DNA of 64,000 nucleotides from a virus. The notes beneath the pieces were generated by a model. The model was not told the DNA's origin. It worked only from the letters and a program-made list of their open reading frames with translations, and made no database searches. Numbering within the stretch: position 1 is the first letter of the stretch; each line of letters starts with the position of its first letter. This document shows positions 1 through 64,000 of this stretch, one piece after another. The translations under genes were made by a program, and so were the position numbers. The stretch lies in the IMG/VR virus record IMGVR_UViG_3300023184_003849, positions 1 through 64,000 of that record. The stretch is one strand, 5' to 3'.

Positions 1-1
1 T

Positions 2-889
2 GTGGGAAAAGCAGTTATATATGGTGACACAGACTCGTGTTATTTCTCCGCGTGGCCAGTCCTCAAGAAAGAAGTTGAAGAAGGCCGGATGGCATGGTCC
101 AAAGAAACTTGTATTCAACTGTACGACAGCCTTGCTGAACAGGTCAACTCGAGTTTTCCCGCCTTCATGGAACAGGCTTTCCATTGTCCCAGAGACATGG
201 GTGAATTGATCAAGTGTGGTCGTGAAACTGTGGCGGACCGTGGTTTGTTTATTACTAAGAAGCGTTATGCTGTCAACGCTATTGACATTGAAGGCAAACG
301 ACTAGACGTAGATGGCAAGATTGGCAAGACCAAGGCCACAGGACTTGACTTAAAACGTAGTGATACGCCAAAAGTAATTCAAGAGTTCTTGCTAGAAATT
401 CTAAATAAACTATTATCTGGTGCTGGCAAGGATGAGATTGTGGAACGTATTCGTGAGTTCAAGTATGAGTTTATGGAACGTCCAGGTTGGGAGAAAGGTA
501 GCCCTAAACGTGTGAATAACTTGACCAAGTATGCGGCAGAAGAAGCCCGACTTGGCAAAGCCAACATGCCAGGACATGTGCGAGCCGCAATGAACTGGAA
601 TCAGATGCGGCTCATGAACGGAGACAACTACTCAATGCAGATTGTGGATGGTATGAAAACTATTGTGTGTAAACTCAAGTCAAATGCCTTGGGTTGGACA
701 TCAATCGGCTATCCTACAGATGAACAACGTCTGCCCACTTGGTTTACTGAATTACCATTTGATGATGGTCTTATGGAAGCCACTGTGGTGGATCAAAAGG
801 TTGACAACTTGTTGGGTGTGTTGGACTGGGATTTAGCGTCAGCAACCAATACAGAAAACACATTTACTAACTTGTTTGAATTTGAATGA
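2..889 (+). CDS. Family B DNA polymerase, C-terminal part (5' truncated by window)
   Basis: YGDTDS motif C, KKRY and GLDLKRSDTP motifs. Confidence 0.95.
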   Translation: MGKAVIYGDTDSCYFSAWPVLKKEVEEGRMAWSKETCIQLYDSLAEQVNSSFPAFMEQAFHCPRDMGELIKCGRETVADRGLFITKKRYAVNAIDIEGKRLDVDGKIGKTKATGLDLKRSDTPKVIQEFLLEILNKLLSGAGKDEIVERIREFKYEFMERPGWEKGSPKRVNNLTKYAAEEARLGKANMPGHVRAAMNWNQMRLMNGDNYSMQIVDGMKTIVCKLKSNALGWTSIGYPTDEQRLPTWFTELPFDDGLMEATVVDQKVDNLLGVLDWDLASATNTENTFTNLFEFE

Positions 890-2055
890 AACTTAGTGAG
901 ATAGTCAGTTATAAGAATCTATTGGATAGTCTCAGCAGTAAGCCTGCGGCTCAAGAACTTCTGAATGAAATTTTGAGTATGGTGCATGTGGCCGAGGTCA
1001 GCGGTGTACAGGTTCCGGGTGCTGTGTATCAACTGAATCAAGCACGTGAACAAGTTTCTCAAGCAGTTGAACAGTTTGAAAAACAGTTTGCTCATTTAAA
1101 ACAATCAGTACAAAATCTAATAGAACAACAAGAGCCTGAGTATTTTAGCAACAGTTTAGATCTCTACAACACTGGTTATCGCCACGAATCTCCTGAGCAC
1201 ATTCGCAATAGACACATAGGCCTAGATCCCATAACCTCTGTTGTGATACAACAGCGACTGAAATTGTATACCAGTTGGCAACATCCGGGCATGGTCATAC
1301 GTCCGGCTCATGCTCGTTATGTGGAAGACCTTGTGGCCTGCGATCCCATGTACTTTGTGGATACCAATGCTCAACTGTTAGAAATCACAGAGTCATGGTT
1401 CACACCCGAATATCAACGCAGACTGTGTCGTTATGTAATCGAAGAACACAGTGAACAACCTACGTTTATCAATTTGCCTGCTGGACAATTTGGCCTGATC
1501 TATGCGTTTCATTTTTTGAATTATCGTCCGTGGCCAGTGCTACAGCAGTATCTTCGAGAATGTTTTGATCTACTGAGACCTGGGGGTATCTTGGCCTTTA
1601 CCTACAACAACTGTGACATTGCCGGTCGTGTGGGCAAGGTCGAACACTGTTCGGGCAGTTATACTCCGGGACGTTTGGTTCGAGCCTATGCACAAGAATT
1701 GGGTTATGAAACAGTATTTGATCTGGACGATGACTCAGATACCAGTTGGCTAGAACTGCGCCGACCTGGCGAATACTCCAGCATACGTGGAGGACAAACC
1801 TTGGCAGCCATACACCAAAGATCCACGGAATCAAATGTTACCAATGCTGTTGACAAACCGCCAGACTCTGTGTACAATGAAGTGAATATGCTGTTGAACA
1901 TTGCTCAAAGATTGGGTATTGATCTAAAACAATGCGTTAGCAAAGGACAGTACTCAGCAAAAAAACTAAGACGCTCTATTGAACAGAGTGTGCATCCTCA
2001 GCCACTAACTGAGCAAATGATAAGAGAACTATTTAACCAAAGGAAAAACTCATGA
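886..2055 (+). CDS. Putative class I SAM-dependent methyltransferase-like protein
   Basis: FGLIYAFHFLNY...LLRPGGILAF post-II region; ATGA-coupled to pol. Confidence 0.5.
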   Translation: MKLSEIVSYKNLLDSLSSKPAAQELLNEILSMVHVAEVSGVQVPGAVYQLNQAREQVSQAVEQFEKQFAHLKQSVQNLIEQQEPEYFSNSLDLYNTGYRHESPEHIRNRHIGLDPITSVVIQQRLKLYTSWQHPGMVIRPAHARYVEDLVACDPMYFVDTNAQLLEITESWFTPEYQRRLCRYVIEEHSEQPTFINLPAGQFGLIYAFHFLNYRPWPVLQQYLRECFDLLRPGGILAFTYNNCDIAGRVGKVEHCSGSYTPGRLVRAYAQELGYETVFDLDDDSDTSWLELRRPGEYSSIRGGQTLAAIHQRSTESNVTNAVDKPPDSVYNEVNMLLNIAQRLGIDLKQCVSKGQYSAKKLRRSIEQSVHPQPLTEQMIRELFNQRKNS

Positions 2056-2774
2056 GAGACCATTTATTAGACCTAGTGCAACACACACACGATCTTGGCT
2101 GCATTGACTTGATCAAACTCACTGGCGACGATGCCAGTACTGCCATCAACGGCCTAGCCGAAGACAAGAGTGTGGTGGTAGAAGCCCGGTTCCACAATCC
2201 TGTGGCCGACTTTGCAGGCACATTTGGCATGCCCAACTTGGCCAAACTCAAGATTTTGTTGAACTTGCAAGAGTACAAAGAAAATGCTAAGATTGCACTG
2301 ACTAAAAAATCCACAGGTGCTCCAGATGGCTTGAATTTTGAAAACGCCGACGGCGACTTCAAGAACAACTATAGATTTATGGCCTCAGAGATTGTGAATG
2401 AAAAACTCAAGACCCTTAAATTCAAGACACCCACATGGCACATCGAACTAGAACCCACTGTGGCAGCCATTCAACGTCTACGTATGCAGGCCCAGGCCAA
2501 TGCAGAAGAGACCACATTTACCGCCAAGACCGAAAATGGCGATCTAAAGTTTTTCTTTGGTGATCACTCCACACACGCCGGCAACTTTGTGTTTCATCCA
2601 GGAGTTGCTGGTCAACTCAAACGTGCCTGGGCATGGCCAGTGGCACAGGTGTTGAGCATCATGGGGCTGGTTGGAGACAAAACCATGCGCATCAGTGATG
2701 ATGGTGCCATGCAGATCACTGTAGATTCTGGCCTGGCTGTGTACAACTATATTCTTCCAGCGCAAAGCAAGTGA
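2052..2774 (+). CDS. Putative DNA polymerase sliding clamp (gp45-like)
   Basis: 240 aa, near polB, clamp-like C-terminus (GAMQITVDSGLAVYNYILPA); inference from size and context. Confidence 0.55.
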   Translation: MRDHLLDLVQHTHDLGCIDLIKLTGDDASTAINGLAEDKSVVVEARFHNPVADFAGTFGMPNLAKLKILLNLQEYKENAKIALTKKSTGAPDGLNFENADGDFKNNYRFMASEIVNEKLKTLKFKTPTWHIELEPTVAAIQRLRMQAQANAEETTFTAKTENGDLKFFFGDHSTHAGNFVFHPGVAGQLKRAWAWPVAQVLSIMGLVGDKTMRISDDGAMQITVDSGLAVYNYILPAQSK

Positions 2775-3433
2775 TAGAACAACTGGCATCAAGAGGATAT
2801 GGATATGGTTCTGGTATACTCAGCCCCAATCACAATCGTTTCTTGGTGAACATACCTAAAAATGCCAGTAGTTATATGTTGGATTGGGCCAATCGTCATG
2901 GCTGGACCAGTGCTGTGGTCGCTCAAAACAACAATATCAAAGAAATGGTTGTGTGTGTAAGAGATCCTGTTCAACGTTGGGTGTCAGGCGTAGGTCAATA
3001 TCTAACCAGTTACGTTTTAAACGTTACAGGTGCCTATAGTTGGGCAACCGGACCAGGACCAAATGACCAACAAATGTCAGCAGATAATTTTATCGCTAAT
3101 TATAATCCTGTGGTAGAACGATTATTGTTTGATAATCTTTCAAGGCTGGATGATCATGTTTGGCCACAGATAGAATTTTTTGAAAATCTGTTGCCCGCAG
3201 TTCCTAGAAAGTTTTTCTATATAGATCAAGACTTTGATCAGCGTATTGGCGAGTATCTTGGGTTCACACCAGTAGACAATCTAGATCGCAATCGTGCAGA
3301 TTCCAATCCTGACACACACAAAATTCAAACATTTATTCGTCACCGTCTAAATACCAGACCTGAACTAGAGCAAAGAGTGCGAAAGGCCTATGCTCGTGAC
3401 TATAAACTTATCCAAGAAGTATTCAACCAATGA
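2771..3433 (+). CDS. Sulfotransferase family protein
   Basis: NIPKNASS (5'-PSB-like) and VRDPVQRWVSG (3'-PB-like) motifs; YARDY tail. Confidence 0.7.
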   Translation: MIEQLASRGYGYGSGILSPNHNRFLVNIPKNASSYMLDWANRHGWTSAVVAQNNNIKEMVVCVRDPVQRWVSGVGQYLTSYVLNVTGAYSWATGPGPNDQQMSADNFIANYNPVVERLLFDNLSRLDDHVWPQIEFFENLLPAVPRKFFYIDQDFDQRIGEYLGFTPVDNLDRNRADSNPDTHKIQTFIRHRLNTRPELEQRVRKAYARDYKLIQEVFNQ

Positions 3434-5007
3434 TTGAACAAGACAACTTGACTAACAAACAACAGGACTATGCTGTGTTCTTACCAGCCATATCGGGATT
3501 CTATGCAACCTTTGTGGGCAAGCAACGTGATCCTGTGAACGGTCCCTATGTGGATCCTGCACGTATGCCTGCTGGTATACAGGACATGGAGATGATGAAT
3601 TGGCTCAACAGTCAAAAGGGCCTGTTTCCATACCGGTGGAGTCTATACTCAGGTGGTCATGCCAACTTGGACTTGACCAAGCAAGACTGGAGCGAAGACA
3701 TGGTTCGCAATAGAGATCCCAACACAGTCATGCTGGGCGACTCAGGTGGTTTCCAGATTGCCAAAGGCCTGTGGGAAGGTGACTGGAAAGCCAATTCAGG
3801 ATGTGCTAAGGCCCAAAAGAAACGTCAAGCAGTACTCACATGGTTGGACTCAATCAGCACATATGGTATGGGTCTTGATATTCCAACCTGGGTCATACAT
3901 GACAAAAAAGCATCTGACGCTTGCCAAATCCGAACACTGGATCAAGCAGTAGAAGCAACCAAATACAACAATGAATATTTTATCCAGCATCGTAAAGGCA
4001 AGGATGCTGGCGGTGCCCGGTTCTTAAATGTACTACAAGGCGACAATCATCCCAATGCCGATGCATGGTATGAAATCATGAAAGAGTATTGTGACCCTGT
4101 GAAGTACCCAGGTCGACACTTTGATGGTTGGGGCATGGGCGGTCAGAACATGTGTGACGTTCACTTGGTACTCAAGCGACTGATAGCACTACGCCATGAC
4201 GGCTTGCTACAACAAGGACTACACGACTGGATGCACTTTTTGGGTACATCAAAGTTGGAATGGGCTGTGCTACTCACCGTGATCCAACGGGCAGTTAGAA
4301 AATACGTTAATCCGTCTTTTACTATTTCCTTTGATTGTGCCAGTCCATTCCTGGCCACTGCCAACGGACAGGTATATCATCACATTGACCTGCCACACAA
4401 CGACAAATGGTGCTATAGAATGAGTCCTATTGTGGATGACAAAAAGTATGCCACAGATACTCGACCCTATGGACAGGCTGTGATAGCAGATGGCTTGATT
4501 GACCACTTTGATGAGTCTCCAATCAGTCGCCATCTACAAATGAAAGACATCTGTATCTATCGACCTGGTGACCTAAACAAGATCGGCAAAGAAGGCAAAA
4601 CATCGTGGGATTCATTCTCATATGCACTGTTAATGGGTCACAATGTTTGGACACATTTGGAAGCGGTACAACGGGCCAATCGAGCATATGACGCAGGTTC
4701 ATGGCCAGCCATGATGTGGAATCAAGGCACCAAAGGTCGCACTGGAGACCATGCACACTTTAGAGACATTGTGGATGCCATTTTTGCCACACCCAACCGA
4801 GAGGAATCCGAAGCCATTATCGAGCACTACAGCCGATATTGGATGGATATTGTGGGCACTAGAGGGTTCAAAGGCGACAAGACCGTCAGCGCCAGACCAC
4901 AGTTCAATATGTTTTTCGAAGAAGTTGAGGTTGCTGACACCCAGGATGATAGTGTAGAATTAGACACATCACGATTGGATCAACTGGAACAGGATCAAGA
5001 AAAATGA
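3430..5007 (+). CDS. dpdA: TGT-fold deoxyguanine transglycosylase (DpdA-like)
   Basis: DSGGFQ, LDIP, VLQG, HFLG and SFDCAS motifs of TGT/DpdA; clustered with folE, queD, queE. Confidence 0.8.
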   Translation: MIEQDNLTNKQQDYAVFLPAISGFYATFVGKQRDPVNGPYVDPARMPAGIQDMEMMNWLNSQKGLFPYRWSLYSGGHANLDLTKQDWSEDMVRNRDPNTVMLGDSGGFQIAKGLWEGDWKANSGCAKAQKKRQAVLTWLDSISTYGMGLDIPTWVIHDKKASDACQIRTLDQAVEATKYNNEYFIQHRKGKDAGGARFLNVLQGDNHPNADAWYEIMKEYCDPVKYPGRHFDGWGMGGQNMCDVHLVLKRLIALRHDGLLQQGLHDWMHFLGTSKLEWAVLLTVIQRAVRKYVNPSFTISFDCASPFLATANGQVYHHIDLPHNDKWCYRMSPIVDDKKYATDTRPYGQAVIADGLIDHFDESPISRHLQMKDICIYRPGDLNKIGKEGKTSWDSFSYALLMGHNVWTHLEAVQRANRAYDAGSWPAMMWNQGTKGRTGDHAHFRDIVDAIFATPNREESEAIIEHYSRYWMDIVGTRGFKGDKTVSARPQFNMFFEEVEVADTQDDSVELDTSRLDQLEQDQEK

Positions 5008-5081
5008 ATCGAGACGGACACAAAAATGCCAACTTTTTTGTTGACACACAAGGCTTTAATGCAAAAAACCATGAGTGCTAA
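5004..5081 (+). pseudogene. Remnant duplicate of the N-terminus of the 6426 gene
   Basis: MNRDGHKNANFFVDT vs MNRPKHENVNFFVGT; ATGA overlap with dpdA stop. Confidence 0.6.
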
Positions 5082-5111
5082 AACACAATTTAATTCACTG
5101 TTCGACCTAGG

Positions 5112-6371
5112 ATGAGAGACAAAGTAACAATGAAGGATGTGCAGGCTTTGTTCTCACAGGAACGCCCTGCAAAATTCTGTGTCGCACCCTTTATAAGTAC
5201 AATGCTAACTGCACATGGCAAAGTCAGTTCATGTGCATACGGTGCTCACGATTGGTTGCTTGGCGATATTACACCAAAAGAAAAGTGGGATTCAGATGGT
5301 CTCAATCGATTACGTGCTTGGTTTGCTAAGGGTGGCGAACCTTGTCAAAAATGCATGCACGAAGAGGCCGGGGGGAAAGATAGTTTGCGTATGCGCATGT
5401 TAGCCGAATATCCTACTGCATATGAAGATTCTATTCTAACAAGCAAATGGCAAAATGGTCCTCAACATCTTTGCACTAAGGTTAGTAATATTTGTAATCT
5501 TGCATGTCGTAGTTGCGCAGGATGGGATACAAACAAGTATGCGGACGAAGGCCAATACTATGTAGAAAAATACAATACTAAAATTACAGATCCTAAAACG
5601 CAAGAGATTTTATTTACAAATAGATATGTGCCTCGCGTGGGCCCTAGACATGCTAACTATTCAATGTTTCATGAAGTTGACAGTAATCTAACTAAAATTG
5701 AATTCTACGGTGGCGAAACATTGCTGAACTTAACTCATTTGGATTTCTTGGAGCAACTTGTTAATTCAGGTAGGAATCGAGAAATTACGTTGTTCTATGC
5801 AACCAATTGCACACAGAAATTAAACAAAAGATACCTACATGTTTGGGAAAAATTCAAACGCATTGAATTCAGCATGAGTATTGATCATCTTGGTGACAAA
5901 TTTCATTACCTACGTTGGCCTGGAGACTGGAACGATGTTTCTAAAAATATCGATGAGTTACTGTCTCTTAAAAATATGTTTACTAACACTGAAGTGTACC
6001 ATATAGTGAGCCCTTGTTGCACGATGTACAATGCCTATTATATTGATGAGGTATTGGAATGGGGTCAAAATCACGTTGGCGCTGTGTACATAAACATGGT
6101 TGCTGATCCTGCTCATATTGCCATTAACATTGCGCCAGACGATGTCAAACTTGCTATGCTTGAAAAAATACAATCTCCTGAAGTTAGAGGATTTTTACAA
6201 GTTAAACCTCACGATCCATTGTTATGGAAACAGTTTATTATTTGGGCAAAACGTCAAGATGAATACCGCGGAGAAGATTTTATTAAGACCTTTCCAGAGT
6301 TTGGCAAAATTATCAAATCATATTGGGATGCTGTAAATGATCTGTCTGAAGAAAATTTTTATAAGCAGTAG
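5112..6371 (+). CDS. Radical SAM protein with SPASM/twitch-like Cys region
   Basis: CNLACRSC, YGGE motif, N-terminal Cys cluster. Confidence 0.85.
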   Translation: MRDKVTMKDVQALFSQERPAKFCVAPFISTMLTAHGKVSSCAYGAHDWLLGDITPKEKWDSDGLNRLRAWFAKGGEPCQKCMHEEAGGKDSLRMRMLAEYPTAYEDSILTSKWQNGPQHLCTKVSNICNLACRSCAGWDTNKYADEGQYYVEKYNTKITDPKTQEILFTNRYVPRVGPRHANYSMFHEVDSNLTKIEFYGGETLLNLTHLDFLEQLVNSGRNREITLFYATNCTQKLNKRYLHVWEKFKRIEFSMSIDHLGDKFHYLRWPGDWNDVSKNIDELLSLKNMFTNTEVYHIVSPCCTMYNAYYIDEVLEWGQNHVGAVYINMVADPAHIAINIAPDDVKLAMLEKIQSPEVRGFLQVKPHDPLLWKQFIIWAKRQDEYRGEDFIKTFPEFGKIIKSYWDAVNDLSEENFYKQ

Positions 6372-6425
6372 CAGATTTCACCGTATAGGTTGCAATCAAC
6401 TATCAAACTTGTTAAACTATCCACT

Positions 6426-6953
6426 ATGAACAGACCTAAACACGAAAACGTCAACTTTTTTGTAGGAACAGAAGTTGAACGCACTCCCGCATTTGGTCGG
6501 CACACATTGTTTGTAGTGGGCTGGCAACCTATACTTGAAATTGTTCGACTGCTGGCTAAGCACAATTCGTATCTAGACAAGTCCAAGCACATTGGGCACA
6601 TCTTCTTTGGCGCCAATCACAGTTTTCATCCTGCCAACAGACTGGAATGGCAACGCTGGGAAAGCATGATTGAACCATTCTTGCGTGATGGTCACTTGTG
6701 TAGTCTGGACATTCCCATCACACACGTGGAAGAATTCAATGACGGTCCCTTGTGTGACTATAGAAACTTTATTCCACAGATTCGAGTAAGCATACCCTAT
6801 ACAAAACTGTGGAATTATAACACAATGGTAAAAATAGATGACCGAGACTTTGACGCTACCAATCCCGGCGTTTGGTGTCATAATCTACACAGCCTAATGA
6901 GTCGTGACACATTTACATCTTGGGATGACTACCGTGAGGATTTGACAATCTAA
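6426..6953 (+). CDS. Hypothetical protein
   Basis: ORF; ATG at 6426 preferred; TAATG coupling to next gene. Confidence 0.75.
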   Translation: MNRPKHENVNFFVGTEVERTPAFGRHTLFVVGWQPILEIVRLLAKHNSYLDKSKHIGHIFFGANHSFHPANRLEWQRWESMIEPFLRDGHLCSLDIPITHVEEFNDGPLCDYRNFIPQIRVSIPYTKLWNYNTMVKIDDRDFDATNPGVWCHNLHSLMSRDTFTSWDDYREDLTI

Positions 6954-7357
6954 TGGCAACATATCCCGCAATCATGGGTGCCAAGGCCAGTTCCCAACGG
7001 CATAAGATAAACCAAATCTATGGCACTGTGAGCCCCGCCACCACAGTTAAACCAGTGAGAAAATATCAACCAAAAGGACCCAATATGTTTAAACGAATGA
7101 TCAGAGGCTTGGTCACCTGGAGCATGAACGATCGTCATCAAGAAGACATTGTTATATCTGACCGTGAAGAAGTTAGAATCAGTGGCACGGGCATTAGATT
7201 CGAAGTGTATCGTGCCAATGGTGGCACAGTGATCGAAACACGTCGCAATGATCGCCGCACAGGAGACAGCGTTTATGAACTGCATGTGATCTCTGCGGAC
7301 CAAGACATCGGCGAAGAGATTGGCAAAATCATAACCATGGAATCATTAAAAGCATGA
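6953..7357 (+). CDS. Hypothetical protein
   Basis: ORF translationally coupled on both sides. Confidence 0.7.
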   Translation: MATYPAIMGAKASSQRHKINQIYGTVSPATTVKPVRKYQPKGPNMFKRMIRGLVTWSMNDRHQEDIVISDREEVRISGTGIRFEVYRANGGTVIETRRNDRRTGDSVYELHVISADQDIGEEIGKIITMESLKA

Positions 7358-7806
7358 ACCAAAGAGCACAAGCACTAACAGAACAGCGTGAACGAATCAT
7401 GAGTCACGCAGAACGTAAAATCTGGGTCACATTCCGCAAGGAAGGCATACATTGCTATCCTGCGGCTGCCACTGATCCTGCTCTGGCCACTGGCGATGAA
7501 TATGATGTGAGTTTTCTTGGAACCCCACATCGACACATATTCCACTTTAGAGTGTGGATTGATGTGCTACACAACGATCGCGACATTGAGTTTATTCAAT
7601 TCAAACGCTGGTTAGAAAACCTGTACAAGGCAGGCATCTTGCAACTGGACTACAAAAGTTGCGAGATGATGGCCGATGACTTGTACACAGAAATTTCAGG
7701 TCGTTATCCTGACCGTGCTGTATGGATTGAGGTTGCTGAAGACGGTGAGAACGGTGCCTTGATCAAATATGAAATTGCTCGCCCTAGTCTGTCAATTAAA
7801 ATTTAA
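7354..7806 (+). CDS. dpdL: QueD paralog (T-fold), DpdL-type putative CDG decarboxylase
   Basis: LGTPHRHIF = LxxxHRHxF in place of CxxxHGH; SCEMMA and EDGENGA T-fold motifs. Confidence 0.7.
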   Translation: MNQRAQALTEQRERIMSHAERKIWVTFRKEGIHCYPAAATDPALATGDEYDVSFLGTPHRHIFHFRVWIDVLHNDRDIEFIQFKRWLENLYKAGILQLDYKSCEMMADDLYTEISGRYPDRAVWIEVAEDGENGALIKYEIARPSLSIKI

Positions 7807-7815
7807 GGAAAACAA

Positions 7816-8037
7816 ATGGCCAAGCCACTGATCAAACACAATCCTCGTACTCAACAAGTTTGGGAGGATCTGGATCGCTATCGCGAGTTTGTACAAGACT
7901 ATGGGTATCGTTTCAACGAAGCGGACTTGTACAACTTCCGCAGTTATGCGTTCCAGCAGTTCAACAAGTTTGCCCAAGGCAAAACTGCCAAGAACATGTG
8001 GGACGAAGACACCCGCCGCTTTGCATCAAGGTTCTAA
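7816..8037 (+). CDS. Hypothetical protein
   Basis: AAGGA SD, 73 aa ORF. Confidence 0.75.
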   Translation: MAKPLIKHNPRTQQVWEDLDRYREFVQDYGYRFNEADLYNFRSYAFQQFNKFAQGKTAKNMWDEDTRRFASRF

Positions 8038-8039
8038 TC

Positions 8040-8498
8040 ATGGGGGCCGCAAGAGAAAAAGATCAAGCGGACTTTGACTTAGAACGCTTTGTCAACATGT
8101 TTGACGAAGCCATGACCAGTACTGATCCGCGTGTGATGGAAACACTACGCAGTTTAATGACGATTGTGGCGTTGACTCGCCCGGAATCACGTGACGTCCT
8201 TGACACACGCAAAGGTCCGTTACGCAGAGCGTTTGAAGATATGAATCATCTTTGGAAACGTCTTGAGCAGATGGAAATAGAACTCAAGCAAATGCATCAG
8301 CGCATTAGTCACCATGAAGGACTTAATAACAAGTCGTGGCCTAGACAAGAAACTGCCATGGACAAATATTCCATGGCGGCGGCCGTTAATATGGCTCAAT
8401 CTGTTGATCAAGATGTTATGCGTCAAATTACTCAAAAGATAAACAGTCCAGGTCTAGCAATAAATTCAAAACCATCTAAAGGATTACTGAAAAAATGA
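8040..8498 (+). CDS. Hypothetical coiled-coil protein
   Basis: ATG at 8040 right after upstream stop; ATGA overlap downstream. Confidence 0.7.
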   Translation: MGAAREKDQADFDLERFVNMFDEAMTSTDPRVMETLRSLMTIVALTRPESRDVLDTRKGPLRRAFEDMNHLWKRLEQMEIELKQMHQRISHHEGLNNKSWPRQETAMDKYSMAAAVNMAQSVDQDVMRQITQKINSPGLAINSKPSKGLLKK

Positions 8499-9694
8499 GA
8501 AAACTATACTACATGGGTCTTGAAAGTTATCAAGGCCGCTACACACTACAACTAACAGAGTGGAACAAAAGGGTTTTTGATCGCAGAGGGCTTGACGTTG
8601 TGTATGTCCCTGGCACAACCATTGACAACACACAGGCCATATCAGTTGGTCAAGTATTGGATGCACATGGTCGCAGTTACTTTGGCATGAGCCAAATGAT
8701 GAATCTTGTTCAACTCATGAAAAATGGAGAAGTCACCCATGAAGACGTTATCTACTTTGAAGACATGTTCCAACCTGGAATCGAGAGTCTACCCTATATT
8801 CTTGATCAAGTTCCTGCTGATCAACGTCCCCGCGTATATGTTAGGTGTCTTGCTCAGTCCATTGATCCTGATGATTTCGTACATGTATGGGGTATGGCAA
8901 AATGGATGGGACTCTACGAACAAATGGTCAATGAGTTTGTTACAGGAGTTCTCGCCACGAACGAAGAGATGGTTGCTCATATGCGCATTGCTGGATGGAG
9001 TGCTCCTATATACAATATTAGTGGCCTAGCATTTGGAAAACAAGAAGTACTGGAGCGTATTGGCTGTGCAGACAACATCAGACCATTCCATGAACGTCAA
9101 TTGCGTGTGGGCTTTGCCGCACGTTTTGACCAAGAAAAGCAACCAGGCTTCTTTATGGACTTGGCCGAACAGTATCAGAAAACTGATCCTAGCGTGAAGT
9201 TTGCTGTGTTTTCGGGTGGTCCATTGAGATCAAACAATCCAGAATATGTGACTCGTGCCAGAGCCTTGGCAGCCGCCGGCTTGTTGGAAATACATGAAAA
9301 TTTAAACAAGAACGATTACTATGCTCTCCTTAACGATACTCGTGTGCTGTTTAATTGTGCTCTTCAAGACTGGGTCTCTAACACAGTTAGTGAAGCAGAT
9401 ACTCTTGGATGTAATGTATTGTATCCAGCATATCGTAGTTTCCCGGAAACCTTTGCCAACGATCCTGACCGCCTTTATGTACCATGGAGCATGACAGATG
9501 CCATGAACAAACTGGATCCATTGTTAGTCTCACCACATACCAGTATGGGACGTATAAGTGACTGGAACGATGGTACAGTAGATCGTATTGTTGATATTAT
9601 CACTGGGCAAGGTGAATCGTGGAATAGAGCGGGCAACCGCTATCGTGACCATGTTTCTCATGAAAAATACCAAATAAGAAAAATCAAAGAATGA
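8495..9694 (+). CDS. GT-B (GT4-like) glycosyltransferase
   Basis: ARFDQEKQP and VSEADTLGC...FPE motifs. Confidence 0.75.
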   Translation: MRKLYYMGLESYQGRYTLQLTEWNKRVFDRRGLDVVYVPGTTIDNTQAISVGQVLDAHGRSYFGMSQMMNLVQLMKNGEVTHEDVIYFEDMFQPGIESLPYILDQVPADQRPRVYVRCLAQSIDPDDFVHVWGMAKWMGLYEQMVNEFVTGVLATNEEMVAHMRIAGWSAPIYNISGLAFGKQEVLERIGCADNIRPFHERQLRVGFAARFDQEKQPGFFMDLAEQYQKTDPSVKFAVFSGGPLRSNNPEYVTRARALAAAGLLEIHENLNKNDYYALLNDTRVLFNCALQDWVSNTVSEADTLGCNVLYPAYRSFPETFANDPDRLYVPWSMTDAMNKLDPLLVSPHTSMGRISDWNDGTVDRIVDIITGQGESWNRAGNRYRDHVSHEKYQIRKIKE

Positions 9695-10542
9695 TGTTGC
9701 TTGCCCAGGACATCAAATGGTTTCATGTAGAAGCAAGTTCAAAGTGCAATGCATGGTGTCCAGCATGTCCTCGAAACAACCAAGGGTTTGGTTTGATCGA
9801 CGGATTAGTAGAGCAGGATTTAACCCCTGCGATGTTTGAACAAGCATTAGTAAATTTTCCTGCACTAGAATGTGTTCAATTGTGCGGTAACTTAGGTGAT
9901 CCTATTGCGTCCACTCATATTACTGAACTTGTCTCTATTGCTAAAAACTATGTGAAAAAAATACAAATTCATACAAACGGTAGTTTACGGAATAGTGACT
10001 GGTGGCAAGAATTTGCTGGGTGTCTAGAGGACATAGACCATGATGTTTGGTTTGGCATTGATGGGCTCAGAGGCGTTCATGAAATTTATCGTCAAGGCAC
10101 TGACTTTGATAAAATAATGCAGAATGCCACAGCGTTTATTAGTGCAGGCGGTCATGCCACGTGGCAGTTTATACCTTACCAACACAACGAGCATCAGATC
10201 AGAGATTGTTTAAAACTTAGTCAACAAATGAAATTTAAAAAATTCAAAATAGCAAAACTTTATAGAAAACAAATAGTTGCTAGACATTATAAAACTGGTG
10301 TTGAGTTTGACTTATTGCCAGCAGATTCAGTGAAATCACTGACCAATATTGATCGTCCAAATACCACTGTTGAATTTCACAATTGTATGCATTTATCAAT
10401 TCCAAGCGTGTACATGTCAGCCAATGGCACATTCAGCAGGTGTTGTTACTTTAACAAACAAGATAGATTTACAGACTCGAGTGCGTTATTAAGTAAGGTT
10501 ACAGATCTTAACAATCAACTTTGTGTAAAAAATTGTGGATAA
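9691..10542 (+). CDS. Radical SAM protein
   Basis: CNAWCPAC; GNLGDP; HTNGS. Confidence 0.85.
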   Translation: MMLLAQDIKWFHVEASSKCNAWCPACPRNNQGFGLIDGLVEQDLTPAMFEQALVNFPALECVQLCGNLGDPIASTHITELVSIAKNYVKKIQIHTNGSLRNSDWWQEFAGCLEDIDHDVWFGIDGLRGVHEIYRQGTDFDKIMQNATAFISAGGHATWQFIPYQHNEHQIRDCLKLSQQMKFKKFKIAKLYRKQIVARHYKTGVEFDLLPADSVKSLTNIDRPNTTVEFHNCMHLSIPSVYMSANGTFSRCCYFNKQDRFTDSSALLSKVTDLNNQLCVKNCG

Positions 10543-10543
10543 T

Positions 10544-11497
10544 ATGAAAAAAACAATCGTTGTTACCGGATCAGGCGGCTACATTGGTGGCCAAATCATA
10601 CTACAGTTGAAAGATGCAGGACATACAGTGTATGGCATCGATCGACAGCAACCTCCCAAGCACTTGTTGGGAGTATGTGACAAATTCTTGTTTCAAGACT
10701 TTGCGTCAGATGTGGCCTTGAGTTGGATCATTGCCAAACAACCTGATGCTATCATTCACTGTGCTGGTACCAGTCTTGTGGGTCCGAGCATGAAAAATCC
10801 CAGTGACTACTACAACAACAATGTAGTCAAAACTTTGCGATTGCTGGACATTGTCAAAAACAGTCTTCCAAGAACAAGATTTATTTTTAGTTCAAGTGCC
10901 GCCACATATGGAGAACCTATCATGACTCCTTGTCAAGAAGTAGATCCTTGCGAACCTGTTAGTCCCTATGGTCAAAGCAAACTCATGGTGGAACAGATCC
11001 TAGCCAGTTACCACCGAGCATACAATTTAGACTATGTGGCATTTCGTTACTTCAACGCTTGTGGGGCTGACAGTCAAGGCAGACACGGACAGGCACCTGG
11101 TGCTACACACATCATTGCTCGTGTGCTAGAAAGCATTAGAGATCAAAAAGATTTTGTGTTGAACGGCGATGATTTCCCCACAGAAGATGGAACATGTGTG
11201 CGTGACTATGTACATGTACAAGACATTGCCGGCGCTCACATGCTGGCATTAGATCGAAAAATAGAATCTGGTGTTTACAATCTTGGTTCCAACATGGGCA
11301 CGAGCAATCGAGGCATCATTGAAGCCGCACTAGATGAAACACAACAGACATTGAATGTGGTAGTAGGCGTTAGACGTGCAGGAGACCCTGCTATATTAAC
11401 TGCCAGTGATGCAAAGTTTGCCGCTGTTGTGGGCAAGTGGCGACATCATATATTGGATGATATAATTCGTCATACATGGTCATGGTATAATAAATGA
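10544..11497 (+). CDS. galE: UDP-glucose 4-epimerase
   Basis: TGSGGYIG, FSSSAATYG, YGQSK, RYFNACGA, DGTCVRDYVHV. Confidence 0.9.
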   Translation: MKKTIVVTGSGGYIGGQIILQLKDAGHTVYGIDRQQPPKHLLGVCDKFLFQDFASDVALSWIIAKQPDAIIHCAGTSLVGPSMKNPSDYYNNNVVKTLRLLDIVKNSLPRTRFIFSSSAATYGEPIMTPCQEVDPCEPVSPYGQSKLMVEQILASYHRAYNLDYVAFRYFNACGADSQGRHGQAPGATHIIARVLESIRDQKDFVLNGDDFPTEDGTCVRDYVHVQDIAGAHMLALDRKIESGVYNLGSNMGTSNRGIIEAALDETQQTLNVVVGVRRAGDPAILTASDAKFAAVVGKWRHHILDDIIRHTWSWYNK

Positions 11498-12408
11498 AAA
11501 TTTTTGTAACTGGGTCTTCAGGATTTATTGGTAGTCATCTAACTCCACTGTTATCACAACACGAAATAATAACGTTAAAAGCAGATTTGTTAGATTTTGA
11601 TGCGGTTCGTCAAGAAGTACAAACAGCAAGTCCGGATATTATTGTACACTTGGCCGCTAGAACTGAGGTTGAAAAAAGTTTTTATGAACAAATCAGTTTT
11701 AGTCAGGTAAATTATGTTGGTACAGTCAATCTTATTGAATCAGCATGCTCATTAACGCATAAACCATATTTTGTATTTGCCAGTACCATGGAGGTGTATG
11801 GATGGCAACCAGTTAGTGACGATATACAGGCAGGAAAAATACCAGACCATATTCCTGCATTTGACGAGAATACAATACCAAATCCAAATGCACCTTATGC
11901 AGTGGCCAAACTCGCATGCGAAAAATATTTAGAGTATGCGCATAGAGCACACGGCCTTGACTTTGCAATTGTTAGACAAACCAACAGTTTTGGTCGCAAA
12001 GACAATGACTTTTTTGTAACAGAACAGATTATATCTCAAATGATCACCAATCCAACTGAGTGTAATCTTGGTTATGGTAAACCATTTAGAAATTTTATCT
12101 ACATTGATGATTTGTTAAATGCATGGATAACTGTGATCGAGAACAGAGACACATGTGCCAACAACATTTTTACTATTGGACCAGATCAGCCTATACAAAT
12201 TGTTAAACATGCAGAAAACATCGCCAATCTACTGGATTGGCACGGCACTATTGTTTGGAATACCAAACCCAAACGACATGGTGAAATATTCCTCCTAAAT
12301 AGTGATAGCAAAAAACTTACAGCACTCACAGGGTGGAAACCAAAAACAACATATCTCAGCGGCTTGCAAGTAACCATTGATTTTTGGAAACAAAAACTGA
12401 ATGTTTGA
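11494..12408 (+). CDS. NAD-dependent sugar epimerase/dehydratase
   Basis: TGSSGFIG, HLAA, STMEVYG, YAVAK. Confidence 0.88.
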   Translation: MKIFVTGSSGFIGSHLTPLLSQHEIITLKADLLDFDAVRQEVQTASPDIIVHLAARTEVEKSFYEQISFSQVNYVGTVNLIESACSLTHKPYFVFASTMEVYGWQPVSDDIQAGKIPDHIPAFDENTIPNPNAPYAVAKLACEKYLEYAHRAHGLDFAIVRQTNSFGRKDNDFFVTEQIISQMITNPTECNLGYGKPFRNFIYIDDLLNAWITVIENRDTCANNIFTIGPDQPIQIVKHAENIANLLDWHGTIVWNTKPKRHGEIFLLNSDSKKLTALTGWKPKTTYLSGLQVTIDFWKQKLNV

Positions 12409-12997
12409 TAAAATTCTAAAGTTTGAACAAGAACTGGCTGAGTTTACAGGAGCACCTTATGCTGTCATGACCGATTGCTGTACCCACGCAATCGAGTTAT
12501 GCCTGCGGTACGATGGTGTTCAAGACTGCAAGTTCACTCCGTACACATATCTAAGTATTCCCATGCTCATGCACAAGTTGAATATCAAATACGAATACCT
12601 TGATCATGAATGGCAACGTTGGGTAGGTGAATATCCATTTTTAAACACACGCATCTGGGATAGTGCTCGTAGATTAGAACGAGACATGTATCGTCCAAAT
12701 ACTATGCAGTGTTTGAGTTTTGGGCACGATAAGCCTTTACACATAGGCCACGGTGGTGCTATCATACTCGATGATAAACAGGCATATGACACAATAATTC
12801 GTATGCGGTATGATGGACGAGATCTCCATATATCACCGTGGCATGAGCAAAAAGAATTTCAAGTTGGATATCATTACAAGCCCAGCATCGAAGACGCAAT
12901 AAAAGGGCTGGCATTGTTGCAAGGAGTTAAAGAACATTGTCCTGTGCCACACTACATTGGCTACCCTGATTTAAGAATCATTACAATCAAAGACTGA
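12401..12997 (+). CDS. Short DegT/DnrJ/EryC1/StrS-family PLP protein
   Basis: FEQELAEFTG, CTHAIEL, WDSA, SFGHDKPL..GHGG; only 198 aa. Confidence 0.7.
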   Translation: MFDKILKFEQELAEFTGAPYAVMTDCCTHAIELCLRYDGVQDCKFTPYTYLSIPMLMHKLNIKYEYLDHEWQRWVGEYPFLNTRIWDSARRLERDMYRPNTMQCLSFGHDKPLHIGHGGAIILDDKQAYDTIIRMRYDGRDLHISPWHEQKEFQVGYHYKPSIEDAIKGLALLQGVKEHCPVPHYIGYPDLRIITIKD

Positions 12998-13058
12998 CAT
13001 ATTATCATCAGTAGGTATTATAACTCGGATGCAATCGCACCACTTGTAGAAAATCAAT

Positions 13059-14015
13059 ATGTTTGATATTCCTGGAATTTTTTATTTTGACCGACCGTTA
13101 GATTTGATATATGATAGTGATTGGAAATTGGATGTTGATAAAATTTGCCATCTCAAAAAACATGCATTGGTGATAGCCAATTTTGCTACCGAAAATTACG
13201 GCAATGATGGACTAGACCATGTTTATCTTGCACTAGAACATAAAAAAATTAATTTTTTATTACTTACGCATAATCCCAATCATCATCAACGTTTTGATAA
13301 AATGTTATTTTATCCGCATTATTATCATTACTCAAGGAAAAATTTTGTAATTGATAATTCACAATCATTTGATAAGACATATAAGTGGAGTTGTCTTAAC
13401 GCGACCCCACGACCACACCGAATACATAATTATTTTGTTTCTTATCATAAAAATTATTTTCAAAATGCTTGTTTCACTTTCCATGATGATGTCTATACAT
13501 CCAGACATGATGACATTGCGTTAGATGATAAGGTTACAAAATTTTGGAATGATATAAAACCATTTGTAAAATCACGGCAAATTTTAATATCTGAAGAAAA
13601 CCCCAGAATAGACACACATTGTAACCATCCGGCCTATAGTGATTCCTATATTCACTTGGTGACAGAAACCACTGTATCTCAAACAATTTTTGTCAGTGAA
13701 AAAACTTGGAAGCCTGTTGCTTCAGGACAATTATTTTTAGTGTTTGGTAATCCTGGAATAATAAGTTACCTTCGTAATCAAGGAGTAGATGTATTTGACG
13801 ATATAATTGATCACAGTTATGATTCCACGTTGGATTGGCAATTGAGATTAGATCAAATACATCAACAGTTAGAACTCTTGATTTCCCAAGATCTTAAAAA
13901 AATTTATATAAATACACATCCAAGACGTCAGGCAAATATTGAAAAATTTTTTTCAGGGTCGTTTGATCAAAAATATAATCAAATCATACAACAATGTATC
14001 AATATGCTGAACTAG
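13059..14015 (+). CDS. Hypothetical protein of the 'ET..SEKTWKP' family (glycosyltransferase-like)
   Basis: HLVTET...SEKTWKP...DHSYD motif shared with 27098, 58801, 59901; AT-rich. Confidence 0.6.
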   Translation: MFDIPGIFYFDRPLDLIYDSDWKLDVDKICHLKKHALVIANFATENYGNDGLDHVYLALEHKKINFLLLTHNPNHHQRFDKMLFYPHYYHYSRKNFVIDNSQSFDKTYKWSCLNATPRPHRIHNYFVSYHKNYFQNACFTFHDDVYTSRHDDIALDDKVTKFWNDIKPFVKSRQILISEENPRIDTHCNHPAYSDSYIHLVTETTVSQTIFVSEKTWKPVASGQLFLVFGNPGIISYLRNQGVDVFDDIIDHSYDSTLDWQLRLDQIHQQLELLISQDLKKIYINTHPRRQANIEKFFSGSFDQKYNQIIQQCINMLN

Positions 14016-15022
14016 TACATTGGTTTCAGAACCAAAATAGTAAAAAAATTCTTCCGGCACAAGTTGATATAGATTTAACCAACGTATGTAATCAAGATTG
14101 TTATTATTGCAATAGTGCAGATTTCAGAAAAGAACACCCGGTTCAAAAAAAGTACATAGAATACATTAGGTTGTTAGACAAACTTGCCAACTGGAGAGCG
14201 CATAGTCCTAACAGTTACGGAACAACTCATACTATTACCTATCCCGGCGGGGGCGAGCCTACCGTTCTACCTGGATACGAACATGTGATCGAACATACTA
14301 TCGATTTAGGCTTTCTAACCAGTATTACAACCAATGGCAGCAACTTAGACAAGTTGTTAGATAGTATAGTGGTAGAAAAACTACGCAAGATTGCCTGGAT
14401 CGGTATTGATATTGATGCTGGTACTGAGGATTTGTATGAAAAAATTCGTCGCAGTCTCACCGCAAAAAGTTTGTTTGGTCGTGTGGTTGACAATGCCAGC
14501 CACTTGATCGCTGCCGGAGTAAATGTTGATTTCAAATGCTTGATCAATCCTCTCAATGACAATCCAGATGCCATGAACGACCTATTTCGATTAGTAAAAC
14601 AAATTGGTGGTAGATCCTTGTATTTTAGACCAGTCATTGTGAACAATCGGGCACATCCTATCACTCAAGATACATTAGCAATACTAGGAAAATTTGGAGA
14701 TCAATATCAACTGCCGCACTATGTGAATATCAACAAGACCCTGCCACGCAACTATAAAAAATGCCATCAGATGTTTCACTTTCCTGTATTCTGCGCCGAC
14801 GGTAAGATTTACATCTGCTGTGAAGGTAAAGGCAATCCGCAGTTTGAATTAGGTGCCTGGGATTCTGGAGATTTTAGAGACCTGTGGCTCATTGACCGCC
14901 ACTATGAAATCTACAACAAAACCAGAGTGGAATTCTGCCAACCATGTAGGCCGAACATCAGTAATATTGCCATACAAAATATTATGGACAATCCCAAATT
15001 GATTGAAACACTGTATCTATGA
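13994..15022 (+). CDS. Radical SAM/SPASM protein
   Basis: CNQDCYYC, GGGEP, C-terminal Cys cluster. Confidence 0.88.
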   Translation: MYQYAELVHWFQNQNSKKILPAQVDIDLTNVCNQDCYYCNSADFRKEHPVQKKYIEYIRLLDKLANWRAHSPNSYGTTHTITYPGGGEPTVLPGYEHVIEHTIDLGFLTSITTNGSNLDKLLDSIVVEKLRKIAWIGIDIDAGTEDLYEKIRRSLTAKSLFGRVVDNASHLIAAGVNVDFKCLINPLNDNPDAMNDLFRLVKQIGGRSLYFRPVIVNNRAHPITQDTLAILGKFGDQYQLPHYVNINKTLPRNYKKCHQMFHFPVFCADGKIYICCEGKGNPQFELGAWDSGDFRDLWLIDRHYEIYNKTRVEFCQPCRPNISNIAIQNIMDNPKLIETLYL

Positions 15023-15672
15023 AAATTTGGATATTTGGGCAGAGTATGTGTCTGCCACACAGAATCGATGAACAACAGTCTTGGCCATACTTACTCAGTC
15101 AAAAACTCAATGCCGATTATGAAAATTTTTCACAGCATGGTGCTGACAATTTGTTTATCTATCATACCTTTTTGGAAAAATATTCAAAAATTGCCGCAGA
15201 TGATTTGATCATTGTTGGGTGGAGTCATCCCAACAGAAAATCTTTTGTGTTAGACTCTCAAAATATTGCACATCAAAACGTGTTAGATTGCAGTTTAATC
15301 TATGCAACTGGCACACAAACTTTTTTTAGGAATAACAACAATACACCAAGTACACAGTCTAAGTGGTTAACTTTACGGCCTTGCCCATCAGGAACAGAAT
15401 TTTATGACACTTGGTTTAAAAACTATTATTCAGAGCACGAACAACGGTGTAACTTTCAAAGTTACATGGACAGCGTTCAGATGCGGGCACCTGCACAGTA
15501 CATACCGTTTTACTTCAGCCAAGAGAGTGTTGTTCAAATCTCTAGACAAAATGACTATTTTATGTTAGAATTTATAATCAATAATAATTTGGCCATCAGC
15601 AAAAACGATTTACATTTAAACATAACCGGTCATCAAATGTGGGCTGATTTTTTATTCAAACAAATACAATAA
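15019..15672 (+). CDS. SGNH/GDSL hydrolase-like protein
   Basis: FGQS N-terminus; DLHLNITGH C-terminus. Confidence 0.6.
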   Translation: MKIWIFGQSMCLPHRIDEQQSWPYLLSQKLNADYENFSQHGADNLFIYHTFLEKYSKIAADDLIIVGWSHPNRKSFVLDSQNIAHQNVLDCSLIYATGTQTFFRNNNNTPSTQSKWLTLRPCPSGTEFYDTWFKNYYSEHEQRCNFQSYMDSVQMRAPAQYIPFYFSQESVVQISRQNDYFMLEFIINNNLAISKNDLHLNITGHQMWADFLFKQIQ

Positions 15673-16031
15673 TGACTCCTATATTTCCTATTATAGAATT
15701 AGTTGATAGATATGCTATTGCTCTATTAAAACACAACAAAACTCAAGCCAATTTAGAAGAAATGACTTTTTACAAAAATCAATTGAGTGATTATGATTTA
15801 ACAGAGATTGAGTTAGAATTGCAAAATCTTTACCAAATTCACAACCAAATATGGCAGTTAGAATCTGATCTTAAATCCGGAAGAGAGAATCAAGTTCCAT
15901 TAGAAGAAATAGGACGGAGAGCAATTGAGATACGTGATTGGAATCACAAACGGATTGCACTAAAAAATATTATGGCAGAAAAATTAGAGTGCAAAATTAG
16001 AGAAATCAAGCACGATCATTTAAGTCAATAA
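15672..16031 (+). CDS. Hypothetical helical protein
   Basis: ORF with ELVDR...IWQLE..N..R pattern. Confidence 0.7.
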   Translation: MTPIFPIIELVDRYAIALLKHNKTQANLEEMTFYKNQLSDYDLTEIELELQNLYQIHNQIWQLESDLKSGRENQVPLEEIGRRAIEIRDWNHKRIALKNIMAEKLECKIREIKHDHLSQ

Positions 16032-16119
16032 GATTTGTTAAAATTCTCAAGTCCGATCAAGGACTGATCAAAATTCACAATCAAAGTCACTAGTTTGATG
16101 AATAAACTTATAATATTCC

Positions 16120-16148
16120 TTGACAATCATGAGAACAGCCGTTATAAT
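16120..16148 (+). promoter_or_regulatory. Sigma70-type promoter of folE
   Basis: TTGACA-N17-TATAAT. Confidence 0.8.
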
Positions 16149-16192
16149 AGTAACAAGACTGGTCATCCTCGACCCTAACTCGGAGAACTAAA

Positions 16193-16939
16193 TTGTCAGA
16201 TAAAAAACAAACAGCAGTAGACGCCATGGCCGGAGACGGTGGCTATGGCCTAGGTAAAGTATGCGACCACCTTCGCTTTCGATTCAAACGCGACGGAAAA
16301 AGATTCTGGGCAGGAGACAACATCAGTGAGTATATCGATGATGCTACAAAACAACAACTGATTGACGAAGCCACAACAGCGTTTGAAGGTGTACTAGACG
16401 CATTATTGATTGACAGAGAAACGGATCCTAACTCCAAAGGCACCGCCCGACGTTTGGCCAAGATGTACTTCAATGAAATAATGGCAGGCAGATATGAACA
16501 GTCACCAAACGCTACGGCTTTCCCAAATGATAGAGACGGTGCATACGAAGGTATGCTGGTCGTTCGTTCAGAACTCAAGAGCATGTGTAGCCATCATCAC
16601 CAGCCTGTGTCGGGTGTGGCTTATATTGGAATTATTGCTGGTCCCAAACTCATTGGACTTAGCAAGTACACTAGAATCGCACAGTGGTGCGCCCGAAGAG
16701 GCACATTACAGGAAGAACTATGCATGGATATTGCTCGAGAGATTGGAACTGCCACTGGATCACGAGATGTCGCGGTTTATATACAGGCTACCCACGGATG
16801 TTGTGAGAATCGCGGTATTATGGCACACAGTAGTCTCACACAAACAACAGTCTTACACGGTGCATTCAAAACCGATCCAAGCGTGAAGAAAGAGTTCTTT
16901 GATAATATCAAACTTCAACAAGAATTTGCACCACGATGA
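16193..16939 (+). CDS. folE: GTP cyclohydrolase I
   Basis: SMCSHHH, GLSKY, LQEE, HGCCENRG; TTG start after GGAG. Confidence 0.95.
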   Translation: MSDKKQTAVDAMAGDGGYGLGKVCDHLRFRFKRDGKRFWAGDNISEYIDDATKQQLIDEATTAFEGVLDALLIDRETDPNSKGTARRLAKMYFNEIMAGRYEQSPNATAFPNDRDGAYEGMLVVRSELKSMCSHHHQPVSGVAYIGIIAGPKLIGLSKYTRIAQWCARRGTLQEELCMDIAREIGTATGSRDVAVYIQATHGCCENRGIMAHSSLTQTTVLHGAFKTDPSVKKEFFDNIKLQQEFAPR

Positions 16940-17049
16940 TAGTCATCGCTGATCGAACTGGCAGTATTCAACTGCCCGTAGAACCAGGTTTGTTAGAATG
17001 GTTGCAACAACACTATCCTTATTCACAATATCACCTGATTGAACTATGA
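16936..17049 (+). CDS. Small hypothetical protein (37 aa)
   Basis: MIVIADRTGS...YHLIEL; ATGA overlaps at both ends. Confidence 0.6.
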   Translation: MIVIADRTGSIQLPVEPGLLEWLQQHYPYSQYHLIEL

Positions 17050-17447
17050 AGTATGAAACATTAGAATCAGCACAGGCTGCCGGAGTGGCTCCTTGGGATT
17101 TACAAGTAGAAGGACTGTCAGACTTTCATGTCACAGTATTCCGTGATCGCTTTCCGGTCACTCCGGGTCATTTGTTGTTTGTACCCAACTACAATACCAT
17201 CGAAATGATCAATGAAGCATTTTACAGTGCTCAACTGGCCGGGGAGAGCATGGTCAATCTAGGCGAGTGTGACGCTTACAACATTGGCATCAACCAAGGC
17301 GCGGCCGCTGGTCAAACCATAATGTACCCACATATCCATCTTATTCCTCGCAAAACCGGTGATTGTGCGGATCCTATTGGTGGTGTGCGAGGTGTTATTC
17401 CCTCGCAACAGAACTACAAAACCGGTGGCTATCAACAGCCAGCATAA
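17046..17447 (+). CDS. HIT-family nucleotide hydrolase
   Basis: PVTPGHLL, AAGQTI, YPHIHLIPR. Confidence 0.9.
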   Translation: MKYETLESAQAAGVAPWDLQVEGLSDFHVTVFRDRFPVTPGHLLFVPNYNTIEMINEAFYSAQLAGESMVNLGECDAYNIGINQGAAAGQTIMYPHIHLIPRKTGDCADPIGGVRGVIPSQQNYKTGGYQQPA

Positions 17448-17458
17448 ATATTCTTTTA

Positions 17459-17521
17459 AGCGGTCTTGGCGTCATTCCCGCTCGACAAACTCTGCCGCCT
17501 ATGCTACAATTAACATAGGAG
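17459..17521 (+). ncRNA. Candidate preQ1-I-like pseudoknot riboswitch upstream of queD
   Basis: P1 AGCGG/CCGCT, loop GGCG/CGCC, SD-hiding hairpin CCTATG/CATAGG. Confidence 0.45.
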
Positions 17522-17528
17522 AAACAGC

Positions 17529-18026
17529 ATGATACCCGTAACTTACAAATATACCTCAACCAAAGAGTACCACGACGCATTTCCATGTGCCTACAGACAA
17601 TGGCGAGCCGACAGCCATTGCAATCTCATACACGGCTACAGTTTTTCAATGAAGTTTTACTTTGGCACAGATCATTTGGATGTGCGTAATTGGGCGGCTG
17701 ATTATGGTGGTCTCAAAGAACTAAAACATGTTCTGGAAGAGCAGTTTGATCATACGCTGTTGGTAGCCGAAGATGATCCTGAAATTGAACTCTATCGAGA
17801 AATGCAACGCAGGAACATTGCCAAACTAACTATATTACCCAAGTTGGGATGCGAAGGACTTGCTGACCAACTGTACCGATATGTAAATGGTGTTTACATT
17901 CCTGACTTTTGGGGTCAGGGTGAAGCAGAGCGTCTCTGGTGTTATCGTGTGGAAGTACGAGAAACTCAGAGTAACATGGCTTTTAGAGAAGGCCATAGAG
18001 AATGGAATGAAGATCTATTCGCATAA
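17529..18026 (+). CDS. queD: 6-carboxytetrahydropterin synthase
   Basis: CNLIHGY, FDHT, GCEGLA, VRET motifs. Confidence 0.9.
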   Translation: MIPVTYKYTSTKEYHDAFPCAYRQWRADSHCNLIHGYSFSMKFYFGTDHLDVRNWAADYGGLKELKHVLEEQFDHTLLVAEDDPEIELYREMQRRNIAKLTILPKLGCEGLADQLYRYVNGVYIPDFWGQGEAERLWCYRVEVRETQSNMAFREGHREWNEDLFA

Positions 18027-18041
18027 TAAAAAGGAGAAATT

Positions 18042-18665
18042 ATGTTAGGCAAACTATTTGAAGGCGTAGATAAGGTAATGATGGCCAAACTGGCTTTGTT
18101 GCATTTGGTTATTATTGTTATCTCAAACGCACTTGTTTCAATACCAGTTGAAATCTTGGGCGTTAAATTGACCTGGGCGGCTTTTGTTTACCCAATCGTT
18201 ATCTTGGCCAGTGACTTGACTGTGCGATTAATTGGCAAAGGTATTGCCAGGGCTACTATTGCGGCCGCTTACCCATTGGCCATCATTGGTAGTATAGCAG
18301 TTGTATTGCTAGAAGGTGCACCTACCAGTGTTGCTTTACGCATTGGCTTTGGTAGTGCCACAGCATACCTAATTGGTTGTTTACTTGATGTATATGTATT
18401 CCAATATGTTCGTGAAAAGTTCACACAACAATGGTGGGCCGCCCCTGCACTCAGCATGGTGGTTGCCAACTTCATTGACAGTTATGTGTTCTTTAGTATT
18501 GCTTTCTCGGGCGGTGCAGATGAATACATGGCAGCCAACTGGCCTGAAATTGCACTCAGCCAAAGCGTGTTGAAGATTGTGGTTGGGTTCATCTTGTTCT
18601 TGCCTGCATATGGCGTTTTGTTAAACTACTTGAAGAAACGTTTGGGCAACGAAGAACAAGGTTAA
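18042..18665 (+). CDS. yhhQ: Queuosine precursor (preQ0/preQ1) transporter, VUT family
   Basis: Multi-TM; ISNALV, LTWAAF.YP...ASDLTVR, DVYVF, DSYVFFSIAF. Confidence 0.88.
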   Translation: MLGKLFEGVDKVMMAKLALLHLVIIVISNALVSIPVEILGVKLTWAAFVYPIVILASDLTVRLIGKGIARATIAAAYPLAIIGSIAVVLLEGAPTSVALRIGFGSATAYLIGCLLDVYVFQYVREKFTQQWWAAPALSMVVANFIDSYVFFSIAFSGGADEYMAANWPEIALSQSVLKIVVGFILFLPAYGVLLNYLKKRLGNEEQG

Positions 18666-18675
18666 TTGTCGATCG

Positions 18676-19500
18676 ATGAGCACAGATATTTCAATTCTGT
18701 TGCCCACTCGTGGTCGGTCAGACATGCTGATGCGTAGTCTGACCAGCCTACATGATCTTGCTAGTGATTTTAGTTCAATAGAAATATTGTTTGGCATGGA
18801 CAATAATGATGCAGTGGGTCTTGACAACATGTTGTATCATGTGATACCATGGATCAAAAAACACAATATCTCACACAAGATTGTGATATTTGAACCCATG
18901 GGCTATCACAATCTACATCGTTATGTAAACGGCCTGGCTGAAAACAGTCAAGGACATTGGTTTTTTTTCTGGAACGATGATGCTATAATGAAAACTCAGG
19001 GTTGGGACACCTACATACGTGCCCGGACCGGGGAATTCAAATTACTGAGTGTGATAACACACAATGAACACCCTTACTCAATCTTTCCTATAATTCCTCG
19101 AGCATGGTTTGACACACTAGGGCATATCAGTCAACACAGTCTCAATGATGCTTGGGTCAGTTGTATTGCCTATGCTTTGGACATTTTTGAACGCTTACCT
19201 GTCTACTGTGATCATGAACGTGCCGATCTCACTGGTACCAATAACGATGCAACTTATCAGGGTAGAACTGTGTTGGAGGGCGACCGATACAATCCTCTAG
19301 ACTTTAATTACCCTGACGTGGTAGAACTAAGGATGCTGGATGCGGCCAAACTGGCCCAGTGGTTGCAGGATGTGAAAAATCAAGACATGACATTTTTTGC
19401 AGAATGCTGTGAAGGCACACGTGATCCCTGGGTCAAAATGCGGGCAAATGATCCCAATCAACAAGTTATCAGTATGACTGTGGATCGATTAAATAAATGA
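18676..19500 (+). CDS. GT-A (GT2-like) glycosyltransferase
   Basis: ISILLPTRGR; FWNDD; paralog of 21436. Confidence 0.75.
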   Translation: MSTDISILLPTRGRSDMLMRSLTSLHDLASDFSSIEILFGMDNNDAVGLDNMLYHVIPWIKKHNISHKIVIFEPMGYHNLHRYVNGLAENSQGHWFFFWNDDAIMKTQGWDTYIRARTGEFKLLSVITHNEHPYSIFPIIPRAWFDTLGHISQHSLNDAWVSCIAYALDIFERLPVYCDHERADLTGTNNDATYQGRTVLEGDRYNPLDFNYPDVVELRMLDAAKLAQWLQDVKNQDMTFFAECCEGTRDPWVKMRANDPNQQVISMTVDRLNK

Positions 19501-21443
19501 TGACTAAAAGAACAATAAGTTTTGTACAGCCTAACTTTCAACAAGGCCCTAAAGAGTTCAATGCTTACTACCTGCCATATTCAGCAGGAGTCATACTAAG
19601 TTATGCCTTGAGTTTTGAACACATAAGAGCGGCCTGGGAGATAGATCAACTGATTTGGCGCAGAGAAGACATTGAAGAACTTGCACCCCGATTGGCCAAG
19701 AATGATATAGTAGCATTCAGCACCTATGTTTGGAACCACAGATACAACTACAAACTGGCTCAACGCATCAAAGAAATCAATCCTGCTGTGAAGATTATAT
19801 TTGGTGGTCCTGAACCAGCCATTGAAGACCCTCAACTGTTTGAAAAAGAACCTTTCATGGATTTGGTCAGCAAGATGGAAGGTGAAATCACTTTCAAACG
19901 TATACTTGAAGATTTTGATACGGATTTCACTCACATACCCGGCCTGCTGATCAACACTCCTGCTGGCCTAGTCAACACTGGAGATTGTGCCCGAATTGAC
20001 GATCTAGATCAAATTCCCAGTCCTTATCTCACAGGCATATTTGATCAAATCATAGAAGAAAATCCTGATGTGATCTGGAATGCTACACTAGAAACCAATC
20101 GTGGTTGTCCTTATCAGTGTACCTTCTGCGACTGGGGCAGTTTAACCTATAACAAGGTCAAGAAGTTTGAACTCACAAGAGTGTTTCACGAAATGGACTG
20201 GATTGGGGCCAACTGCGGCTTTGTCACTATCACCGATGCCAACTTTGGTATGTTTGTAGAACGTGACAACATGATTGTGGACAAGTTAATTGAAGTGCAG
20301 AAACGCTGGGGCCGCCTGTCATCGTTTTCAATGACCTGGGCCAAGAATCAAAAAAACGAAGTTGTGGACATTGTGAAGAAATTGATCCGAGAAAGTCCCA
20401 ACTTTGGTCAAGGTCTTACTGTTAGTGTGCAATCAATGGATCACGACGTATTGGAAAATATCAAACGTAGAAATCTAGACCAGCACAAGATTGACGAAAT
20501 CTTTGCCTTGTGTGATCGCAACAACATTCCTGTGTATACTGAACTAATATTGGGCTTGCCCGGGGAAACAGTTGAGTCTTGGAAATCAGCATTTTGGAAA
20601 ATCTTCCGTGCCGGCAATCACACAGGCATCAACATTCTACAGGCACAGTTGCTGGAAAATGCCGAAATGAATCTGCTACAAAAACGCATGTGGAAGATAG
20701 AAAGTGTGCCAGTATACGATTACATGGCAGGCAGTTATGGCGATGCTGATCTCAATGAGTGCGTGGATGTGGTTGTGAGTACCAAGGATATTCCCCGTGA
20801 AGAAATGCTGGACACCTTGGTTTGGAATAGTTTTATTCAAACATTCCATATCAATGGATTGACCACATACATTGCTAGATACCTAGACAAAGCACATGGC
20901 ATTGAATACAGCAAGTTCTATGATGATCTCTATCAATGGGTGCAACAAGATGACTGGTTCCGCAAACAGTTTGCTGAAACACGCGACTATTTTGCCAACT
21001 GGACTCGTCACGGATCTATCAACCATCCACCTATTGGAAACATCCAAGTGTTTGGTTGGAACCTAGTACATCGTACCACATTGTATATGCAACAACAAGA
21101 TCAAGTGGCCTATGTGTTTGACAGTGTTGACAGATTCGTAAAAAGCCATTATAATATCAACAAGGACATACTAGATCAACTCATGCGGTTTCAACGAAAC
21201 TACGTGATTGATTATCGTGATCTTAAATCTTTGCCGATCAAACAAGAATTTGATTATGATTTTCTTGGTTATATCTTGGACAATGAACCAATCAAACAAA
21301 CATGTACATACATGTTTGATACTCCAGAAGATCAAGACATGAGTATGGATCGTTTTCTTGAAAACATGTATTTTGCTAGAAAGAGAAACTTTGGAAAAAC
21401 AAATATCACCCGAGATCGCTTCCACAACGTCGAACTTGCCTGA
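19497..21443 (+). CDS. Cobalamin-binding radical SAM protein
   Basis: FSTYVWN, IFGGPE, GEGE-like, ETNRGCPYQCTFC, DANFG, GLPGET. Confidence 0.9.
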   Translation: MMTKRTISFVQPNFQQGPKEFNAYYLPYSAGVILSYALSFEHIRAAWEIDQLIWRREDIEELAPRLAKNDIVAFSTYVWNHRYNYKLAQRIKEINPAVKIIFGGPEPAIEDPQLFEKEPFMDLVSKMEGEITFKRILEDFDTDFTHIPGLLINTPAGLVNTGDCARIDDLDQIPSPYLTGIFDQIIEENPDVIWNATLETNRGCPYQCTFCDWGSLTYNKVKKFELTRVFHEMDWIGANCGFVTITDANFGMFVERDNMIVDKLIEVQKRWGRLSSFSMTWAKNQKNEVVDIVKKLIRESPNFGQGLTVSVQSMDHDVLENIKRRNLDQHKIDEIFALCDRNNIPVYTELILGLPGETVESWKSAFWKIFRAGNHTGINILQAQLLENAEMNLLQKRMWKIESVPVYDYMAGSYGDADLNECVDVVVSTKDIPREEMLDTLVWNSFIQTFHINGLTTYIARYLDKAHGIEYSKFYDDLYQWVQQDDWFRKQFAETRDYFANWTRHGSINHPPIGNIQVFGWNLVHRTTLYMQQQDQVAYVFDSVDRFVKSHYNINKDILDQLMRFQRNYVIDYRDLKSLPIKQEFDYDFLGYILDNEPIKQTCTYMFDTPEDQDMSMDRFLENMYFARKRNFGKTNITRDRFHNVELA

Positions 21444-22275
21444 ACGCGACCCTACAGTAGATATCAGTATCTTGTTGCCTGTGCGTGGCAGGCCGGAACC
21501 CATGGAAAAGTGTTTGCACACACTGATTGATCGAGCAAAAAATCCCGAGCGCATTGAAGTGTTGATTGCATTTGATGACGATGACACAGACACCGTCAAC
21601 TACTTTGTTGAAAATATTTCGCCTTATCTTGATGACATGGATGTGCGTTATAGTGCAATGCAGTTTCAACGTCTGGGATATATCAGGCTCAATGAGTATC
21701 TTAACGAATTGGCCAGACACAGTGTTGGTGCTTGGATGTTTTTTTGGAATGACGATGCTGTGATGACCACACTAGACTGGGATAAAGCAATAATGCATCA
21801 CGATGGTGAGTTTGCACTGCTACGTGCAGAAACCAATCATGAACATCCTTATGCAATTTTTCCCATTGTTCCACGAAAGTGGGTAGAAATTACCGGACAC
21901 CTAAGTCCACATCAAATAAATGATGCCTGGGTAAGTCAAGTGGCATGGATGTTGGATATTGTTAAAAATATTCCTGTAATGATTGATCATGAGCGTTATG
22001 ATCTTACAGGTCTAAATGGTGATGATGTTTACAAAAATCGTCCCATGTTGGAAGGCAATCCTAAAAACCCTCGAGACTTCAACCATATAACATGGCGAAA
22101 GGCCAGAATTGATGAGTGCATGAAATTGGCACAGCATCTGTTTGCGATAGGTCATGACATGCGTCACTTTAAATGGGGTGTTGAAGGCAAGGACGATGCC
22201 GGAAACGATTACGACATCTGGTGCAAAATGAATCTTGCCGATCCTCACAAACGCTTGAAACAATGGAAAGACTGA
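21436..22275 (+). CDS. GT-A (GT2-like) glycosyltransferase
   Basis: ISILLPVRGR, FDDDD, FWNDD; start uncertain (ORF open from 21358). Confidence 0.75.
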   Translation: MPERDPTVDISILLPVRGRPEPMEKCLHTLIDRAKNPERIEVLIAFDDDDTDTVNYFVENISPYLDDMDVRYSAMQFQRLGYIRLNEYLNELARHSVGAWMFFWNDDAVMTTLDWDKAIMHHDGEFALLRAETNHEHPYAIFPIVPRKWVEITGHLSPHQINDAWVSQVAWMLDIVKNIPVMIDHERYDLTGLNGDDVYKNRPMLEGNPKNPRDFNHITWRKARIDECMKLAQHLFAIGHDMRHFKWGVEGKDDAGNDYDIWCKMNLADPHKRLKQWKD

Positions 22276-22276
22276 C

Positions 22277-23059
22277 GTGAACAATGATCAACTGATCGAT
22301 AGGATCAAAAACTACTGGAATACACAACCATGTAATGTTAAACACAGCCTCAGTGAACCAGGAACAGAACAATATTGGAATGAAATTTCAGAGCGCAGAT
22401 ATTTTGTGGAACCACACTTGCGTGATCTGGCTGGTTTTCATCAGTGGCGAGGTCGTCGTGTGTTGGAAGTTGGTTCGGGCATTGGATCAGATGCTGTGGA
22501 ATTTGTGCGTCATGGTGCTGAATATGTAGGCATTGATTTGTCAGCCGAATCAGTGGCCATGAGCCGTCAACGTTTTGACCTGTTTGATTTACAAGGTAAG
22601 TTTCATGTGATGGATGCCGCTGATACCACGAGCATGGCTGAATTAGGACAGTTTGATCTTGTTTACTCATGTGGCGTACTACATCACTATCCAGATATGA
22701 CCAAGTGTCTTGACAACATTCACAACGCATTAGAACCCGATGGCGAGTTCAGAATGCTAGTATACGCAAAGAACTCCTGGAAGTATGCTATGATTCGAAA
22801 AGGTCTGGATCAGTTTGAAGCACAAGCCGGATGTCCTTATGCTCAGGCCTATTCAAATCAAGACATATACGATCTCTTGAATGGCAAATTTGAGGTCCTA
22901 AGGATTAGACAAGCACATTGTTTCATGTATAATGTACCCAAGTACCGTCAAGGTATCTACGAACTTGAACCTTGGTTTGCAGCCATGCCAGAAGAAATGC
23001 GCGAGGCTGTAAAAGAATACCTAGGTTGGCATCTACTAGTCAAAGCAAAAAAAATATGA
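22277..23059 (+). CDS. Class I SAM-dependent methyltransferase
   Basis: VLEVGSGIG, GIDLS, FDLVYSCGVLHH. Confidence 0.9.
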   Translation: MNNDQLIDRIKNYWNTQPCNVKHSLSEPGTEQYWNEISERRYFVEPHLRDLAGFHQWRGRRVLEVGSGIGSDAVEFVRHGAEYVGIDLSAESVAMSRQRFDLFDLQGKFHVMDAADTTSMAELGQFDLVYSCGVLHHYPDMTKCLDNIHNALEPDGEFRMLVYAKNSWKYAMIRKGLDQFEAQAGCPYAQAYSNQDIYDLLNGKFEVLRIRQAHCFMYNVPKYRQGIYELEPWFAAMPEEMREAVKEYLGWHLLVKAKKI

Positions 23060-23904
23060 GTAAACTCAAAATAGCAGAATTATTTTACAGCATCCAAGGA
23101 GAGGGTAGGTACATGGGTGTGCCCAGTGTGTTCTTGCGTACATTTGGCTGTAACTTCACTTGTGGCGGTTTTGGTATGCCACGTGGTGAGATGAGTACCG
23201 AACGCGATGCCATTGCAGAACGCATGATTGAGTTCAAAGACTACAACGAACTACCACTGGTATCCACAGGCTGTGACAGTTACGCATCATGGGATCCGCG
23301 ATTCAAAGATCTCAGTCCTGTACTAGAAAGCAATGCTATTGTGCATCGCATCATGGAAATCTTGCCCCACCGTCGCTGGGAAGATGAACATCTAGTGATC
23401 ACCGGAGGCGAACCATTGCTGGGTTGGCAACGTGCGTACCCTGACTTGCTTGATCACCCCAGCATGGAAAGACTGCAAGAAATCACGTTTGAAACCAACG
23501 GCACTCAAGAACTCAGTTTAGACTTTAAAAGTTATCTAAACAAATGGATAGAACAAGATCTGCGTAGAGAAATCACATTCTCAGTCAGTGCCAAACTTCC
23601 TGGGTCAGGCGAGCGTTGGGAAGAGGCCATACGTCCAGAAATAGTATGTGATTATCAGAACGTTGGTTATACCTATTTGAAACTGGTGGTAGCAACAGCA
23701 CAGGATCTAGCAGATGCAGAACAAGCAGTATTGGAATATCGCACAGCAGGTTTTACGGGTCCTGTGTACGTCATGCCTGTTGGTGGCGTTGAGCGGGTGT
23801 ATACCCTTAACAATCGTGCAGTGGCAGAAATGGCAATGCGAAAAGGCTGGCGGTACAGTGATCGACTACAAGTGCCACTCTTTAAAAACGAGTGGGGAAC
23901 TTGA
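23056..23904 (+). CDS. queE: 7-carboxy-7-deazaguanine synthase
   Basis: ELFYSIQGEG, FLRTFGCNFTC...CDS, TGGEP, ETNG. Confidence 0.92.
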   Translation: MSKLKIAELFYSIQGEGRYMGVPSVFLRTFGCNFTCGGFGMPRGEMSTERDAIAERMIEFKDYNELPLVSTGCDSYASWDPRFKDLSPVLESNAIVHRIMEILPHRRWEDEHLVITGGEPLLGWQRAYPDLLDHPSMERLQEITFETNGTQELSLDFKSYLNKWIEQDLRREITFSVSAKLPGSGERWEEAIRPEIVCDYQNVGYTYLKLVVATAQDLADAEQAVLEYRTAGFTGPVYVMPVGGVERVYTLNNRAVAEMAMRKGWRYSDRLQVPLFKNEWGT

Positions 23905-24074
23905 TGGAGACAAAACAAAGGACAGTAGTACGAACAATTAGTTATAGAATAGTCGCATTATTGATTACTGCAATTTGGACTGGTCTAAGTGATGCTGTTC
24001 TTATTCACGTTATCTTAACAGGTGTTCATTACATTATGGAACGTATTTGGCTTGAAATTAATTGGGGAACCTAA
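23904..24074 (+). CDS. DUF2061-like small membrane protein
   Basis: RTVVRTISYR...ERIW..INWG. Confidence 0.65.
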   Translation: METKQRTVVRTISYRIVALLITAIWTGLSDAVLIHVILTGVHYIMERIWLEINWGT

Positions 24075-24077
24075 TTA

Positions 24078-24971
24078 GTGGCGCTGTTTACTTTTGGTTG
24101 TAGTTTCACAAGATACAGTTGGCCAACTTGGGCAGACATTGTTGGCAGAGAATTTGAAGTTCATGAAAATTGGGGGCAAGTAGGCGGAGGGAATCAATTT
24201 ATTTTTAATTCATTGATAGAGTGCATAGTTAAAAACAAAATTACCAAAGATGACACTGTTATTATTATGTGGACCAATATTTCTAGAGAAGATAGATACA
24301 TAAAAAATAAATGGGTGTTGCCTGGTAATATTTTTACTCAGAGTACTTACAGTCAAGATTTTGTAAAAGAGTTCGCCGACATTAGAGGTTATTTTATTCG
24401 AGATTTGAATACCATATTTGCTACCGAAAATATTTTAGAGAATCTGGGTTGCAAATTTTATTTTTTGTCCATGGTTCCAATATCTAATGCCTATCAATAC
24501 CACCGTGAAGATAATAACACTTCGATCCAAGATTTGTACGACTCTTTTAAATTTGTTTTGGATTCAATAAGATCCAGTATATACGAAGTAGTGTTTAATT
24601 TTGACTGGACCAGTAGACCTTTTACTGTTGATAACAAAATTACCGAACGGGGACTCCATTACAATAAAATTAGAGCACCAAATTGGCCCATTTGGGACGA
24701 TCAAGATGAAACAACTTTCATTGCCAATTTATCAGATGAAATAAAAAGAGAGTGTTTTGAGATTTTTCAATTAGATTTTTATCACAACAATAAACCTATT
24801 TTTAAAAGAATAGATATGCACCCAACTCCGCTTGAACACTTAGAATACATATCAAAAGTGTTGCCCGAAATAAAGATATCTCAGGCAACAGCAGATTGGG
24901 CATTATCAATGGACACCGATGTAAAACTAGACCGGTGTAATTGGAATTCACAATCCCCCTCAAGATGGTAA
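24078..24971 (+). CDS. SGNH-like hypothetical protein
   Basis: FGCSFT..WPTW; DMHPTP; paralog of 29024. Confidence 0.65.
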   Translation: MALFTFGCSFTRYSWPTWADIVGREFEVHENWGQVGGGNQFIFNSLIECIVKNKITKDDTVIIMWTNISREDRYIKNKWVLPGNIFTQSTYSQDFVKEFADIRGYFIRDLNTIFATENILENLGCKFYFLSMVPISNAYQYHREDNNTSIQDLYDSFKFVLDSIRSSIYEVVFNFDWTSRPFTVDNKITERGLHYNKIRAPNWPIWDDQDETTFIANLSDEIKRECFEIFQLDFYHNNKPIFKRIDMHPTPLEHLEYISKVLPEIKISQATADWALSMDTDVKLDRCNWNSQSPSRW

Positions 24972-24980
24972 GCAACAATT

Positions 24981-25403
24981 ATGAATATAGTCAAGAATTG
25001 GTTAAACAGAGTCAAAAAGAAAAAAAATACACAAAAACAAGACTCTGAAAATAGGATCAAAGACTCAAATAAGTCTAGTGCTGATCCTGTCAAAACAGAA
25101 AAACAACTGGCTACCGAACGTGGAGAACCTTGGGTTGCCATTCTCAGTATGGACATTGATCCCAACAACCTGCATCAAGGTGCATTTGAACTAGACTGGA
25201 ACGACAAGTTCATATTCAATCTTATTCGTGCAGGATACCAACTCAAAAAAGAAGATACCGATGCAGAGATTGTGGATCGCTGGTTCCAAAACGTGTGCCG
25301 TCATGTTGTGATGGAAACATATGAGCAAGAAGAAGCAATGAAGAAGTCAGGCATTTATGTTCGATCAACAGATCTTGGTGACGGGCGCACAGAGGTCTCG
25401 TGA
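24981..25403 (+). CDS. Hypothetical protein
   Basis: ORF with GEPW..FELDWN motif. Confidence 0.7.
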   Translation: MNIVKNWLNRVKKKKNTQKQDSENRIKDSNKSSADPVKTEKQLATERGEPWVAILSMDIDPNNLHQGAFELDWNDKFIFNLIRAGYQLKKEDTDAEIVDRWFQNVCRHVVMETYEQEEAMKKSGIYVRSTDLGDGRTEVS

Positions 25404-26101
25404 TACTGTACGTCAATGGAGACAGTCATACTGCCGCTGCCGAAGCAGTAAACCCTTATGCTTTTGCCGAGGATGATGGCTTGTATTATGGACTGGGTCG
25501 TAGACCGCATCCTGATAATGAGCGTGTGAGTTGGGGTTGCGAACTGGCCAATCATCTCCGAGCCATCTTGTGTTGTGATGCAGAAAGTGCTTCCAGCAAT
25601 GCCCGTATCATGCGCACTACACGAGCATGGTTACAACAGCAAAACAGTTTTGAAGACACTCTAGTGATTATACAATGGTCAACTTGGGAACGACAAGAGT
25701 GGTTGCATGAAAACATCTGGTATCAAGTAAACGCATCAGGTATAGATCATGTGCCTGACGCATTACAAGATCGATATCGAAGATTCATTGCTGACGTTGA
25801 CTGGGCCGAGGCTAGACAACATGCACACAGCGAAATATGGCAGTTTCATAGAGAACTACACCTTAATGGTGTTCGTCATATATTCTTCAATGGTAACTCA
25901 GATTTCTCAGGTGTACCAAACCGCCACGATTGGGGGGTAAACTACATGGCACCTTATGATCCGGAAAATACTTATAACAAAGTATTAAGAAATAGCGGTT
26001 TTGCTACGGTACGCCCAGATTCCTGGCATTTTGGTGAGGCGGCCCATTGCTTTTGGGCAGAACATGTGTTAAACTACATCAAACTCAACAACTTGGTTTG
26101 A
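25400..26101 (+). CDS. SGNH-like hydrolase
   Basis: VNGDSH; C-terminal WHFGEAAH. Confidence 0.65.
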   Translation: MILYVNGDSHTAAAEAVNPYAFAEDDGLYYGLGRRPHPDNERVSWGCELANHLRAILCCDAESASSNARIMRTTRAWLQQQNSFEDTLVIIQWSTWERQEWLHENIWYQVNASGIDHVPDALQDRYRRFIADVDWAEARQHAHSEIWQFHRELHLNGVRHIFFNGNSDFSGVPNRHDWGVNYMAPYDPENTYNKVLRNSGFATVRPDSWHFGEAAHCFWAEHVLNYIKLNNLV

Positions 26102-26103
26102 AC

Positions 26104-27108
26104 ATGCGATACTTACTGATTGACACTGCTAACACATTTTTTCGTGCCCGCCATTCGGCTTTTAGGGCCGCAGATCCTTGGGAAAAGGTAGGCTATGCTC
26201 TACACATTGTGATGAGCAGTATCAACAAGGTGCATCGCAAATTCTCTGCAGATCATGTGGTATTCGCACTAGAGGGTCGCTCGTGGCGCAAGGATTTCTA
26301 CGAGCCCTACAAGAAAAATCGCGCTGTGGCCCGTGCAGCCTTGACAGAAACTGAACGAGAAGAAGATCAGTTGTTCTGGGAAACGTTTGATAGCCTGACT
26401 AAATATCTAAGTGACAACACAAACTGTAGCGTGATTCGCCACCCAGAGGCTGAAGCAGATGATGTGATTGCTCGCTGGATTGCATTGCATCCTGAGGATG
26501 AACACTACATCATCAGTTCAGACACAGATTTCATACAATTGCTTGCTCCCAATGTCAGTCAATACAATGGTATAACTGACGAACTTCACACCTTGGAAGG
26601 AATCTTCGATGCCAAAGGTCGACAGGTCATTGATAAAAAAACTAAACAGCCAAAAACGGTGCCGGATCCAGCCTGGCTGTTATTTGAGAAGTGTATGCGT
26701 GGGGACGCCTCCGACAATGTTTTTAGTGCGTATCCGGGAGTACGTGAGAAAGGCACAAAGAATAAAGTTGGTCTCCGTGAAGCCTACGCGGATCGCAATG
26801 ATAAAGGCTATGCGTGGAACAATCTAATGTTGCAACGTTGGTCCGACCACAATGGTCAAGAACATCGTGTGAAAGACGACTACGAACGCAACTGTACCTT
26901 GGTGGATCTCACAGCACAACCTGCAGAGATCAAACTTAAAGTAGACACAGCCATTCTGGAACAGATTTCGCACAAGGACGTGGGACAGGTTGGAGTCAGA
27001 TTTATGAAATTTTGTGGTAAGTACGAGTTGAACAAACTTTCAGAGTCAGCCGAACAGTATGCTCGCTGGCTCAACGAAACATACAAAGGACACCTAGATG
27101 ACCAGTGA
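26104..27108 (+). CDS. RNase H / 5'-3' exonuclease (T4 rnh-like)
   Basis: LIDTAN, YKKNR, EADD, SSDTD, GDASDN. Confidence 0.9.
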   Translation: MRYLLIDTANTFFRARHSAFRAADPWEKVGYALHIVMSSINKVHRKFSADHVVFALEGRSWRKDFYEPYKKNRAVARAALTETEREEDQLFWETFDSLTKYLSDNTNCSVIRHPEAEADDVIARWIALHPEDEHYIISSDTDFIQLLAPNVSQYNGITDELHTLEGIFDAKGRQVIDKKTKQPKTVPDPAWLLFEKCMRGDASDNVFSAYPGVREKGTKNKVGLREAYADRNDKGYAWNNLMLQRWSDHNGQEHRVKDDYERNCTLVDLTAQPAEIKLKVDTAILEQISHKDVGQVGVRFMKFCGKYELNKLSESAEQYARWLNETYKGHLDDQ

Positions 27109-28195
27109 ATTTCCTGCTTATCATGAATTGGATATTACAAAATATCAATTAATTGCTGGAGTTTACACGTTGGGGCTGATAGATAAACATCGTCCAGATA
27201 TTGAAATAATTCATCCAGAAATGTGGCCACCACCGGAGGTCTATAATCTGGATTATTCATGGCTAGATAAAAAAATTGTGTCTGCGCTAGATCGTGGGAA
27301 AACAGTGTGTTTGTTTATATGGGACGAGGATATTTCATTTATTTCATCCTTTATTGAGTGTGTTGTAAAATATCAATCTGACCCTGTGTATGTGATAACT
27401 CAACTGGATGATTTTTGCATGCTTAGATATCGAGATCAAGGCATTCAAAATATAATTGAAATTCCATGGTGGTTACTCAATGATTGTTTGTGTTACTACC
27501 AGGTGTGCAACAAAAATTTGTTGATTGATAAATTTGATCCTGACTATAATTTTTTATGCATGATCGGTCGAAGTCAATATCACAAAATCGAACTGATAAA
27601 AGAACTAGGCTACGCCGGACTGCACCAATTTGGACGCATTACTGTTATGAGTTCAATGATAGATGCAGATATTCAAAATTTTTGTCAACCCTCTGATTTA
27701 CCTCCTTGGCCTAACATAAATCATCCGCTTGGAAAGACCAGAGCCAATTCTATAATAGGTGGTATACATGTGTCTGGATGTGTTGAAAATTTTTTACAGA
27801 TAGAAAAACATTTAAGTCATATTCCATTGATTATTAATCCAGAATCAAGTTGCGGAACTTTTCTCACTACTGAAAAAAGTCTTTGGCCGTTGCTGTTGGG
27901 TAGATTGTGTTTGATCTCAGGACGATGGAGAATAATGCGTTACATACAAAGATTCTATGACATTGATTTTTCTTCCTATATCAATTTAGAATTTGACGAA
28001 ATACATGGGTGGACTGATGACTATCATCAAAATCGCGTTCATACAATGATTTCTCACAACAAAGATCTAGTTAAAGATAGCAAAGACATTTACAAAACCC
28101 TACAATATGATCTAGAGCAAGCAAGATGGACCATTGGAAAAAACATGTATGAATTTTTTGTGCAACAACTGTTTAAGATTCCAAAAATAAATTAA
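27098..28195 (+). CDS. Hypothetical protein of the 'TEK..P' family
   Basis: PES...TTEKSLWP; AT-rich. Confidence 0.6.
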   Translation: MTSEFPAYHELDITKYQLIAGVYTLGLIDKHRPDIEIIHPEMWPPPEVYNLDYSWLDKKIVSALDRGKTVCLFIWDEDISFISSFIECVVKYQSDPVYVITQLDDFCMLRYRDQGIQNIIEIPWWLLNDCLCYYQVCNKNLLIDKFDPDYNFLCMIGRSQYHKIELIKELGYAGLHQFGRITVMSSMIDADIQNFCQPSDLPPWPNINHPLGKTRANSIIGGIHVSGCVENFLQIEKHLSHIPLIINPESSCGTFLTTEKSLWPLLLGRLCLISGRWRIMRYIQRFYDIDFSSYINLEFDEIHGWTDDYHQNRVHTMISHNKDLVKDSKDIYKTLQYDLEQARWTIGKNMYEFFVQQLFKIPKIN

Positions 28196-28204
28196 AGGAC
28201 CAAG

Positions 28205-28663
28205 ATGAATATTATAGCAAAACCGGTAGTTGACAATCAGTTCTGGATCTTGAAACAGGACGATCGCAAGGTCGGCAACATAGAAGCCACCGATGATGGC
28301 TACGCTGTGAAAATTGACAACAAGGTCACCAGTTTCAAGACCATCAATATGATTCGGCAACGAGTGAACATTGAGTTTGAAGCCATTGGCAACCGGCCCA
28401 ACAAGGAGCCAGCCAGTTATCAAGTACAGGGCTATCCGTCAGGCAGTCGAGTATACAATCCTGTATGGGACGTACAGCAAGGACTGCCTTTGTTTACCAA
28501 GAAACGCAAATCAAAGTCATGGTTTGCGGCTGGCTGGTATCAAGTGCGCCAACGCAAGACCTGGTCAGTGACTCAGAGTCCCAAACTTATTACCTTGGAG
28601 CGTTATGCTTACCAAGGTCCGTTCCATACCGAAGACGAGGCACGCAATGAACCCCTTCCGTGA
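28205..28663 (+). CDS. Hypothetical phage protein
   Basis: AAAGGA SD; ORF. Confidence 0.75.
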   Translation: MNIIAKPVVDNQFWILKQDDRKVGNIEATDDGYAVKIDNKVTSFKTINMIRQRVNIEFEAIGNRPNKEPASYQVQGYPSGSRVYNPVWDVQQGLPLFTKKRKSKSWFAAGWYQVRQRKTWSVTQSPKLITLERYAYQGPFHTEDEARNEPLP

Positions 28664-29018
28664 TCAAGAAAAATTCATGCGGGCCTGTGATCAAACGGTC
28701 AACGGACCACCTGGTGCTCAGTTTGACATGTACTGCAATCTCATAGAAGAAGAACACAAAGAACTACTATCGGCATTGGCAGCCAACAACGATGTTGAGG
28801 CATTGGATGCCTTGATAGATATTCTTGTTGTCACAATTGGTGCCATACACTCAGCAGGCTTTGATGCCGAAGGCGCCTGGAAGGAAGTTATGAAAACTAA
28901 CTTTGCCAAAATCGATCGGGAAACAGGTAAAGTTCGTAAGCGTGAAGATGGTAAGGTGTTAAAGCCACTGGGTTGGGAACCACCTGATCTAAAACCTTTT
29001 TTGAGACGAGACACGTAG
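28647..29018 (+). CDS. MazG-like NTP pyrophosphohydrolase
   Basis: EEEHKE, DALID, REDGKVLKP. Confidence 0.85.
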   Translation: MNPFRDQEKFMRACDQTVNGPPGAQFDMYCNLIEEEHKELLSALAANNDVEALDALIDILVVTIGAIHSAGFDAEGAWKEVMKTNFAKIDRETGKVRKREDGKVLKPLGWEPPDLKPFLRRDT

Positions 29019-29023
29019 CAACT

Positions 29024-29761
29024 ATGAATATTCTAAGTAGTAGACTATTAACAAGCGGATGTAGTTTTACAGATTATTGTTGGCCAACTTGGAGCGATTA
29101 TCTCGGAGCCTGTTTTAATGTATATTTAAATTGCGGCCAAGCCGGTAGCGACAATGCTAATATTGCAAGAAGTATATTATCTAATTCAAAAACAGGAGAT
29201 ATTGTAGTAATTTTGTGGTCTGGTTGGAATCGTCATTTAATGTGGGACGTCGAAGGACACCCTGTTCAAAAAAACGATAAAAATCAATGGATATACAATT
29301 ATGAAAGATGGAATAAAAATTGGCTGGTAAATTTTTATAATCCTGAAGAGAGATTATTTTCTAGTATGGATTACATAAAGATGGTAGATTTAGATAGTCA
29401 GGCTAAAGGATATACCGCCTACCATTTTAGTGCATTCCCGTGGCAACTAGGCGAAATAGAAAAAAATATCTCTAAAGATTTTGATAAGATTTTTAGTCAA
29501 TATCATATACAAAATAACTTTCTATTAGACACCAGCCTTGAAGAATATCAAAAAATCTATAAATTTGATCAACCGGTTAGTAACAAATACAACCAAGGTG
29601 ACATGCATCCTACACCCTTATGTCAATATCAATATTTATTAAATGTTATTAAGCCTCGACTTGAATTTGACTTTGAATTAGACATTTACGAAGGTGTAAT
29701 TGTACACGAACAACTGGTCAGAGACGGAAACATAATTGATGATAAACGCATATTACGATAA
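29024..29761 (+). CDS. SGNH-like hypothetical protein
   Basis: SGCSFT..WPTW; DMHPTP; AT-rich. Confidence 0.65.
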   Translation: MNILSSRLLTSGCSFTDYCWPTWSDYLGACFNVYLNCGQAGSDNANIARSILSNSKTGDIVVILWSGWNRHLMWDVEGHPVQKNDKNQWIYNYERWNKNWLVNFYNPEERLFSSMDYIKMVDLDSQAKGYTAYHFSAFPWQLGEIEKNISKDFDKIFSQYHIQNNFLLDTSLEEYQKIYKFDQPVSNKYNQGDMHPTPLCQYQYLLNVIKPRLEFDFELDIYEGVIVHEQLVRDGNIIDDKRILR

Positions 29762-29766
29762 GATTT

Positions 29767-29976
29767 ATGAGTTTACACATAAACCGATTCATTGATAACA
29801 TCAAAGCACATGAAAGTCGCAACGCAAAGGACTTCATGTGCCCTATGCGAGATGCCAAAGATCTACATGCTGATATAACCAAATTGTTGTTGGTTGTTGC
29901 TGACTTGCAGTCACGACTTCAGGCTCTGCAACAAGAGTCGGTAATCACTGTGGAAGTGGCTGGACGAGACTTCTAA
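29767..29976 (+). CDS. Hypothetical protein
   Basis: ORF. Confidence 0.65.
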   Translation: MSLHINRFIDNIKAHESRNAKDFMCPMRDAKDLHADITKLLLVVADLQSRLQALQQESVITVEVAGRDF

Positions 29977-30019
29977 AACTACGTATATTTTGTGATAAAT
30001 AAATGTAGGAGTTTTATGA

Positions 30020-30316
30020 ATGAGCAGGCCAAAACCACAAGTGCTGATTGAGCACACCAACAAGCAAACCTATAAGACTGAGCAGGTGCTTGCGGCCGAA
30101 GGCATCTGGGCGGTGTTCTTTGACAATCAACCCATCAACCTCAAAACTGCCAATCTGTTGACTCAATATCCTGGTCCCAAATACAAAAAGGTCAGTTTCT
30201 CCAACAGTGGCCATGCCATCAATTTGGCTCGCAAACTCAACGCACAGTTCCGGACCGACAAGTTTACTGTGGTGTTGCTCCGCAGTGGGGATAAGATCTA
30301 TCCCAATGCGAGATAA
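30020..30316 (+). CDS. Hypothetical phage protein
   Basis: AGGAG SD; preceded by ATAAATA. Confidence 0.8.
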   Translation: MSRPKPQVLIEHTNKQTYKTEQVLAAEGIWAVFFDNQPINLKTANLLTQYPGPKYKKVSFSNSGHAINLARKLNAQFRTDKFTVVLLRSGDKIYPNAR

Positions 30317-30665
30317 ACTTGCTGTTACTCAAGCCCTAATTGCGCAACTCAAACCTGATGACCGTCCTGGTATCAATTCAGCCATGCGTGACTGGTGGCA
30401 GAATCTCAGAGATGGTTCTGGCCTACGATTGACAGCAGAAGGTTATGCCGTTATGCGGCAGTTGGGTGTGGAGAGTTATCACTTTGATATACGACCGGAC
30501 CAAATGACTCCTCGACTACTGGTGCAGTTGGACAAGAGATTACAAGATCCATATTTTCTCAAAGCAGATAGACGCAAGCCCTGGATTGAATTCTACGGCA
30601 GTCGAGAGGCCTTGTTGGCCAACTTGTATGGGGACTTGAGTCGTTTCCTGGAAAATTACAATTAA
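30306..30665 (+). CDS. Hypothetical protein
   Basis: ORF overlapping upstream stop region. Confidence 0.65.
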   Translation: MRDKLAVTQALIAQLKPDDRPGINSAMRDWWQNLRDGSGLRLTAEGYAVMRQLGVESYHFDIRPDQMTPRLLVQLDKRLQDPYFLKADRRKPWIEFYGSREALLANLYGDLSRFLENYN

Positions 30666-30753
30666 ACCCAAAGTATTACTTTTTGAGGCGTGCAAAAATG
30701 TAACCCAAAGTATTACTTTTAGGGGTTAGAAAAAGTAGTACTTTTGTAGTACT
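30665..30753. repeat. Palindromic AAAGTA(T/G)TACTTT boxes with a 19-bp direct repeat
   Basis: AACCCAAAGTATTACTTTT at 30665 and 30702; AAAAGTAGTACTTTT at 30731. Confidence 0.85.
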
Positions 30754-30762
30754 AGATTTTGG

Positions 30763-30791
30763 TTGACCCAAAATGCCCTTTTTGCTATAAT
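30763..30791 (+). promoter_or_regulatory. Early sigma70-type promoter
   Basis: TTGACC-N17-TATAAT. Confidence 0.8.
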
Positions 30792-30797
30792 ACTTGT

Positions 30798-31145
30798 ATG
30801 GAAGCAAAAAAGCAATCACGCAAAAAACGAGTAGATCGTACCCATATTGTATACTTCATCCAAATTGGTTTGGAGTACTACATCGGTATCACTGCAAAGA
30901 CTCAGCGTACAATCACGATGAGCCTTCGTAGCCGCATCAACAAGCACATTTATCGTAGCCGCACTGAAGACAAGTCTTGGAACCTGTACGAAGCAATTCG
31001 TGCTGGTGGAGAAGCCTCTGTCAACTATGCCGTCATCGACGTGGTGCGTGGCAAGGATGCGGCTCACAAGTTAGAACGCGAACTTATCCGCCAGTACATG
31101 CCCTCACTCAACACTGACGTTCGCGTCAAAGCGGTTGACCAATAA
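30798..31145 (+). CDS. GIY-YIG-like nuclease (probably leaderless)
   Basis: IVYF...YYIGIT; LERELI...LN; ATG 7 nt after -10. Confidence 0.65.
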
Positions 31146-31187
31146 TTCCCGTTTTGCTAAAATACTTGTATAGAAACTAAAAAGGAG
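31135..31187 (+). promoter_or_regulatory. Early promoter plus conserved leader/SD
   Basis: TTGACC-N17-TAAAAT then ACTTGTATAGAAACTAAAAAGGAG (identical at 48811). Confidence 0.8.
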
Positions 31188-31193
31188 CCTGAC

Positions 31194-31376
31194 ATGAACA
31201 TCACGACAGCAATCGCCCAACTCAAACGAGAACAAGAGTTCTTGGGCTTGGGCCTGTTGGAACTTTTGGCAGACATTCAAGCAAATGGTAGCATGGTCTA
31301 CAATGAACGTACCATGCAGGCCTTTCGTGTGTTTATGGCGGAAGGTGCCAGAATGTTTGCACCCGTGGAGGCCTAA
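31194..31376 (+). CDS. Small hypothetical early protein
   Basis: Strong SD. Confidence 0.75.
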   Translation: MNITTAIAQLKREQEFLGLGLLELLADIQANGSMVYNERTMQAFRVFMAEGARMFAPVEA

Positions 31377-31377
31377 A

Positions 31378-31563
31378 ATGAAATTTTATTCACCACTTGA
31401 CGAGCGTATGAACGCAGACATTGATGCTATTATTGAGAAACTGCAAGCGGCCAAAACCAGTAGAACCTATCTACAACGTGCCGCATTGGTGGGCAAAGTT
31501 GCCGAACAGTGCCAAATGTTTGAGTTTTATTGGGAAGATAGACTTTACAATTTAATGGATTAA
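31378..31563 (+). CDS. Small hypothetical early protein
   Basis: GGAGG SD before ATG at 31378. Confidence 0.7.
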   Translation: MKFYSPLDERMNADIDAIIEKLQAAKTSRTYLQRAALVGKVAEQCQMFEFYWEDRLYNLMD

Positions 31564-31767
31564 ATGTTTAATGTAAAAACACCCACTGACGAACATGAGT
31601 TTGAGTCCTTGGACCAGGCCATGGCCCATGCCCGAACACTGGGTGAGTTTGTTACTATCACAGGCAACGGTATGGAGATTGTGGGTGTGTTTGGTACTGA
31701 CTCAGTTGAAAACGGCCGGTGCCCCAACGGTGAGGCATACACATGGATGAAGCGGAGATCACAGTGA
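31564..31767 (+). CDS. Small hypothetical early protein
   Basis: Adjacent ORF. Confidence 0.7.
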   Translation: MFNVKTPTDEHEFESLDQAMAHARTLGEFVTITGNGMEIVGVFGTDSVENGRCPNGEAYTWMKRRSQ

Positions 31768-31988
31768 ACCAGCAGATCAAAAAACTAATGGGGCAGACGC
31801 TAGATGACAAGTTCAAGGAAACTTGGAGCACCATGACGCCCGAGGACTTGGAAAAATTTGTAAAACACTTTGCTGAACTGCTGGTCCGCGACTGTGCTGA
31901 CGTTGCCTATCGCTTTGATGGTCTTACACTGGGACAAGGCTACACCATTGCCAAGCACATCAAAAAGAACTATGAGATTGAACTATGA
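31764..31988 (+). CDS. Small protein, 'FAELIVREC' paralog family
   Basis: GTGA overlap; FAELLVRDC. Confidence 0.7.
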   Translation: MNQQIKKLMGQTLDDKFKETWSTMTPEDLEKFVKHFAELLVRDCADVAYRFDGLTLGQGYTIAKHIKKNYEIEL

Positions 31989-32188
31989 ACGAACAAATTC
32001 GAAAACTTGCTCACGAGGCTGGATTGCCTACATACAATCCAGAAGGTATTCCAACTAAGTTAGAAAAGTTCGCCGAGTTGATTGTTCGGGAATGTGCTCA
32101 GGTCGCGGACCAATGGGTCAATGACGAAGACAATGGCCACAACTTGGTCAGTGACCGATTGCGACAACATTTCGGAGTTGAAGAATGA
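31985..32188 (+). CDS. Small protein, 'FAELIVREC' paralog family
   Basis: MNEQIRKLA...EKFAELIVREC...HFGVEE. Confidence 0.75.
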   Translation: MNEQIRKLAHEAGLPTYNPEGIPTKLEKFAELIVRECAQVADQWVNDEDNGHNLVSDRLRQHFGVEE

Positions 32189-32421
32189 ATAAGATTAGTC
32201 AATATCTGATGAGCATCAATCGTCCGCCTTATGTGGCTGGTCGGCGGGTAGGGCAGGCCACGCCCTGTCAAAGTTATAGCGAGCCTGCTTGGTTTATCTC
32301 GTTCCTGGATGGCTATACTCATATCAACAACCCTGTGTTCACAGATGAAGATGGTCTGAACTCGGCACCCACTATTCACGAATACGCAACAAATTTAGGA
32401 TATGAACCATGTATGAACTGA
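32185..32421 (+). CDS. Hypothetical protein
   Basis: ATGA-coupled ORF. Confidence 0.55.
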   Translation: MNKISQYLMSINRPPYVAGRRVGQATPCQSYSEPAWFISFLDGYTHINNPVFTDEDGLNSAPTIHEYATNLGYEPCMN

Positions 32422-32606
32422 TATTTACATTTTTGGTTGTGACCAAGGCCGGGCTTCCTGGCTTTCACATAGAGTACATGGGTCAATTTAGAGCCATAGA
32501 GGATTGTGAAAAAACTCGAGTGGTCATGATCGAATACACAGACCGATTGGTACGAGAAAATAGAATGTTTCCCGGTGTGTTTGAATGCAGAAAGGTTCAA
32601 CGATGA
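32409..32606 (+). CDS. Hypothetical protein
   Basis: AGGA SD; ATGA overlap. Confidence 0.6.
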   Translation: MYELIFTFLVVTKAGLPGFHIEYMGQFRAIEDCEKTRVVMIEYTDRLVRENRMFPGVFECRKVQR

Positions 32607-32873
32607 ACCGAGAAATTACACTAACACCTGAGGGTGGCCGATTCTATCGCGCCATGGCATTCCATTGGGTCACAGTGGCCTTATGTTTGCCGCCCTTGAT
32701 GGCACTACATGATTGTAGCAATATTGAATCCATTTTGGTTTAGAGATTCAATGTTTAACTGGGTAGAACGACGAGTCAACTCATTCACACGTTGGCGTAA
32801 TAATGTGAAATACCGGATCTATCTCAACTGTGATCCTGTTGTTTGGCACACCCTTCGAGGAGATTTAAAATGA
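32603..32873 (+). pseudogene. Frameshifted membrane-protein gene (+1 C at about 32708)
   Basis: MNREIT...PLMAL then MIVAILNPFW...GDLK in another frame; ATGA coupling at both ends. Confidence 0.55.
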
Positions 32874-33271
32874 CCATGCCCGCTGGCCGATACTACATCG
32901 GCGATCTTTGTTACGTAATGCACGACGTCTGGGACGAGGTTTGTAATTTGTTCTTCCCGCCTCACGAGCCCGCAGGACGTGGCCATGAAGGTGAGTTCGT
33001 TCTGAAGGACGGTCGACGCTTTGCCAGTTTTGGCACTGCCTATGGCGATGGCACATATCGTTCCAGTATCAGCACTGAACACTCGGTAGACTCTGGCTCT
33101 ATTGGTTGTATCCGTGTTGAAGACATTCGCGATGATGCATATGATGATATAGAACGCCTGGGTGCCATTATTGATTTCGCTGAGTCATTTGAAGTTGACA
33201 GCGATGCTGGCCTACTTAAATTTGGGCATGTGTCGATTGAAACCAACAACGACTACGAATTTGAAGAATGA
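32870..33271 (+). CDS. Hypothetical phage protein
   Basis: YYIGDLCYV...TAYGDG..VDSGSIG; GAGGAG SD. Confidence 0.75.
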   Translation: MTMPAGRYYIGDLCYVMHDVWDEVCNLFFPPHEPAGRGHEGEFVLKDGRRFASFGTAYGDGTYRSSISTEHSVDSGSIGCIRVEDIRDDAYDDIERLGAIIDFAESFEVDSDAGLLKFGHVSIETNNDYEFEE

Positions 33272-33576
33272 ACAAAGTTGTTCGTGACGGTCTGGTAGCG
33301 GTACTGTATTCGCCCCAATTTGGTGGCGGTTGGTATACCTGGAATCCCGGCCATCCCGAAATCTTGTTTGATCCTGCCATAGTTGAATTTGTAGAACAGG
33401 GAAAGACCGAAGAACTACAGGTGTATGTCACGCTGAAATATCCTGACATCTACACTGGTGGCATGGAAGGCTTGACCATTGAATGGATTCCGCAAGGTGT
33501 GCGTTTTAGAGTAAACGAATATGACGGCAGTGAAAGCATTGAAATACAGGATCATGTGAACTGGCTTGAGGCTTGA
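33268..33576 (+). CDS. Hypothetical phage protein
   Basis: VAVLYSP.FGGGW...EYDGSE. Confidence 0.75.
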   Translation: MNKVVRDGLVAVLYSPQFGGGWYTWNPGHPEILFDPAIVEFVEQGKTEELQVYVTLKYPDIYTGGMEGLTIEWIPQGVRFRVNEYDGSESIEIQDHVNWLEA

Positions 33577-33610
33577 CACTAAATAGTTTTCCTAGTATAG
33601 TATTTGACAC

Positions 33611-33696
33611 ACAACGGACGCCGTATTGGTCGCAGGCCCTAGACTCATAATCTAGTTCGAAAGACACTGTGGGTTCGAATCCCACCCGTTGTACCA
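33611..33696 (+). tRNA. tRNA with CAT anticodon and long variable arm (Ile2-like)
   Basis: Acceptor ACAACGG/CCGTTGT, CTAGA-CTCATAA-TCTAG, GTGGG-TTCGAAT-CCCAC, ACCA. Confidence 0.8.
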
Positions 33697-33704
33697 ACAC
33701 AACC

Positions 33705-34184
33705 ATGACCAAAGTAAATTCTAGTCCCCAACGTCACACATTCCAACACGGCAAAATTGAGTTGGAAACCGTGCTGAAAGATATCCGCAATCAGGATCGC
33801 CTAAAACTGGCTGATCCAGAGTGGCAAAAAGACAATCTAGAGTACGACTTGCGTAGTACCAAATGGATCTGCGACAAGACCAAAAGTACCAAGACCTATG
33901 CTCAAAACTTGTATGCGGCCCTGTGCAACAATGACTTTCAAAAGAACGCGGTATGGACCAGGCTTGAAGACAAAGTATGGAGTTGTAGTTGGCGTCATGC
34001 CGGGGGTATTGTGGCTGACATGCGTGAAGAGGGTGACTACATTGACTGGTACTGCTCGGGCATACAGGGCGAGCCTGATGAGTCATGGATAGACTTGGGC
34101 CATATTCCTGAAGGCACTGTAACAGATCAAATCCGTGAAGACTTGTTTCGCCTGGGCTGGCTGGTGCTTGAGTCTAAGAACTAA
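33705..34184 (+). CDS. Hypothetical phage protein
   Basis: YAQNLYAALCNN...SWR..DYIDWYCSG. Confidence 0.75.
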   Translation: MTKVNSSPQRHTFQHGKIELETVLKDIRNQDRLKLADPEWQKDNLEYDLRSTKWICDKTKSTKTYAQNLYAALCNNDFQKNAVWTRLEDKVWSCSWRHAGGIVADMREEGDYIDWYCSGIQGEPDESWIDLGHIPEGTVTDQIREDLFRLGWLVLESKN

Positions 34185-34201
34185 AATTTTCTATAATCCA
34201 C

Positions 34202-34265
34202 ATAGAAAAATACAATAGCAAAAATCTTGTTTTTGCTTGATTTCATTGATATATACTATTACAAT
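34202..34265 (+). promoter_or_regulatory. ahpC promoter with OxyR/LysR-like boxes
   Basis: ATAG-N7-CAAT (34202), ATTG-N7-CTAT (34245), TTGATT-N17-TACAAT. Confidence 0.5.
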
Positions 34266-34313
34266 ATATACTCAGTGCAAATACTGAGTTTCATTTCAAC
34301 AAGGAGATTATCA

Positions 34314-34853
34314 ATGAAAACTGTAGGCGATCGTTTGACCCCATTTGCCATCACCGGCGTAAAACCCGGACAACCTGATGACGCTTTCTATACCATCACT
34401 GACGAATCATTTGAAGGCAAGTGGAAAGTGATTGTGTACTATCCAAAAGATTTTACATTTGTGTGCCCCACAGAAATTGTAGCATACGATAAACTGGCTC
34501 AAGACTTTGAAGACCGTGATGCAGTATTGCTAACAGGTTCAACAGACAACGAGTTCTGCAAAGTGGCATGGCAAAAGAGCCACGATGACTTGCGTAAGAT
34601 CACGCATCATCAATTTGCTGACACACAGCGCGGTGAGTTGAGCCTGATTGAGCAGTTAGGTGTATTCTACGCTCCAGCAGGTGCGGCACTTCGCGCAACA
34701 TTCATCATTGACCCTAACAACGAAATTCAACACGTCTCTGTCAACAACCTGAATGTTGGTCGTAGCCCAGAAGAAACCTTGCGTGTTCTTGATGCCCTTC
34801 AAACAGGCGAACTGTGTGCATGTAACCGTACCATCGGCGGCGAGACTCTGTAA
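34314..34853 (+). CDS. ahpC: Peroxiredoxin
   Basis: YPKDFTFVCPTE; GELC. Confidence 0.95.
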   Translation: MKTVGDRLTPFAITGVKPGQPDDAFYTITDESFEGKWKVIVYYPKDFTFVCPTEIVAYDKLAQDFEDRDAVLLTGSTDNEFCKVAWQKSHDDLRKITHHQFADTQRGELSLIEQLGVFYAPAGAALRATFIIDPNNEIQHVSVNNLNVGRSPEETLRVLDALQTGELCACNRTIGGETL

Positions 34854-35506
34854 TGTTAGAAACCATCTGCGAAACACTGGTAGAAGCCTATCGTAGAAAC
34901 TGGATTACCAGTCGCGATGGTAATGTCAGCATACGCCACCATGACCGTGATCATTTTTATATCACACCGTCGGGTGTGCGTAAGCAAACACTACAACCAG
35001 ATCAGTTTAAAAAAATCCGGCTGATCAACAGTATCAGTGCCGCACCACCATTTTTGACCCAGACATGGCAAGAGGATGATTACACAGACATCAGCAGTAA
35101 TCTCAGACCCAGTGGTGAGATACCCTTGCACTTTGGTTTACAACGGCAAATGGGCCAACATGCCACGGATGTGCGTGTGGTTGTGCATTTACATCCTACC
35201 TATTGTGTTGCGGCCATGCATGCGGGTATTGACTTGAGTACTATTGTCACGGACTTTCCAGAACTGAGTCGTTACACCAAGGTTGCACCTAATGTAGGCG
35301 ATGTCAAACCCATCAGTCAAGAACTTGCAGACTGTTGTCATCACAATTTGAAATTAGATTCTGATGGCACGATTGCCTATGACATTGTGGGCATCAAAGG
35401 ACATGGTGTTGTGGCTATTGATACCTCACCATGGCGGGCTTTTGAGCATATTGAGAGATTGGAACATATTTGTAAAATTGTATTATCATCAAGGAGATTT
35501 CAATGA
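34853..35506 (+). CDS. Class II aldolase/adducin-family protein
   Basis: DGNVS, ITPSG, PSGE, HLH, GHG. Confidence 0.88.
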   Translation: MLETICETLVEAYRRNWITSRDGNVSIRHHDRDHFYITPSGVRKQTLQPDQFKKIRLINSISAAPPFLTQTWQEDDYTDISSNLRPSGEIPLHFGLQRQMGQHATDVRVVVHLHPTYCVAAMHAGIDLSTIVTDFPELSRYTKVAPNVGDVKPISQELADCCHHNLKLDSDGTIAYDIVGIKGHGVVAIDTSPWRAFEHIERLEHICKIVLSSRRFQ

Positions 35507-36018
35507 CAGCATGGGTTGATCAACTCAAAGAAGGCTTGCCCGAGTATGCCAAGGACACAAAGTTAAACTTGGACGCAGTGATCAAGCGTGGCACCATTGA
35601 TCCAGAGCAAGCAGAAGCCATTGCCTTGGCGGCCGCCTTTGCCACAGGCAATGGTAAATTGGTATCATTCATCCAAAGCAACATTGCCAACACAGTGGAA
35701 CGTGATGCGGCACTTACAGCCGGTTCAATCATGTCAATGAACAATACTTGGTATCCTTACGTTGAAATGGCGGAAGATCCTGCACTCAAAGGCTTGCCAG
35801 CACAACTTAGAATGAATGCCATTGCCACACACGGTGGAACTACCAAGGCTCGCTTCGAAGCCTACAGTCTGGCCGCTTCAATAGTAGGCAAGTGCCATTT
35901 TTGTGTGCGGGCTCACTACGAAACCTTGAAAAAGGAAGGCTACTCAGTTGAACAACTGAGAGATATTGGTCGTATTGCGTCTGTAATTGCCAGCGTTGCT
36001 CGTGTGCTGAACAGTTGA
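35503..36018 (+). CDS. ahpD: Alkylhydroperoxidase AhpD
   Basis: LPEYAKD, LRMN, CHFC..AH. Confidence 0.9.
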   Translation: MTAWVDQLKEGLPEYAKDTKLNLDAVIKRGTIDPEQAEAIALAAAFATGNGKLVSFIQSNIANTVERDAALTAGSIMSMNNTWYPYVEMAEDPALKGLPAQLRMNAIATHGGTTKARFEAYSLAASIVGKCHFCVRAHYETLKKEGYSVEQLRDIGRIASVIASVARVLNS

Positions 36019-36162
36019 GCAAGAAGCAAAACCAGTTGACCGGTGTTGGTCATTGAAACTGTTGCGAAGCACTTCACATTGAGTCAAGGTCTCAACAGGC
36101 CTTGACTCTTTGATCAAGGTATGATCGGCAGTGAAAATAAACAAAGTCAAAATGTATTCCAT
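35944..36162 (-). CDS. Hypothetical protein
   Basis: AGGA upstream; resembles the 32409 and 46076 small proteins; overlaps ahpD end. Confidence 0.45.
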   Translation of the reverse strand: MEYILTLFIFTADHTLIKESRPVETLTQCEVLRNSFNDQHRSTGFASCSTVQHTSNAGNYRRNTTNISQLFN

Positions 36163-36257
36163 ATGATTATATATCCTACTAAACGTTGGAAAATGCCTGG
36201 TTTGTTATACAGAGTTTTTGGATTAATATAACCTGCAAAACTAATACTTTTGTATTA

Positions 36258-36286
36258 TTGACCAAAATCTCCATCTGTGTTATAAT
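36258..36286 (+). promoter_or_regulatory. Sigma70-type promoter
   Basis: TTGACC-N17-TATAAT preceded by TAATAC-N4-GTATTA. Confidence 0.8.
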
Positions 36287-36306
36287 TACACACTAAGGAG
36301 AAAAAA

Positions 36307-36774
36307 ATGCCATGGATTGAAAACGTAGCCGCCGCAGATGTACCCATGAGGTTTCATCACGAGGCTGGTGAAAATTCCATGTTGATTCAGATCATGGATC
36401 CGTGCCCTACATGGTGGCCCAATCCTGCGCATAACTTTCGAGAAACACATCGTTTTGAATTTTTGGATGCCGAAGACAAGGACGGCTTTCCAGACGAGAC
36501 AAAGATCAGCGATGTCCAGGCTCAAGAGATTGTGCGCCTGTTGCAACATGCACTGGCCAATCACATGAACGTGGTTGTGCATTGTATGGCAGGACTTTGC
36601 CGTTCAGGTGCAGTGGCCGAGGTTGGTGTGATGATGGGCTTTGATGATTGTGAACGCACTCGTATACCTAACATTCGCGTCAAGCATCGCTTGATGAAGG
36701 CCTTGGGATGGACATACGACAAAAACGAACAGCCAGACGAAGCAGCCTGGCGCCGAATGAAACTAGATTATTAA
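36307..36774 (+). CDS. Cys-dependent (PTP/DSP-like) phosphatase
   Basis: VHCMAGLCRS = HCxxGxxRS. Confidence 0.85.
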   Translation: MPWIENVAAADVPMRFHHEAGENSMLIQIMDPCPTWWPNPAHNFRETHRFEFLDAEDKDGFPDETKISDVQAQEIVRLLQHALANHMNVVVHCMAGLCRSGAVAEVGVMMGFDDCERTRIPNIRVKHRLMKALGWTYDKNEQPDEAAWRRMKLDY

Positions 36775-36784
36775 GGAGGCAACG

Positions 36785-37390
36785 ATGCCCGCAGTATTTT
36801 TGACAAGCGACACACACTTTGGACACGCAGGTGTATGTCGTTTCACGCACCCAGATGATCCTGAAGTGAAATTGCGTCCCTGGACTGATCCAGACGAGAT
36901 GGATGAAGCCATGATCAAGAACTGGAACGAACGTGTTCGCCCCAGCGACAAGGTCTACCACTTGGGTGATGTGGTGATCAACCGTAGAGCCTTGAAGACA
37001 TTGAGTCGTTTAAACGGCGACAAGGTTTTGATCCGTGGCAACCACGACATCTTCCGCGATGACGAGTACCGCGAGTACTTTCGTGAATTGCGGGCGTATC
37101 ATGTGTTGAACGGCATGATCTTGAGTCATATCCCTGTGCATGAAGCAAGTTTGGGTCGCTTTGGTGTAAACATTCACGGCCACTTGCATGCTACTCGTGT
37201 TAAGCGAGCACGTGGAGTTGACGCAAAGACTGGGACTGTGTTATACTCTACTGAGATTGATCCACGCTATCATTGTGTTTGTGTGGAACAAACTGACTTT
37301 GCACCTATCTTGTTTGAAGACGTGATCCGGCGTATTGAAGCAGAAGGTGGTGTAGTTGGGTTTAAATCCGGCAACGGCCCTACAATGTAA
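36785..37390 (+). CDS. Calcineurin-like metallophosphoesterase
   Basis: SDTHFGH, LGD, GNHD, HGHLH. Confidence 0.9.
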   Translation: MPAVFLTSDTHFGHAGVCRFTHPDDPEVKLRPWTDPDEMDEAMIKNWNERVRPSDKVYHLGDVVINRRALKTLSRLNGDKVLIRGNHDIFRDDEYREYFRELRAYHVLNGMILSHIPVHEASLGRFGVNIHGHLHATRVKRARGVDAKTGTVLYSTEIDPRYHCVCVEQTDFAPILFEDVIRRIEAEGGVVGFKSGNGPTM

Positions 37391-37427
37391 ATTTTTACAA
37401 AAGGTAAATAAAAGTTCACACAAGGGG

Positions 37428-37456
37428 TTGACAAGGTATAAATAAACCTATACAAT
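37428..37456 (+). promoter_or_regulatory. Promoter of the tRNA island
   Basis: TTGACA-N17-TACAAT; TATAAATA within the spacer. Confidence 0.8.
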
Positions 37457-37462
37457 AAGCAC

Positions 37463-37609
37463 ATGATGAAACATTCCGCACATTATTCAAGACCAGTTTA
37501 TCAGAAGACGCTAAGTCTGGGCACATGCCCCGCCTTGTGGTCGGCAATTGAGAACATGAATAATGGTCGTGAATCAGACAACAATAGGGTCCAAGGAGAC
37601 AGAGTATAA
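37463..37609 (+). CDS. Putative attenuator leader peptide (48 aa, leaderless)
   Basis: MMKHSAHYSRPVYQKTLSLGTCPALWSAIENMNNGRESDNNRVQGDRV; ATG at predicted +1; stop inside antiterminator. Confidence 0.6.
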   Translation: MMKHSAHYSRPVYQKTLSLGTCPALWSAIENMNNGRESDNNRVQGDRV

Positions 37610-37639
37610 TTTAATACATACTCATACTTCAAAGACCCT
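37586..37639 (+). promoter_or_regulatory. Antiterminator hairpin
   Basis: AGGGTC/GACCCT, GGAG/CTTC, GAGTAT/ATACTC; shares GACCCT with the terminator. Confidence 0.65.
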
Positions 37640-37668
37640 GGATTAAAAACCCAGGGTTTTTTGTTTTT
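37631..37668 (+). terminator. Intrinsic terminator
   Basis: ACCCTGG/CCAGGGT stem followed by T-rich tract. Confidence 0.85.
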
Positions 37669-37681
37669 GATAAAGGAAAAA

Positions 37682-37837
37682 ATGACAGATACAAAATCTA
37701 AACGTCAGGCAGAATACACGCGACAGCACACACTAACCGAAGCAGATCTTCGCAAGATGATGGCAGAAAAGTTAGAACGTGCTCGAGCGTGGCATAATGC
37801 CCTTATCAAACGACGAGTTCTACAAGAGAACCGTTGA
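37682..37837 (+). CDS. Small basic helical protein (51 aa)
   Basis: AAGGA SD; MTDTKSKRQAEY...LQENR. Confidence 0.6.
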   Translation: MTDTKSKRQAEYTRQHTLTEADLRKMMAEKLERARAWHNALIKRRVLQENR

Positions 37838-37870
37838 TTCACCTAGTGGTGACAGGAAACGCGATCCCGC

Positions 37871-38042
37871 AACACACTCTAAACAGTTGCAAATGGGCGG
37901 CCTCGGGGATGGAGTTCTTCTTGTAGAACAAAAAATCCGAGCGTATCGAAGCATATCAGTTGCCAAAGGCATCGTGCGGCCATTCAAGGTCGGGGTTTGT
38001 GATCTTGGTGTGCTTCGATACACACATTTGCAAGAGTGTGTT
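37871..38042 (+). ncRNA. Unnamed structured RNA 1
   Basis: AACACACTCT/AGAGTGTGTT, TTGCAAATG/CATTTGCAA, 16-bp GTATCGAAGCATATCA/TGGTGTGCTTCGATAC. Confidence 0.6.
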
Positions 38043-38045
38043 CAT

Positions 38046-38136
38046 ACCCTGGTGGCGAAATTGGCAGACGCACTTCTCTCAAAAGGAAGAAGGAAAAACA
38101 CCTAAGTTGTGAGTTCGAATCTCATCCAGGGTACCA
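38046..38136 (+). tRNA. tRNA-Leu(CAA)
   Basis: Cloverleaf, long V arm, CT-CAA-AA loop, ACCA. Confidence 0.9.
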
Positions 38137-38140
38137 TGTT

Positions 38141-38232
38141 GGAAGATAATGCAGGTGCGTTGGTGCGCCGACTGGCCTTGAAAACCAGGTTCCGAGAAAT
38201 CGGATGGGGTTCGACTCCTCTGTCTTCCGCCA
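38141..38232 (+). tRNA. tRNA-Ser(TGA)
   Basis: GGAAGAT/GTCTTCC, CT-TGA-AA, long V arm, GCCA; atypical D arm. Confidence 0.85.
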
Positions 38233-38238
38233 AGTTGT

Positions 38239-38312
38239 TCGGGAATAGTGTAATGGTAACACCACAGACTTTGACTCTGTTATTCTAGGTTCGAGCCCTA
38301 GTTCCCGTGCCA
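38239..38312 (+). tRNA. tRNA-Gln(TTG)
   Basis: ACAGA-CTTTGAC-TCTGT; GCCA. Confidence 0.92.
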
Positions 38313-38344
38313 AAACAACTGTTGTAAAAACGCAACAGCCAGCA

Positions 38345-38373
38345 TTGACCAATAATCCAGTTGATGCTACAAT
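38345..38373 (+). promoter_or_regulatory. Internal promoter
   Basis: TTGACC-N17-TACAAT. Confidence 0.7.
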
Positions 38374-38436
38374 AGAACTTAACAAAGCAACAAAGTAGAT
38401 CGCGACTGGTTGCACAAGATCTTTAAAATCAACAAA

Positions 38437-38627
38437 GAGGTTACCAGACCCGTTAGTGGCGTTGGTAGAGGTTGTGAGTGTACCGGCGGGTACACGCCTA
38501 CTACCAGTCATGAAGCCGGCTCTCCCCCTGGCGGGGTGATCCAGAAAAGCGGCGGATCGTCTGGCAGTAATGACCGTGGTGACTTGGCCTCGCAAGCCAA
38601 GCAGAACGAGATCCACAACGGTTCCTC
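38437..38627 (+). ncRNA. Unnamed structured RNA 2
   Basis: GAGG/CCTC closure; GTGTACC/GGTACAC, TGGTAG/CTACCA, CTTGGC/GCCAAG hairpins. Confidence 0.5.
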
Positions 38628-38642
38628 AATGTAAAACTACAT

Positions 38643-38718
38643 GCTCGGTTCATCTAGTGGCCCAGGATAGTGCCCTTTCACGGCATTCACACCGGTTCGA
38701 ATCCGGTACCGAGTACCA
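38643..38718 (+). tRNA. tRNA-Glu(TTC)
   Basis: GTGCC-CTTTCAC-GGCAT; ACCA. Confidence 0.92.
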
Positions 38719-38724
38719 AGGTTT

Positions 38725-38871
38725 TTATAGTCAAGCATCGATAAGGTATCGTGGCAGGACGCTGTCACTATGCGGGCCCAACCGGCCGGGAACGGGTCCT
38801 AATATAACTGCATCGGCTGTGGAACGGAAGCACCGGACTCCTAAATTGGCATTCTCGGTGCTTGACTATAA
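38725..38871 (+). ncRNA. Unnamed structured RNA 3
   Basis: 17-bp closing stem TTATAGTCAAGCATCGA/TCGGTGCTTGACTATAA. Confidence 0.6.
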
Positions 38872-38877
38872 GAATTT

Positions 38878-38952
38878 GGTCTCAAAGTGTTCATGGACGC
38901 ACACGAGCCTGTCACGCTCGAAGAAGGGGATCGTTACCCCTTGAGACCGCCA
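38878..38952 (+). tRNA. tRNA-Asp(GTC)
   Basis: CGAGC-CTGTCAC-GCTCG; GCCA; T loop ATCGTTA. Confidence 0.9.
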
Positions 38953-38957
38953 AGTTT

Positions 38958-39020
38958 GAAGCCACACCGCCTGGGCACTTCTCTCAGCAATGAGACACTA
39001 GGTCCTGCAACCGTGGCTTC
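38958..39020 (+). ncRNA. Structured element upstream of feoA-like gene
   Basis: GAAGCCAC/GTGGCTTC, CCTGG/CTAGG, CTCA-GCAA-TGAG. Confidence 0.4.
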
Positions 39021-39027
39021 TCCCTTT

Positions 39028-39294
39028 ATGGAGTTGACCGTGACTGATACATTACGAGACTTGTTGTCAGGTGCCTCAGCCATCATTGACCATGTTGCAG
39101 GCAATCACAGTTATAGCACAAGATTGCAGTCCATGGGATTTCAATCAGGACAAACTATTCGGGTTCTCAGAAGAACCGCTCATGTCATGCATGTTCGCGT
39201 GGGTAGTACTGAGTGGGCCATACGTGATCAAGATGCAGAATTAGTAAAAATTATTCCGGAAAACCCGAGCAAGGTGCATGGGCGTGACTGTTAA
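39028..39294 (+). CDS. feoA: FeoA (SH3-like) domain protein
   Basis: RLQSMGF..G..I.V.R...HVRVG...AIR; stop lies inside tRNA-Asn. Confidence 0.7.
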   Translation: MELTVTDTLRDLLSGASAIIDHVAGNHSYSTRLQSMGFQSGQTIRVLRRTAHVMHVRVGSTEWAIRDQDAELVKIIPENPSKVHGRDC

Positions 39295-39333
39295 TCACTG
39301 GTTAGAAGGGTTCGATTCCCTTATCCGGAGCCA
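39255..39333 (+). tRNA. tRNA-Asn(GTT)
   Basis: GTGA-CTGTTAA-TCAC; TCCGGA acceptor; GCCA. Confidence 0.85.
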
Positions 39334-39337
39334 AATT

Positions 39338-39412
39338 GCCTCTGTAGTATAATGGATAATACACTGGTCTACGAAGCCGGGAATTGTGGTTCAATTCCAT
39401 ACAGAGGCTCCA
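39338..39412 (+). tRNA. tRNA-Arg(ACG)
   Basis: CT-ACG-AA loop; TCCA. Confidence 0.9.
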
Positions 39413-39417
39413 TTCAT

Positions 39418-39491
39418 GCCCCTTTAGTTTAAAAGTAAAACAGACGCTTGATAAGCGTCAGTCGGAGGAGCGTTACCTCCCGGGGGTACCA
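39418..39491 (+). tRNA. tRNA-Ile(GAT)
   Basis: GACGC-TTGATAA-GCGTC; T loop AGCGTTA; ACCA. Confidence 0.82.
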
Positions 39492-39511
39492 GTTTTTAAA
39501 AGGAGAATGCG

Positions 39512-39640
39512 ATGAAACGCAAGATGACCGTCAGGCAACGTAACCCCTTCGTTGCATTGGCTATGAAAAGAAAAGCGGGTAGCCATCGAAAAACCAACAA
39601 AGAGGTTCGTCGATTAGATAAAATGCGAGGCTATAGTTAA
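39512..39640 (+). CDS. Small basic protein (42 aa), weakly ArfA-like
   Basis: AAGGAG SD; RNPFVALAMKRKAGSHRK; stop inside tRNA-Lys. Confidence 0.65.
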   Translation: MKRKMTVRQRNPFVALAMKRKAGSHRKTNKEVRRLDKMRGYS

Positions 39641-39702
39641 GCGGTTATAACATCACCCTTTTAAGGTGTAAGACCTCGGTTCGAATCCGAGTGGCCCTAC
39701 CA
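39627..39702 (+). tRNA. tRNA-Lys(TTT)
   Basis: CACC-CTTTTAA-GGTG; ACCA. Confidence 0.88.
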
Positions 39703-39806
39703 TATGAAAACACATTGTGGCGAGTTTATGAGTAGCCTGGGAACACGGCAGTAGACCCAATATGTCATAACGTTAGCCTGATATCAGCAATGTGTTTCCA
39801 TATGGT
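39699..39806 (+). ncRNA. Unnamed structured RNA 4 bridging tRNA-Lys and tRNA-His
   Basis: ACCATATG/CATATGGT and AAACACATTG/CAATGTGTTT. Confidence 0.55.
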
Positions 39807-39878
39807 GTCCATAGTTTAGTGGCAAAACCGCGGGTTGTGATTCCGCTATCATGAGTTCGATTCTCATTGGATACCCCA
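39804..39878 (+). tRNA. tRNA-His(GTG)
   Basis: G-1, TT-GTG-AT loop, C73, CCA. Confidence 0.92.
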
Positions 39879-39879
39879 A

Positions 39880-39954
39880 GGATGAGTAGCATAATGGCAG
39901 TGCGCCTCCTTCATACGGAGTAAGGTGGTAGTTCGACTCTACCTTCATCCACCA
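39880..39954 (+). tRNA. tRNA-Met(CAT), elongator
   Basis: CTCC-TTCATAC-GGAG; paired 1-72; ACCA. Confidence 0.88.
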
Positions 39955-39964
39955 AAATAGTTTT

Positions 39965-40041
39965 GCCCTGGTAACCGAATTGGTATAGGTACTGGTCTTA
40001 GAAACCAGGTTCTGAGAGTTCGAGTCTCTCCTAGGGCACCA
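39965..40041 (+). tRNA. tRNA-Leu(TAG), short variable loop
   Basis: CTGGT-CTTAGAA-ACCAG; 77 nt. Confidence 0.88.
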
Positions 40042-40051
40042 CGTAGTTTAT

Positions 40052-40125
40052 GTCTTGTAAGTGTTACGGTAGCACATCAGTCTCCAAAACTGAGGGCTGG
40101 GGTTCGACTCCCTAACGAGACGCCA
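40052..40125 (+). tRNA. tRNA-Trp(CCA)
   Basis: TCAGT-CTCCAAA-ACTGA; GCCA. Confidence 0.9.
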
Positions 40126-40130
40126 AATCG

Positions 40131-40204
40131 GGGCTGGTAGTTAAATGGGATAACGGTGGCTTTGCAAGCCTCAGTTGGGAGTTCGATTCTCCCTCGGTCC
40201 ACCA
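40131..40204 (+). tRNA. tRNA-Ala(TGC)
   Basis: G3-U70; TT-TGC-AA loop. Confidence 0.9.
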
Positions 40205-40211
40205 AAAATTC

Positions 40212-40299
40212 GGAGGTATCGCATAGCGGTCGATTGCACGGGACTGTAAATCCTGCGCCCTACGGGGCCTCGGTGGTTCAAATCCATCTACCTCCACCA
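40212..40299 (+). tRNA. tRNA-Tyr(GTA)
   Basis: CT-GTA-AA; long V arm; ACCA. Confidence 0.92.
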
Positions 40300-40302
40300 C
40301 TT

Positions 40303-40376
40303 GCCTCGTTCGTCTAATGGTAGGGCCGCGTGTTTACACCGCGCAGACGGCAGTTCGATTCTGTCACGAGGTACCA
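40303..40376 (+). tRNA. tRNA-Val(TAC)
   Basis: GCGTG-TTTACAC-CGCGC. Confidence 0.9.
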
Positions 40377-40405
40377 TTGACACACAATAGATAATTGTGT
40401 ATAAT
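40377..40405 (+). promoter_or_regulatory. Internal promoter
   Basis: TTGACA-N17-TATAAT; spacer CACAAT/ATTGTG inverted repeat. Confidence 0.85.
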
Positions 40406-40424
40406 ACATGTAAATAGAAACAAC

Positions 40425-40502
40425 GCAACGGTGGCAGAGTGGTCCAATGCATGGGATTGCAAATCCCAAAAGCCGCTGGTTCAAATCCAGCCCGTTGCTC
40501 CA
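40425..40502 (+). tRNA. tRNA-Cys(GCA)
   Basis: TGGGA-TTGCAAA-TCCCA; U73. Confidence 0.92.
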
Positions 40503-40507
40503 AACGT

Positions 40508-40757
40508 TCCAGCGTCACTGGATACTCTGGTCCCAGAGGATGAGAAGTGTGATGACACACACGGGCGGTTCTGAAGAGTCAAATCTTCACAGTAGAGATA
40601 CTGCGGTCTAGCCTCAACCGGCGTTGGCAATACGAGAACTGATCCCTGTCGAGAAGCGGGTGGAGGCCGTGTGTGATGGTATATGAGAAAGACGGCGTAA
40701 TGGCACGAAAACTTGTATGCTTGATGCGGTATAATTACCGCCGGGGGACGCAGAGCA
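40508..40757 (+). ncRNA. Unnamed pseudoknotted RNA 5 (about 250 nt)
   Basis: CTCTG-GTCCC/GGGAC-G-CAGAG, CACACACGG/CCGTGTGTG, crossing GGCGGT/ACCGCC. Confidence 0.55.
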
Positions 40758-40774
40758 TATATTAGGAGAATTAT

Positions 40775-40927
40775 ATGCCAATGTATGAAACAACTGTGAG
40801 AACACCACAAGGTGAAGAAAAGAAAAAAATCTATGCGGACACACCGCAAGAGGCTAAGAAACTTTTTGAACAACTGTACGGTGGTCCAAGAGCAGTTCCG
40901 TATATTCCACATATTATTCCAAGTTAA
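40775..40927 (+). CDS. Small hypothetical protein (50 aa)
   Basis: AGGAG SD; MPMYETTVRTPQGEEK... Confidence 0.7.
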   Translation: MPMYETTVRTPQGEEKKKIYADTPQEAKKLFEQLYGGPRAVPYIPHIIPS

Positions 40928-40931
40928 TTAC

Positions 40932-41006
40932 CGCGGGGTGGAGAAGTAGTATCTCACTAGGCTCATAACCTAGAGATCGGCGGTGCGATTCCGCCTCCCG
41001 CAACCA
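40932..41006 (+). tRNA. tRNA-fMet(CAT), initiator
   Basis: CGCGGGG start, C1:A72 mismatch, CT-CAT-AA. Confidence 0.88.
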
Positions 41007-41010
41007 ATCA

Positions 41011-41084
41011 GCCCCTATAGTTAAATGGCAGAACATCGGTTTTGTAATCCGAGGACGGGAGTTCGATTCTCTCTAGGGGCACCA
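41011..41084 (+). tRNA. tRNA-Thr(TGT)
   Basis: TT-TGT-AA loop; ACCA. Confidence 0.9.
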
Positions 41085-41107
41085 ATTTGAATAAGGAATT
41101 TTTCATT

Positions 41108-41812
41108 ATGAGATGTTTGGAAGAAATTCAAAAAGATAATTTACCAATAATTGTATTAGGGTCTTGTTTGAGTTTGCCCACTATAATCGAATCATGTGAG
41201 GCTTCTGGAAGAAAAATCATTGCAATAATTGATAATGATTATGTTGATCAAACAAACATGTATGGATTTCCAGTTTTTCAGGAATCTTGGCTTGATTCTA
41301 TAGAAACAACTCATTATGAATTTTTTATTGCTTCAGTTTGGACCCCAGGAAATCATGTTGTTACAAAACGTAGCAATAATAAAAGAGATCATTATATCAA
41401 TTTAATGCAAATTAAAAAATTAACAGGAGCAACAATAATTCATCCTAGTTGTGTGATTTCACCAAATGCATTGATCGGGAGGAATGTAAGAATTGGAGCA
41501 ATGACTGTGGTAGTTCATGGGACAGAAATCCATGATCACGTGCTGATCAAAGAACAGTGTTATATAAGTCACGACGTGAAAATTGGAAAAAATTCAGTAA
41601 TACAAATCAAAGCCTGCATCACTGGCCATGTACACATTGGAGCAAATACCTATATTGGAGTAGGCTCTACAATAATGCATCGCGTTCAATCAGCCGCCCC
41701 GACAATCATTGGTGACAATGTACTTGTTCATCCGAAATTGTTGGTCATTCAAGATTTGCCTAATGATTCTGTTGCCAGTTTGAAAAATAAAAAATATTCA
41801 AGAATCTTTTAA
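41108..41812 (+). CDS. NeuD/PglD-like hexapeptide-repeat acetyltransferase
   Basis: IIHPSCVISPNALIG, SHD, hexapeptide repeats; AT-rich. Confidence 0.8.
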   Translation: MRCLEEIQKDNLPIIVLGSCLSLPTIIESCEASGRKIIAIIDNDYVDQTNMYGFPVFQESWLDSIETTHYEFFIASVWTPGNHVVTKRSNNKRDHYINLMQIKKLTGATIIHPSCVISPNALIGRNVRIGAMTVVVHGTEIHDHVLIKEQCYISHDVKIGKNSVIQIKACITGHVHIGANTYIGVGSTIMHRVQSAAPTIIGDNVLVHPKLLVIQDLPNDSVASLKNKKYSRIF

Positions 41813-42061
41813 ATCGTTTTGCAATTTTTTTAAATGAGAGAATCTTTTCATACGATTATAAATTTTGATTACGCCACGAGCGGCATGTTCCGGAAAAAAA
41901 ATAGGAAAAATTGCATGGATAAAACTACTCAATGACAAAAATAAAAGATGACCGCTATTGGTCAAACTATGTTTTAAATGATACCAATATGTCATTCGAC
42001 TATTTTCAAGATGAATTTTTGTGCTAATCATTGTATAATATTTATTTGATTTTTTGTACAA
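41798..42061 (-). CDS. Small hypothetical membrane protein
   Basis: HLE...TYWYHL...IHAIFP; start uncertain. Confidence 0.6.
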   Translation of the reverse strand: MYKKSNKYYTMISTKIHLENSRMTYWYHLKHSLTNSGHLLFLSLSSFIHAIFPIFFPEHAARGVIKIYNRMKRFSHLKKLQNDLKDS

Positions 42062-42092
42062 TACAAAAATTAACTTTTTAATAGGAGTGTAA

Positions 42093-42341
42093 ATGCTAGA
42101 TTATATCATTACTTTTATTGCAGTATTTGCCACTGATTTGATCTACATTCTTTTTGTAAAATCAATTCAAGACAATCAGCCTTGGCGTGCCGCATGGTGG
42201 TCAATGGTTTGTACGCTCACAGCCTCAGTGGCTGTAATCAACTACACTGAAAATCACTTGGCCTTGATTCCAGCCCTGGCAGGTGCCTTCTTTGGTGCCT
42301 ATGTAGGCATGAAATACAAGAAAAAAATCATCTCCGATTAG
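42093..42341 (+). CDS. Small membrane protein
   Basis: AGGAG SD; 3 hydrophobic segments; stop inside tRNA-Pro. Confidence 0.75.
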   Translation: MLDYIITFIAVFATDLIYILFVKSIQDNQPWRAAWWSMVCTLTASVAVINYTENHLALIPALAGAFFGAYVGMKYKKKIISD

Positions 42342-42407
42342 TATAGCCTGGTAGTACCCGTGGTTTGGGACCATGAAGCGGGAGTTCAAATCTCTCATCG
42401 GAGACCA
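42332..42407 (+). tRNA. tRNA-Pro(TGG)
   Basis: CGTGG-TTTGGGA-CCATG; ACCA. Confidence 0.92.
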
Positions 42408-42577
42408 TAAGCGTTGTATCAAGCACAAACTCACGTGGAGGATTTATCAGTTGAGGATCTGGTACAAAGTCTCTGCGCACAGTAAAATACCCATGCTCTT
42501 GATAAACGCCTTCGGCAGCCACACGATACAATGCTTCAATGCCATGCTCGTTGTCATATTTCATAGACCTATTTATT

Positions 42578-42653
42578 CTGGCGTTAGTATAATGGATCAA
42601 TACAGCGGGCTTCTACCCCGCGAATGTGGGTTCGATTCCTGCACGCCGGACCA
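42578..42653 (+). tRNA. tRNA-Arg(TCT)
   Basis: GCGGG-CTTCTAC-CCCGC. Confidence 0.9.
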
Positions 42654-42676
42654 CAGTTAAATAAAAGAAAGCACTT

Positions 42677-43150
42677 ATGAAGAAGATCAATCTAGACGAA
42701 GTAAAAGCGTTTATTGAAAAGCAAACTCCAGAGACCAAAATCTACTTGGGTTGCGACTCTGAACGTCTCAAAATCAACGGTGTCTGGCATGCTGATTATG
42801 TGCTGGCCATTGTGGTTCACATCAACGGCAACAACGGTTGCAAACTGTTTGGAGAAATTCAACGTGAACGAGACTGGGATCAAAAAGCCAGCCGGCCATC
42901 TATGCGACTAATGAATGAAGTGTACAAAATCAGCGAATTGTATCTAAAACTTCATGAAGTGTTAGAGGGTAGAGATGTCGAAGTTCATTTGGACATCAAC
43001 CCCGACGAACATCACGGATCAAGTTGTGTTATCAGCCAGGCTGTGGGTTACATCAAAGGTACCTGCAATGTCATACCTTTTGTCAAGCCTGATGCTTTTG
43101 CAGCCAGTTACGCCGCAGATCGTTTCAAAGGTCTCTCAAAAGTTGCATAG
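42677..43150 (+). CDS. RNase H-like YkuK-family protein
   Basis: IYLGCDS, RLMNEV, VHLDIN, ASYAAD. Confidence 0.8.
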   Translation: MKKINLDEVKAFIEKQTPETKIYLGCDSERLKINGVWHADYVLAIVVHINGNNGCKLFGEIQRERDWDQKASRPSMRLMNEVYKISELYLKLHEVLEGRDVEVHLDINPDEHHGSSCVISQAVGYIKGTCNVIPFVKPDAFAASYAADRFKGLSKVA

Positions 43151-43157
43151 AACAACC

Positions 43158-43233
43158 GCGGATGAAGTGTTTTGGGTTACACGTCAGTCTTCCAAACTGA
43201 AATAGACGAGTTCGAATCTCGCCTTCCGCTCCA
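43158..43233 (+). tRNA. tRNA-Gly(TCC)
   Basis: TCAGT-CTTCCAA-ACTGA; U73. Confidence 0.9.
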
Positions 43234-43236
43234 GAA

Positions 43237-43265
43237 TTGACAACACACTGAGTTTGTTGTATAAT
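43237..43265 (+). promoter_or_regulatory. Internal promoter
   Basis: TTGACA-N17-TATAAT. Confidence 0.85.
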
Positions 43266-43274
43266 TACATTGAA

Positions 43275-43364
43275 GGAACGGTCCCATAATGGTATTGGAG
43301 CAGATTGCTAATCTGTCGGCTGGTTTAATCCGGCTTCGGGGTTCAAGTCCCCGTCGTTCCGCCA
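43275..43364 (+). tRNA. tRNA-Ser(GCT)
   Basis: GCAGA-TTGCTAA-TCTGT; long V arm; GCCA. Confidence 0.92.
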
Positions 43365-43370
43365 GACAAT

Positions 43371-43445
43371 GCGGCTATGGCGTAGTAGGAAACGCATGTG
43401 CTTGCCAAGCATAAGTCACGAGTTCGACCCTCGTTAGCCGCTCCA
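43371..43445 (+). tRNA. tRNA-Gly(GCC)
   Basis: TGTGC-TTGCCAA-GCATA. Confidence 0.9.
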
Positions 43446-43452
43446 GGTTGAG

Positions 43453-43637
43453 TAAAGAAAGCGTGTTAGAAACTCATTGACGATGGGCCCAACTATCAGG
43501 GACACTACGTTAATCCAGAGCCGCTGAACGGGCGAGAGCCGCGGTAGACTGCCAGTCACAGTCGTGTCATGCTTCTGGAGGGACGGGAGTGCAGAGATGT
43601 ATTCCGCACCCTTAAACACAAGATAGTGCTTTCTTTA
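43453..43637 (+). ncRNA. Unnamed structured RNA 6 (185 nt)
   Basis: TAAAGAAAGCG/TGCTTTCTTTA closure; TCCAGA/TCTGGA; GGAGTGCA-GAGA-TGTATTCC. Confidence 0.55.
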
Positions 43638-43644
43638 TTTCATT

Positions 43645-43718
43645 GCTCTTGTAGTTAAGTGGCATAACGAATCCATGGTAAGGATTAATCGACAGTTCGA
43701 TTCTGTACTAGAGCACCA
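43645..43718 (+). tRNA. tRNA-Thr(GGT)
   Basis: AATCC-ATGGTAA-GGATT. Confidence 0.88.
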
Positions 43719-43719
43719 T

Positions 43720-44421
43720 TTATTTCACAGTGGCTAGACGCAGAGTCTTGAGGATGCAGATGTACATCCAGCCTATGTCAAATTCAAACCAGCGTTGACT
43801 TAGACGAGGGCTTGCTGGGTCTAAGTGATGATTGTTGTGCAGTTCTTCCCCGCCAATCACAACGCCCCAGGGAATGATGTTTCTACTGAGGTCTCGAGTT
43901 TCGCCATTGCGATAGCCCCACCAGTGTGCTAGACCGTTGATCACACCAGCGGCCCAGAATGGAATCCATATCATCTGTATGCCCCAGATTATGGCGCCAA
44001 CCCAACCAAAGAGCCAGAGGTTGAGCACAAGGAAAATGCCAATGCCAAATCTACTGTGAGGAGTGTATATGTTGCGCTCCAGCCAATCAGCAGGAGTGCC
44101 GCGACCATATGTGCTAACCATATCTTTATCTTTTGATGCTTCATGATACAATATTGCTCCTTGAAATAACACTTGCCAGATTCCATACACATAAGGGCTA
44201 TGCGGATCACCTGCACAGTCACTGTATCTATGATGCTTGCGGTGTATGGCCACCCACTGACGTGTGATCATGCCTGTGGTGAGCCATAACCAAAATCGCA
44301 TGAAGTGTTCTATTAGGGGATGAAATGTTACAGATCGATGTGCTTGTGATCTATGCAGATACAGCGTGACGCAGGCTATGGTGATATGTGTTACTGTTAA
44401 AGTGTATAAGATTTCTGTCAT
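43720..44421 (-). CDS. Fatty acid (delta-9 type) desaturase
   Basis: HRSQAH, HRKHH and HNNHH histidine boxes. Confidence 0.93.
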   Translation of the reverse strand: MTEILYTLTVTHITIACVTLYLHRSQAHRSVTFHPLIEHFMRFWLWLTTGMITRQWVAIHRKHHRYSDCAGDPHSPYVYGIWQVLFQGAILYHEASKDKDMVSTYGRGTPADWLERNIYTPHSRFGIGIFLVLNLWLFGWVGAIIWGIQMIWIPFWAAGVINGLAHWWGYRNGETRDLSRNIIPWGVVIGGEELHNNHHLDPASPRLSQRWFEFDIGWMYICILKTLRLATVK

Positions 44422-44438
44422 TGCTTACTTATCCACAG

Positions 44439-44513
44439 CGGCCCTTAGTTCAATGGATAGAATACGTGGCTTCGAACCATGTGGTGGGAGTTCGATTCTC
44501 TCAGGGCCGGCCA
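44439..44513 (+). tRNA. tRNA-Arg(TCG)
   Basis: CGTGG-CTTCGAA-CCATG; GCCA. Confidence 0.9.
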
Positions 44514-45578
44514 TCTATGTTTGTATATGTTTCCTACAACTGATTCAAATTCAAGTCTGTCTGCAGGGTCGTGTACTGACTCAAGTATTGTTTTGCTCAA
44601 AGTTTTTACAAATTCCTTTTGAGTCTTAGTAATTTTGTAATGTTGGCTTTGGTGTTGTAGGGACTCAACAATCTCTTGTTTTTCAGAGTCACGAAACACA
44701 GACCAACCAAGGTAACGTGGTTGCACCAAATTGGTCACTCGTGTTGATCTAAGTTGTCTATTACACCAGTCTAATGTAGGCACCAGTTGCTGGACATTCA
44801 GTACCTGTGCTACAAAATGAAAATTTATTTTGGCATCTGGCAATTGTTTCAGCAACAAAGATACATTTTTTGTAAATGTTTCCCATTCTGCTGGGTACCT
44901 CATGATTTCATAACCTTGTTCATACCCATCTATACTGATCTGTAATTCCAATTTGGACATTTTTTTTAATTTTTCTATATGAGAATCTAACAGCACTGTG
45001 GCATTGGTCACCACTCTAAATGGTATGTTTTTTTCAATTACAAAATCCATTATTTGTAGATTGTTTTTGGTCAGGAAAAATTCTCCGCCAATAACACTTA
45101 TACTTTCAATATCGCCAACTTTGTGCAATATTTCTAACTGTTTGTCGCTGGTATTTGTTTCTCTGCTAAAGTTGATTGCTTCAATACCGATACTGTGCCT
45201 TTCTTTGGCCAATGCTGTGCTATAGGAAGGCCCGCACATGACACATTTTAGATTGCACACATTACTGGGCATGATTTCGTATCTCACACCTGATAGATTA
45301 TTCAATGCCTGGTTGGCATGATGCCTATAACTGGTTTGTCCTTGTTCTTCTTGTTGCCTACAAGTTTGACACCCAGTGGGCCATGTTGTTGCTGTTTTTA
45401 ATTCCTGAATTTCTGCACTAGAATAATATTGTTCAAGAGTGCTGTAATGGTTACTTGTCTTGTATATGCAACAAGGCAAAACTTTTACTTGCGAGTCAGG
45501 AGTTGTGTCAAGTCGTATATTATGATGTATGGCAGCACAGTAGAAATTGTTCATAGAGTATTTAATTTGCGTATCCAA
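44445..45578 (-). CDS. Radical SAM protein (paralog of 5112)
   Basis: CNLKCVMC, IGGE; C-terminus antisense to tRNA-Arg; ATG alternative at 45554. Confidence 0.85.
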   Translation of the reverse strand: MDTQIKYSMNNFYCAAIHHNIRLDTTPDSQVKVLPCCIYKTSNHYSTLEQYYSSAEIQELKTATTWPTGCQTCRQQEEQGQTSYRHHANQALNNLSGVRYEIMPSNVCNLKCVMCGPSYSTALAKERHSIGIEAINFSRETNTSDKQLEILHKVGDIESISVIGGEFFLTKNNLQIMDFVIEKNIPFRVVTNATVLLDSHIEKLKKMSKLELQISIDGYEQGYEIMRYPAEWETFTKNVSLLLKQLPDAKINFHFVAQVLNVQQLVPTLDWCNRQLRSTRVTNLVQPRYLGWSVFRDSEKQEIVESLQHQSQHYKITKTQKEFVKTLSKTILESVHDPADRLEFESVVGNIYKHRWPALRESNSHHMVRSHVFYPLN

Positions 45579-45593
45579 TGACTGTAGTAATTT

Positions 45594-45669
45594 GCCCCTT
45601 AAACTAATCTAGTGAAAGTGCAGGACTGAAAATCCTGAAAGCCAGGAGCGTAACCTGGAGGGGGCACCA
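45594..45669 (+). tRNA. tRNA-Phe(GAA)
   Basis: CAGGA-CTGAAAA-TCCTG; T loop AGCGTAA. Confidence 0.85.
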
Positions 45670-45681
45670 ACTAAATATCAT

Positions 45682-46065
45682 ATGTCTTACAAAACTTACT
45701 ACTGCGAGCACTGTAGATCCCCTTATGGCTGGGTGCAACAACAACAAACACCGGGATATTGCAGTGCTCGATGCCGCAGTGCAGACGCCAGTCGCCAGGC
45801 CAAGAAATCATTTGATCAAATACAACTGGATCGAATAGCCAGTAGAATTCCAACAAGTGCAAAAAATTCAGATACTCTCGCACCACGGCAAGATCGTGAG
45901 CCAACACAATTACGCGAACAACGTTGTGAATGTTGTGGCATTACAGAATACAATGGCCTACCTATTAAGTTCAAGTGGTTCCGTATTGATGGCAATGAGA
46001 ACAATGACAACCCGCCTAATTTAAGATTGTTGTGCCCCAACTGCTTGAGTCAACAGACTACATAG
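45682..46065 (+). CDS. HNH-fold zinc protein lacking the catalytic histidines
   Basis: CEHC, YCSARC, CECCG, FRIDGN..NLRLLCPNCL. Confidence 0.65.
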   Translation: MSYKTYYCEHCRSPYGWVQQQQTPGYCSARCRSADASRQAKKSFDQIQLDRIASRIPTSAKNSDTLAPRQDREPTQLREQRCECCGITEYNGLPIKFKWFRIDGNENNDNPPNLRLLCPNCLSQQTT

Positions 46066-46075
46066 GATTTTTGTC

Positions 46076-46291
46076 ATGCGACCAGCAATGATTTGGATTT
46101 TGAGTTTCAGCGTATTGGGTCCTGAGCCGCACTATCAAGAAATACCCAAGTTCACCAGTCGCGAACAATGTGAAGCGGCCCTGCAACAAAAACGTGAAGA
46201 GTATCGTGCCCAGCGTAAACAGATTGCGGGCACTTGTACACAAAGCACTCAAAGTGCGCCCAAACAAACGCCAAGCATGCCGGCTCATTAA
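46076..46291 (+). CDS. Small hypothetical protein
   Basis: AGGA SD; F.SREQCEAA..C. Confidence 0.6.
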   Translation: MRPAMIWILSFSVLGPEPHYQEIPKFTSREQCEAALQQKREEYRAQRKQIAGTCTQSTQSAPKQTPSMPAH

Positions 46292-46294
46292 TGG

Positions 46295-46323
46295 TTGACA
46301 AATAACTAAAATGAATATATAAT
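46295..46323 (+). promoter_or_regulatory. tmRNA promoter
   Basis: TTGACA-N17-TATAAT. Confidence 0.85.
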
Positions 46324-46328
46324 AACGA

Positions 46329-46669
46329 GAACAGCGTAAACTGTTATTGAGAAAAGGATTCTGGACGCGGGTGCGAATCCCGCCAGGTCCACCAAAAGAA
46401 TATTTATGATTGAAGCAATTGGATTTTTTGTTACATTGTTAGTTTTAATGTGGATAGCAACAATCTTGGGTGAAATATTTTTTTGATGGGCCTGATATAG
46501 ATTCGACAGGGTCAAGAGTAAAAGTAATGGCGCTCGGCAATGTAGAAGCCGTTAGGGTTGGGGATTCCCGGCCGAAGACACAAAAAACGTAAATGCAAAC
46601 GACGAACAGTTCGCTTTGGCAGCCTAAACACTGCCTAGGGTAGGAAATACCTCGTAACAGAAACCACCA
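46329..46669 (+). ncRNA. ssrA: Circularly permuted two-piece tmRNA
   Basis: T arm plus CAGGTCCACCA (to 46394) precedes GGGCCTG..ATTCGAC (46488); G3-U70; tag ANDEQFALAA* at 46595-46627. Confidence 0.93.
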
Positions 46670-46694
46670 AGCCCACTTCGGTGGGCTTTTTCTT
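46669..46694 (+). terminator. Intrinsic terminator after tmRNA
   Basis: AAGCCCAC-TTCG-GTGGGCTT plus T tract. Confidence 0.9.
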
Positions 46695-46708
46695 GGCTAA
46701 ATATCGGC

Positions 46709-47293
46709 ATGATAGTTTATATTCACGGTGCCAGTGCCACCGCCGAAAGTTTCACACACATAAGAGAATACGTCAGAGAGCATACAGAACTGCCAGATAC
46801 TGCCTTGGAATACAAAAGCGATGATGGGTTTGATAACAATCTTGGTCGCATGATGGGTCAACTGGATGAGGCCGAACGGCTGTTCTTTGTAAGTCACAGC
46901 CTGGGTGGTATCTATGCCTTGTACTTGGCCAATCACTATCGTGACCGCACCCTGGGTGGTGTGAGCCTAAGCACACCCTATGGCGGAAGCAAACAGGCTG
47001 ACTTTGCCAGATACTTTTTGCCATTCAATCAACTCATGAAAGACGTGGGCACTATGAGTGAGCCCATGGCAGAATCTCGTAGACTGCCAGCACCACCTAA
47101 CTGGACCAATGTTGTGACCACTGTGGGCGACAGTCCTTGGATTGTTGAACCCAATGACGGGGTAGTGACCTTGGCCAGCATGAGATATCGCAAAGACTTT
47201 GAACTGGTAGAATTGCCACTCAATCACTATGAAGTTGTGCTGAGCAATCAAGTGGTGCGACTGATCTTGGACCGGATTCAGCAGGCCTTATGA
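46709..47293 (+). CDS. Alpha/beta hydrolase
   Basis: YIHG, SHSLGG, STPYGGS, NDGVV, NH. Confidence 0.85.
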   Translation: MIVYIHGASATAESFTHIREYVREHTELPDTALEYKSDDGFDNNLGRMMGQLDEAERLFFVSHSLGGIYALYLANHYRDRTLGGVSLSTPYGGSKQADFARYFLPFNQLMKDVGTMSEPMAESRRLPAPPNWTNVVTTVGDSPWIVEPNDGVVTLASMRYRKDFELVELPLNHYEVVLSNQVVRLILDRIQQAL

Positions 47294-48012
47294 AACCAGT
47301 GTTAATCCTACAACACCAAACGCCCGAACGTCCGGCCTATCTTGTGACATGGTTGGCCCAGCACAATATCGAATATGAAACTCGCTGTGCAGGTGCTGGG
47401 CAAGAATTTCCCCAATCAATAGAACCTTATTCAGCCCTGGCTATCATGGGCGGTGGCATGAGTGCTAACGACCCGTTGTTATCAAATCGTCAAGCAGAAA
47501 TTTTAATACTACAAGCCATGCGCCAGGATCGTCCAGTTGTAGGGCATTGTTTGGGTGGGCAACTCATGAGTCGGGCCTTGGGCGGTACTATTGGTCCGTC
47601 ACCGCAACCTGAGATAGGATGGCAGCCCATTGAGTATACAGATGACCCTGCTGTTGAGGCATGGTTCGGTCCCACACCCACTGACACTGTGATCCAGTGG
47701 CACTATGAAACCTTTAGCATACCTGCGGGCGCCACACGTCTAGCAGGGTCAGCGGCCTGTCCAAACCAAGCCTGGGCCATGGGTCCACACCTGGCCATGC
47801 AGTTTCACATAGAAATGGATGCTGATAAAGCCCGTGAATGGGCCAACGACGAAGATCCCAAATGGGCCGCGGCCCGAGCACAATATGTTACTGTGCAGGA
47901 TCGAGATGCTATTTTGAGTGGGATTGAGCCACATTTGGCACAACATCAAGCCACTGCTGATCACATTTACCAAACTTGGTTAAAACCTACACTTTGGGCT
48001 AAAAACCTGTAA
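47290..48012 (+). CDS. Class I glutamine amidotransferase
   Basis: GHCLGGQL; QFHIE. Confidence 0.9.
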   Translation: MKPVLILQHQTPERPAYLVTWLAQHNIEYETRCAGAGQEFPQSIEPYSALAIMGGGMSANDPLLSNRQAEILILQAMRQDRPVVGHCLGGQLMSRALGGTIGPSPQPEIGWQPIEYTDDPAVEAWFGPTPTDTVIQWHYETFSIPAGATRLAGSAACPNQAWAMGPHLAMQFHIEMDADKAREWANDEDPKWAAARAQYVTVQDRDAILSGIEPHLAQHQATADHIYQTWLKPTLWAKNL

Positions 48013-48060
48013 ACCGATCCTGAGTCGCAGGCGTTGTATATGTATGTCAAGGAGACATCA

Positions 48061-48222
48061 ATGACTTATGCCAAATGCCTAAACTGGGACAAACCAGGAA
48101 AAAATGAAATACCCCGATTCATGCCTGTCAATCTAGCACGATTTAGCCGTTGTCCAGATTGCGATATCAAGCGTAGTGCCGCATGCAAGGATCCTGTTTG
48201 CAGTCGAACCAAAAATCCTTAA
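48061..48222 (+). CDS. Small Cys-rich protein
   Basis: AGGAG SD; CPDC..C....C. Confidence 0.45.
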   Translation: MTYAKCLNWDKPGKNEIPRFMPVNLARFSRCPDCDIKRSAACKDPVCSRTKNP

Positions 48223-48309
48223 TACTTATTTGTTGGTGAGTTTATAACCAAAACACATTGCTTGTGCTTGACAACTGTGTTACAATTGTTGATAAACAAA
48301 GGAGAACCC

Positions 48310-48546
48310 ATGTCAAGACTCAGCAGTGAACTAGCAGTAGAACGAATTGGCAATCGTTACGATTTAATTTTGGTGGCCAGCCGACGTGCCCGAGAACTCA
48401 GCCGTGGCGATCGACCACGGGTAGATCCGGGCAAGAGCAACATCAGCACCGCCCTGTTGGAAATCGAAGCAGGTGCTGTGGATCGCAGTTATCTCTACAA
48501 GAAACAAGATCTATCAACTCAAAGTCACCATAGGAAATACGCATGA
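48310..48546 (+). CDS. rpoZ: RNA polymerase omega subunit homolog
   Basis: IGNRYDLILVASRRAREL...ALLEI; GGAG SD. Confidence 0.88.
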   Translation: MSRLSSELAVERIGNRYDLILVASRRARELSRGDRPRVDPGKSNISTALLEIEAGAVDRSYLYKKQDLSTQSHHRKYA

Positions 48547-48707
48547 TCAAACCCGGACCAAGTTATCGAATGAGTCGTTCCAACAAAGTGCTTTTGGCTT
48601 CTTACATTGATCGCCACAAGCGTGGCGAGATCAAACGCACCGTGATTCAAGCCGACTTGTATGGTCGTACGCATGTGCCACGCAATCGAGACAATAATCA
48701 AAAGTAA
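48543..48707 (+). CDS. Small basic hypothetical protein (54 aa)
   Basis: ATGA overlap with rpoZ; AGGA SD. Confidence 0.6.
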   Translation: MIKPGPSYRMSRSNKVLLASYIDRHKRGEIKRTVIQADLYGRTHVPRNRDNNQK

Positions 48708-48746
48708 TACTTTAGTATTATCTAAAAAAGTTGTATCCTGATACTA

Positions 48747-48779
48747 CAAAAGCCCTACTTGTGCTAGGGCTTTTCTTTT
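48747..48779 (+). terminator. Intrinsic terminator
   Basis: AAAAGCCCTA/TAGGGCTTTT plus T tract. Confidence 0.8.
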
Positions 48780-48781
48780 GG

Positions 48782-48834
48782 TTGACCAAATATTACCATT
48801 TTGCTATAATACTTGTATAGAAACTAAAAAGGAG
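48782..48834 (+). promoter_or_regulatory. Early promoter plus conserved leader/SD
   Basis: TTGACC-N17-TATAAT-ACTTGTATAGAAACTAAAAAGGAG. Confidence 0.85.
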
Positions 48835-48841
48835 TTCCAAA

Positions 48842-49306
48842 ATGGGTACACGCAGTCGGATTGGTGTCATGCATGGTGACGTGGTAAAAAGTGTTTACTG
48901 TCACTGGGATGGCTATCTTGAGCACAACGGTGCCATACTGCAGGAACATTATGATTCCAGCCGAGCCAACAACCTTGTGGCCCTAGGTGACTTGAGTAGC
49001 CTGCGTCCTGCAATTGGCGTTGAGCATCCTTTCTCTAGCATTGGTATCATGGAGCATGAAGACTATGAAAAAGCCTACGGCGATATGTGTACCTTCTACG
49101 GACGCGATCGCGGCGAAACCGGCACTGAGTGGAAAGTGGCCCACTCGTTTGCCCAGTTTTATGAACAATGCGACAACTGTGGTGCCGAGTACTACTATAT
49201 CATGCGGGATGGCGTTTGGTACTGTGGCGATACTTACACGTCTAGCCCATTAAGTAAGAAGTTAACACCACTTGCAGAGGCTTTGCAGGCTGTAGAAACT
49301 GTTTGA
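48842..49306 (+). CDS. Hypothetical early phage protein
   Basis: MGTRSRIG..YCHWDGY. Confidence 0.8.
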   Translation: MGTRSRIGVMHGDVVKSVYCHWDGYLEHNGAILQEHYDSSRANNLVALGDLSSLRPAIGVEHPFSSIGIMEHEDYEKAYGDMCTFYGRDRGETGTEWKVAHSFAQFYEQCDNCGAEYYYIMRDGVWYCGDTYTSSPLSKKLTPLAEALQAVETV

Positions 49307-49361
49307 CACAAAATTGCATTTCGTATACAATTGACTTATCTTAACCAGCAAAGGAAACACA

Positions 49362-50444
49362 ATGTCAGATTCACGTACCGTCACCGCTGTCCAGGCTCGC
49401 AAAAGTTTGCTCCGTGCATTCCGAGTTCAACGCCCGTTGTTCTTGTGGGGTCCTCCCGGCATTGGCAAGAGTGAATTAGTAGAAGGCATTACCCGGGAAC
49501 TTGGCGGTCTCATGATTGACCTGCGTTTGGGTCAGATGGAGCCTACAGACATACGTGGTATTCCTTTCTACAACAAAGACATTGGCAAGATGGACTGGGC
49601 AGAGCCTGTGGAACTGCCCGACGAGACCATTGCCAGCAAGTATCCTATTGTTGTGTTGTTCTTGGACGAACTCAACTCAGCCGCACCAAGTGTTCAGAGT
49701 GCCGCTTATCAACTAATTTTGAATCGACGAATTGGCAAGTATCGACTGCCCGACAATGTTGTGATGGTGGCCGCAGGTAATCGTGAGTCAGACAAAGGTG
49801 TTACTTACCGTATGCCAACTCCGCTGGCAAACCGCTTTATCCACCAAGAGATGAAAGTGGACTTTCCTTCCTGGCAAGAGTGGGCTGTGAACAACAACAT
49901 TCACAAGGACGTGGTTGGTTACTTGAGTTTTGCCAAGCAGGACTTGTACGACTTTGACGCCAAGAGTGCCAGTCGTGCATTTGCCACACCACGCTCGTGG
50001 ACCTTTGTGAGTCAATTGTTGGATGACGAAGATGACACAGACACCATTACCAACTTGATTGCAGGTACCGTGGGCGAAGGTCTTGCTGTGAAGTTTATGG
50101 CTCACCGCAAGGTAGCAAGCAAGATGCCCAACCCAACTGACATCTTGAGTGGCAAGGTCAAGGACTTGAATGTTAAAGAAGTAAGTGCCATGTATTCATT
50201 GGTTATCTCCATGTGCTATGAACTCAAAGGTGCAGTGGAGGCCAAGATAGATGATAAAAAGTTTCACGAAATGAGTGACAACTTCTTTGGCTACATGATG
50301 AAGAACTTTGAGACAGAGTTGGTTGTGATGGGTGCCAGAATTGCACTTACTACATACAACTTGCCGTTCCAACCCAGTAAGTTGAAGAACTTTGACGAGT
50401 TCCATCAACGTTACGGCAAGTATATTTTGCAGGCATCAGCCTAA
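49362..50444 (+). CDS. MoxR-like AAA+ ATPase
   Basis: GPPGIGKS, LFLDE, AAGN, NRF, TPRSW; TTGACA-N17-TACAAT promoter at 49303. Confidence 0.9.
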   Translation: MSDSRTVTAVQARKSLLRAFRVQRPLFLWGPPGIGKSELVEGITRELGGLMIDLRLGQMEPTDIRGIPFYNKDIGKMDWAEPVELPDETIASKYPIVVLFLDELNSAAPSVQSAAYQLILNRRIGKYRLPDNVVMVAAGNRESDKGVTYRMPTPLANRFIHQEMKVDFPSWQEWAVNNNIHKDVVGYLSFAKQDLYDFDAKSASRAFATPRSWTFVSQLLDDEDDTDTITNLIAGTVGEGLAVKFMAHRKVASKMPNPTDILSGKVKDLNVKEVSAMYSLVISMCYELKGAVEAKIDDKKFHEMSDNFFGYMMKNFETELVVMGARIALTTYNLPFQPSKLKNFDEFHQRYGKYILQASA

Positions 50445-50449
50445 CCTGG

Positions 50450-50474
50450 ATAGGGCCTCCGGGCCCTATTTTTG
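50450..50474 (+). terminator. Intrinsic terminator
   Basis: ATAGGGCC-TCCG-GGCCCTAT plus T tract. Confidence 0.85.
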
Positions 50475-50478
50475 ATTT

Positions 50479-50796
50479 ATGGATAGTGTAAAAGTCAAAG
50501 TCACCAAACTGGATGGTAGACACAGTCATACTGGTTTGTTCAGTCACATGTTGCAATTTAGACATTTGGTAGGATACCAACCTTATCAGCAAGCCCTGCA
50601 CTATTGCAACACTCAATGGGGACCTAGTGTAGATGTTGAAACCTACAGCAAAATATATTGGGATGCCATCAAAAGAAACTATCAATTCAACTTCAATCCT
50701 ACCTGGAGTTATCTTGCACGGTATGGTGATCATCGTATCTACCTAACAGAAGATGCCACTGCCTGGATCCAACTTGCAGAACCTTGGAACACATGA
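50479..50796 (+). CDS. Hypothetical protein
   Basis: ORF. Confidence 0.6.
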   Translation: MDSVKVKVTKLDGRHSHTGLFSHMLQFRHLVGYQPYQQALHYCNTQWGPSVDVETYSKIYWDAIKRNYQFNFNPTWSYLARYGDHRIYLTEDATAWIQLAEPWNT

Positions 50797-51080
50797 GTGC
50801 CAAAATTGTGGTCAAAAAGAATCTCATCATCTTTCGCGACCCAGAGAAGGACTGGATGCCAATTCGCCGACGACTGGTTGCAGAATACGGTCAGAGCATT
50901 GTGCTCACGTATGCCATGCGAGAGCGACTGGGCTTTAGTACAAGGTACCACACAGCCTGGTTAACCAGTGGCACGGGTGACAACGAACTGGAATGGAAGT
51001 ATCCTGAGGAACAGATACACTTGGATTTTTACAACGAAGCCGCCCAAAGTTGGTTCCAACTCCGGTACTTAAATGTGTAA
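50793..51080 (+). CDS. Hypothetical protein
   Basis: ATGA-coupled ORF. Confidence 0.65.
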   Translation: MSAKIVVKKNLIIFRDPEKDWMPIRRRLVAEYGQSIVLTYAMRERLGFSTRYHTAWLTSGTGDNELEWKYPEEQIHLDFYNEAAQSWFQLRYLNV

Positions 51081-51103
51081 TACTTGAGTAATACTTTTTA
51101 AAT

Positions 51104-51132
51104 TTGACTGAATATTCATGAAATGTTATAAT
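51104..51132 (+). promoter_or_regulatory. Sigma70-type promoter
   Basis: TTGACT-N17-TATAAT preceded by two GTAATACTT boxes. Confidence 0.8.
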
Positions 51133-51158
51133 ACATACATAAACAACAGAGGACACAA

Positions 51159-52430
51159 ATGACCACAACCACTGCCACAAAAGAAGACGCTAAAAAATTC
51201 GCCAATCTTATTGGTCCAACCGACGCCCGACTAGACCGAGAAGTGCGTGAGATTTTGATCACTGCTCGTGTGGGTTTGTTGTTAAAGGCTTCATTCTTTG
51301 GCAACCTTGCTACTCGTTTGAAACTGGTCAATGCCGACGAGTGGTGTGCCACTGCCGCAACAGACGGTCGCAATTTCTACTACAATTGCCGCTTTATCAA
51401 AATGCTCAAGCCCAAAGAAGTTGAATTCTTGTTTGGTCATGAAGTGTTGCATTGTGTATATGATCACTTTGGGCGGCGTGGAGATCGCAATCCACAGTTG
51501 TGGAATATTGCTGATGACTTCTGTGTCAACGCAGACTTGAAGAAGCATCACGTGGGTGAGTTTATTACTTCAGTACCATGTTTATATGATCACAAGTATG
51601 ATGGCATGAGTGCTGAAGAAGTGTATGATATCTTGTACGAAAAAGCAGACAAGATTGACATCAATGACTTGTTGAATCGAATGATCGACGACCATTTGGA
51701 TGGTGACGACGAGCAAGATGGCAGTGGTGGCGATGGTGATGAGCAAGGTAAAGGTCGTCCCCGACTCACTAAAGAAGAGCGTCAGCAGATCAAGGACGAG
51801 ATCAAAGAAGCCATGTTGGCGGCTGCCAGTGCCAGCGATGCAGGCAATATTCCAGCAGGTGTAAAACGCCTAATACAAGAGTTGACTGAGCCCAAGATGA
51901 ACTGGCGTGAACTGTTGCGTATGCAATTGGAGTCAACTATCAAGAGTGACTTTACTTGGATGCGAGCCAGCCGCAAAGGTTGGCACATGGATGCTGTGAT
52001 GCCTGGCATGAAGGTGGACCCAATGATTGATATTGCTATTGCTATTGACGCATCAGGGTCAATTGGTGAGGCTATGCTCAAAGACTTCCTAGGCGAAGTA
52101 CAAGGTATCATGGATTCGTTCCCAGCATACCGAATTCACATCATCACGTTTGATACTGATGCATATAATCCTGCACAATACGACTCAGACAACCTGGACG
52201 ACATCTGTGACTACGAAGTTGCAGGTGGTGGTGGCACCGACTTCGATTGTATCTTTAAGTATTTGAAAGACAACGAGATCGAACCCAAGCGTTTGGTTGT
52301 GTTCACAGACGGCTACCCGTTTGGTTCATGGGGTGACGAGAACTATGCAGACACTGTTTGGATCTTGCACGGAACCACCAGCATTGTGCCACCTTGGGGT
52401 CAATATGCCTACTACGACGAGGCTGAGTAA
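51159..52430 (+). CDS. Metallopeptidase-like plus VWA domain protein (DUF2201-like)
   Basis: TAATDG, HEVLH, DASGS MIDAS, GGGTDF, FTDG. Confidence 0.88.
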   Translation: MTTTTATKEDAKKFANLIGPTDARLDREVREILITARVGLLLKASFFGNLATRLKLVNADEWCATAATDGRNFYYNCRFIKMLKPKEVEFLFGHEVLHCVYDHFGRRGDRNPQLWNIADDFCVNADLKKHHVGEFITSVPCLYDHKYDGMSAEEVYDILYEKADKIDINDLLNRMIDDHLDGDDEQDGSGGDGDEQGKGRPRLTKEERQQIKDEIKEAMLAAASASDAGNIPAGVKRLIQELTEPKMNWRELLRMQLESTIKSDFTWMRASRKGWHMDAVMPGMKVDPMIDIAIAIDASGSIGEAMLKDFLGEVQGIMDSFPAYRIHIITFDTDAYNPAQYDSDNLDDICDYEVAGGGGTDFDCIFKYLKDNEIEPKRLVVFTDGYPFGSWGDENYADTVWILHGTTSIVPPWGQYAYYDEAE

Positions 52431-52618
52431 TGCTTGCACTAACTGCCTTGATGGTTGCATTGTTGGGTTACCAGGTCACCATGCCTGCTGTGGACAATGC
52501 CAAGTACTCCATGACAGTATATAACGGTCAGGTTATTAGAATGAATACCCAAAATGGTCAATTTGAACGATGTGATGAAAAATTTGTATGTAAGACTGTA
52601 GATGAATCCAAAAATTGA
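52430..52618 (+). CDS. Small secreted or membrane protein
   Basis: Hydrophobic N-terminus; TAATG coupling. Confidence 0.6.
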   Translation: MLALTALMVALLGYQVTMPAVDNAKYSMTVYNGQVIRMNTQNGQFERCDEKFVCKTVDESKN

Positions 52619-52823
52619 ACAACTTGCACGTGAGTGTGGTGCCTGGAATCAGGTGTATGGCAACAGGACATTCATGATCGACGAGCATTTTGACATTGAG
52701 AAGTTTGCAGGCTTGATTATCAATGAATGTACCGAGGTCACTGCTGACTGGTATAAAAATCATAACCAATATCATATGCCCCCTGATGAACACATTAAGG
52801 CGCATTTTGGACTCTTAGATTAG
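52602..52823 (+). CDS. Small protein, 'FAELIVREC' paralog family
   Basis: MNPKIEQLA...EKFAGLIINEC...HFG. Confidence 0.7.
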   Translation: MNPKIEQLARECGAWNQVYGNRTFMIDEHFDIEKFAGLIINECTEVTADWYKNHNQYHMPPDEHIKAHFGLLD

Positions 52824-52890
52824 GAGTGCCAATTTTGCCAAAATCCCCAAGAAAATACAACCTTGGGGATTTTCTGTTGTAAATATCTAC

Positions 52891-53133
52891 ATGAACGACA
52901 CAACTGAATCGACACAATTCACTATTGCTGATCTTGCTGGAATACGCAACATCATCGACCTGGCTTGCCAGCGTGGCGCTTTTCGTGGGGAAGAGATGAA
53001 GGATGTGGGGCTGATATTTGAACGCCTTACCAACTTTATTATCAGTGCCCAGGAAGCCGCCGAAGCACAAGCCCAGGCTCCGGACGCTGAACAAGAGCCT
53101 ACTGAGCCAGCCACATCAACTCAAGGAGAATAG
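52891..53133 (+). CDS. Hypothetical protein
   Basis: IIDLACQRGAF; after TAAATA. Confidence 0.75.
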   Translation: MNDTTESTQFTIADLAGIRNIIDLACQRGAFRGEEMKDVGLIFERLTNFIISAQEAAEAQAQAPDAEQEPTEPATSTQGE

Positions 53134-53134
53134 C

Positions 53135-53872
53135 ATGGCATTTTTAAAACACATAGGCAAACATGGCGATCGCAAGATTGTTGTTGTTTTTAGACAGATT
53201 CCAGGTGACGAGCACATGTGCTTGTGCATCTATCCAGACTTGTTGGCCACACACTGGCACGATACCATTATGAAGGTATTAGAAAGCCCTGTGGGTCAAG
53301 CCGCAGAAGAATTTGCTGACGCACTCAATCGTAACTTGTTACCTGATGGTCGCAACATCCTGGGCGCATTACATGCTGAACGCATGATGAAGCGTGTGAA
53401 TACTGAACAAGTGTTGATGACACCTACTATCAACAGCAATGTCAAACTCAGTGAACTCAACAAGATCCTTAATGAAATGAAAAAGGGCGAGGACGCTGTG
53501 CGCAAGATGGCCGAGATTGACGGAGCAAGAGGCTTGGTTGATCCCAAACAGAAACGTGCCGCTGAAGCACAATACAAAGCCGAACAAACGGCACCCAAGG
53601 CACAGTCAGGTTATACTGCCGCGCCAACAGATGGTGCATTAGATGACAAGAGTCTGGCAGCCAACATGCTGACGCAGGCTGTTCGCATGCACAACGAAGC
53701 CACCAGCATGATCAACGAAGCCGCACGTATGCGCAAAGAAGCAGAGAAAATGTTTCCTGGTGTGAAGATGATGGACCTACCCAAGATGGCACCAATCCCC
53801 ACAGTAGAAACAGAAACACCTGCGCCTCGAAAGCGTGGACGTAAACCTGCTGTGGCTCATGCAACTCAGTGA
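53135..53872 (+). CDS. Hypothetical phage protein
   Basis: AAGGAG SD; RKRGRKP tail. Confidence 0.8.
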   Translation: MAFLKHIGKHGDRKIVVVFRQIPGDEHMCLCIYPDLLATHWHDTIMKVLESPVGQAAEEFADALNRNLLPDGRNILGALHAERMMKRVNTEQVLMTPTINSNVKLSELNKILNEMKKGEDAVRKMAEIDGARGLVDPKQKRAAEAQYKAEQTAPKAQSGYTAAPTDGALDDKSLAANMLTQAVRMHNEATSMINEAARMRKEAEKMFPGVKMMDLPKMAPIPTVETETPAPRKRGRKPAVAHATQ

Positions 53873-54161
53873 TGAATTTCTTGAACAGTGGGATCATATA
53901 ATTTCCGGTGTAGACAAAACCGAAGTTCCGTTAGAGTGCATCAACAAAATTGTTATTCGCTTGCAAGGTGGTCGTCAGAAGACTATCAACCTTGCTCGAC
54001 TCAAACGTGATGGTTTTGATCTTGAAGAAATTGAATCGTATCTCACTAGAAATCTGCTTGAACTCGGAGACCTAGTGCGTGACATAGACTTTTTAGTAGA
54101 TGTAAACGCTGTGGCTCAACTGGTACAACCCGAAACCGATAAACTCTTAAAAGATCTATGA
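53859..54161 (+). CDS. Hypothetical protein
   Basis: ORF; ATGA overlap with thyX. Confidence 0.7.
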   Translation: MQLSDEFLEQWDHIISGVDKTEVPLECINKIVIRLQGGRQKTINLARLKRDGFDLEEIESYLTRNLLELGDLVRDIDFLVDVNAVAQLVQPETDKLLKDL

Positions 54162-54829
54162 ATGTCAAACTTGTATCCTATTCACAACCAACAGAAGAAT
54201 TTAGAAACCAGGGCATTGACGATGCTCAAGAACTTATCGCTTTCTGCGCACGAGTATCCAATCCCTCCAACCAGTTCAACAATGACACAAGTGAAAAACT
54301 CATCCGATACCTTGTCAGACATCAACACTGGAGTCCACTTGAAATGGTCAGTGCTTGCATGGAAATTACGACAACACGAGATATTGCACGGCAAATCCTC
54401 AGACACCGAAGTTTCAGTTTCCAAGAATTCAGTCAACGATATGCTGACCCGACAAAAGATCTTGAGTTTGTTACCCGCAGTGGAAGACTTCAAGACCCAA
54501 AGAATCGACAAAACAGCATAGAGCATGACGACCACTTGTTGGAGAACGAGTGGTATCGTGCGCAACAACGAGTGATCTATGCGGCCCGGCGTGAATACGA
54601 ATGGGCTATCAAGAACGGTATTGCCAAGGAACAGGCCCGTACCGTGTTACCAGAAGGCTTGATACAAAGCCGGCTATACATGAATGGTACCTTGCGATCA
54701 TGGATTCACTTTATTGAGTTGAGGAGTGCCAACGGCACACAATTAGAGCACCAACAAGTGGCTGTAGCCTGTGCTCAAGCCATTGCCGCAATCTTTCCAA
54801 TGGCCACCGATCTAGTTGCAAAAACTTGA
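54158..54829 (+). CDS. thyX: Flavin-dependent thymidylate synthase
   Basis: HWSPLE; RHRSFSFQEFSQRY; EQAR..LP. Confidence 0.95.
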   Translation: MNVKLVSYSQPTEEFRNQGIDDAQELIAFCARVSNPSNQFNNDTSEKLIRYLVRHQHWSPLEMVSACMEITTTRDIARQILRHRSFSFQEFSQRYADPTKDLEFVTRSGRLQDPKNRQNSIEHDDHLLENEWYRAQQRVIYAARREYEWAIKNGIAKEQARTVLPEGLIQSRLYMNGTLRSWIHFIELRSANGTQLEHQQVAVACAQAIAAIFPMATDLVAKT

Positions 54830-54849
54830 TTGATCTGCTATACTAAGGT

Positions 54850-55176
54850 ATGGCCAACTACCAGCCCCAACATTCTGATCTTTCTCAATCCCGCGAAGTC
54901 AAAATAATTGACGGCGTACCAATTGCGTTTAGCGACGTGGTTGTGCATCACTTTCCCATGGGCGATGTAGAAGATCCAGACTTGTATGCGGCCGACCCTT
55001 TGTACAAATGGCAACAAAGCGAAGCCGGTACCTGGGTCATGGCTCATGCTGTGGAACCACCGTTTTGGGTTAGACAACCGGATATCGAGTCATACGGATA
55101 TCGCTACTATATTGTGGCCAGGTTGAAAGAGCAAGATCAAACTTATTTTAAACTAAAGTGGGGAAGCATCAAATGA
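54850..55176 (+). CDS. Hypothetical protein
   Basis: GDVEDPDLYAA; FKLKW tail. Confidence 0.7.
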   Translation: MANYQPQHSDLSQSREVKIIDGVPIAFSDVVVHHFPMGDVEDPDLYAADPLYKWQQSEAGTWVMAHAVEPPFWVRQPDIESYGYRYYIVARLKEQDQTYFKLKWGSIK

Positions 55177-56132
55177 AATTTTTAGTAACAGGCGGCTTGG
55201 GTCTCATTGGACACAACGTAGTGCAACGTCTACAAAAGCGTGGCGAAGAAGTTGTTATTGTAGACAATCGCACCACGTATGGTATTATACCACAAGACGA
55301 ACTAGACTATCTAATGGCAGAACGTTGGAAAAAGATTGACCAGACAGATGTATACTACACAGACATTGCTGATGGTGCCAAGTTTGATCAAATTGTAAAG
55401 AATCACAAACCCGAAGTGATCATACACATGGCATCATTTCCTAGACAGAAAGTTGTCAACGCTAATCCTGCTCAGGGTGCTAGGGTCATGATGGAAGGTT
55501 TAATGAACATTTGTGAGAGTGCCAAATCGCATGGTGTGGAGCGTGTGGTATATATAAGTTCAAGCATGGTGTACGGGGACTTTGAAGACCAAGTGACGGA
55601 AGAAGCCGAGTGCCGGCCTATTGGTCAATACGGAATTATGAAACTCTCAGGAGAAGACATTGTCAAAGACTACCATAGACGCGGCTGTTTTGACTACGCT
55701 ATTGTTCGGCCTAGTGCTGTATACGGGCCACTTGATGTGGAGGACAGGGTGGTTGCAAAATTTATGCTCCAGGCCATGCGTGGTGATGTTCTCCGAGTTA
55801 ATGGAGCCTCGGAAACACTTGATTTCACGTATGTCGATGATGCGGCAGATGGTATTGTGGCGGCGGCAACAAGAATTATGGCGGCAAATCGTACATATAA
55901 TATTACCAAATCGCATTCGGTAAGTTTGTTAGAGGCAGCAGAAATGATTGTTAAGATTGTGGGCAAGGGCACCATTGAAGTACGCGATAAAGATGCAGAC
56001 TTCCCTAGTCGTGGTGCGTTGTGTATTGATCGCGCACGAGTGATCCTGGGCTTTGATCCCCGAGTAGATGTAGAACAAGGATTCCAAAATTACTACAAGT
56101 GGTTGAGTGAATCGCCTTACTGGAACAAATGA
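55173..56132 (+). CDS. NAD-dependent epimerase/dehydratase
   Basis: TGGLGLIG; SSSMVYG; YGIMK; DFTYV. Confidence 0.9.
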   Translation: MKFLVTGGLGLIGHNVVQRLQKRGEEVVIVDNRTTYGIIPQDELDYLMAERWKKIDQTDVYYTDIADGAKFDQIVKNHKPEVIIHMASFPRQKVVNANPAQGARVMMEGLMNICESAKSHGVERVVYISSSMVYGDFEDQVTEEAECRPIGQYGIMKLSGEDIVKDYHRRGCFDYAIVRPSAVYGPLDVEDRVVAKFMLQAMRGDVLRVNGASETLDFTYVDDAADGIVAAATRIMAANRTYNITKSHSVSLLEAAEMIVKIVGKGTIEVRDKDADFPSRGALCIDRARVILGFDPRVDVEQGFQNYYKWLSESPYWNK

Positions 56133-57223
56133 CCACTACCGGCCTTACTATCCCGTTTACTGGTCTAAGAAAACAGTATAATACCCTAAGAACAGAAATT
56201 CTGGATGTGACCGATGAAGTATTGCGTTCAGGCGTTCTCATGGGAGGCAACTATACTGCTGAATTTGAAAACTGGCTAGCACGAAAGAATCGTGTGAGTT
56301 ATGCTGTGACCTGCCACTCGGGCACACAAGCACTTGAAATCATAGCCGGATTCTACCGCGATCTGGACTTGGCCTTTGTCAATCCTCCCACAGTGATTGT
56401 TCCTGCCTTGACATACCCAGCCACTGCTAATGCTTTTTTACGTGCAGGTTGGTCGGTCATAATTGGAGATACTGACTACTATGGTCAGATTGACGTAAGA
56501 AAGATGGTCAATGATTTGGACACACACTATCATGCTGTGTGTGCTGTGGGCTTGTATGGCGCGGCCCTGCGTGACATGCCACCAGTTGAAAATCGAGCCT
56601 TGCTGATCGAAGATGCGGCCCAACACTGGTTAAGCAACGACTGCAAAAGACAAGGTGGGGCCGCGGCCATCAGTTTTGACCCTACCAAGAACTTGGCCAA
56701 CTATGGCAATGGTGGTGCCATAGTATCTGATGATAGAAACTTGCTGGACTATGCAAGAAACTGGGTAAACAACGGCAAGCATACCCGACATGACCAAACT
56801 GGGTCAAATTCAAGAATGAGTGAAACAGATTGTGCTCAAATGATGATCAAGACACGTTATATAGATGTCTGGCAGAAGCGCAGGGCTGAGATTGCCCGTC
56901 ACTGGATTGAACGATTAAAGAACACAGGCATACGTACACTAATCGACGATACTAACTTTTCAACGCATTGTTATCATAAGTTTGTGATCGATGTGGATTC
57001 CAGAGATGTTGTGCAACGCAATCTTGCTATACGCAAGATCGAAACCAAAGTTCACTATGCTGAGCCTTTGCACGAACTACCCGCGTATCGAAATCTTACT
57101 GGCCCGGATCTCCTGAGTCCAGCAAGTGCGTTGAGCCGACGCTGTTTAAGTTTACCTATCTACCCCGAGTTATCAGATCTCGAGGTAGAATACGTTATCG
57201 ATCAGTTGTTAGACCTCGTTTGA
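56129..57223 (+). CDS. DegT/DnrJ/EryC1/StrS sugar aminotransferase
   Basis: SGTQAL, EDAAQ, SFDPTKNL..YGNGG, LSLPIYP. Confidence 0.92.
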   Translation: MTTTGLTIPFTGLRKQYNTLRTEILDVTDEVLRSGVLMGGNYTAEFENWLARKNRVSYAVTCHSGTQALEIIAGFYRDLDLAFVNPPTVIVPALTYPATANAFLRAGWSVIIGDTDYYGQIDVRKMVNDLDTHYHAVCAVGLYGAALRDMPPVENRALLIEDAAQHWLSNDCKRQGGAAAISFDPTKNLANYGNGGAIVSDDRNLLDYARNWVNNGKHTRHDQTGSNSRMSETDCAQMMIKTRYIDVWQKRRAEIARHWIERLKNTGIRTLIDDTNFSTHCYHKFVIDVDSRDVVQRNLAIRKIETKVHYAEPLHELPAYRNLTGPDLLSPASALSRRCLSLPIYPELSDLEVEYVIDQLLDLV

Positions 57224-58802
57224 TCAAGGCATAAGTGGCCAACCAAGACCACTCATAACTTTTTCTCAGTTGTTCAAAGTCTCCACTTACTGATTCATAG
57301 TATTCTATAGCATCCTGGGCCCCTTTAATACTCCACTGGTTTGGAGTATTGTCTTTGGTCAACCATTGATTCAATCTATATTCGTTTTCTACATCAGGCA
57401 AACTGGCTCGTAATTTCAACACCTCTCGAAACGCTGTGCGCCAACACATCCATGAACTTGTGTAGTAGTTGGCCGTGCCTGACACAATGGGCACAACTTC
57501 GTGTGGATCATCAAGAGTAAAGTCTAGTCCGTGTCCTGTGTTGGCCAGAGTCAAGCGACGATTGTAGGCAATCATGGCTTGGTGTCCATACACTAAACCA
57601 TTCACAGGATTCTTGGCATGAAAGATATAGTGCTTGGCTTGTTGCATACGATCTGGCTGCCACGACCAATCAAAGTTCTGGTCAACTTGAAGTTTGGCAA
57701 ACACAGCAAAGAACCACGGAGTTGTGCTGACTTCAGCAGCCGCATGATAGGCTGCCACACGACCATTGACATTTTGCACTTGATGTATTTTATTAAGACT
57801 ACTGTTGTACCAGGCTTTGGTGCTTTGCATGAGTCGTTGATAGTTAGTTTCAGCCTCGTTTTCACCATTAGATATAAACACAATATCAATTGGAGTTTCG
57901 TTTAAGGTAATTTTGGTTTTGTTGATGTGTGGGTAATCATACACCTGTATTTTAATATAATTTTTACACTCTCTAGGCACCACAGCAGTGGCATTTCCTT
58001 GACTGAGAGGCATCACTGTTTTAGTACTCTCTTGCCATAGGCTTATTGTAGGCACGTTATTGCCCAGTGCTATAGTTTGATAGAACTCAACCAATGGAGT
58101 GTCAAATTCATGATTCCATACGGCTGTAGCAAGACTGTCATCGGTGTACTTGACCTGAGTCAAAGGCAGTCTTGGTATTGGTCGATCCTCAATAAAGTTT
58201 AGAGTTTCAAACCATTCTAATACTTTTAAATTCTTGGTCTTTTCCAAAAAACTAGACACATGTACATAAAACGTATCTCCAAACTTTTGTTCATTGCTTG
58301 CAAACACATGTAACATTTCCTGTTGCCATTCGTTAGGGTGCCAAGAGAAATCAAAGTTAACATAATCACAAACATCACTAGTAACCCAACAGTATTCCCA
58401 TTTGACTTTACTCAAGGCTCTACGCATGGTGCCCAAGTAATCTGAAACGTACCGAACATTAACATCACCTGCATTTTGGCTACTTAGGGCATGTTTGATA
58501 TGCAAGCGTGGCACACTGAGTCGTCGTGGCACTATAGGGTGTGATCTATTCACCTGCTCATACTCACGCGGTACCAGTGCGGTTCCACCATTTGCCTGAT
58601 GCTGACTAGGCCACACATGCATTTGATTGCGTTCCCAAGGCACAGGTTCCCAAAGAAAATCAAACCCAGAATAGTCCGATAAGTAATTTATCCACCAAAA
58701 ATATCTCGTGCGACTTTGCTTTTGTGCTTGCTCGATCGATTGCACTTGCTTCTCATGTGGAAATACATTGGGCTTGGTGCCAGTATAAAATACATCAAAC
58801 AT
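57195..58802 (-). CDS. Hypothetical protein with repeated glycosyltransferase-like modules
   Basis: Repeated F.W.P...H modules; DIVFISNGE; WRTAFRE. Confidence 0.65.
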   Translation of the reverse strand: MFDVFYTGTKPNVFPHEKQVQSIEQAQKQSRTRYFWWINYLSDYSGFDFLWEPVPWERNQMHVWPSQHQANGGTALVPREYEQVNRSHPIVPRRLSVPRLHIKHALSSQNAGDVNVRYVSDYLGTMRRALSKVKWEYCWVTSDVCDYVNFDFSWHPNEWQQEMLHVFASNEQKFGDTFYVHVSSFLEKTKNLKVLEWFETLNFIEDRPIPRLPLTQVKYTDDSLATAVWNHEFDTPLVEFYQTIALGNNVPTISLWQESTKTVMPLSQGNATAVVPRECKNYIKIQVYDYPHINKTKITLNETPIDIVFISNGENEAETNYQRLMQSTKAWYNSSLNKIHQVQNVNGRVAAYHAAAEVSTTPWFFAVFAKLQVDQNFDWSWQPDRMQQAKHYIFHAKNPVNGLVYGHQAMIAYNRRLTLANTGHGLDFTLDDPHEVVPIVSGTANYYTSSWMCWRTAFREVLKLRASLPDVENEYRLNQWLTKDNTPNQWSIKGAQDAIEYYESVSGDFEQLRKSYEWSWLATYALIKRGLTTDR

Positions 58803-59913
58803 GATTAGAATAGACGAAATTTATGACAATATTTTTTGGGCTTGGATCAATAAACATCACCCTGGTTATAAAATGTTTTTTTGTGACCCTTTTGGTCGTA
58901 GTGACCCTGAAAGTATTTCGAATTACGGAAGAGAAGATATACATGAACATAATTATATATTCTTTTTTGACCAAGAGCCAATACATTTAGACATACATCT
59001 CTCAACATTTAATCATATTATTTGGTCTACTTTGTCTATTTACGAAAGCATGCCAGGTGATATTGGGTATCTAGTGACTAGTGAAAAGAACAGTGAGACA
59101 GTGGAACGTGTTTGTAAACATTACAATTGGAAATCTTTGTATTATTTTTTTCATGGTTGGGCCGCATTAGATTGGTATCGCGGATACGATAGAACATTTT
59201 TGATTACTCCTTGGACCGAACGGAAAATTAAAAAGACATTTTTCAGTGCCAATCGAATCATTGGGGGCAAAAGACAACATCGAGTACTGATGCTATACCA
59301 CTTTCAACGTCTAGGGCTCATGAACAATTGGATCAGTGCCAGTGCAGTATGCCCTGTAGAGAATACATCCATTATTGATATTGCAAAATATTATGAACAA
59401 CAATATCCTGACATTGTAGATGTAATCAGTGGTATAGAATTGCCTAAACATTTTCCTAATGAAGATTCTCCACGGATGAGTAGTTGTTGGTTGGATCAAT
59501 TTGACATCTGTGCCGAAAGTCTTATCTATCACGTGAGCGAAACTGTTTATGTAGGACGTAGACTACATCTAACTGAAAAAACATTTAAACCAATTGCACT
59601 GGGCATGCCCTTTGTATTATCAGGTACTGCAGGAAGTTTGGAATACTTGCGCAGTTACGGATTTAAAACTTTTGGCAACATCTGGGACGAAAGTTATGAT
59701 AAGGAAACAGATGATATTCGTCGGGCAGAAAAAGTCGCTGATTTATTAAAGAGCATAGATCAGTTGTCAGAAAAACAAAAACAAGAGTTATTCGAACAAA
59801 CATGGCCAATTATAGAACACAACTGGAATCATTTTTATCGTGGAAATTTTGCCGATGTACTTTGGAAAGAACTTGTAAACATGTTGGAACAAATTAAAAC
59901 ATGGTGTGCATAG
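58801..59913 (+). CDS. Hypothetical protein of the 'ET..TEKTFKP' family
   Basis: VSET..LTEKTFKP..GFKTF..DESYD. Confidence 0.7.
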   Translation: MIRIDEIYDNIFWAWINKHHPGYKMFFCDPFGRSDPESISNYGREDIHEHNYIFFFDQEPIHLDIHLSTFNHIIWSTLSIYESMPGDIGYLVTSEKNSETVERVCKHYNWKSLYYFFHGWAALDWYRGYDRTFLITPWTERKIKKTFFSANRIIGGKRQHRVLMLYHFQRLGLMNNWISASAVCPVENTSIIDIAKYYEQQYPDIVDVISGIELPKHFPNEDSPRMSSCWLDQFDICAESLIYHVSETVYVGRRLHLTEKTFKPIALGMPFVLSGTAGSLEYLRSYGFKTFGNIWDESYDKETDDIRRAEKVADLLKSIDQLSEKQKQELFEQTWPIIEHNWNHFYRGNFADVLWKELVNMLEQIKTWCA

Positions 59914-61133
59914 CAATTGATCATAGAGACCCTGTGTCAGGTAGACCCATGCCCAATGGCATTCCATTGGAGCAACATCATTCAATTGAACAAATGGATG
60001 GTTATAGGTTAGACTATCCTAGAATCATCTATTATCTGCATGAGTGCGGAATACCTATGCAGGTGGCAGCCACTGCCGATGCACCCTTAGGCGCCTGGTA
60101 CCCAGTGGTACTAGGTTGGTTTGATTTTTCAGTAGACTATATAGGCAGGATAAGTCCTGCCGCATACACACGCATACAACAAAAACACATGTTGTTGGTG
60201 TTTACATATCACGAAGGCGATAATCCTGCCAAGATAAGAGCAAGAATCAATCAACTGTGTGCTGACCATGCAATAGAACCTGACATGGTTTGGCTGATTA
60301 GTGGCAATAGTTCTGCAGATTCAATACAGGGATGCGTTTATTGGCCTGAACTGGAATTTATGTATTGGCGTACTGTAAATTTATCAGCAGGCGCCAAATA
60401 TCATCTGCGGCCTAGATCACGTGCATTTACTGGACTGTGTAGAATAGACAAACTTTGGCGTAAGGTATTCATGAGCGAACTATGGGCAGATGGGTTACAC
60501 AAGAATGGTTACTTCAGTTATACTCAGTATTTGCTAGGCGGCGAAGACGATTATTTTAATTGTGCATTACGCAATAGTTATCTTGCTCATAAACAACATC
60601 AAGTTAATCAATTTATAGCAGCCGGACCATTTCATGCGGATGAACTAGATTTAGATGCACACAACAACTATGCCGTCAACATGACCAACCTTTATGAAGA
60701 CAGTTACTTCAATATTGTGTTAGAAACCATGATTGATGTTGATGATTCAGGCGGACAGTTTATAACAGAAAAAACATTCAAACCCATATTCAACAATCAA
60801 TTTTTTATTGTGGTTAGTAGTAGTCACCACATGGCACACTTGCGTGAACTAGGGTACCAGACATTTGGGCGTGTGATAGATGAACACTATGATTCGATAG
60901 AAAACAATCAAGAAAGATTTGAGGCTGTGTTGGCGATGACAAAGAGTTTGTGCACCAAGCCTTTGTCAGAATTACACTCAATCTATCAACAACTTGAACC
61001 TGAGATTGTTCATAACTATCAAGTTTTTGTAGCAGGCATGCGACACAGGCTTAAAGTAGTGGTTGATCGTATTAACTACAAACCTTTACACCATATAATT
61101 TTTCAAAACGATCAGCGTCTGCTCGATCATTGA
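59901..61133 (+). CDS. Hypothetical protein of the 'ET..TEKTFKP' family
   Basis: VLET..ITEKTFKP..GYQTF..DEHYD. Confidence 0.7.
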   Translation: MVCIAIDHRDPVSGRPMPNGIPLEQHHSIEQMDGYRLDYPRIIYYLHECGIPMQVAATADAPLGAWYPVVLGWFDFSVDYIGRISPAAYTRIQQKHMLLVFTYHEGDNPAKIRARINQLCADHAIEPDMVWLISGNSSADSIQGCVYWPELEFMYWRTVNLSAGAKYHLRPRSRAFTGLCRIDKLWRKVFMSELWADGLHKNGYFSYTQYLLGGEDDYFNCALRNSYLAHKQHQVNQFIAAGPFHADELDLDAHNNYAVNMTNLYEDSYFNIVLETMIDVDDSGGQFITEKTFKPIFNNQFFIVVSSSHHMAHLRELGYQTFGRVIDEHYDSIENNQERFEAVLAMTKSLCTKPLSELHSIYQQLEPEIVHNYQVFVAGMRHRLKVVVDRINYKPLHHIIFQNDQRLLDH

Positions 61134-62553
61134 CCATGGGTTCGCCGCGTATGTTTAGCGAAGTGTTCAGCAACATGGGACAGCCAGTCAACACGTACCA
61201 CTTTTCAAGCAGTTGTCGGATTCCTGAACCGTCCTGCGCCACAGTTTGTACTCGGCTGGTGCCATCAACATGACATACAGCAGGAGTAAGGCTAGGCTGG
61301 CGACAACGAGCGACTGACTGCATATAAGGACTATGATGCCAACCGGCTGGCATATCAAAATAGTCATCAGCCACCTCAGCCAGTATGACCGGGGCAAAAG
61401 GTCTAAACTGTTGTCTGCGTTTGATTTCATTTACTTTCTCCTTGATCTCGCGGCCTCTAGGGTCTGCAAGGAGGCTACGGTTTCCGAGTGCGCGGGGGCC
61501 GAACTCGGCACGTCCTGAGGCGACTCCCACAATTCGTTCAGTAAGAAGCCGATCCAAAAGGCCATTAACGGGATAAGGGCCAGGAATGTCATACCCCAAA
61601 AAAGCGTTTGTCCAGTTAATTCTATATCCAAGAGCCAAAGCGGCAGCACCAAGGCTACTACCAGCATCACCAGGGCAAGGCATAATCCAAATATTCTCAA
61701 AGTACTCTCCCAAAAAACGATTTGCAGTGCAGTTCAAAGCCACTCCACCCATATATACCAAGTTTGCACTAAAATCTAATTTTCTAGCACGAATCATGAC
61801 CTGACGTATAAGATCTTCTGCGACCAACTGTGCCGCTGCCGCAATATTTTCTTCACTGGAATGCTGTAAAAATTCAGGGTCCATGCCTGTGTGAAAATTC
61901 TTTTTTAATTGTAAATTACGCTCGTCCTCAATCACGTGTTCACGCATGTCTTGGTACCACGTGTTACGGCCAAAGGCAGCCATGCCCATGGTGATGTACT
62001 CTTCATCCATTGGATGCAGACCAATACGCTTAGTCACTGCACTGTAAAACAAACCAATTGAATGTGGATAAACTTGCCGCCATAATCTACGATACTGCGC
62101 ACGGCCCGACTGATTGTATTCGGCACCCCATATACTTATAGTGTCCCATTCACCAATGGCGTCAACCACTACTACAGTGGCACGTTCAAACGGCGAAGTT
62201 TGAAAACCTGCGGCTGCATGGCTTAGATGATGATTGTAGTTTTTTATTTTCTTATCACAAGTGACCAATCCAGGCAATTGTTTTTTTAATATTGATGTGA
62301 CTGACAGTTTATCCCAGTCAATGTTTTGACCTGCATACAGTTGTCGCAGTTGTTTTGACCAAGGGCGCTCATAGTAGGCAATTGTGTCTATTTCTCGTCC
62401 GTATAAGTCTATTACTAATTCAGATGCAATTTCAGCATCGTTTTTTATTTTACTATACCGTTCTGAATGCGCGGCAAATAAGATCTCACCATTGGGACTT
62501 ATGACCGTGGCGGCTGCATCGTGAAAGCCTGCCGAAATACCCAGGATATTCAT
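61072..62553 (-). CDS. Carbamoyltransferase (NodU/CmcH/TobZ family)
   Basis: HDAAA, ERYS, HHLSHA, GGVALNC, GPRALGNRS, RPFAP, LNTSLN. Confidence 0.93.
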   Translation of the reverse strand: MNILGISAGFHDAAATVISPNGEILFAAHSERYSKIKNDAEIASELVIDLYGREIDTIAYYERPWSKQLRQLYAGQNIDWDKLSVTSILKKQLPGLVTCDKKIKNYNHHLSHAAAGFQTSPFERATVVVVDAIGEWDTISIWGAEYNQSGRAQYRRLWRQVYPHSIGLFYSAVTKRIGLHPMDEEYITMGMAAFGRNTWYQDMREHVIEDERNLQLKKNFHTGMDPEFLQHSSEENIAAAAQLVAEDLIRQVMIRARKLDFSANLVYMGGVALNCTANRFLGEYFENIWIMPCPGDAGSSLGAAALALGYRINWTNAFLGYDIPGPYPVNGLLDRLLTERIVGVASGRAEFGPRALGNRSLLADPRGREIKEKVNEIKRRQQFRPFAPVILAEVADDYFDMPAGWHHSPYMQSVARCRQPSLTPAVCHVDGTSRVQTVAQDGSGIRQLLEKWYVLTGCPMLLNTSLNIRGEPMVNDRADADRFEKLYGVKVCS

Positions 62554-62651
62554 TTGTAGATAAATGGATCGCGTTTGCGGAGTTCTTTTAATTTTTTTCT
62601 ATACCGTATTTCTAGTGTAATACGATTCCAAAGTCTTTGAATCCAATTCAT
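62550..62651 (-). CDS. Small protein (33 aa) ending DPFIYK
   Basis: MNWIQRLW...RDPFIYK; ATGA overlaps on both sides. Confidence 0.65.
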   Translation of the reverse strand: MNWIQRLWNRITLEIRYRKKLKELRKRDPFIYK

Positions 62652-63685
62652 GTTAAATTCCTAATTTGAAGTATATCATAGTCTGGATCACTCCAGCGAT
62701 AGTCATATGTAGCCCTGGTTGTGCCGGTACGCACTTTATACACATCCTGGTGCTGACTCAATTGCGAATATATTATTTGCCAGTCTTCTGTACCAAACGT
62801 CCTTTTGAGATCAACTTGCCCGATTTGAGGGTGGCCGATTGTAAGACCTGGGTCATCTGGGTTGAATCCATTCCGTTCAAGCCACGTTCGAAATTCGGCC
62901 AACTGTCGGATTTGCCAGGAGTAAGCACCGGGATCACGGGCCCATTCAATATCAAAATCAGCAGCCGCTTGAGTCTGAGTACGTAATCCTGAGGTAACCA
63001 ATTCTGAAATCCTTGAGTCCCTGCCCTCATCTTGAAATACCTCCCAATGGTGCTTGCCCACTGCTTTATTTACACCTACATATACACCACCCAATTTTCT
63101 ATTGATTGTTTCTATACCAAACAATTCTAAATCTGATTCTTCCAACTCAAATCGTGGAGCATTAAGCCAGCACATGAGTTGACTAGGTCTACGCCATTCG
63201 GGTGCTGTTTGTGCCTTACGTATACTGAGTACCAGGCTTTCAAACTCGTGGCATAACAAATTCAATTGTCTAATGTGCCAGCGTGTGGAATCATCTGCTT
63301 GAGAATAATAAGGACTCATAGCCCCTGCTGTGCCTTGTAAATCTTCAAAATAACGATGTAGTTGATTAAGATGTTGGTGGTTGGTTCTGCCTTGACTGTC
63401 TATGCTGTTGGCAGGTGAGAAGAAATCTTGTATTTTATAATTTAAGTTGCTTGAATTTATAGCATGGATTGATCTATTGATTTGAGTACACAAATATTCT
63501 GGATTGCGAGCACTTTCGGCCCAGCCCAACCAACAGTAATTTTTTTCTAGGTGTAATTGTTGATCAATAATATTATTCAATGCCGCAAGCCATTTACGGC
63601 TGAGACTGTTGTCTTCAACATTTATGTATACCGTAAAAATTTGATTTTCGGCACTCCGTAGGTCTATTTCAATCAAATCAAGCAA
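62648..63685 (-). CDS. Hypothetical protein
   Basis: 345 aa ORF; LN.LH.YFE and LNLLCHEFE. Confidence 0.75.
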   Translation of the reverse strand: MLDLIEIDLRSAENQIFTVYINVEDNSLSRKWLAALNNIIDQQLHLEKNYCWLGWAESARNPEYLCTQINRSIHAINSSNLNYKIQDFFSPANSIDSQGRTNHQHLNQLHRYFEDLQGTAGAMSPYYSQADDSTRWHIRQLNLLCHEFESLVLSIRKAQTAPEWRRPSQLMCWLNAPRFELEESDLELFGIETINRKLGGVYVGVNKAVGKHHWEVFQDEGRDSRISELVTSGLRTQTQAAADFDIEWARDPGAYSWQIRQLAEFRTWLERNGFNPDDPGLTIGHPQIGQVDLKRTFGTEDWQIIYSQLSQHQDVYKVRTGTTRATYDYRWSDPDYDILQIRNLT

Positions 63686-64000
63686 TTTTCATCCACCACT
63701 CTGCCACTTCAGGGCGTTGACTTAATATATCTGTCAAGGTCACTGATTGTGTTCTTATTTGTTCTAGTTTGAGCACACGAGCCTTGCCTCGACGCAGTCC
63801 CTCCTGATATTGATCAGGCCACTGTTCCGCAAACGTGGGCCGGGTTTTTAATTGTAGCAGTACATCACGCATGGCACCTGCGGAGCGGCCTGCTAGTTCG
63901 TCAATCCAAGGGTCCAACAAATGCCTAGGCAGTGCCAAAGGACTCAAGATTATATCTGGGGAGAAACTGAATATGACCTTGGCCAACAGTTGTACCCCAT
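63678..64000 (-). CDS. Partial CDS (5' end outside window)
   Basis: Open frame near the window edge, overlapping the next start. Confidence 0.55.
   Translation of the reverse strand, partial: GVQLLAKVIFSFSPDIILSPLALPRHLLDPWIDELAGRSAGAMRDVLLQLKTRPTFAEQWPDQYQEGLRRGKARVLKLEQIRTQSVTLTDILSQRPEVAEWWMKIA

Follow-up and report, generated by a model that had tools for sequence, protein, structure and literature searches.

The window, by which we mean the whole 64,000-nt stretch of viral DNA that was analysed (positions 1 to 64,000 of the IMG/VR record IMGVR_UViG_3300023184_003849), carries an array of phage tRNA genes, and at the head of this array lies a compact module consisting of a promoter, a short leader ORF, a long hairpin, and an intrinsic terminator. 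The 121.8-kb record contains this module once, and a comparison of DNA similarity with GenBank phages gave no match. The features of the module, and of the genes that follow it, are these:

37428..37456, + strand: sigma-70-type promoter, TTGACA (37428-33), 17-nt spacer, and TACAAT (37451-56), 11/12 on promoter scoring
37466..37609, + strand: leader ORF of 47 codons plus TAA (37607-09), without a Shine-Dalgarno sequence, from the ORF list and the comparison of relatives
37519..37540, + strand: small hairpin within the leader frame, GGGC/GCCC (37519-30), from RNAalifold, and after it GCCTTGTGG (37532-40), which is invariant
37586..37639, + strand: putative antiterminator hairpin P1-P2-P3, RNAalifold consensus
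37586-91 with 37634-39, + strand: P1, AGGGTC with GACCCT, read from the sequence
37595-98 with 37627-30, + strand: P2, GGAG with CTTC, read from the sequence
37602-07 with 37618-23, + strand: P3, GAGTAT with ATACTC, read from the sequence
37635..37668, + strand: intrinsic terminator, ACCCTGG (37635-41) with CCAGGGT (37651-57), 9-nt loop, and T-rich tail TTTTTTGTTTTT, from folding
37682..37837, + strand: 51-codon ORF with a Shine-Dalgarno sequence and no promoter-like site of its own, the first gene after the terminator
37875..38312, + strand: further cargo ahead of the promoter-like site at 38345, comprising the next four entries
about 37875-38045, + strand: conserved non-coding stretch
38046-38136, + strand: tRNA-Leu(CAA)
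38141-38228, + strand: long tRNA-like gene
38239-38312, + strand: tRNA-Gln

The promoter is present as the first-pass annotation had described it. The same annotation started the ORF at the ATG at 37463, and the ORF scan of the window does contain that frame (37463..37609, 48 codons, ending in TAA), likewise without a Shine-Dalgarno sequence; however, just 3 of the 12 g1/g2 versions described below retain this first ATG, whereas all 12 retain the second, at 37466, and for this reason the conserved frame is taken to have 47 codons. The transcript is predicted to start at the ATG or a few nt before it, the likely start leaving 2-3 nt ahead of the ATG in 9 of these 12 versions, so that the leader ORF would be leaderless or nearly so.

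The module was found in 18 distinct DNA versions from uncultured freshwater giant-phage contigs, which fall into three subgroups, g1 to g3: the window, 11 further g1/g2 versions (these two subgroups thus counting 12 together), and six g3 versions. Scans of viral contigs by hairpin pattern, by peptide alignment, and by a looser hairpin pattern each returned the same four contigs, and a further pattern scan returned 22 stretches, namely the four known ones, eight new leader loci (six distinct sequences), and ten that were dropped as chance matches in repetitive coding sequence, unrelated to the module. The -35 box, the 17-nt spacer, and the -10 box are kept in 12/12 g1/g2 and 6/6 g3 versions, and immediately upstream of the -35 box the loci already differ from one another. 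From the -10 box to the ATG the distance is 9 nt in g1/g2; in g3 it is 7 nt, which puts the start 2 nt nearer with the frame to the stop still kept. A Shine-Dalgarno sequence is missing from all 18. A search of RNA runs gave nine, each with a share of sampled words of 0.14 or less, and a 213-nt assembled RNA-run contig from a relative covers 37416-37608, promoter included, the four runs examined being assembled contigs of relatives that cannot show transcript ends, strand, or level.

In its length changes, which are in frame, and in its pN/pS below 1, the leader frame shows signs of translation. It is open in 18/18 DNA versions and in 8/8 database proteins of 40-47 aa, its lengths are 40, 41, 42, 43, 44, 45, and 47 codons with every difference in frame, and the other two frames contain stops in the five sequences examined. 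Over codons 1-40 of the first 12 versions pN/pS is 0.32, between subgroups it ranges from 0.33 to 0.67 (the latter for g1-g3), and for the window against g2 pS is 0.29-0.50 and pN 0.08-0.17. Leader length is therefore roughly conserved, as had been proposed, at 40-47 codons. The poor peptide conservation proposed along with it holds for the N-terminal half, which drifts, but not for the C-terminus or for the core motif GTCxALW, which is kept in 22 aligned peptides. This conserved motif counts against the attenuator reading given below, since a pure ribosome-transit sensor does not require it.

Purifying selection of this kind (pN/pS 0.3) and a core motif shared by 22 aligned peptides are what one would expect of an ordinary small gene, whose product of 47 residues would function in its own right, whose terminator ends a short mRNA, and whose constant leak feeds the downstream ORF and the first tRNAs, the hairpin serving to stabilise the 3' end or to tune the terminator. 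Gene callers do predict a protein here in public assemblies, and in the window the lowest free energy belongs to the terminator fold. Against such a gene, searches of Pfam, PHROGs, and the ESM Atlas assign the leader peptide to no family, and AlphaFold2 returned one helix of low confidence for the 22 aligned leader peptides (pLDDT 58, pTM 0.24), a result too weak to weigh either way. Neighbouring small ORFs carry a Shine-Dalgarno sequence, which the leader ORF lacks, and a g1-g3 comparison shows the peptide drifting (pN/pS 0.67) and nucleotide blocks staying fixed, synonymous sites included. Nor would an ordinary gene need its last codons to pair with the terminator 5' arm, or that pairing to be re-established in g3, as described next; we judge this explanation rather unlikely.

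Comparison of the versions gives signs that the hairpin arms are under RNA-level constraint. Synonymous divergence is 0.03 in the last seven codons versus 0.33 upstream (first 12 versions), and across comparisons pS is 0.00-0.20 there versus 0.05-0.49 upstream. RNAalifold picks the long P1-P2-P3 hairpin unprompted as the consensus, and variable columns make up 5 of 36 paired positions versus 11 of 23 unpaired ones (Fisher P = 0.007). Counting pairs by column on the MAFFT alignment was given up, since a 1-nt indel put g3 out of register. In the covariance-model alignment (18 versions, 17 distinct rows), which was fitted to the model and is biased in favour of it, paired cells amount to 98%; one hairpin pair has changed on both sides (AU:11, UA:3, GU:1, UG:1), and the covariation score is 0.070 versus 0.037 in shuffles, a value reached by 0/500 of them. 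One version (L100) breaks one P2 pair. Since P1-P3 are nearly invariant, the support comes from one covarying pair and from the placement of the variation. The DNA-level hairpin comparison covers the 18 DNA versions, leaving aside the two most divergent proteins, P0007 and P0008.

The terminator was absent from the pattern-scan output because its loop has 9 nt, and folding recovers it. Its stem and T run are retained in 18/18 versions. Five variants of the stem occur in the relatives, and all keep the pairing via changes on both arms, so that the covarying stems foreseen in the first-pass annotation are borne out on the terminator side, where the arms change together, and amount to the single pair on the antiterminator side. 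The three pairs of hairpin arms listed by that annotation were all found at their positions, as was the exclusion between hairpin and terminator: the terminator 5' arm (37635-41) begins within the P1 3' arm (37634-39), and because the P1 helix and the terminator both use 37635-39 the two folds are mutually exclusive. The shared segment has changed in g3, where it still pairs with two partners that have changed too, the P1 5' arm and the terminator 3' arm; the overlap is kept in 18/18 versions and is larger in g3.

The two folds are near-equal in energy across versions, the antiterminator-minus-terminator difference ranging from -1.5 to +4.3 kcal/mol in the 12 g1/g2 versions and from -0.1 to -2.8 kcal/mol in the six g3 versions. 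For free RNA of the window, the terminator plus an inner hairpin is favoured by 4.3 kcal/mol, P1 having only 6 bp, and on this modelling the window's own switch may lean strongly towards stopping. The stop codon (37607-09) sits at the P3/loop junction, 26 nt upstream of the terminator stem, and lies within P3 in 18/18 versions; when folding is repeated with a ribosome-covered state, a ribosome placed at the stop would cover P1-P3 and leave the terminator free. A trp-style 1:2 anti-antiterminator was looked for, and the RNAalifold consensus fold offers no upstream partner for the P1 5' arm, showing just the small hairpin at 37519-30 there, so untranslated RNA would read through.

Phage early transcripts are cut at hairpins of this general kind, and the whole hairpin here, a stem of some 18-20 bp interrupted by internal loops, stands at the boundary between leader mRNA and tRNA precursor, where cutting by, for example, a double-strand-specific RNase would split the two. 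The overlap with the terminator would then be accidental, which sits poorly with its retention in 18/18 versions and its enlargement in g3, and the fixed position of the stop codon within P3 also speaks against it; such a processing site appears highly improbable.

We favour, at somewhat better than even chances, a ribosome-mediated transcription attenuator with a leaderless leader ORF, placed at the head of the phage tRNA array, a reading drawn from sequence comparison and folding. Its geometry, that is, a promoter, a leader ORF, an antiterminator overlapping a terminator, and tRNA genes behind, had been proposed from the window and proved to be conserved in 18/18 versions. In such an attenuator, the strong promoter would yield RNA that starts at or within a few nt of the leader ATG and is translated leaderlessly. 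The last seven codons and the stop codon would make up the 5' side of P1-P2-P3, and the 3' side would hold the terminator 5' arm. A ribosome that kept pace with RNA polymerase until the leader was finished would cover the 5' side of the hairpin, leaving the shared segment to pair with the terminator 3' arm, and transcription would stop at about 37657-62. Were the ribosome missing, late, or held up before about codon 36, P1-P2-P3 would form first and hold the shared segment, and polymerase would continue into the small ORF, the conserved non-coding RNA, and the first tRNA genes, so that output would rise with slow translation. Four parts of this scheme are ones that we infer: the transcript start, the translation of the ORF, the timing of ribosome and polymerase, and the response of read-through to stalling.

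Inside the ORF, RNAalifold pairs the columns of the small hairpin at 37519-30 (4-5 bp, one covarying pair, AU:6 and GC:3), and the GCC TTG TGG that follows is unchanged in 18/18 versions, synonymous sites included; together, 37519..37540 might mark a pause of RNA polymerase or act as another signal in the RNA, the pause being a guess. Blocks invariant at synonymous sites (this one, and that from the P1 arm to the terminator) would also suit a small regulatory RNA, in which the terminated transcript of about 200 nt is the product, possibly coding too, its single-stranded stretches pairing with targets and read-through being incidental. A promoter, about 195 nt, and a terminator are the usual layout of small RNAs, and there is a precedent in the Sinorhizobium trp attenuator, whose RNA and leader peptide are both reported to act in trans (PMC6614838, PMC7298713). 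No Rfam match was found, however, and a small RNA leaves the in-frame length changes and the fixed ATG spacing unexplained. It is also compatible with an attenuator rather than exclusive of it; as an account of the module, we regard it as improbable.

What the proposed attenuator would control can be read from the genes behind the terminator. The 51-codon ORF is conserved in two relatives (L090 and L091), and its product has no match in Pfam, PHROGs, or the ESM Atlas. In g3, the non-coding stretch starts about 30 to 52 nt after the terminator in the four loci L108, L113, L115, and L106. Same-strand tRNA genes lie downstream in 10/10 g1/g2 loci with enough downstream sequence, the first within 67-424 nt in nine of them and behind two inserted ORFs in the tenth (L094), and in 7/7 g3 loci with at least 1 kb of downstream sequence. 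In the window, L100, and L108, no promoter-like site was found between the terminator and the first tRNAs, so these tRNAs would need read-through. The internal promoter-like sites noted earlier at 38345, 40377, and 43237 are present, and as strong promoters they mean that only the first segment of the array can depend on the element.

A further question is what the leader might sense. The recount of the window leader agrees with the first-pass figures, giving 37 different codons, against an expectation of 33.4 for uniform sampling (put earlier at about 33), and every amino acid except Phe, 19 in all; no single amino acid has its codons in a run. Compared with 4272 real 47-codon windows from the phage's own genes, this codon count is unusual (P = 0.005), and the choice of synonymous codons given the peptide is not clearly so (P = 0.056). 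The high codon diversity predicted for relatives replicates in two subgroups: in g1 the 47 codons include 37-41 different ones, and most g1 leaders carry all 20 amino acids; in g3 the 42 codons include 36-38 different ones, and no amino acid is missing (compared with windows from real genes, P of 0.002 or less for codons and 0.014 for amino acids; given the peptide, P 0.001-0.023), with Lys gone from codon 2 in g3 but present at another position. It is weak in g2 (P 0.013-0.2), whose leaders lack Phe, mostly lack Ile and Pro, and sometimes lack Lys or Gln. All 20 amino acids occur in 10/22 peptides. These results are not independent trials because the versions are related.

On this basis the leader could be a general gauge of decoding capacity, built from a maximal number of different codons and, in most versions, from one or two copies of each of the 20 amino acids. 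If anticodon nucleases or starvation took away almost any one host tRNA or amino acid, the ribosome would be held up ahead of the hairpin and the phage tRNAs would be transcribed. This pan-codon sensor, proposed in the first-pass annotation, is a tentative idea that we would sooner doubt than adopt: the near-maximal codon diversity and the full amino acid set of g3 and most g1 leaders agree with it, but g2 does not follow, and no match to the phage tRNA set emerged. If it is true, the need for single copies of each residue would explain part of the purifying selection on the peptide. Separately, the idea that the leader codons mirror the phage tRNA set was tried and not supported, with 38/47 readable where real windows average 35.0 (P = 0.20) and, with relaxed wobble, 42/47 (P = 0.30), no better than background. 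In one g2 locus (L084), the array has only nine tRNAs, and the leader uses many amino acids without a tRNA there.

Leader-peptide attenuators are known for the trp, his, leu, thr, ilv, and phe operons. The present element resembles them in its promoter-proximal short ORF, its intrinsic terminator ahead of the regulated genes, its antiterminator sharing a strand with the terminator, and an end-of-leader ribosome that would mask the antiterminator 5' side. It differs in that it has no codon run for a single amino acid and no 1:2 anti-antiterminator that we could find, in that its leader lacks a Shine-Dalgarno sequence, is probably leaderless, and is long (40-47 codons), and in that the genes regulated here would be phage tRNA and other RNA genes. 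The narrow trp/his-type class is marked by a cluster of regulatory codons, and here 37 of the 47 codons are distinct.

Parallels can also be drawn with other systems. The bmrB-bmrCD system of Bacillus subtilis, a ribosome-mediated transcriptional attenuation of a cellular drug-efflux operon, likewise combines a small ORF with alternative stem-loops and an intrinsic terminator and, like the present model, is described as induced by general impairment of protein synthesis, not by shortage of one amino acid (PMC4191407); there the terminator lies inside the ORF, whereas the phage element would control RNA genes, is predicted to be leaderless, and has unusually diverse codons. In mycobacteria, leaderless polycysteine short ORFs are described as attenuators and are, as here, the first element of the transcript, which in mycobacteria is polycistronic, but they sense one amino acid through Cys runs, unlike the phage leader (bioRxiv 10.1101/834739). 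The trn operon of Anabaena PCC 7120 is an accessory tRNA array described as induced by translational stress, and is similar to the phage array in being switched on by impaired translation (PMC8421152, PMC10272220), though it is cellular; in PMC8421152 the terms attenuat*, leader peptide, and terminator have 0 occurrences.

Discussion of phage tRNA arrays themselves usually casts them as a steady addition to the host pool or as decoys for defences that cut tRNAs (PMC10264068), and their regulation has been little studied. A limited literature search, which does not prove absence, found no comparable control of phage tRNA genes. If the attenuator reading is true, a module of only about 240 nt, conserved in an abundant group of lake phages, would let the phage measure the state of translation and respond by making its own tRNAs, and the classic logic of attenuation, so far that of amino-acid operons, would extend to RNA genes and work through a leaderless ORF.

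The window is taken from an IMG/VR virus record of 121.8 kb, of which it makes up the initial 64 kb. CheckV reports a completeness of 35%, suggesting a genome of roughly 350 kb, and the window DNA gave no match to GenBank phages. According to ARAGORN it carries 26 tRNA genes, 24 of them within 38046-44513, an array that also contains several consensus sigma-70-type promoters, and it encodes a tmRNA as well. The element discussed here lies ahead of this array and is single-copy in the 121.8-kb record. All the features listed for it by the first-pass annotation were recovered when the sequence was read again:

37428-56, + strand: promoter, TTGACA, 17 nt, TACAAT
ATG 37463 to TAA 37607-09, + strand: leader ORF, without a Shine-Dalgarno sequence
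37586-91/37634-39 (P1), 37595-98/37627-30 (P2), 37602-07/37618-23 (P3), + strand: hairpin, candidate antiterminator, three arm pairs all present by direct reading
37635-41/37651-57 and T run, + strand: terminator, by direct reading and folding

Five bases, the shared segment, are common to the 3' arm of P1 and the 5' arm of the terminator. The terminator escaped a pattern scanner solely on account of its 9-nt loop, and the minimum-energy fold of the free RNA consists of the inner hairpin and the terminator, without P1.

Further along the window, the phage-borne tmRNA gene (46281-46718, tag peptide ANDEQFALAA) scores 119 and 121 bits on the betaproteobacterial and permuted tmRNA models. A perfect consensus promoter (46295-46323) falls within the program-called tmRNA span, which opens at 46281/46302, and sits shortly ahead of the match to the permuted model, which begins at 46332. 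Rfam calls three tRNA-like genes (38141-38228, 39418-39488, and 45594-45666) that ARAGORN misses. Only the tRNA-Sec model scores on the first of them, a long one, with 39 bits, under threshold.

The upstream phosphoesterase gene served as a handle to fetch 80 related loci, only four of which have the element, so that the gene order around it varies. Metagenome contigs scanned with a peptide pattern yielded 11 loci, a nucleotide pattern built on the conserved ORF core yielded 8 more, belonging to a third, more distant subgroup, and a protein search returned eight predicted proteins of 40-47 residues, none of them named. After removal of identical copies, 18 distinct versions were left, namely g1 (window, L090, L091), g2 (L092-L100), and g3 (L102, L103, L106, L108, L113, L115), where the L numbers denote loci on freshwater giant-phage contigs.

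The -35 box, the 17-nt spacer, and the -10 box occur in 18/18 versions, and upstream of the -35 box the sequence differs from locus to locus; on this comparison, the promoter is part of the module. The -10 box precedes the ATG by 9 nt in all 12 g1/g2 versions and by 7 nt in all six g3 versions. Transcription usually starts 6-8 nt after the -10 box, and this rule puts the predicted 5' end of the RNA at the ATG or 2-3 nt ahead of it. The start codon itself has to be revised, as the ATG at 37463 chosen in the first pass is kept in only 3 of 12 versions, while a second ATG, at 37466, is found in 12/12 g1/g2 versions. No Shine-Dalgarno sequence precedes the leader ATG, in contrast to the small ORFs that come shortly after the leader, where the motif is clear. 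The leader frame is open in 18/18 versions, stops abound in both alternative frames of the five sequences inspected, and the lengths seen (40, 41, 42, 43, 44, 45, and 47 codons) imply that indel sizes are always divisible by three. Over codons 1-40 of the first 12 versions, pS is 0.33 and pN 0.11 (ratio 0.32, Nei-Gojobori), with between-subgroup pN/pS of 0.33 (g1-g2), 0.67 (g1-g3), and 0.61 (g2-g3). Judged by these patterns, the ORF evolves like one that is translated. The main rival explanation is a small gene followed by a leaky terminator, which we consider rather unlikely.

Constraint is not spread evenly along the leader. Its N-terminal half drifts, with codon 2 highly variable. Almost no change is seen in GGC..TGC...GCC TTG TGG, and the part GCC TTG TGG is the same in 18/18 versions even at synonymous sites, which points to a reason at the RNA or DNA level. 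A regulatory RNA would be one such reason and could coexist with attenuation, but we regard it as improbable, and less likely than the small gene with a leaky terminator. At 37519-37540 of the window, a small hairpin in which one pair covaries leads into GCCTTGTGG, invariant in 18/18 versions, synonymous sites included; our guess is that the two form a polymerase pause signal.

In the last seven leader codons synonymous divergence goes down to 0.03, and within 37585-37640 variable columns number 5/36 among paired positions vs 11/23 among unpaired ones (Fisher P = 0.007), with G-U keeping the pairing in three of the five. RNAalifold returns P1-P2-P3 as the consensus fold on both short and full-length alignments. 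In a covariance-model alignment of all 18 versions, an alignment fitted to the structure and made of related sequences, 98% of cells pair, one P1 pair is altered on both sides (AU:11, UA:3, GU:1, UG:1), and the covariation score is 0.070, reached by 0/500 shuffles, vs 0.037 shuffled. The arms hardly vary and so leave little room for covariation, and one P2 pair is broken in L100. The terminator stem exists as five sequence variants, with pairing intact in all. In g3 the shared segment has changed and pairs both with a changed, longer P1 5' arm, giving a P1 of about 11 bp with two bulges that spans the entire terminator 5' arm, and with a terminator 3' arm that has changed as well. Of the signs that selection maintains the competition of the two folds, this agreement among three segments is the strongest. 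That the conserved structure is instead a processing site seems very improbable, again less likely than the leaky terminator.

For the energies, one arm was blocked at a time, the 3' arm of the terminator or the 5' arm of P1, and the remainder was folded. The antiterminator minus terminator difference runs from -1.5 to +4.3 kcal/mol in g1/g2, the window being the extreme at +4.3 kcal/mol, with a P1 of 6 bp rather than 7-8 because one G is missing; in g3 the antiterminator is the stabler by 0.1 to 2.8 kcal/mol. When bases through 10 nt past the stop codon are blocked to imitate a ribosome that is terminating, the terminator is the sole structure left.

Behind the terminator, a same-strand tRNA gene follows the T run by 378 nt in the window and within 67-424 nt in L090, L091, L092, L093, L095, L098, L099, and L100. 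In L094 the tRNA stands at about 2.1 kb, after an insert (815-2657) of two ORFs, one of 483 residues that looks like a radical-SAM protein and one of 134 residues. The g3 module is followed by tRNA arrays in L103, L106, L108, L113, L114, L115, and L117 (188-1377 nt); the L096, L097, and L102 sequences end too soon to judge. In the window, L100, and L108, the stretch from the terminator to the first tRNAs contains no promoter-like site, so that these genes need either read-through or transcripts that start further upstream. In L100 only a 15-codon ORF with a Shine-Dalgarno sequence separates terminator and tRNA-Ser, and in L108 tRNA-Leu, Phe, and Gln sit between the terminator and the next promoter.

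Several features of this region vary. The g2 loci have tRNA-Ser(TGA) shortly behind the terminator (for example L100, 3261-3348), a possible counterpart of the long tRNA-like gene at 38141-38228 of the window; blastn gave no hit in L100. The 15-codon ORF (L100 3208-3255; also L093, L095, L098, L099), with a strong Shine-Dalgarno sequence and two Trp codons, fills the space between terminator and tRNA-Ser, ends 8 nt short of the tRNA, and might be a second small leader. Where L091 carries tRNA-Leu(CAA), L090 has a shorter tRNA (3133-3209), called Trp(CCA) by ARAGORN, whose spacing from the terminator is roughly that of tRNA-Leu(CAA) in the window; either the anticodon may have changed or the gene may have been replaced. 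A conserved non-coding stretch without an Rfam match precedes tRNA-Leu(CAA) (window 37875-38045; L108 13286-13489; L113 4934-5000) and in g3 lies directly behind the leader's terminator, without the 51-codon ORF of g1.

The first-pass annotation had also remarked on the codon diversity of the leader, and 37 distinct codons in 47 are indeed unusual (P = 0.005 against 4272 real windows from the phage's own genes; P = 0.003 by independent sampling), with synonym choice given the peptide borderline (P = 0.056). The other g1 leaders have 39 (L090) and 41 (L091) in 47, and those of g3 36-38 in 42 (P ≤ 0.002 vs real windows, 0.0003-0.009 vs uniform use of 61 codons, 0.001-0.023 given the peptide), L108 repeating solely ATG, TGG, CAT, and GCC. 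In g2 the count is 31-34 in 40-43 (P 0.013-0.2), and the peptides are without Phe and mostly without Ile and Pro. All 20 amino acids occur in 10/22 peptides (three g3 in the alignment, three further g3 versions, L090, L091, and the related database proteins P0005 and P0008); the presence of all 20 within 42 residues has P = 0.014 in real windows. As the versions share ancestry, they count as two or three partly independent observations at most, and we judge the signal real but not decisive. Leader codons match the phage's own tRNAs no better than background, and the array of the g2 locus L084 (4598-7244), which lies on a 108.7-kb contig and has only 9 tRNA genes, does not mirror its leader. 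The g1 and g3 relatives have >20, and the g2 leaders are those with reduced amino-acid and codon diversity, a parallel that, with L084 the one array wholly seen, is an anecdote.

A limited literature search found no description of an attenuator ahead of phage tRNA genes. In its geometry the element has what defines leader-peptide attenuators, but it lacks the codon run, a narrow criterion, of the trp/his systems, and no trp-type 1:2 element was found in it. Among the systems compared, the closest functional parallel is bmrB-bmrCD of Bacillus subtilis, where translation of a small ORF with alternative stem-loops lets ribosome-targeting antibiotics induce the downstream genes (PMC4191407). Attenuator ORFs that are leaderless have been reported from mycobacteria (10.1101/834739). 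The accessory tRNA array of Anabaena is likewise induced by translational stress (PMC8421152, PMC10272220), but direct repeats and a repressor control it at its promoter, in a paper that does not mention attenuation (PMC8421152).

On balance, we lean toward a ribosome-mediated attenuator as the best fit to the parts of the element and their conservation. That it senses any depleted tRNA, as first proposed, is a tentative extension. The accompanying caveat holds, in that a second promoter comes next (38345 in the window) and only the first segment of the tRNA array can be under the control of the element.
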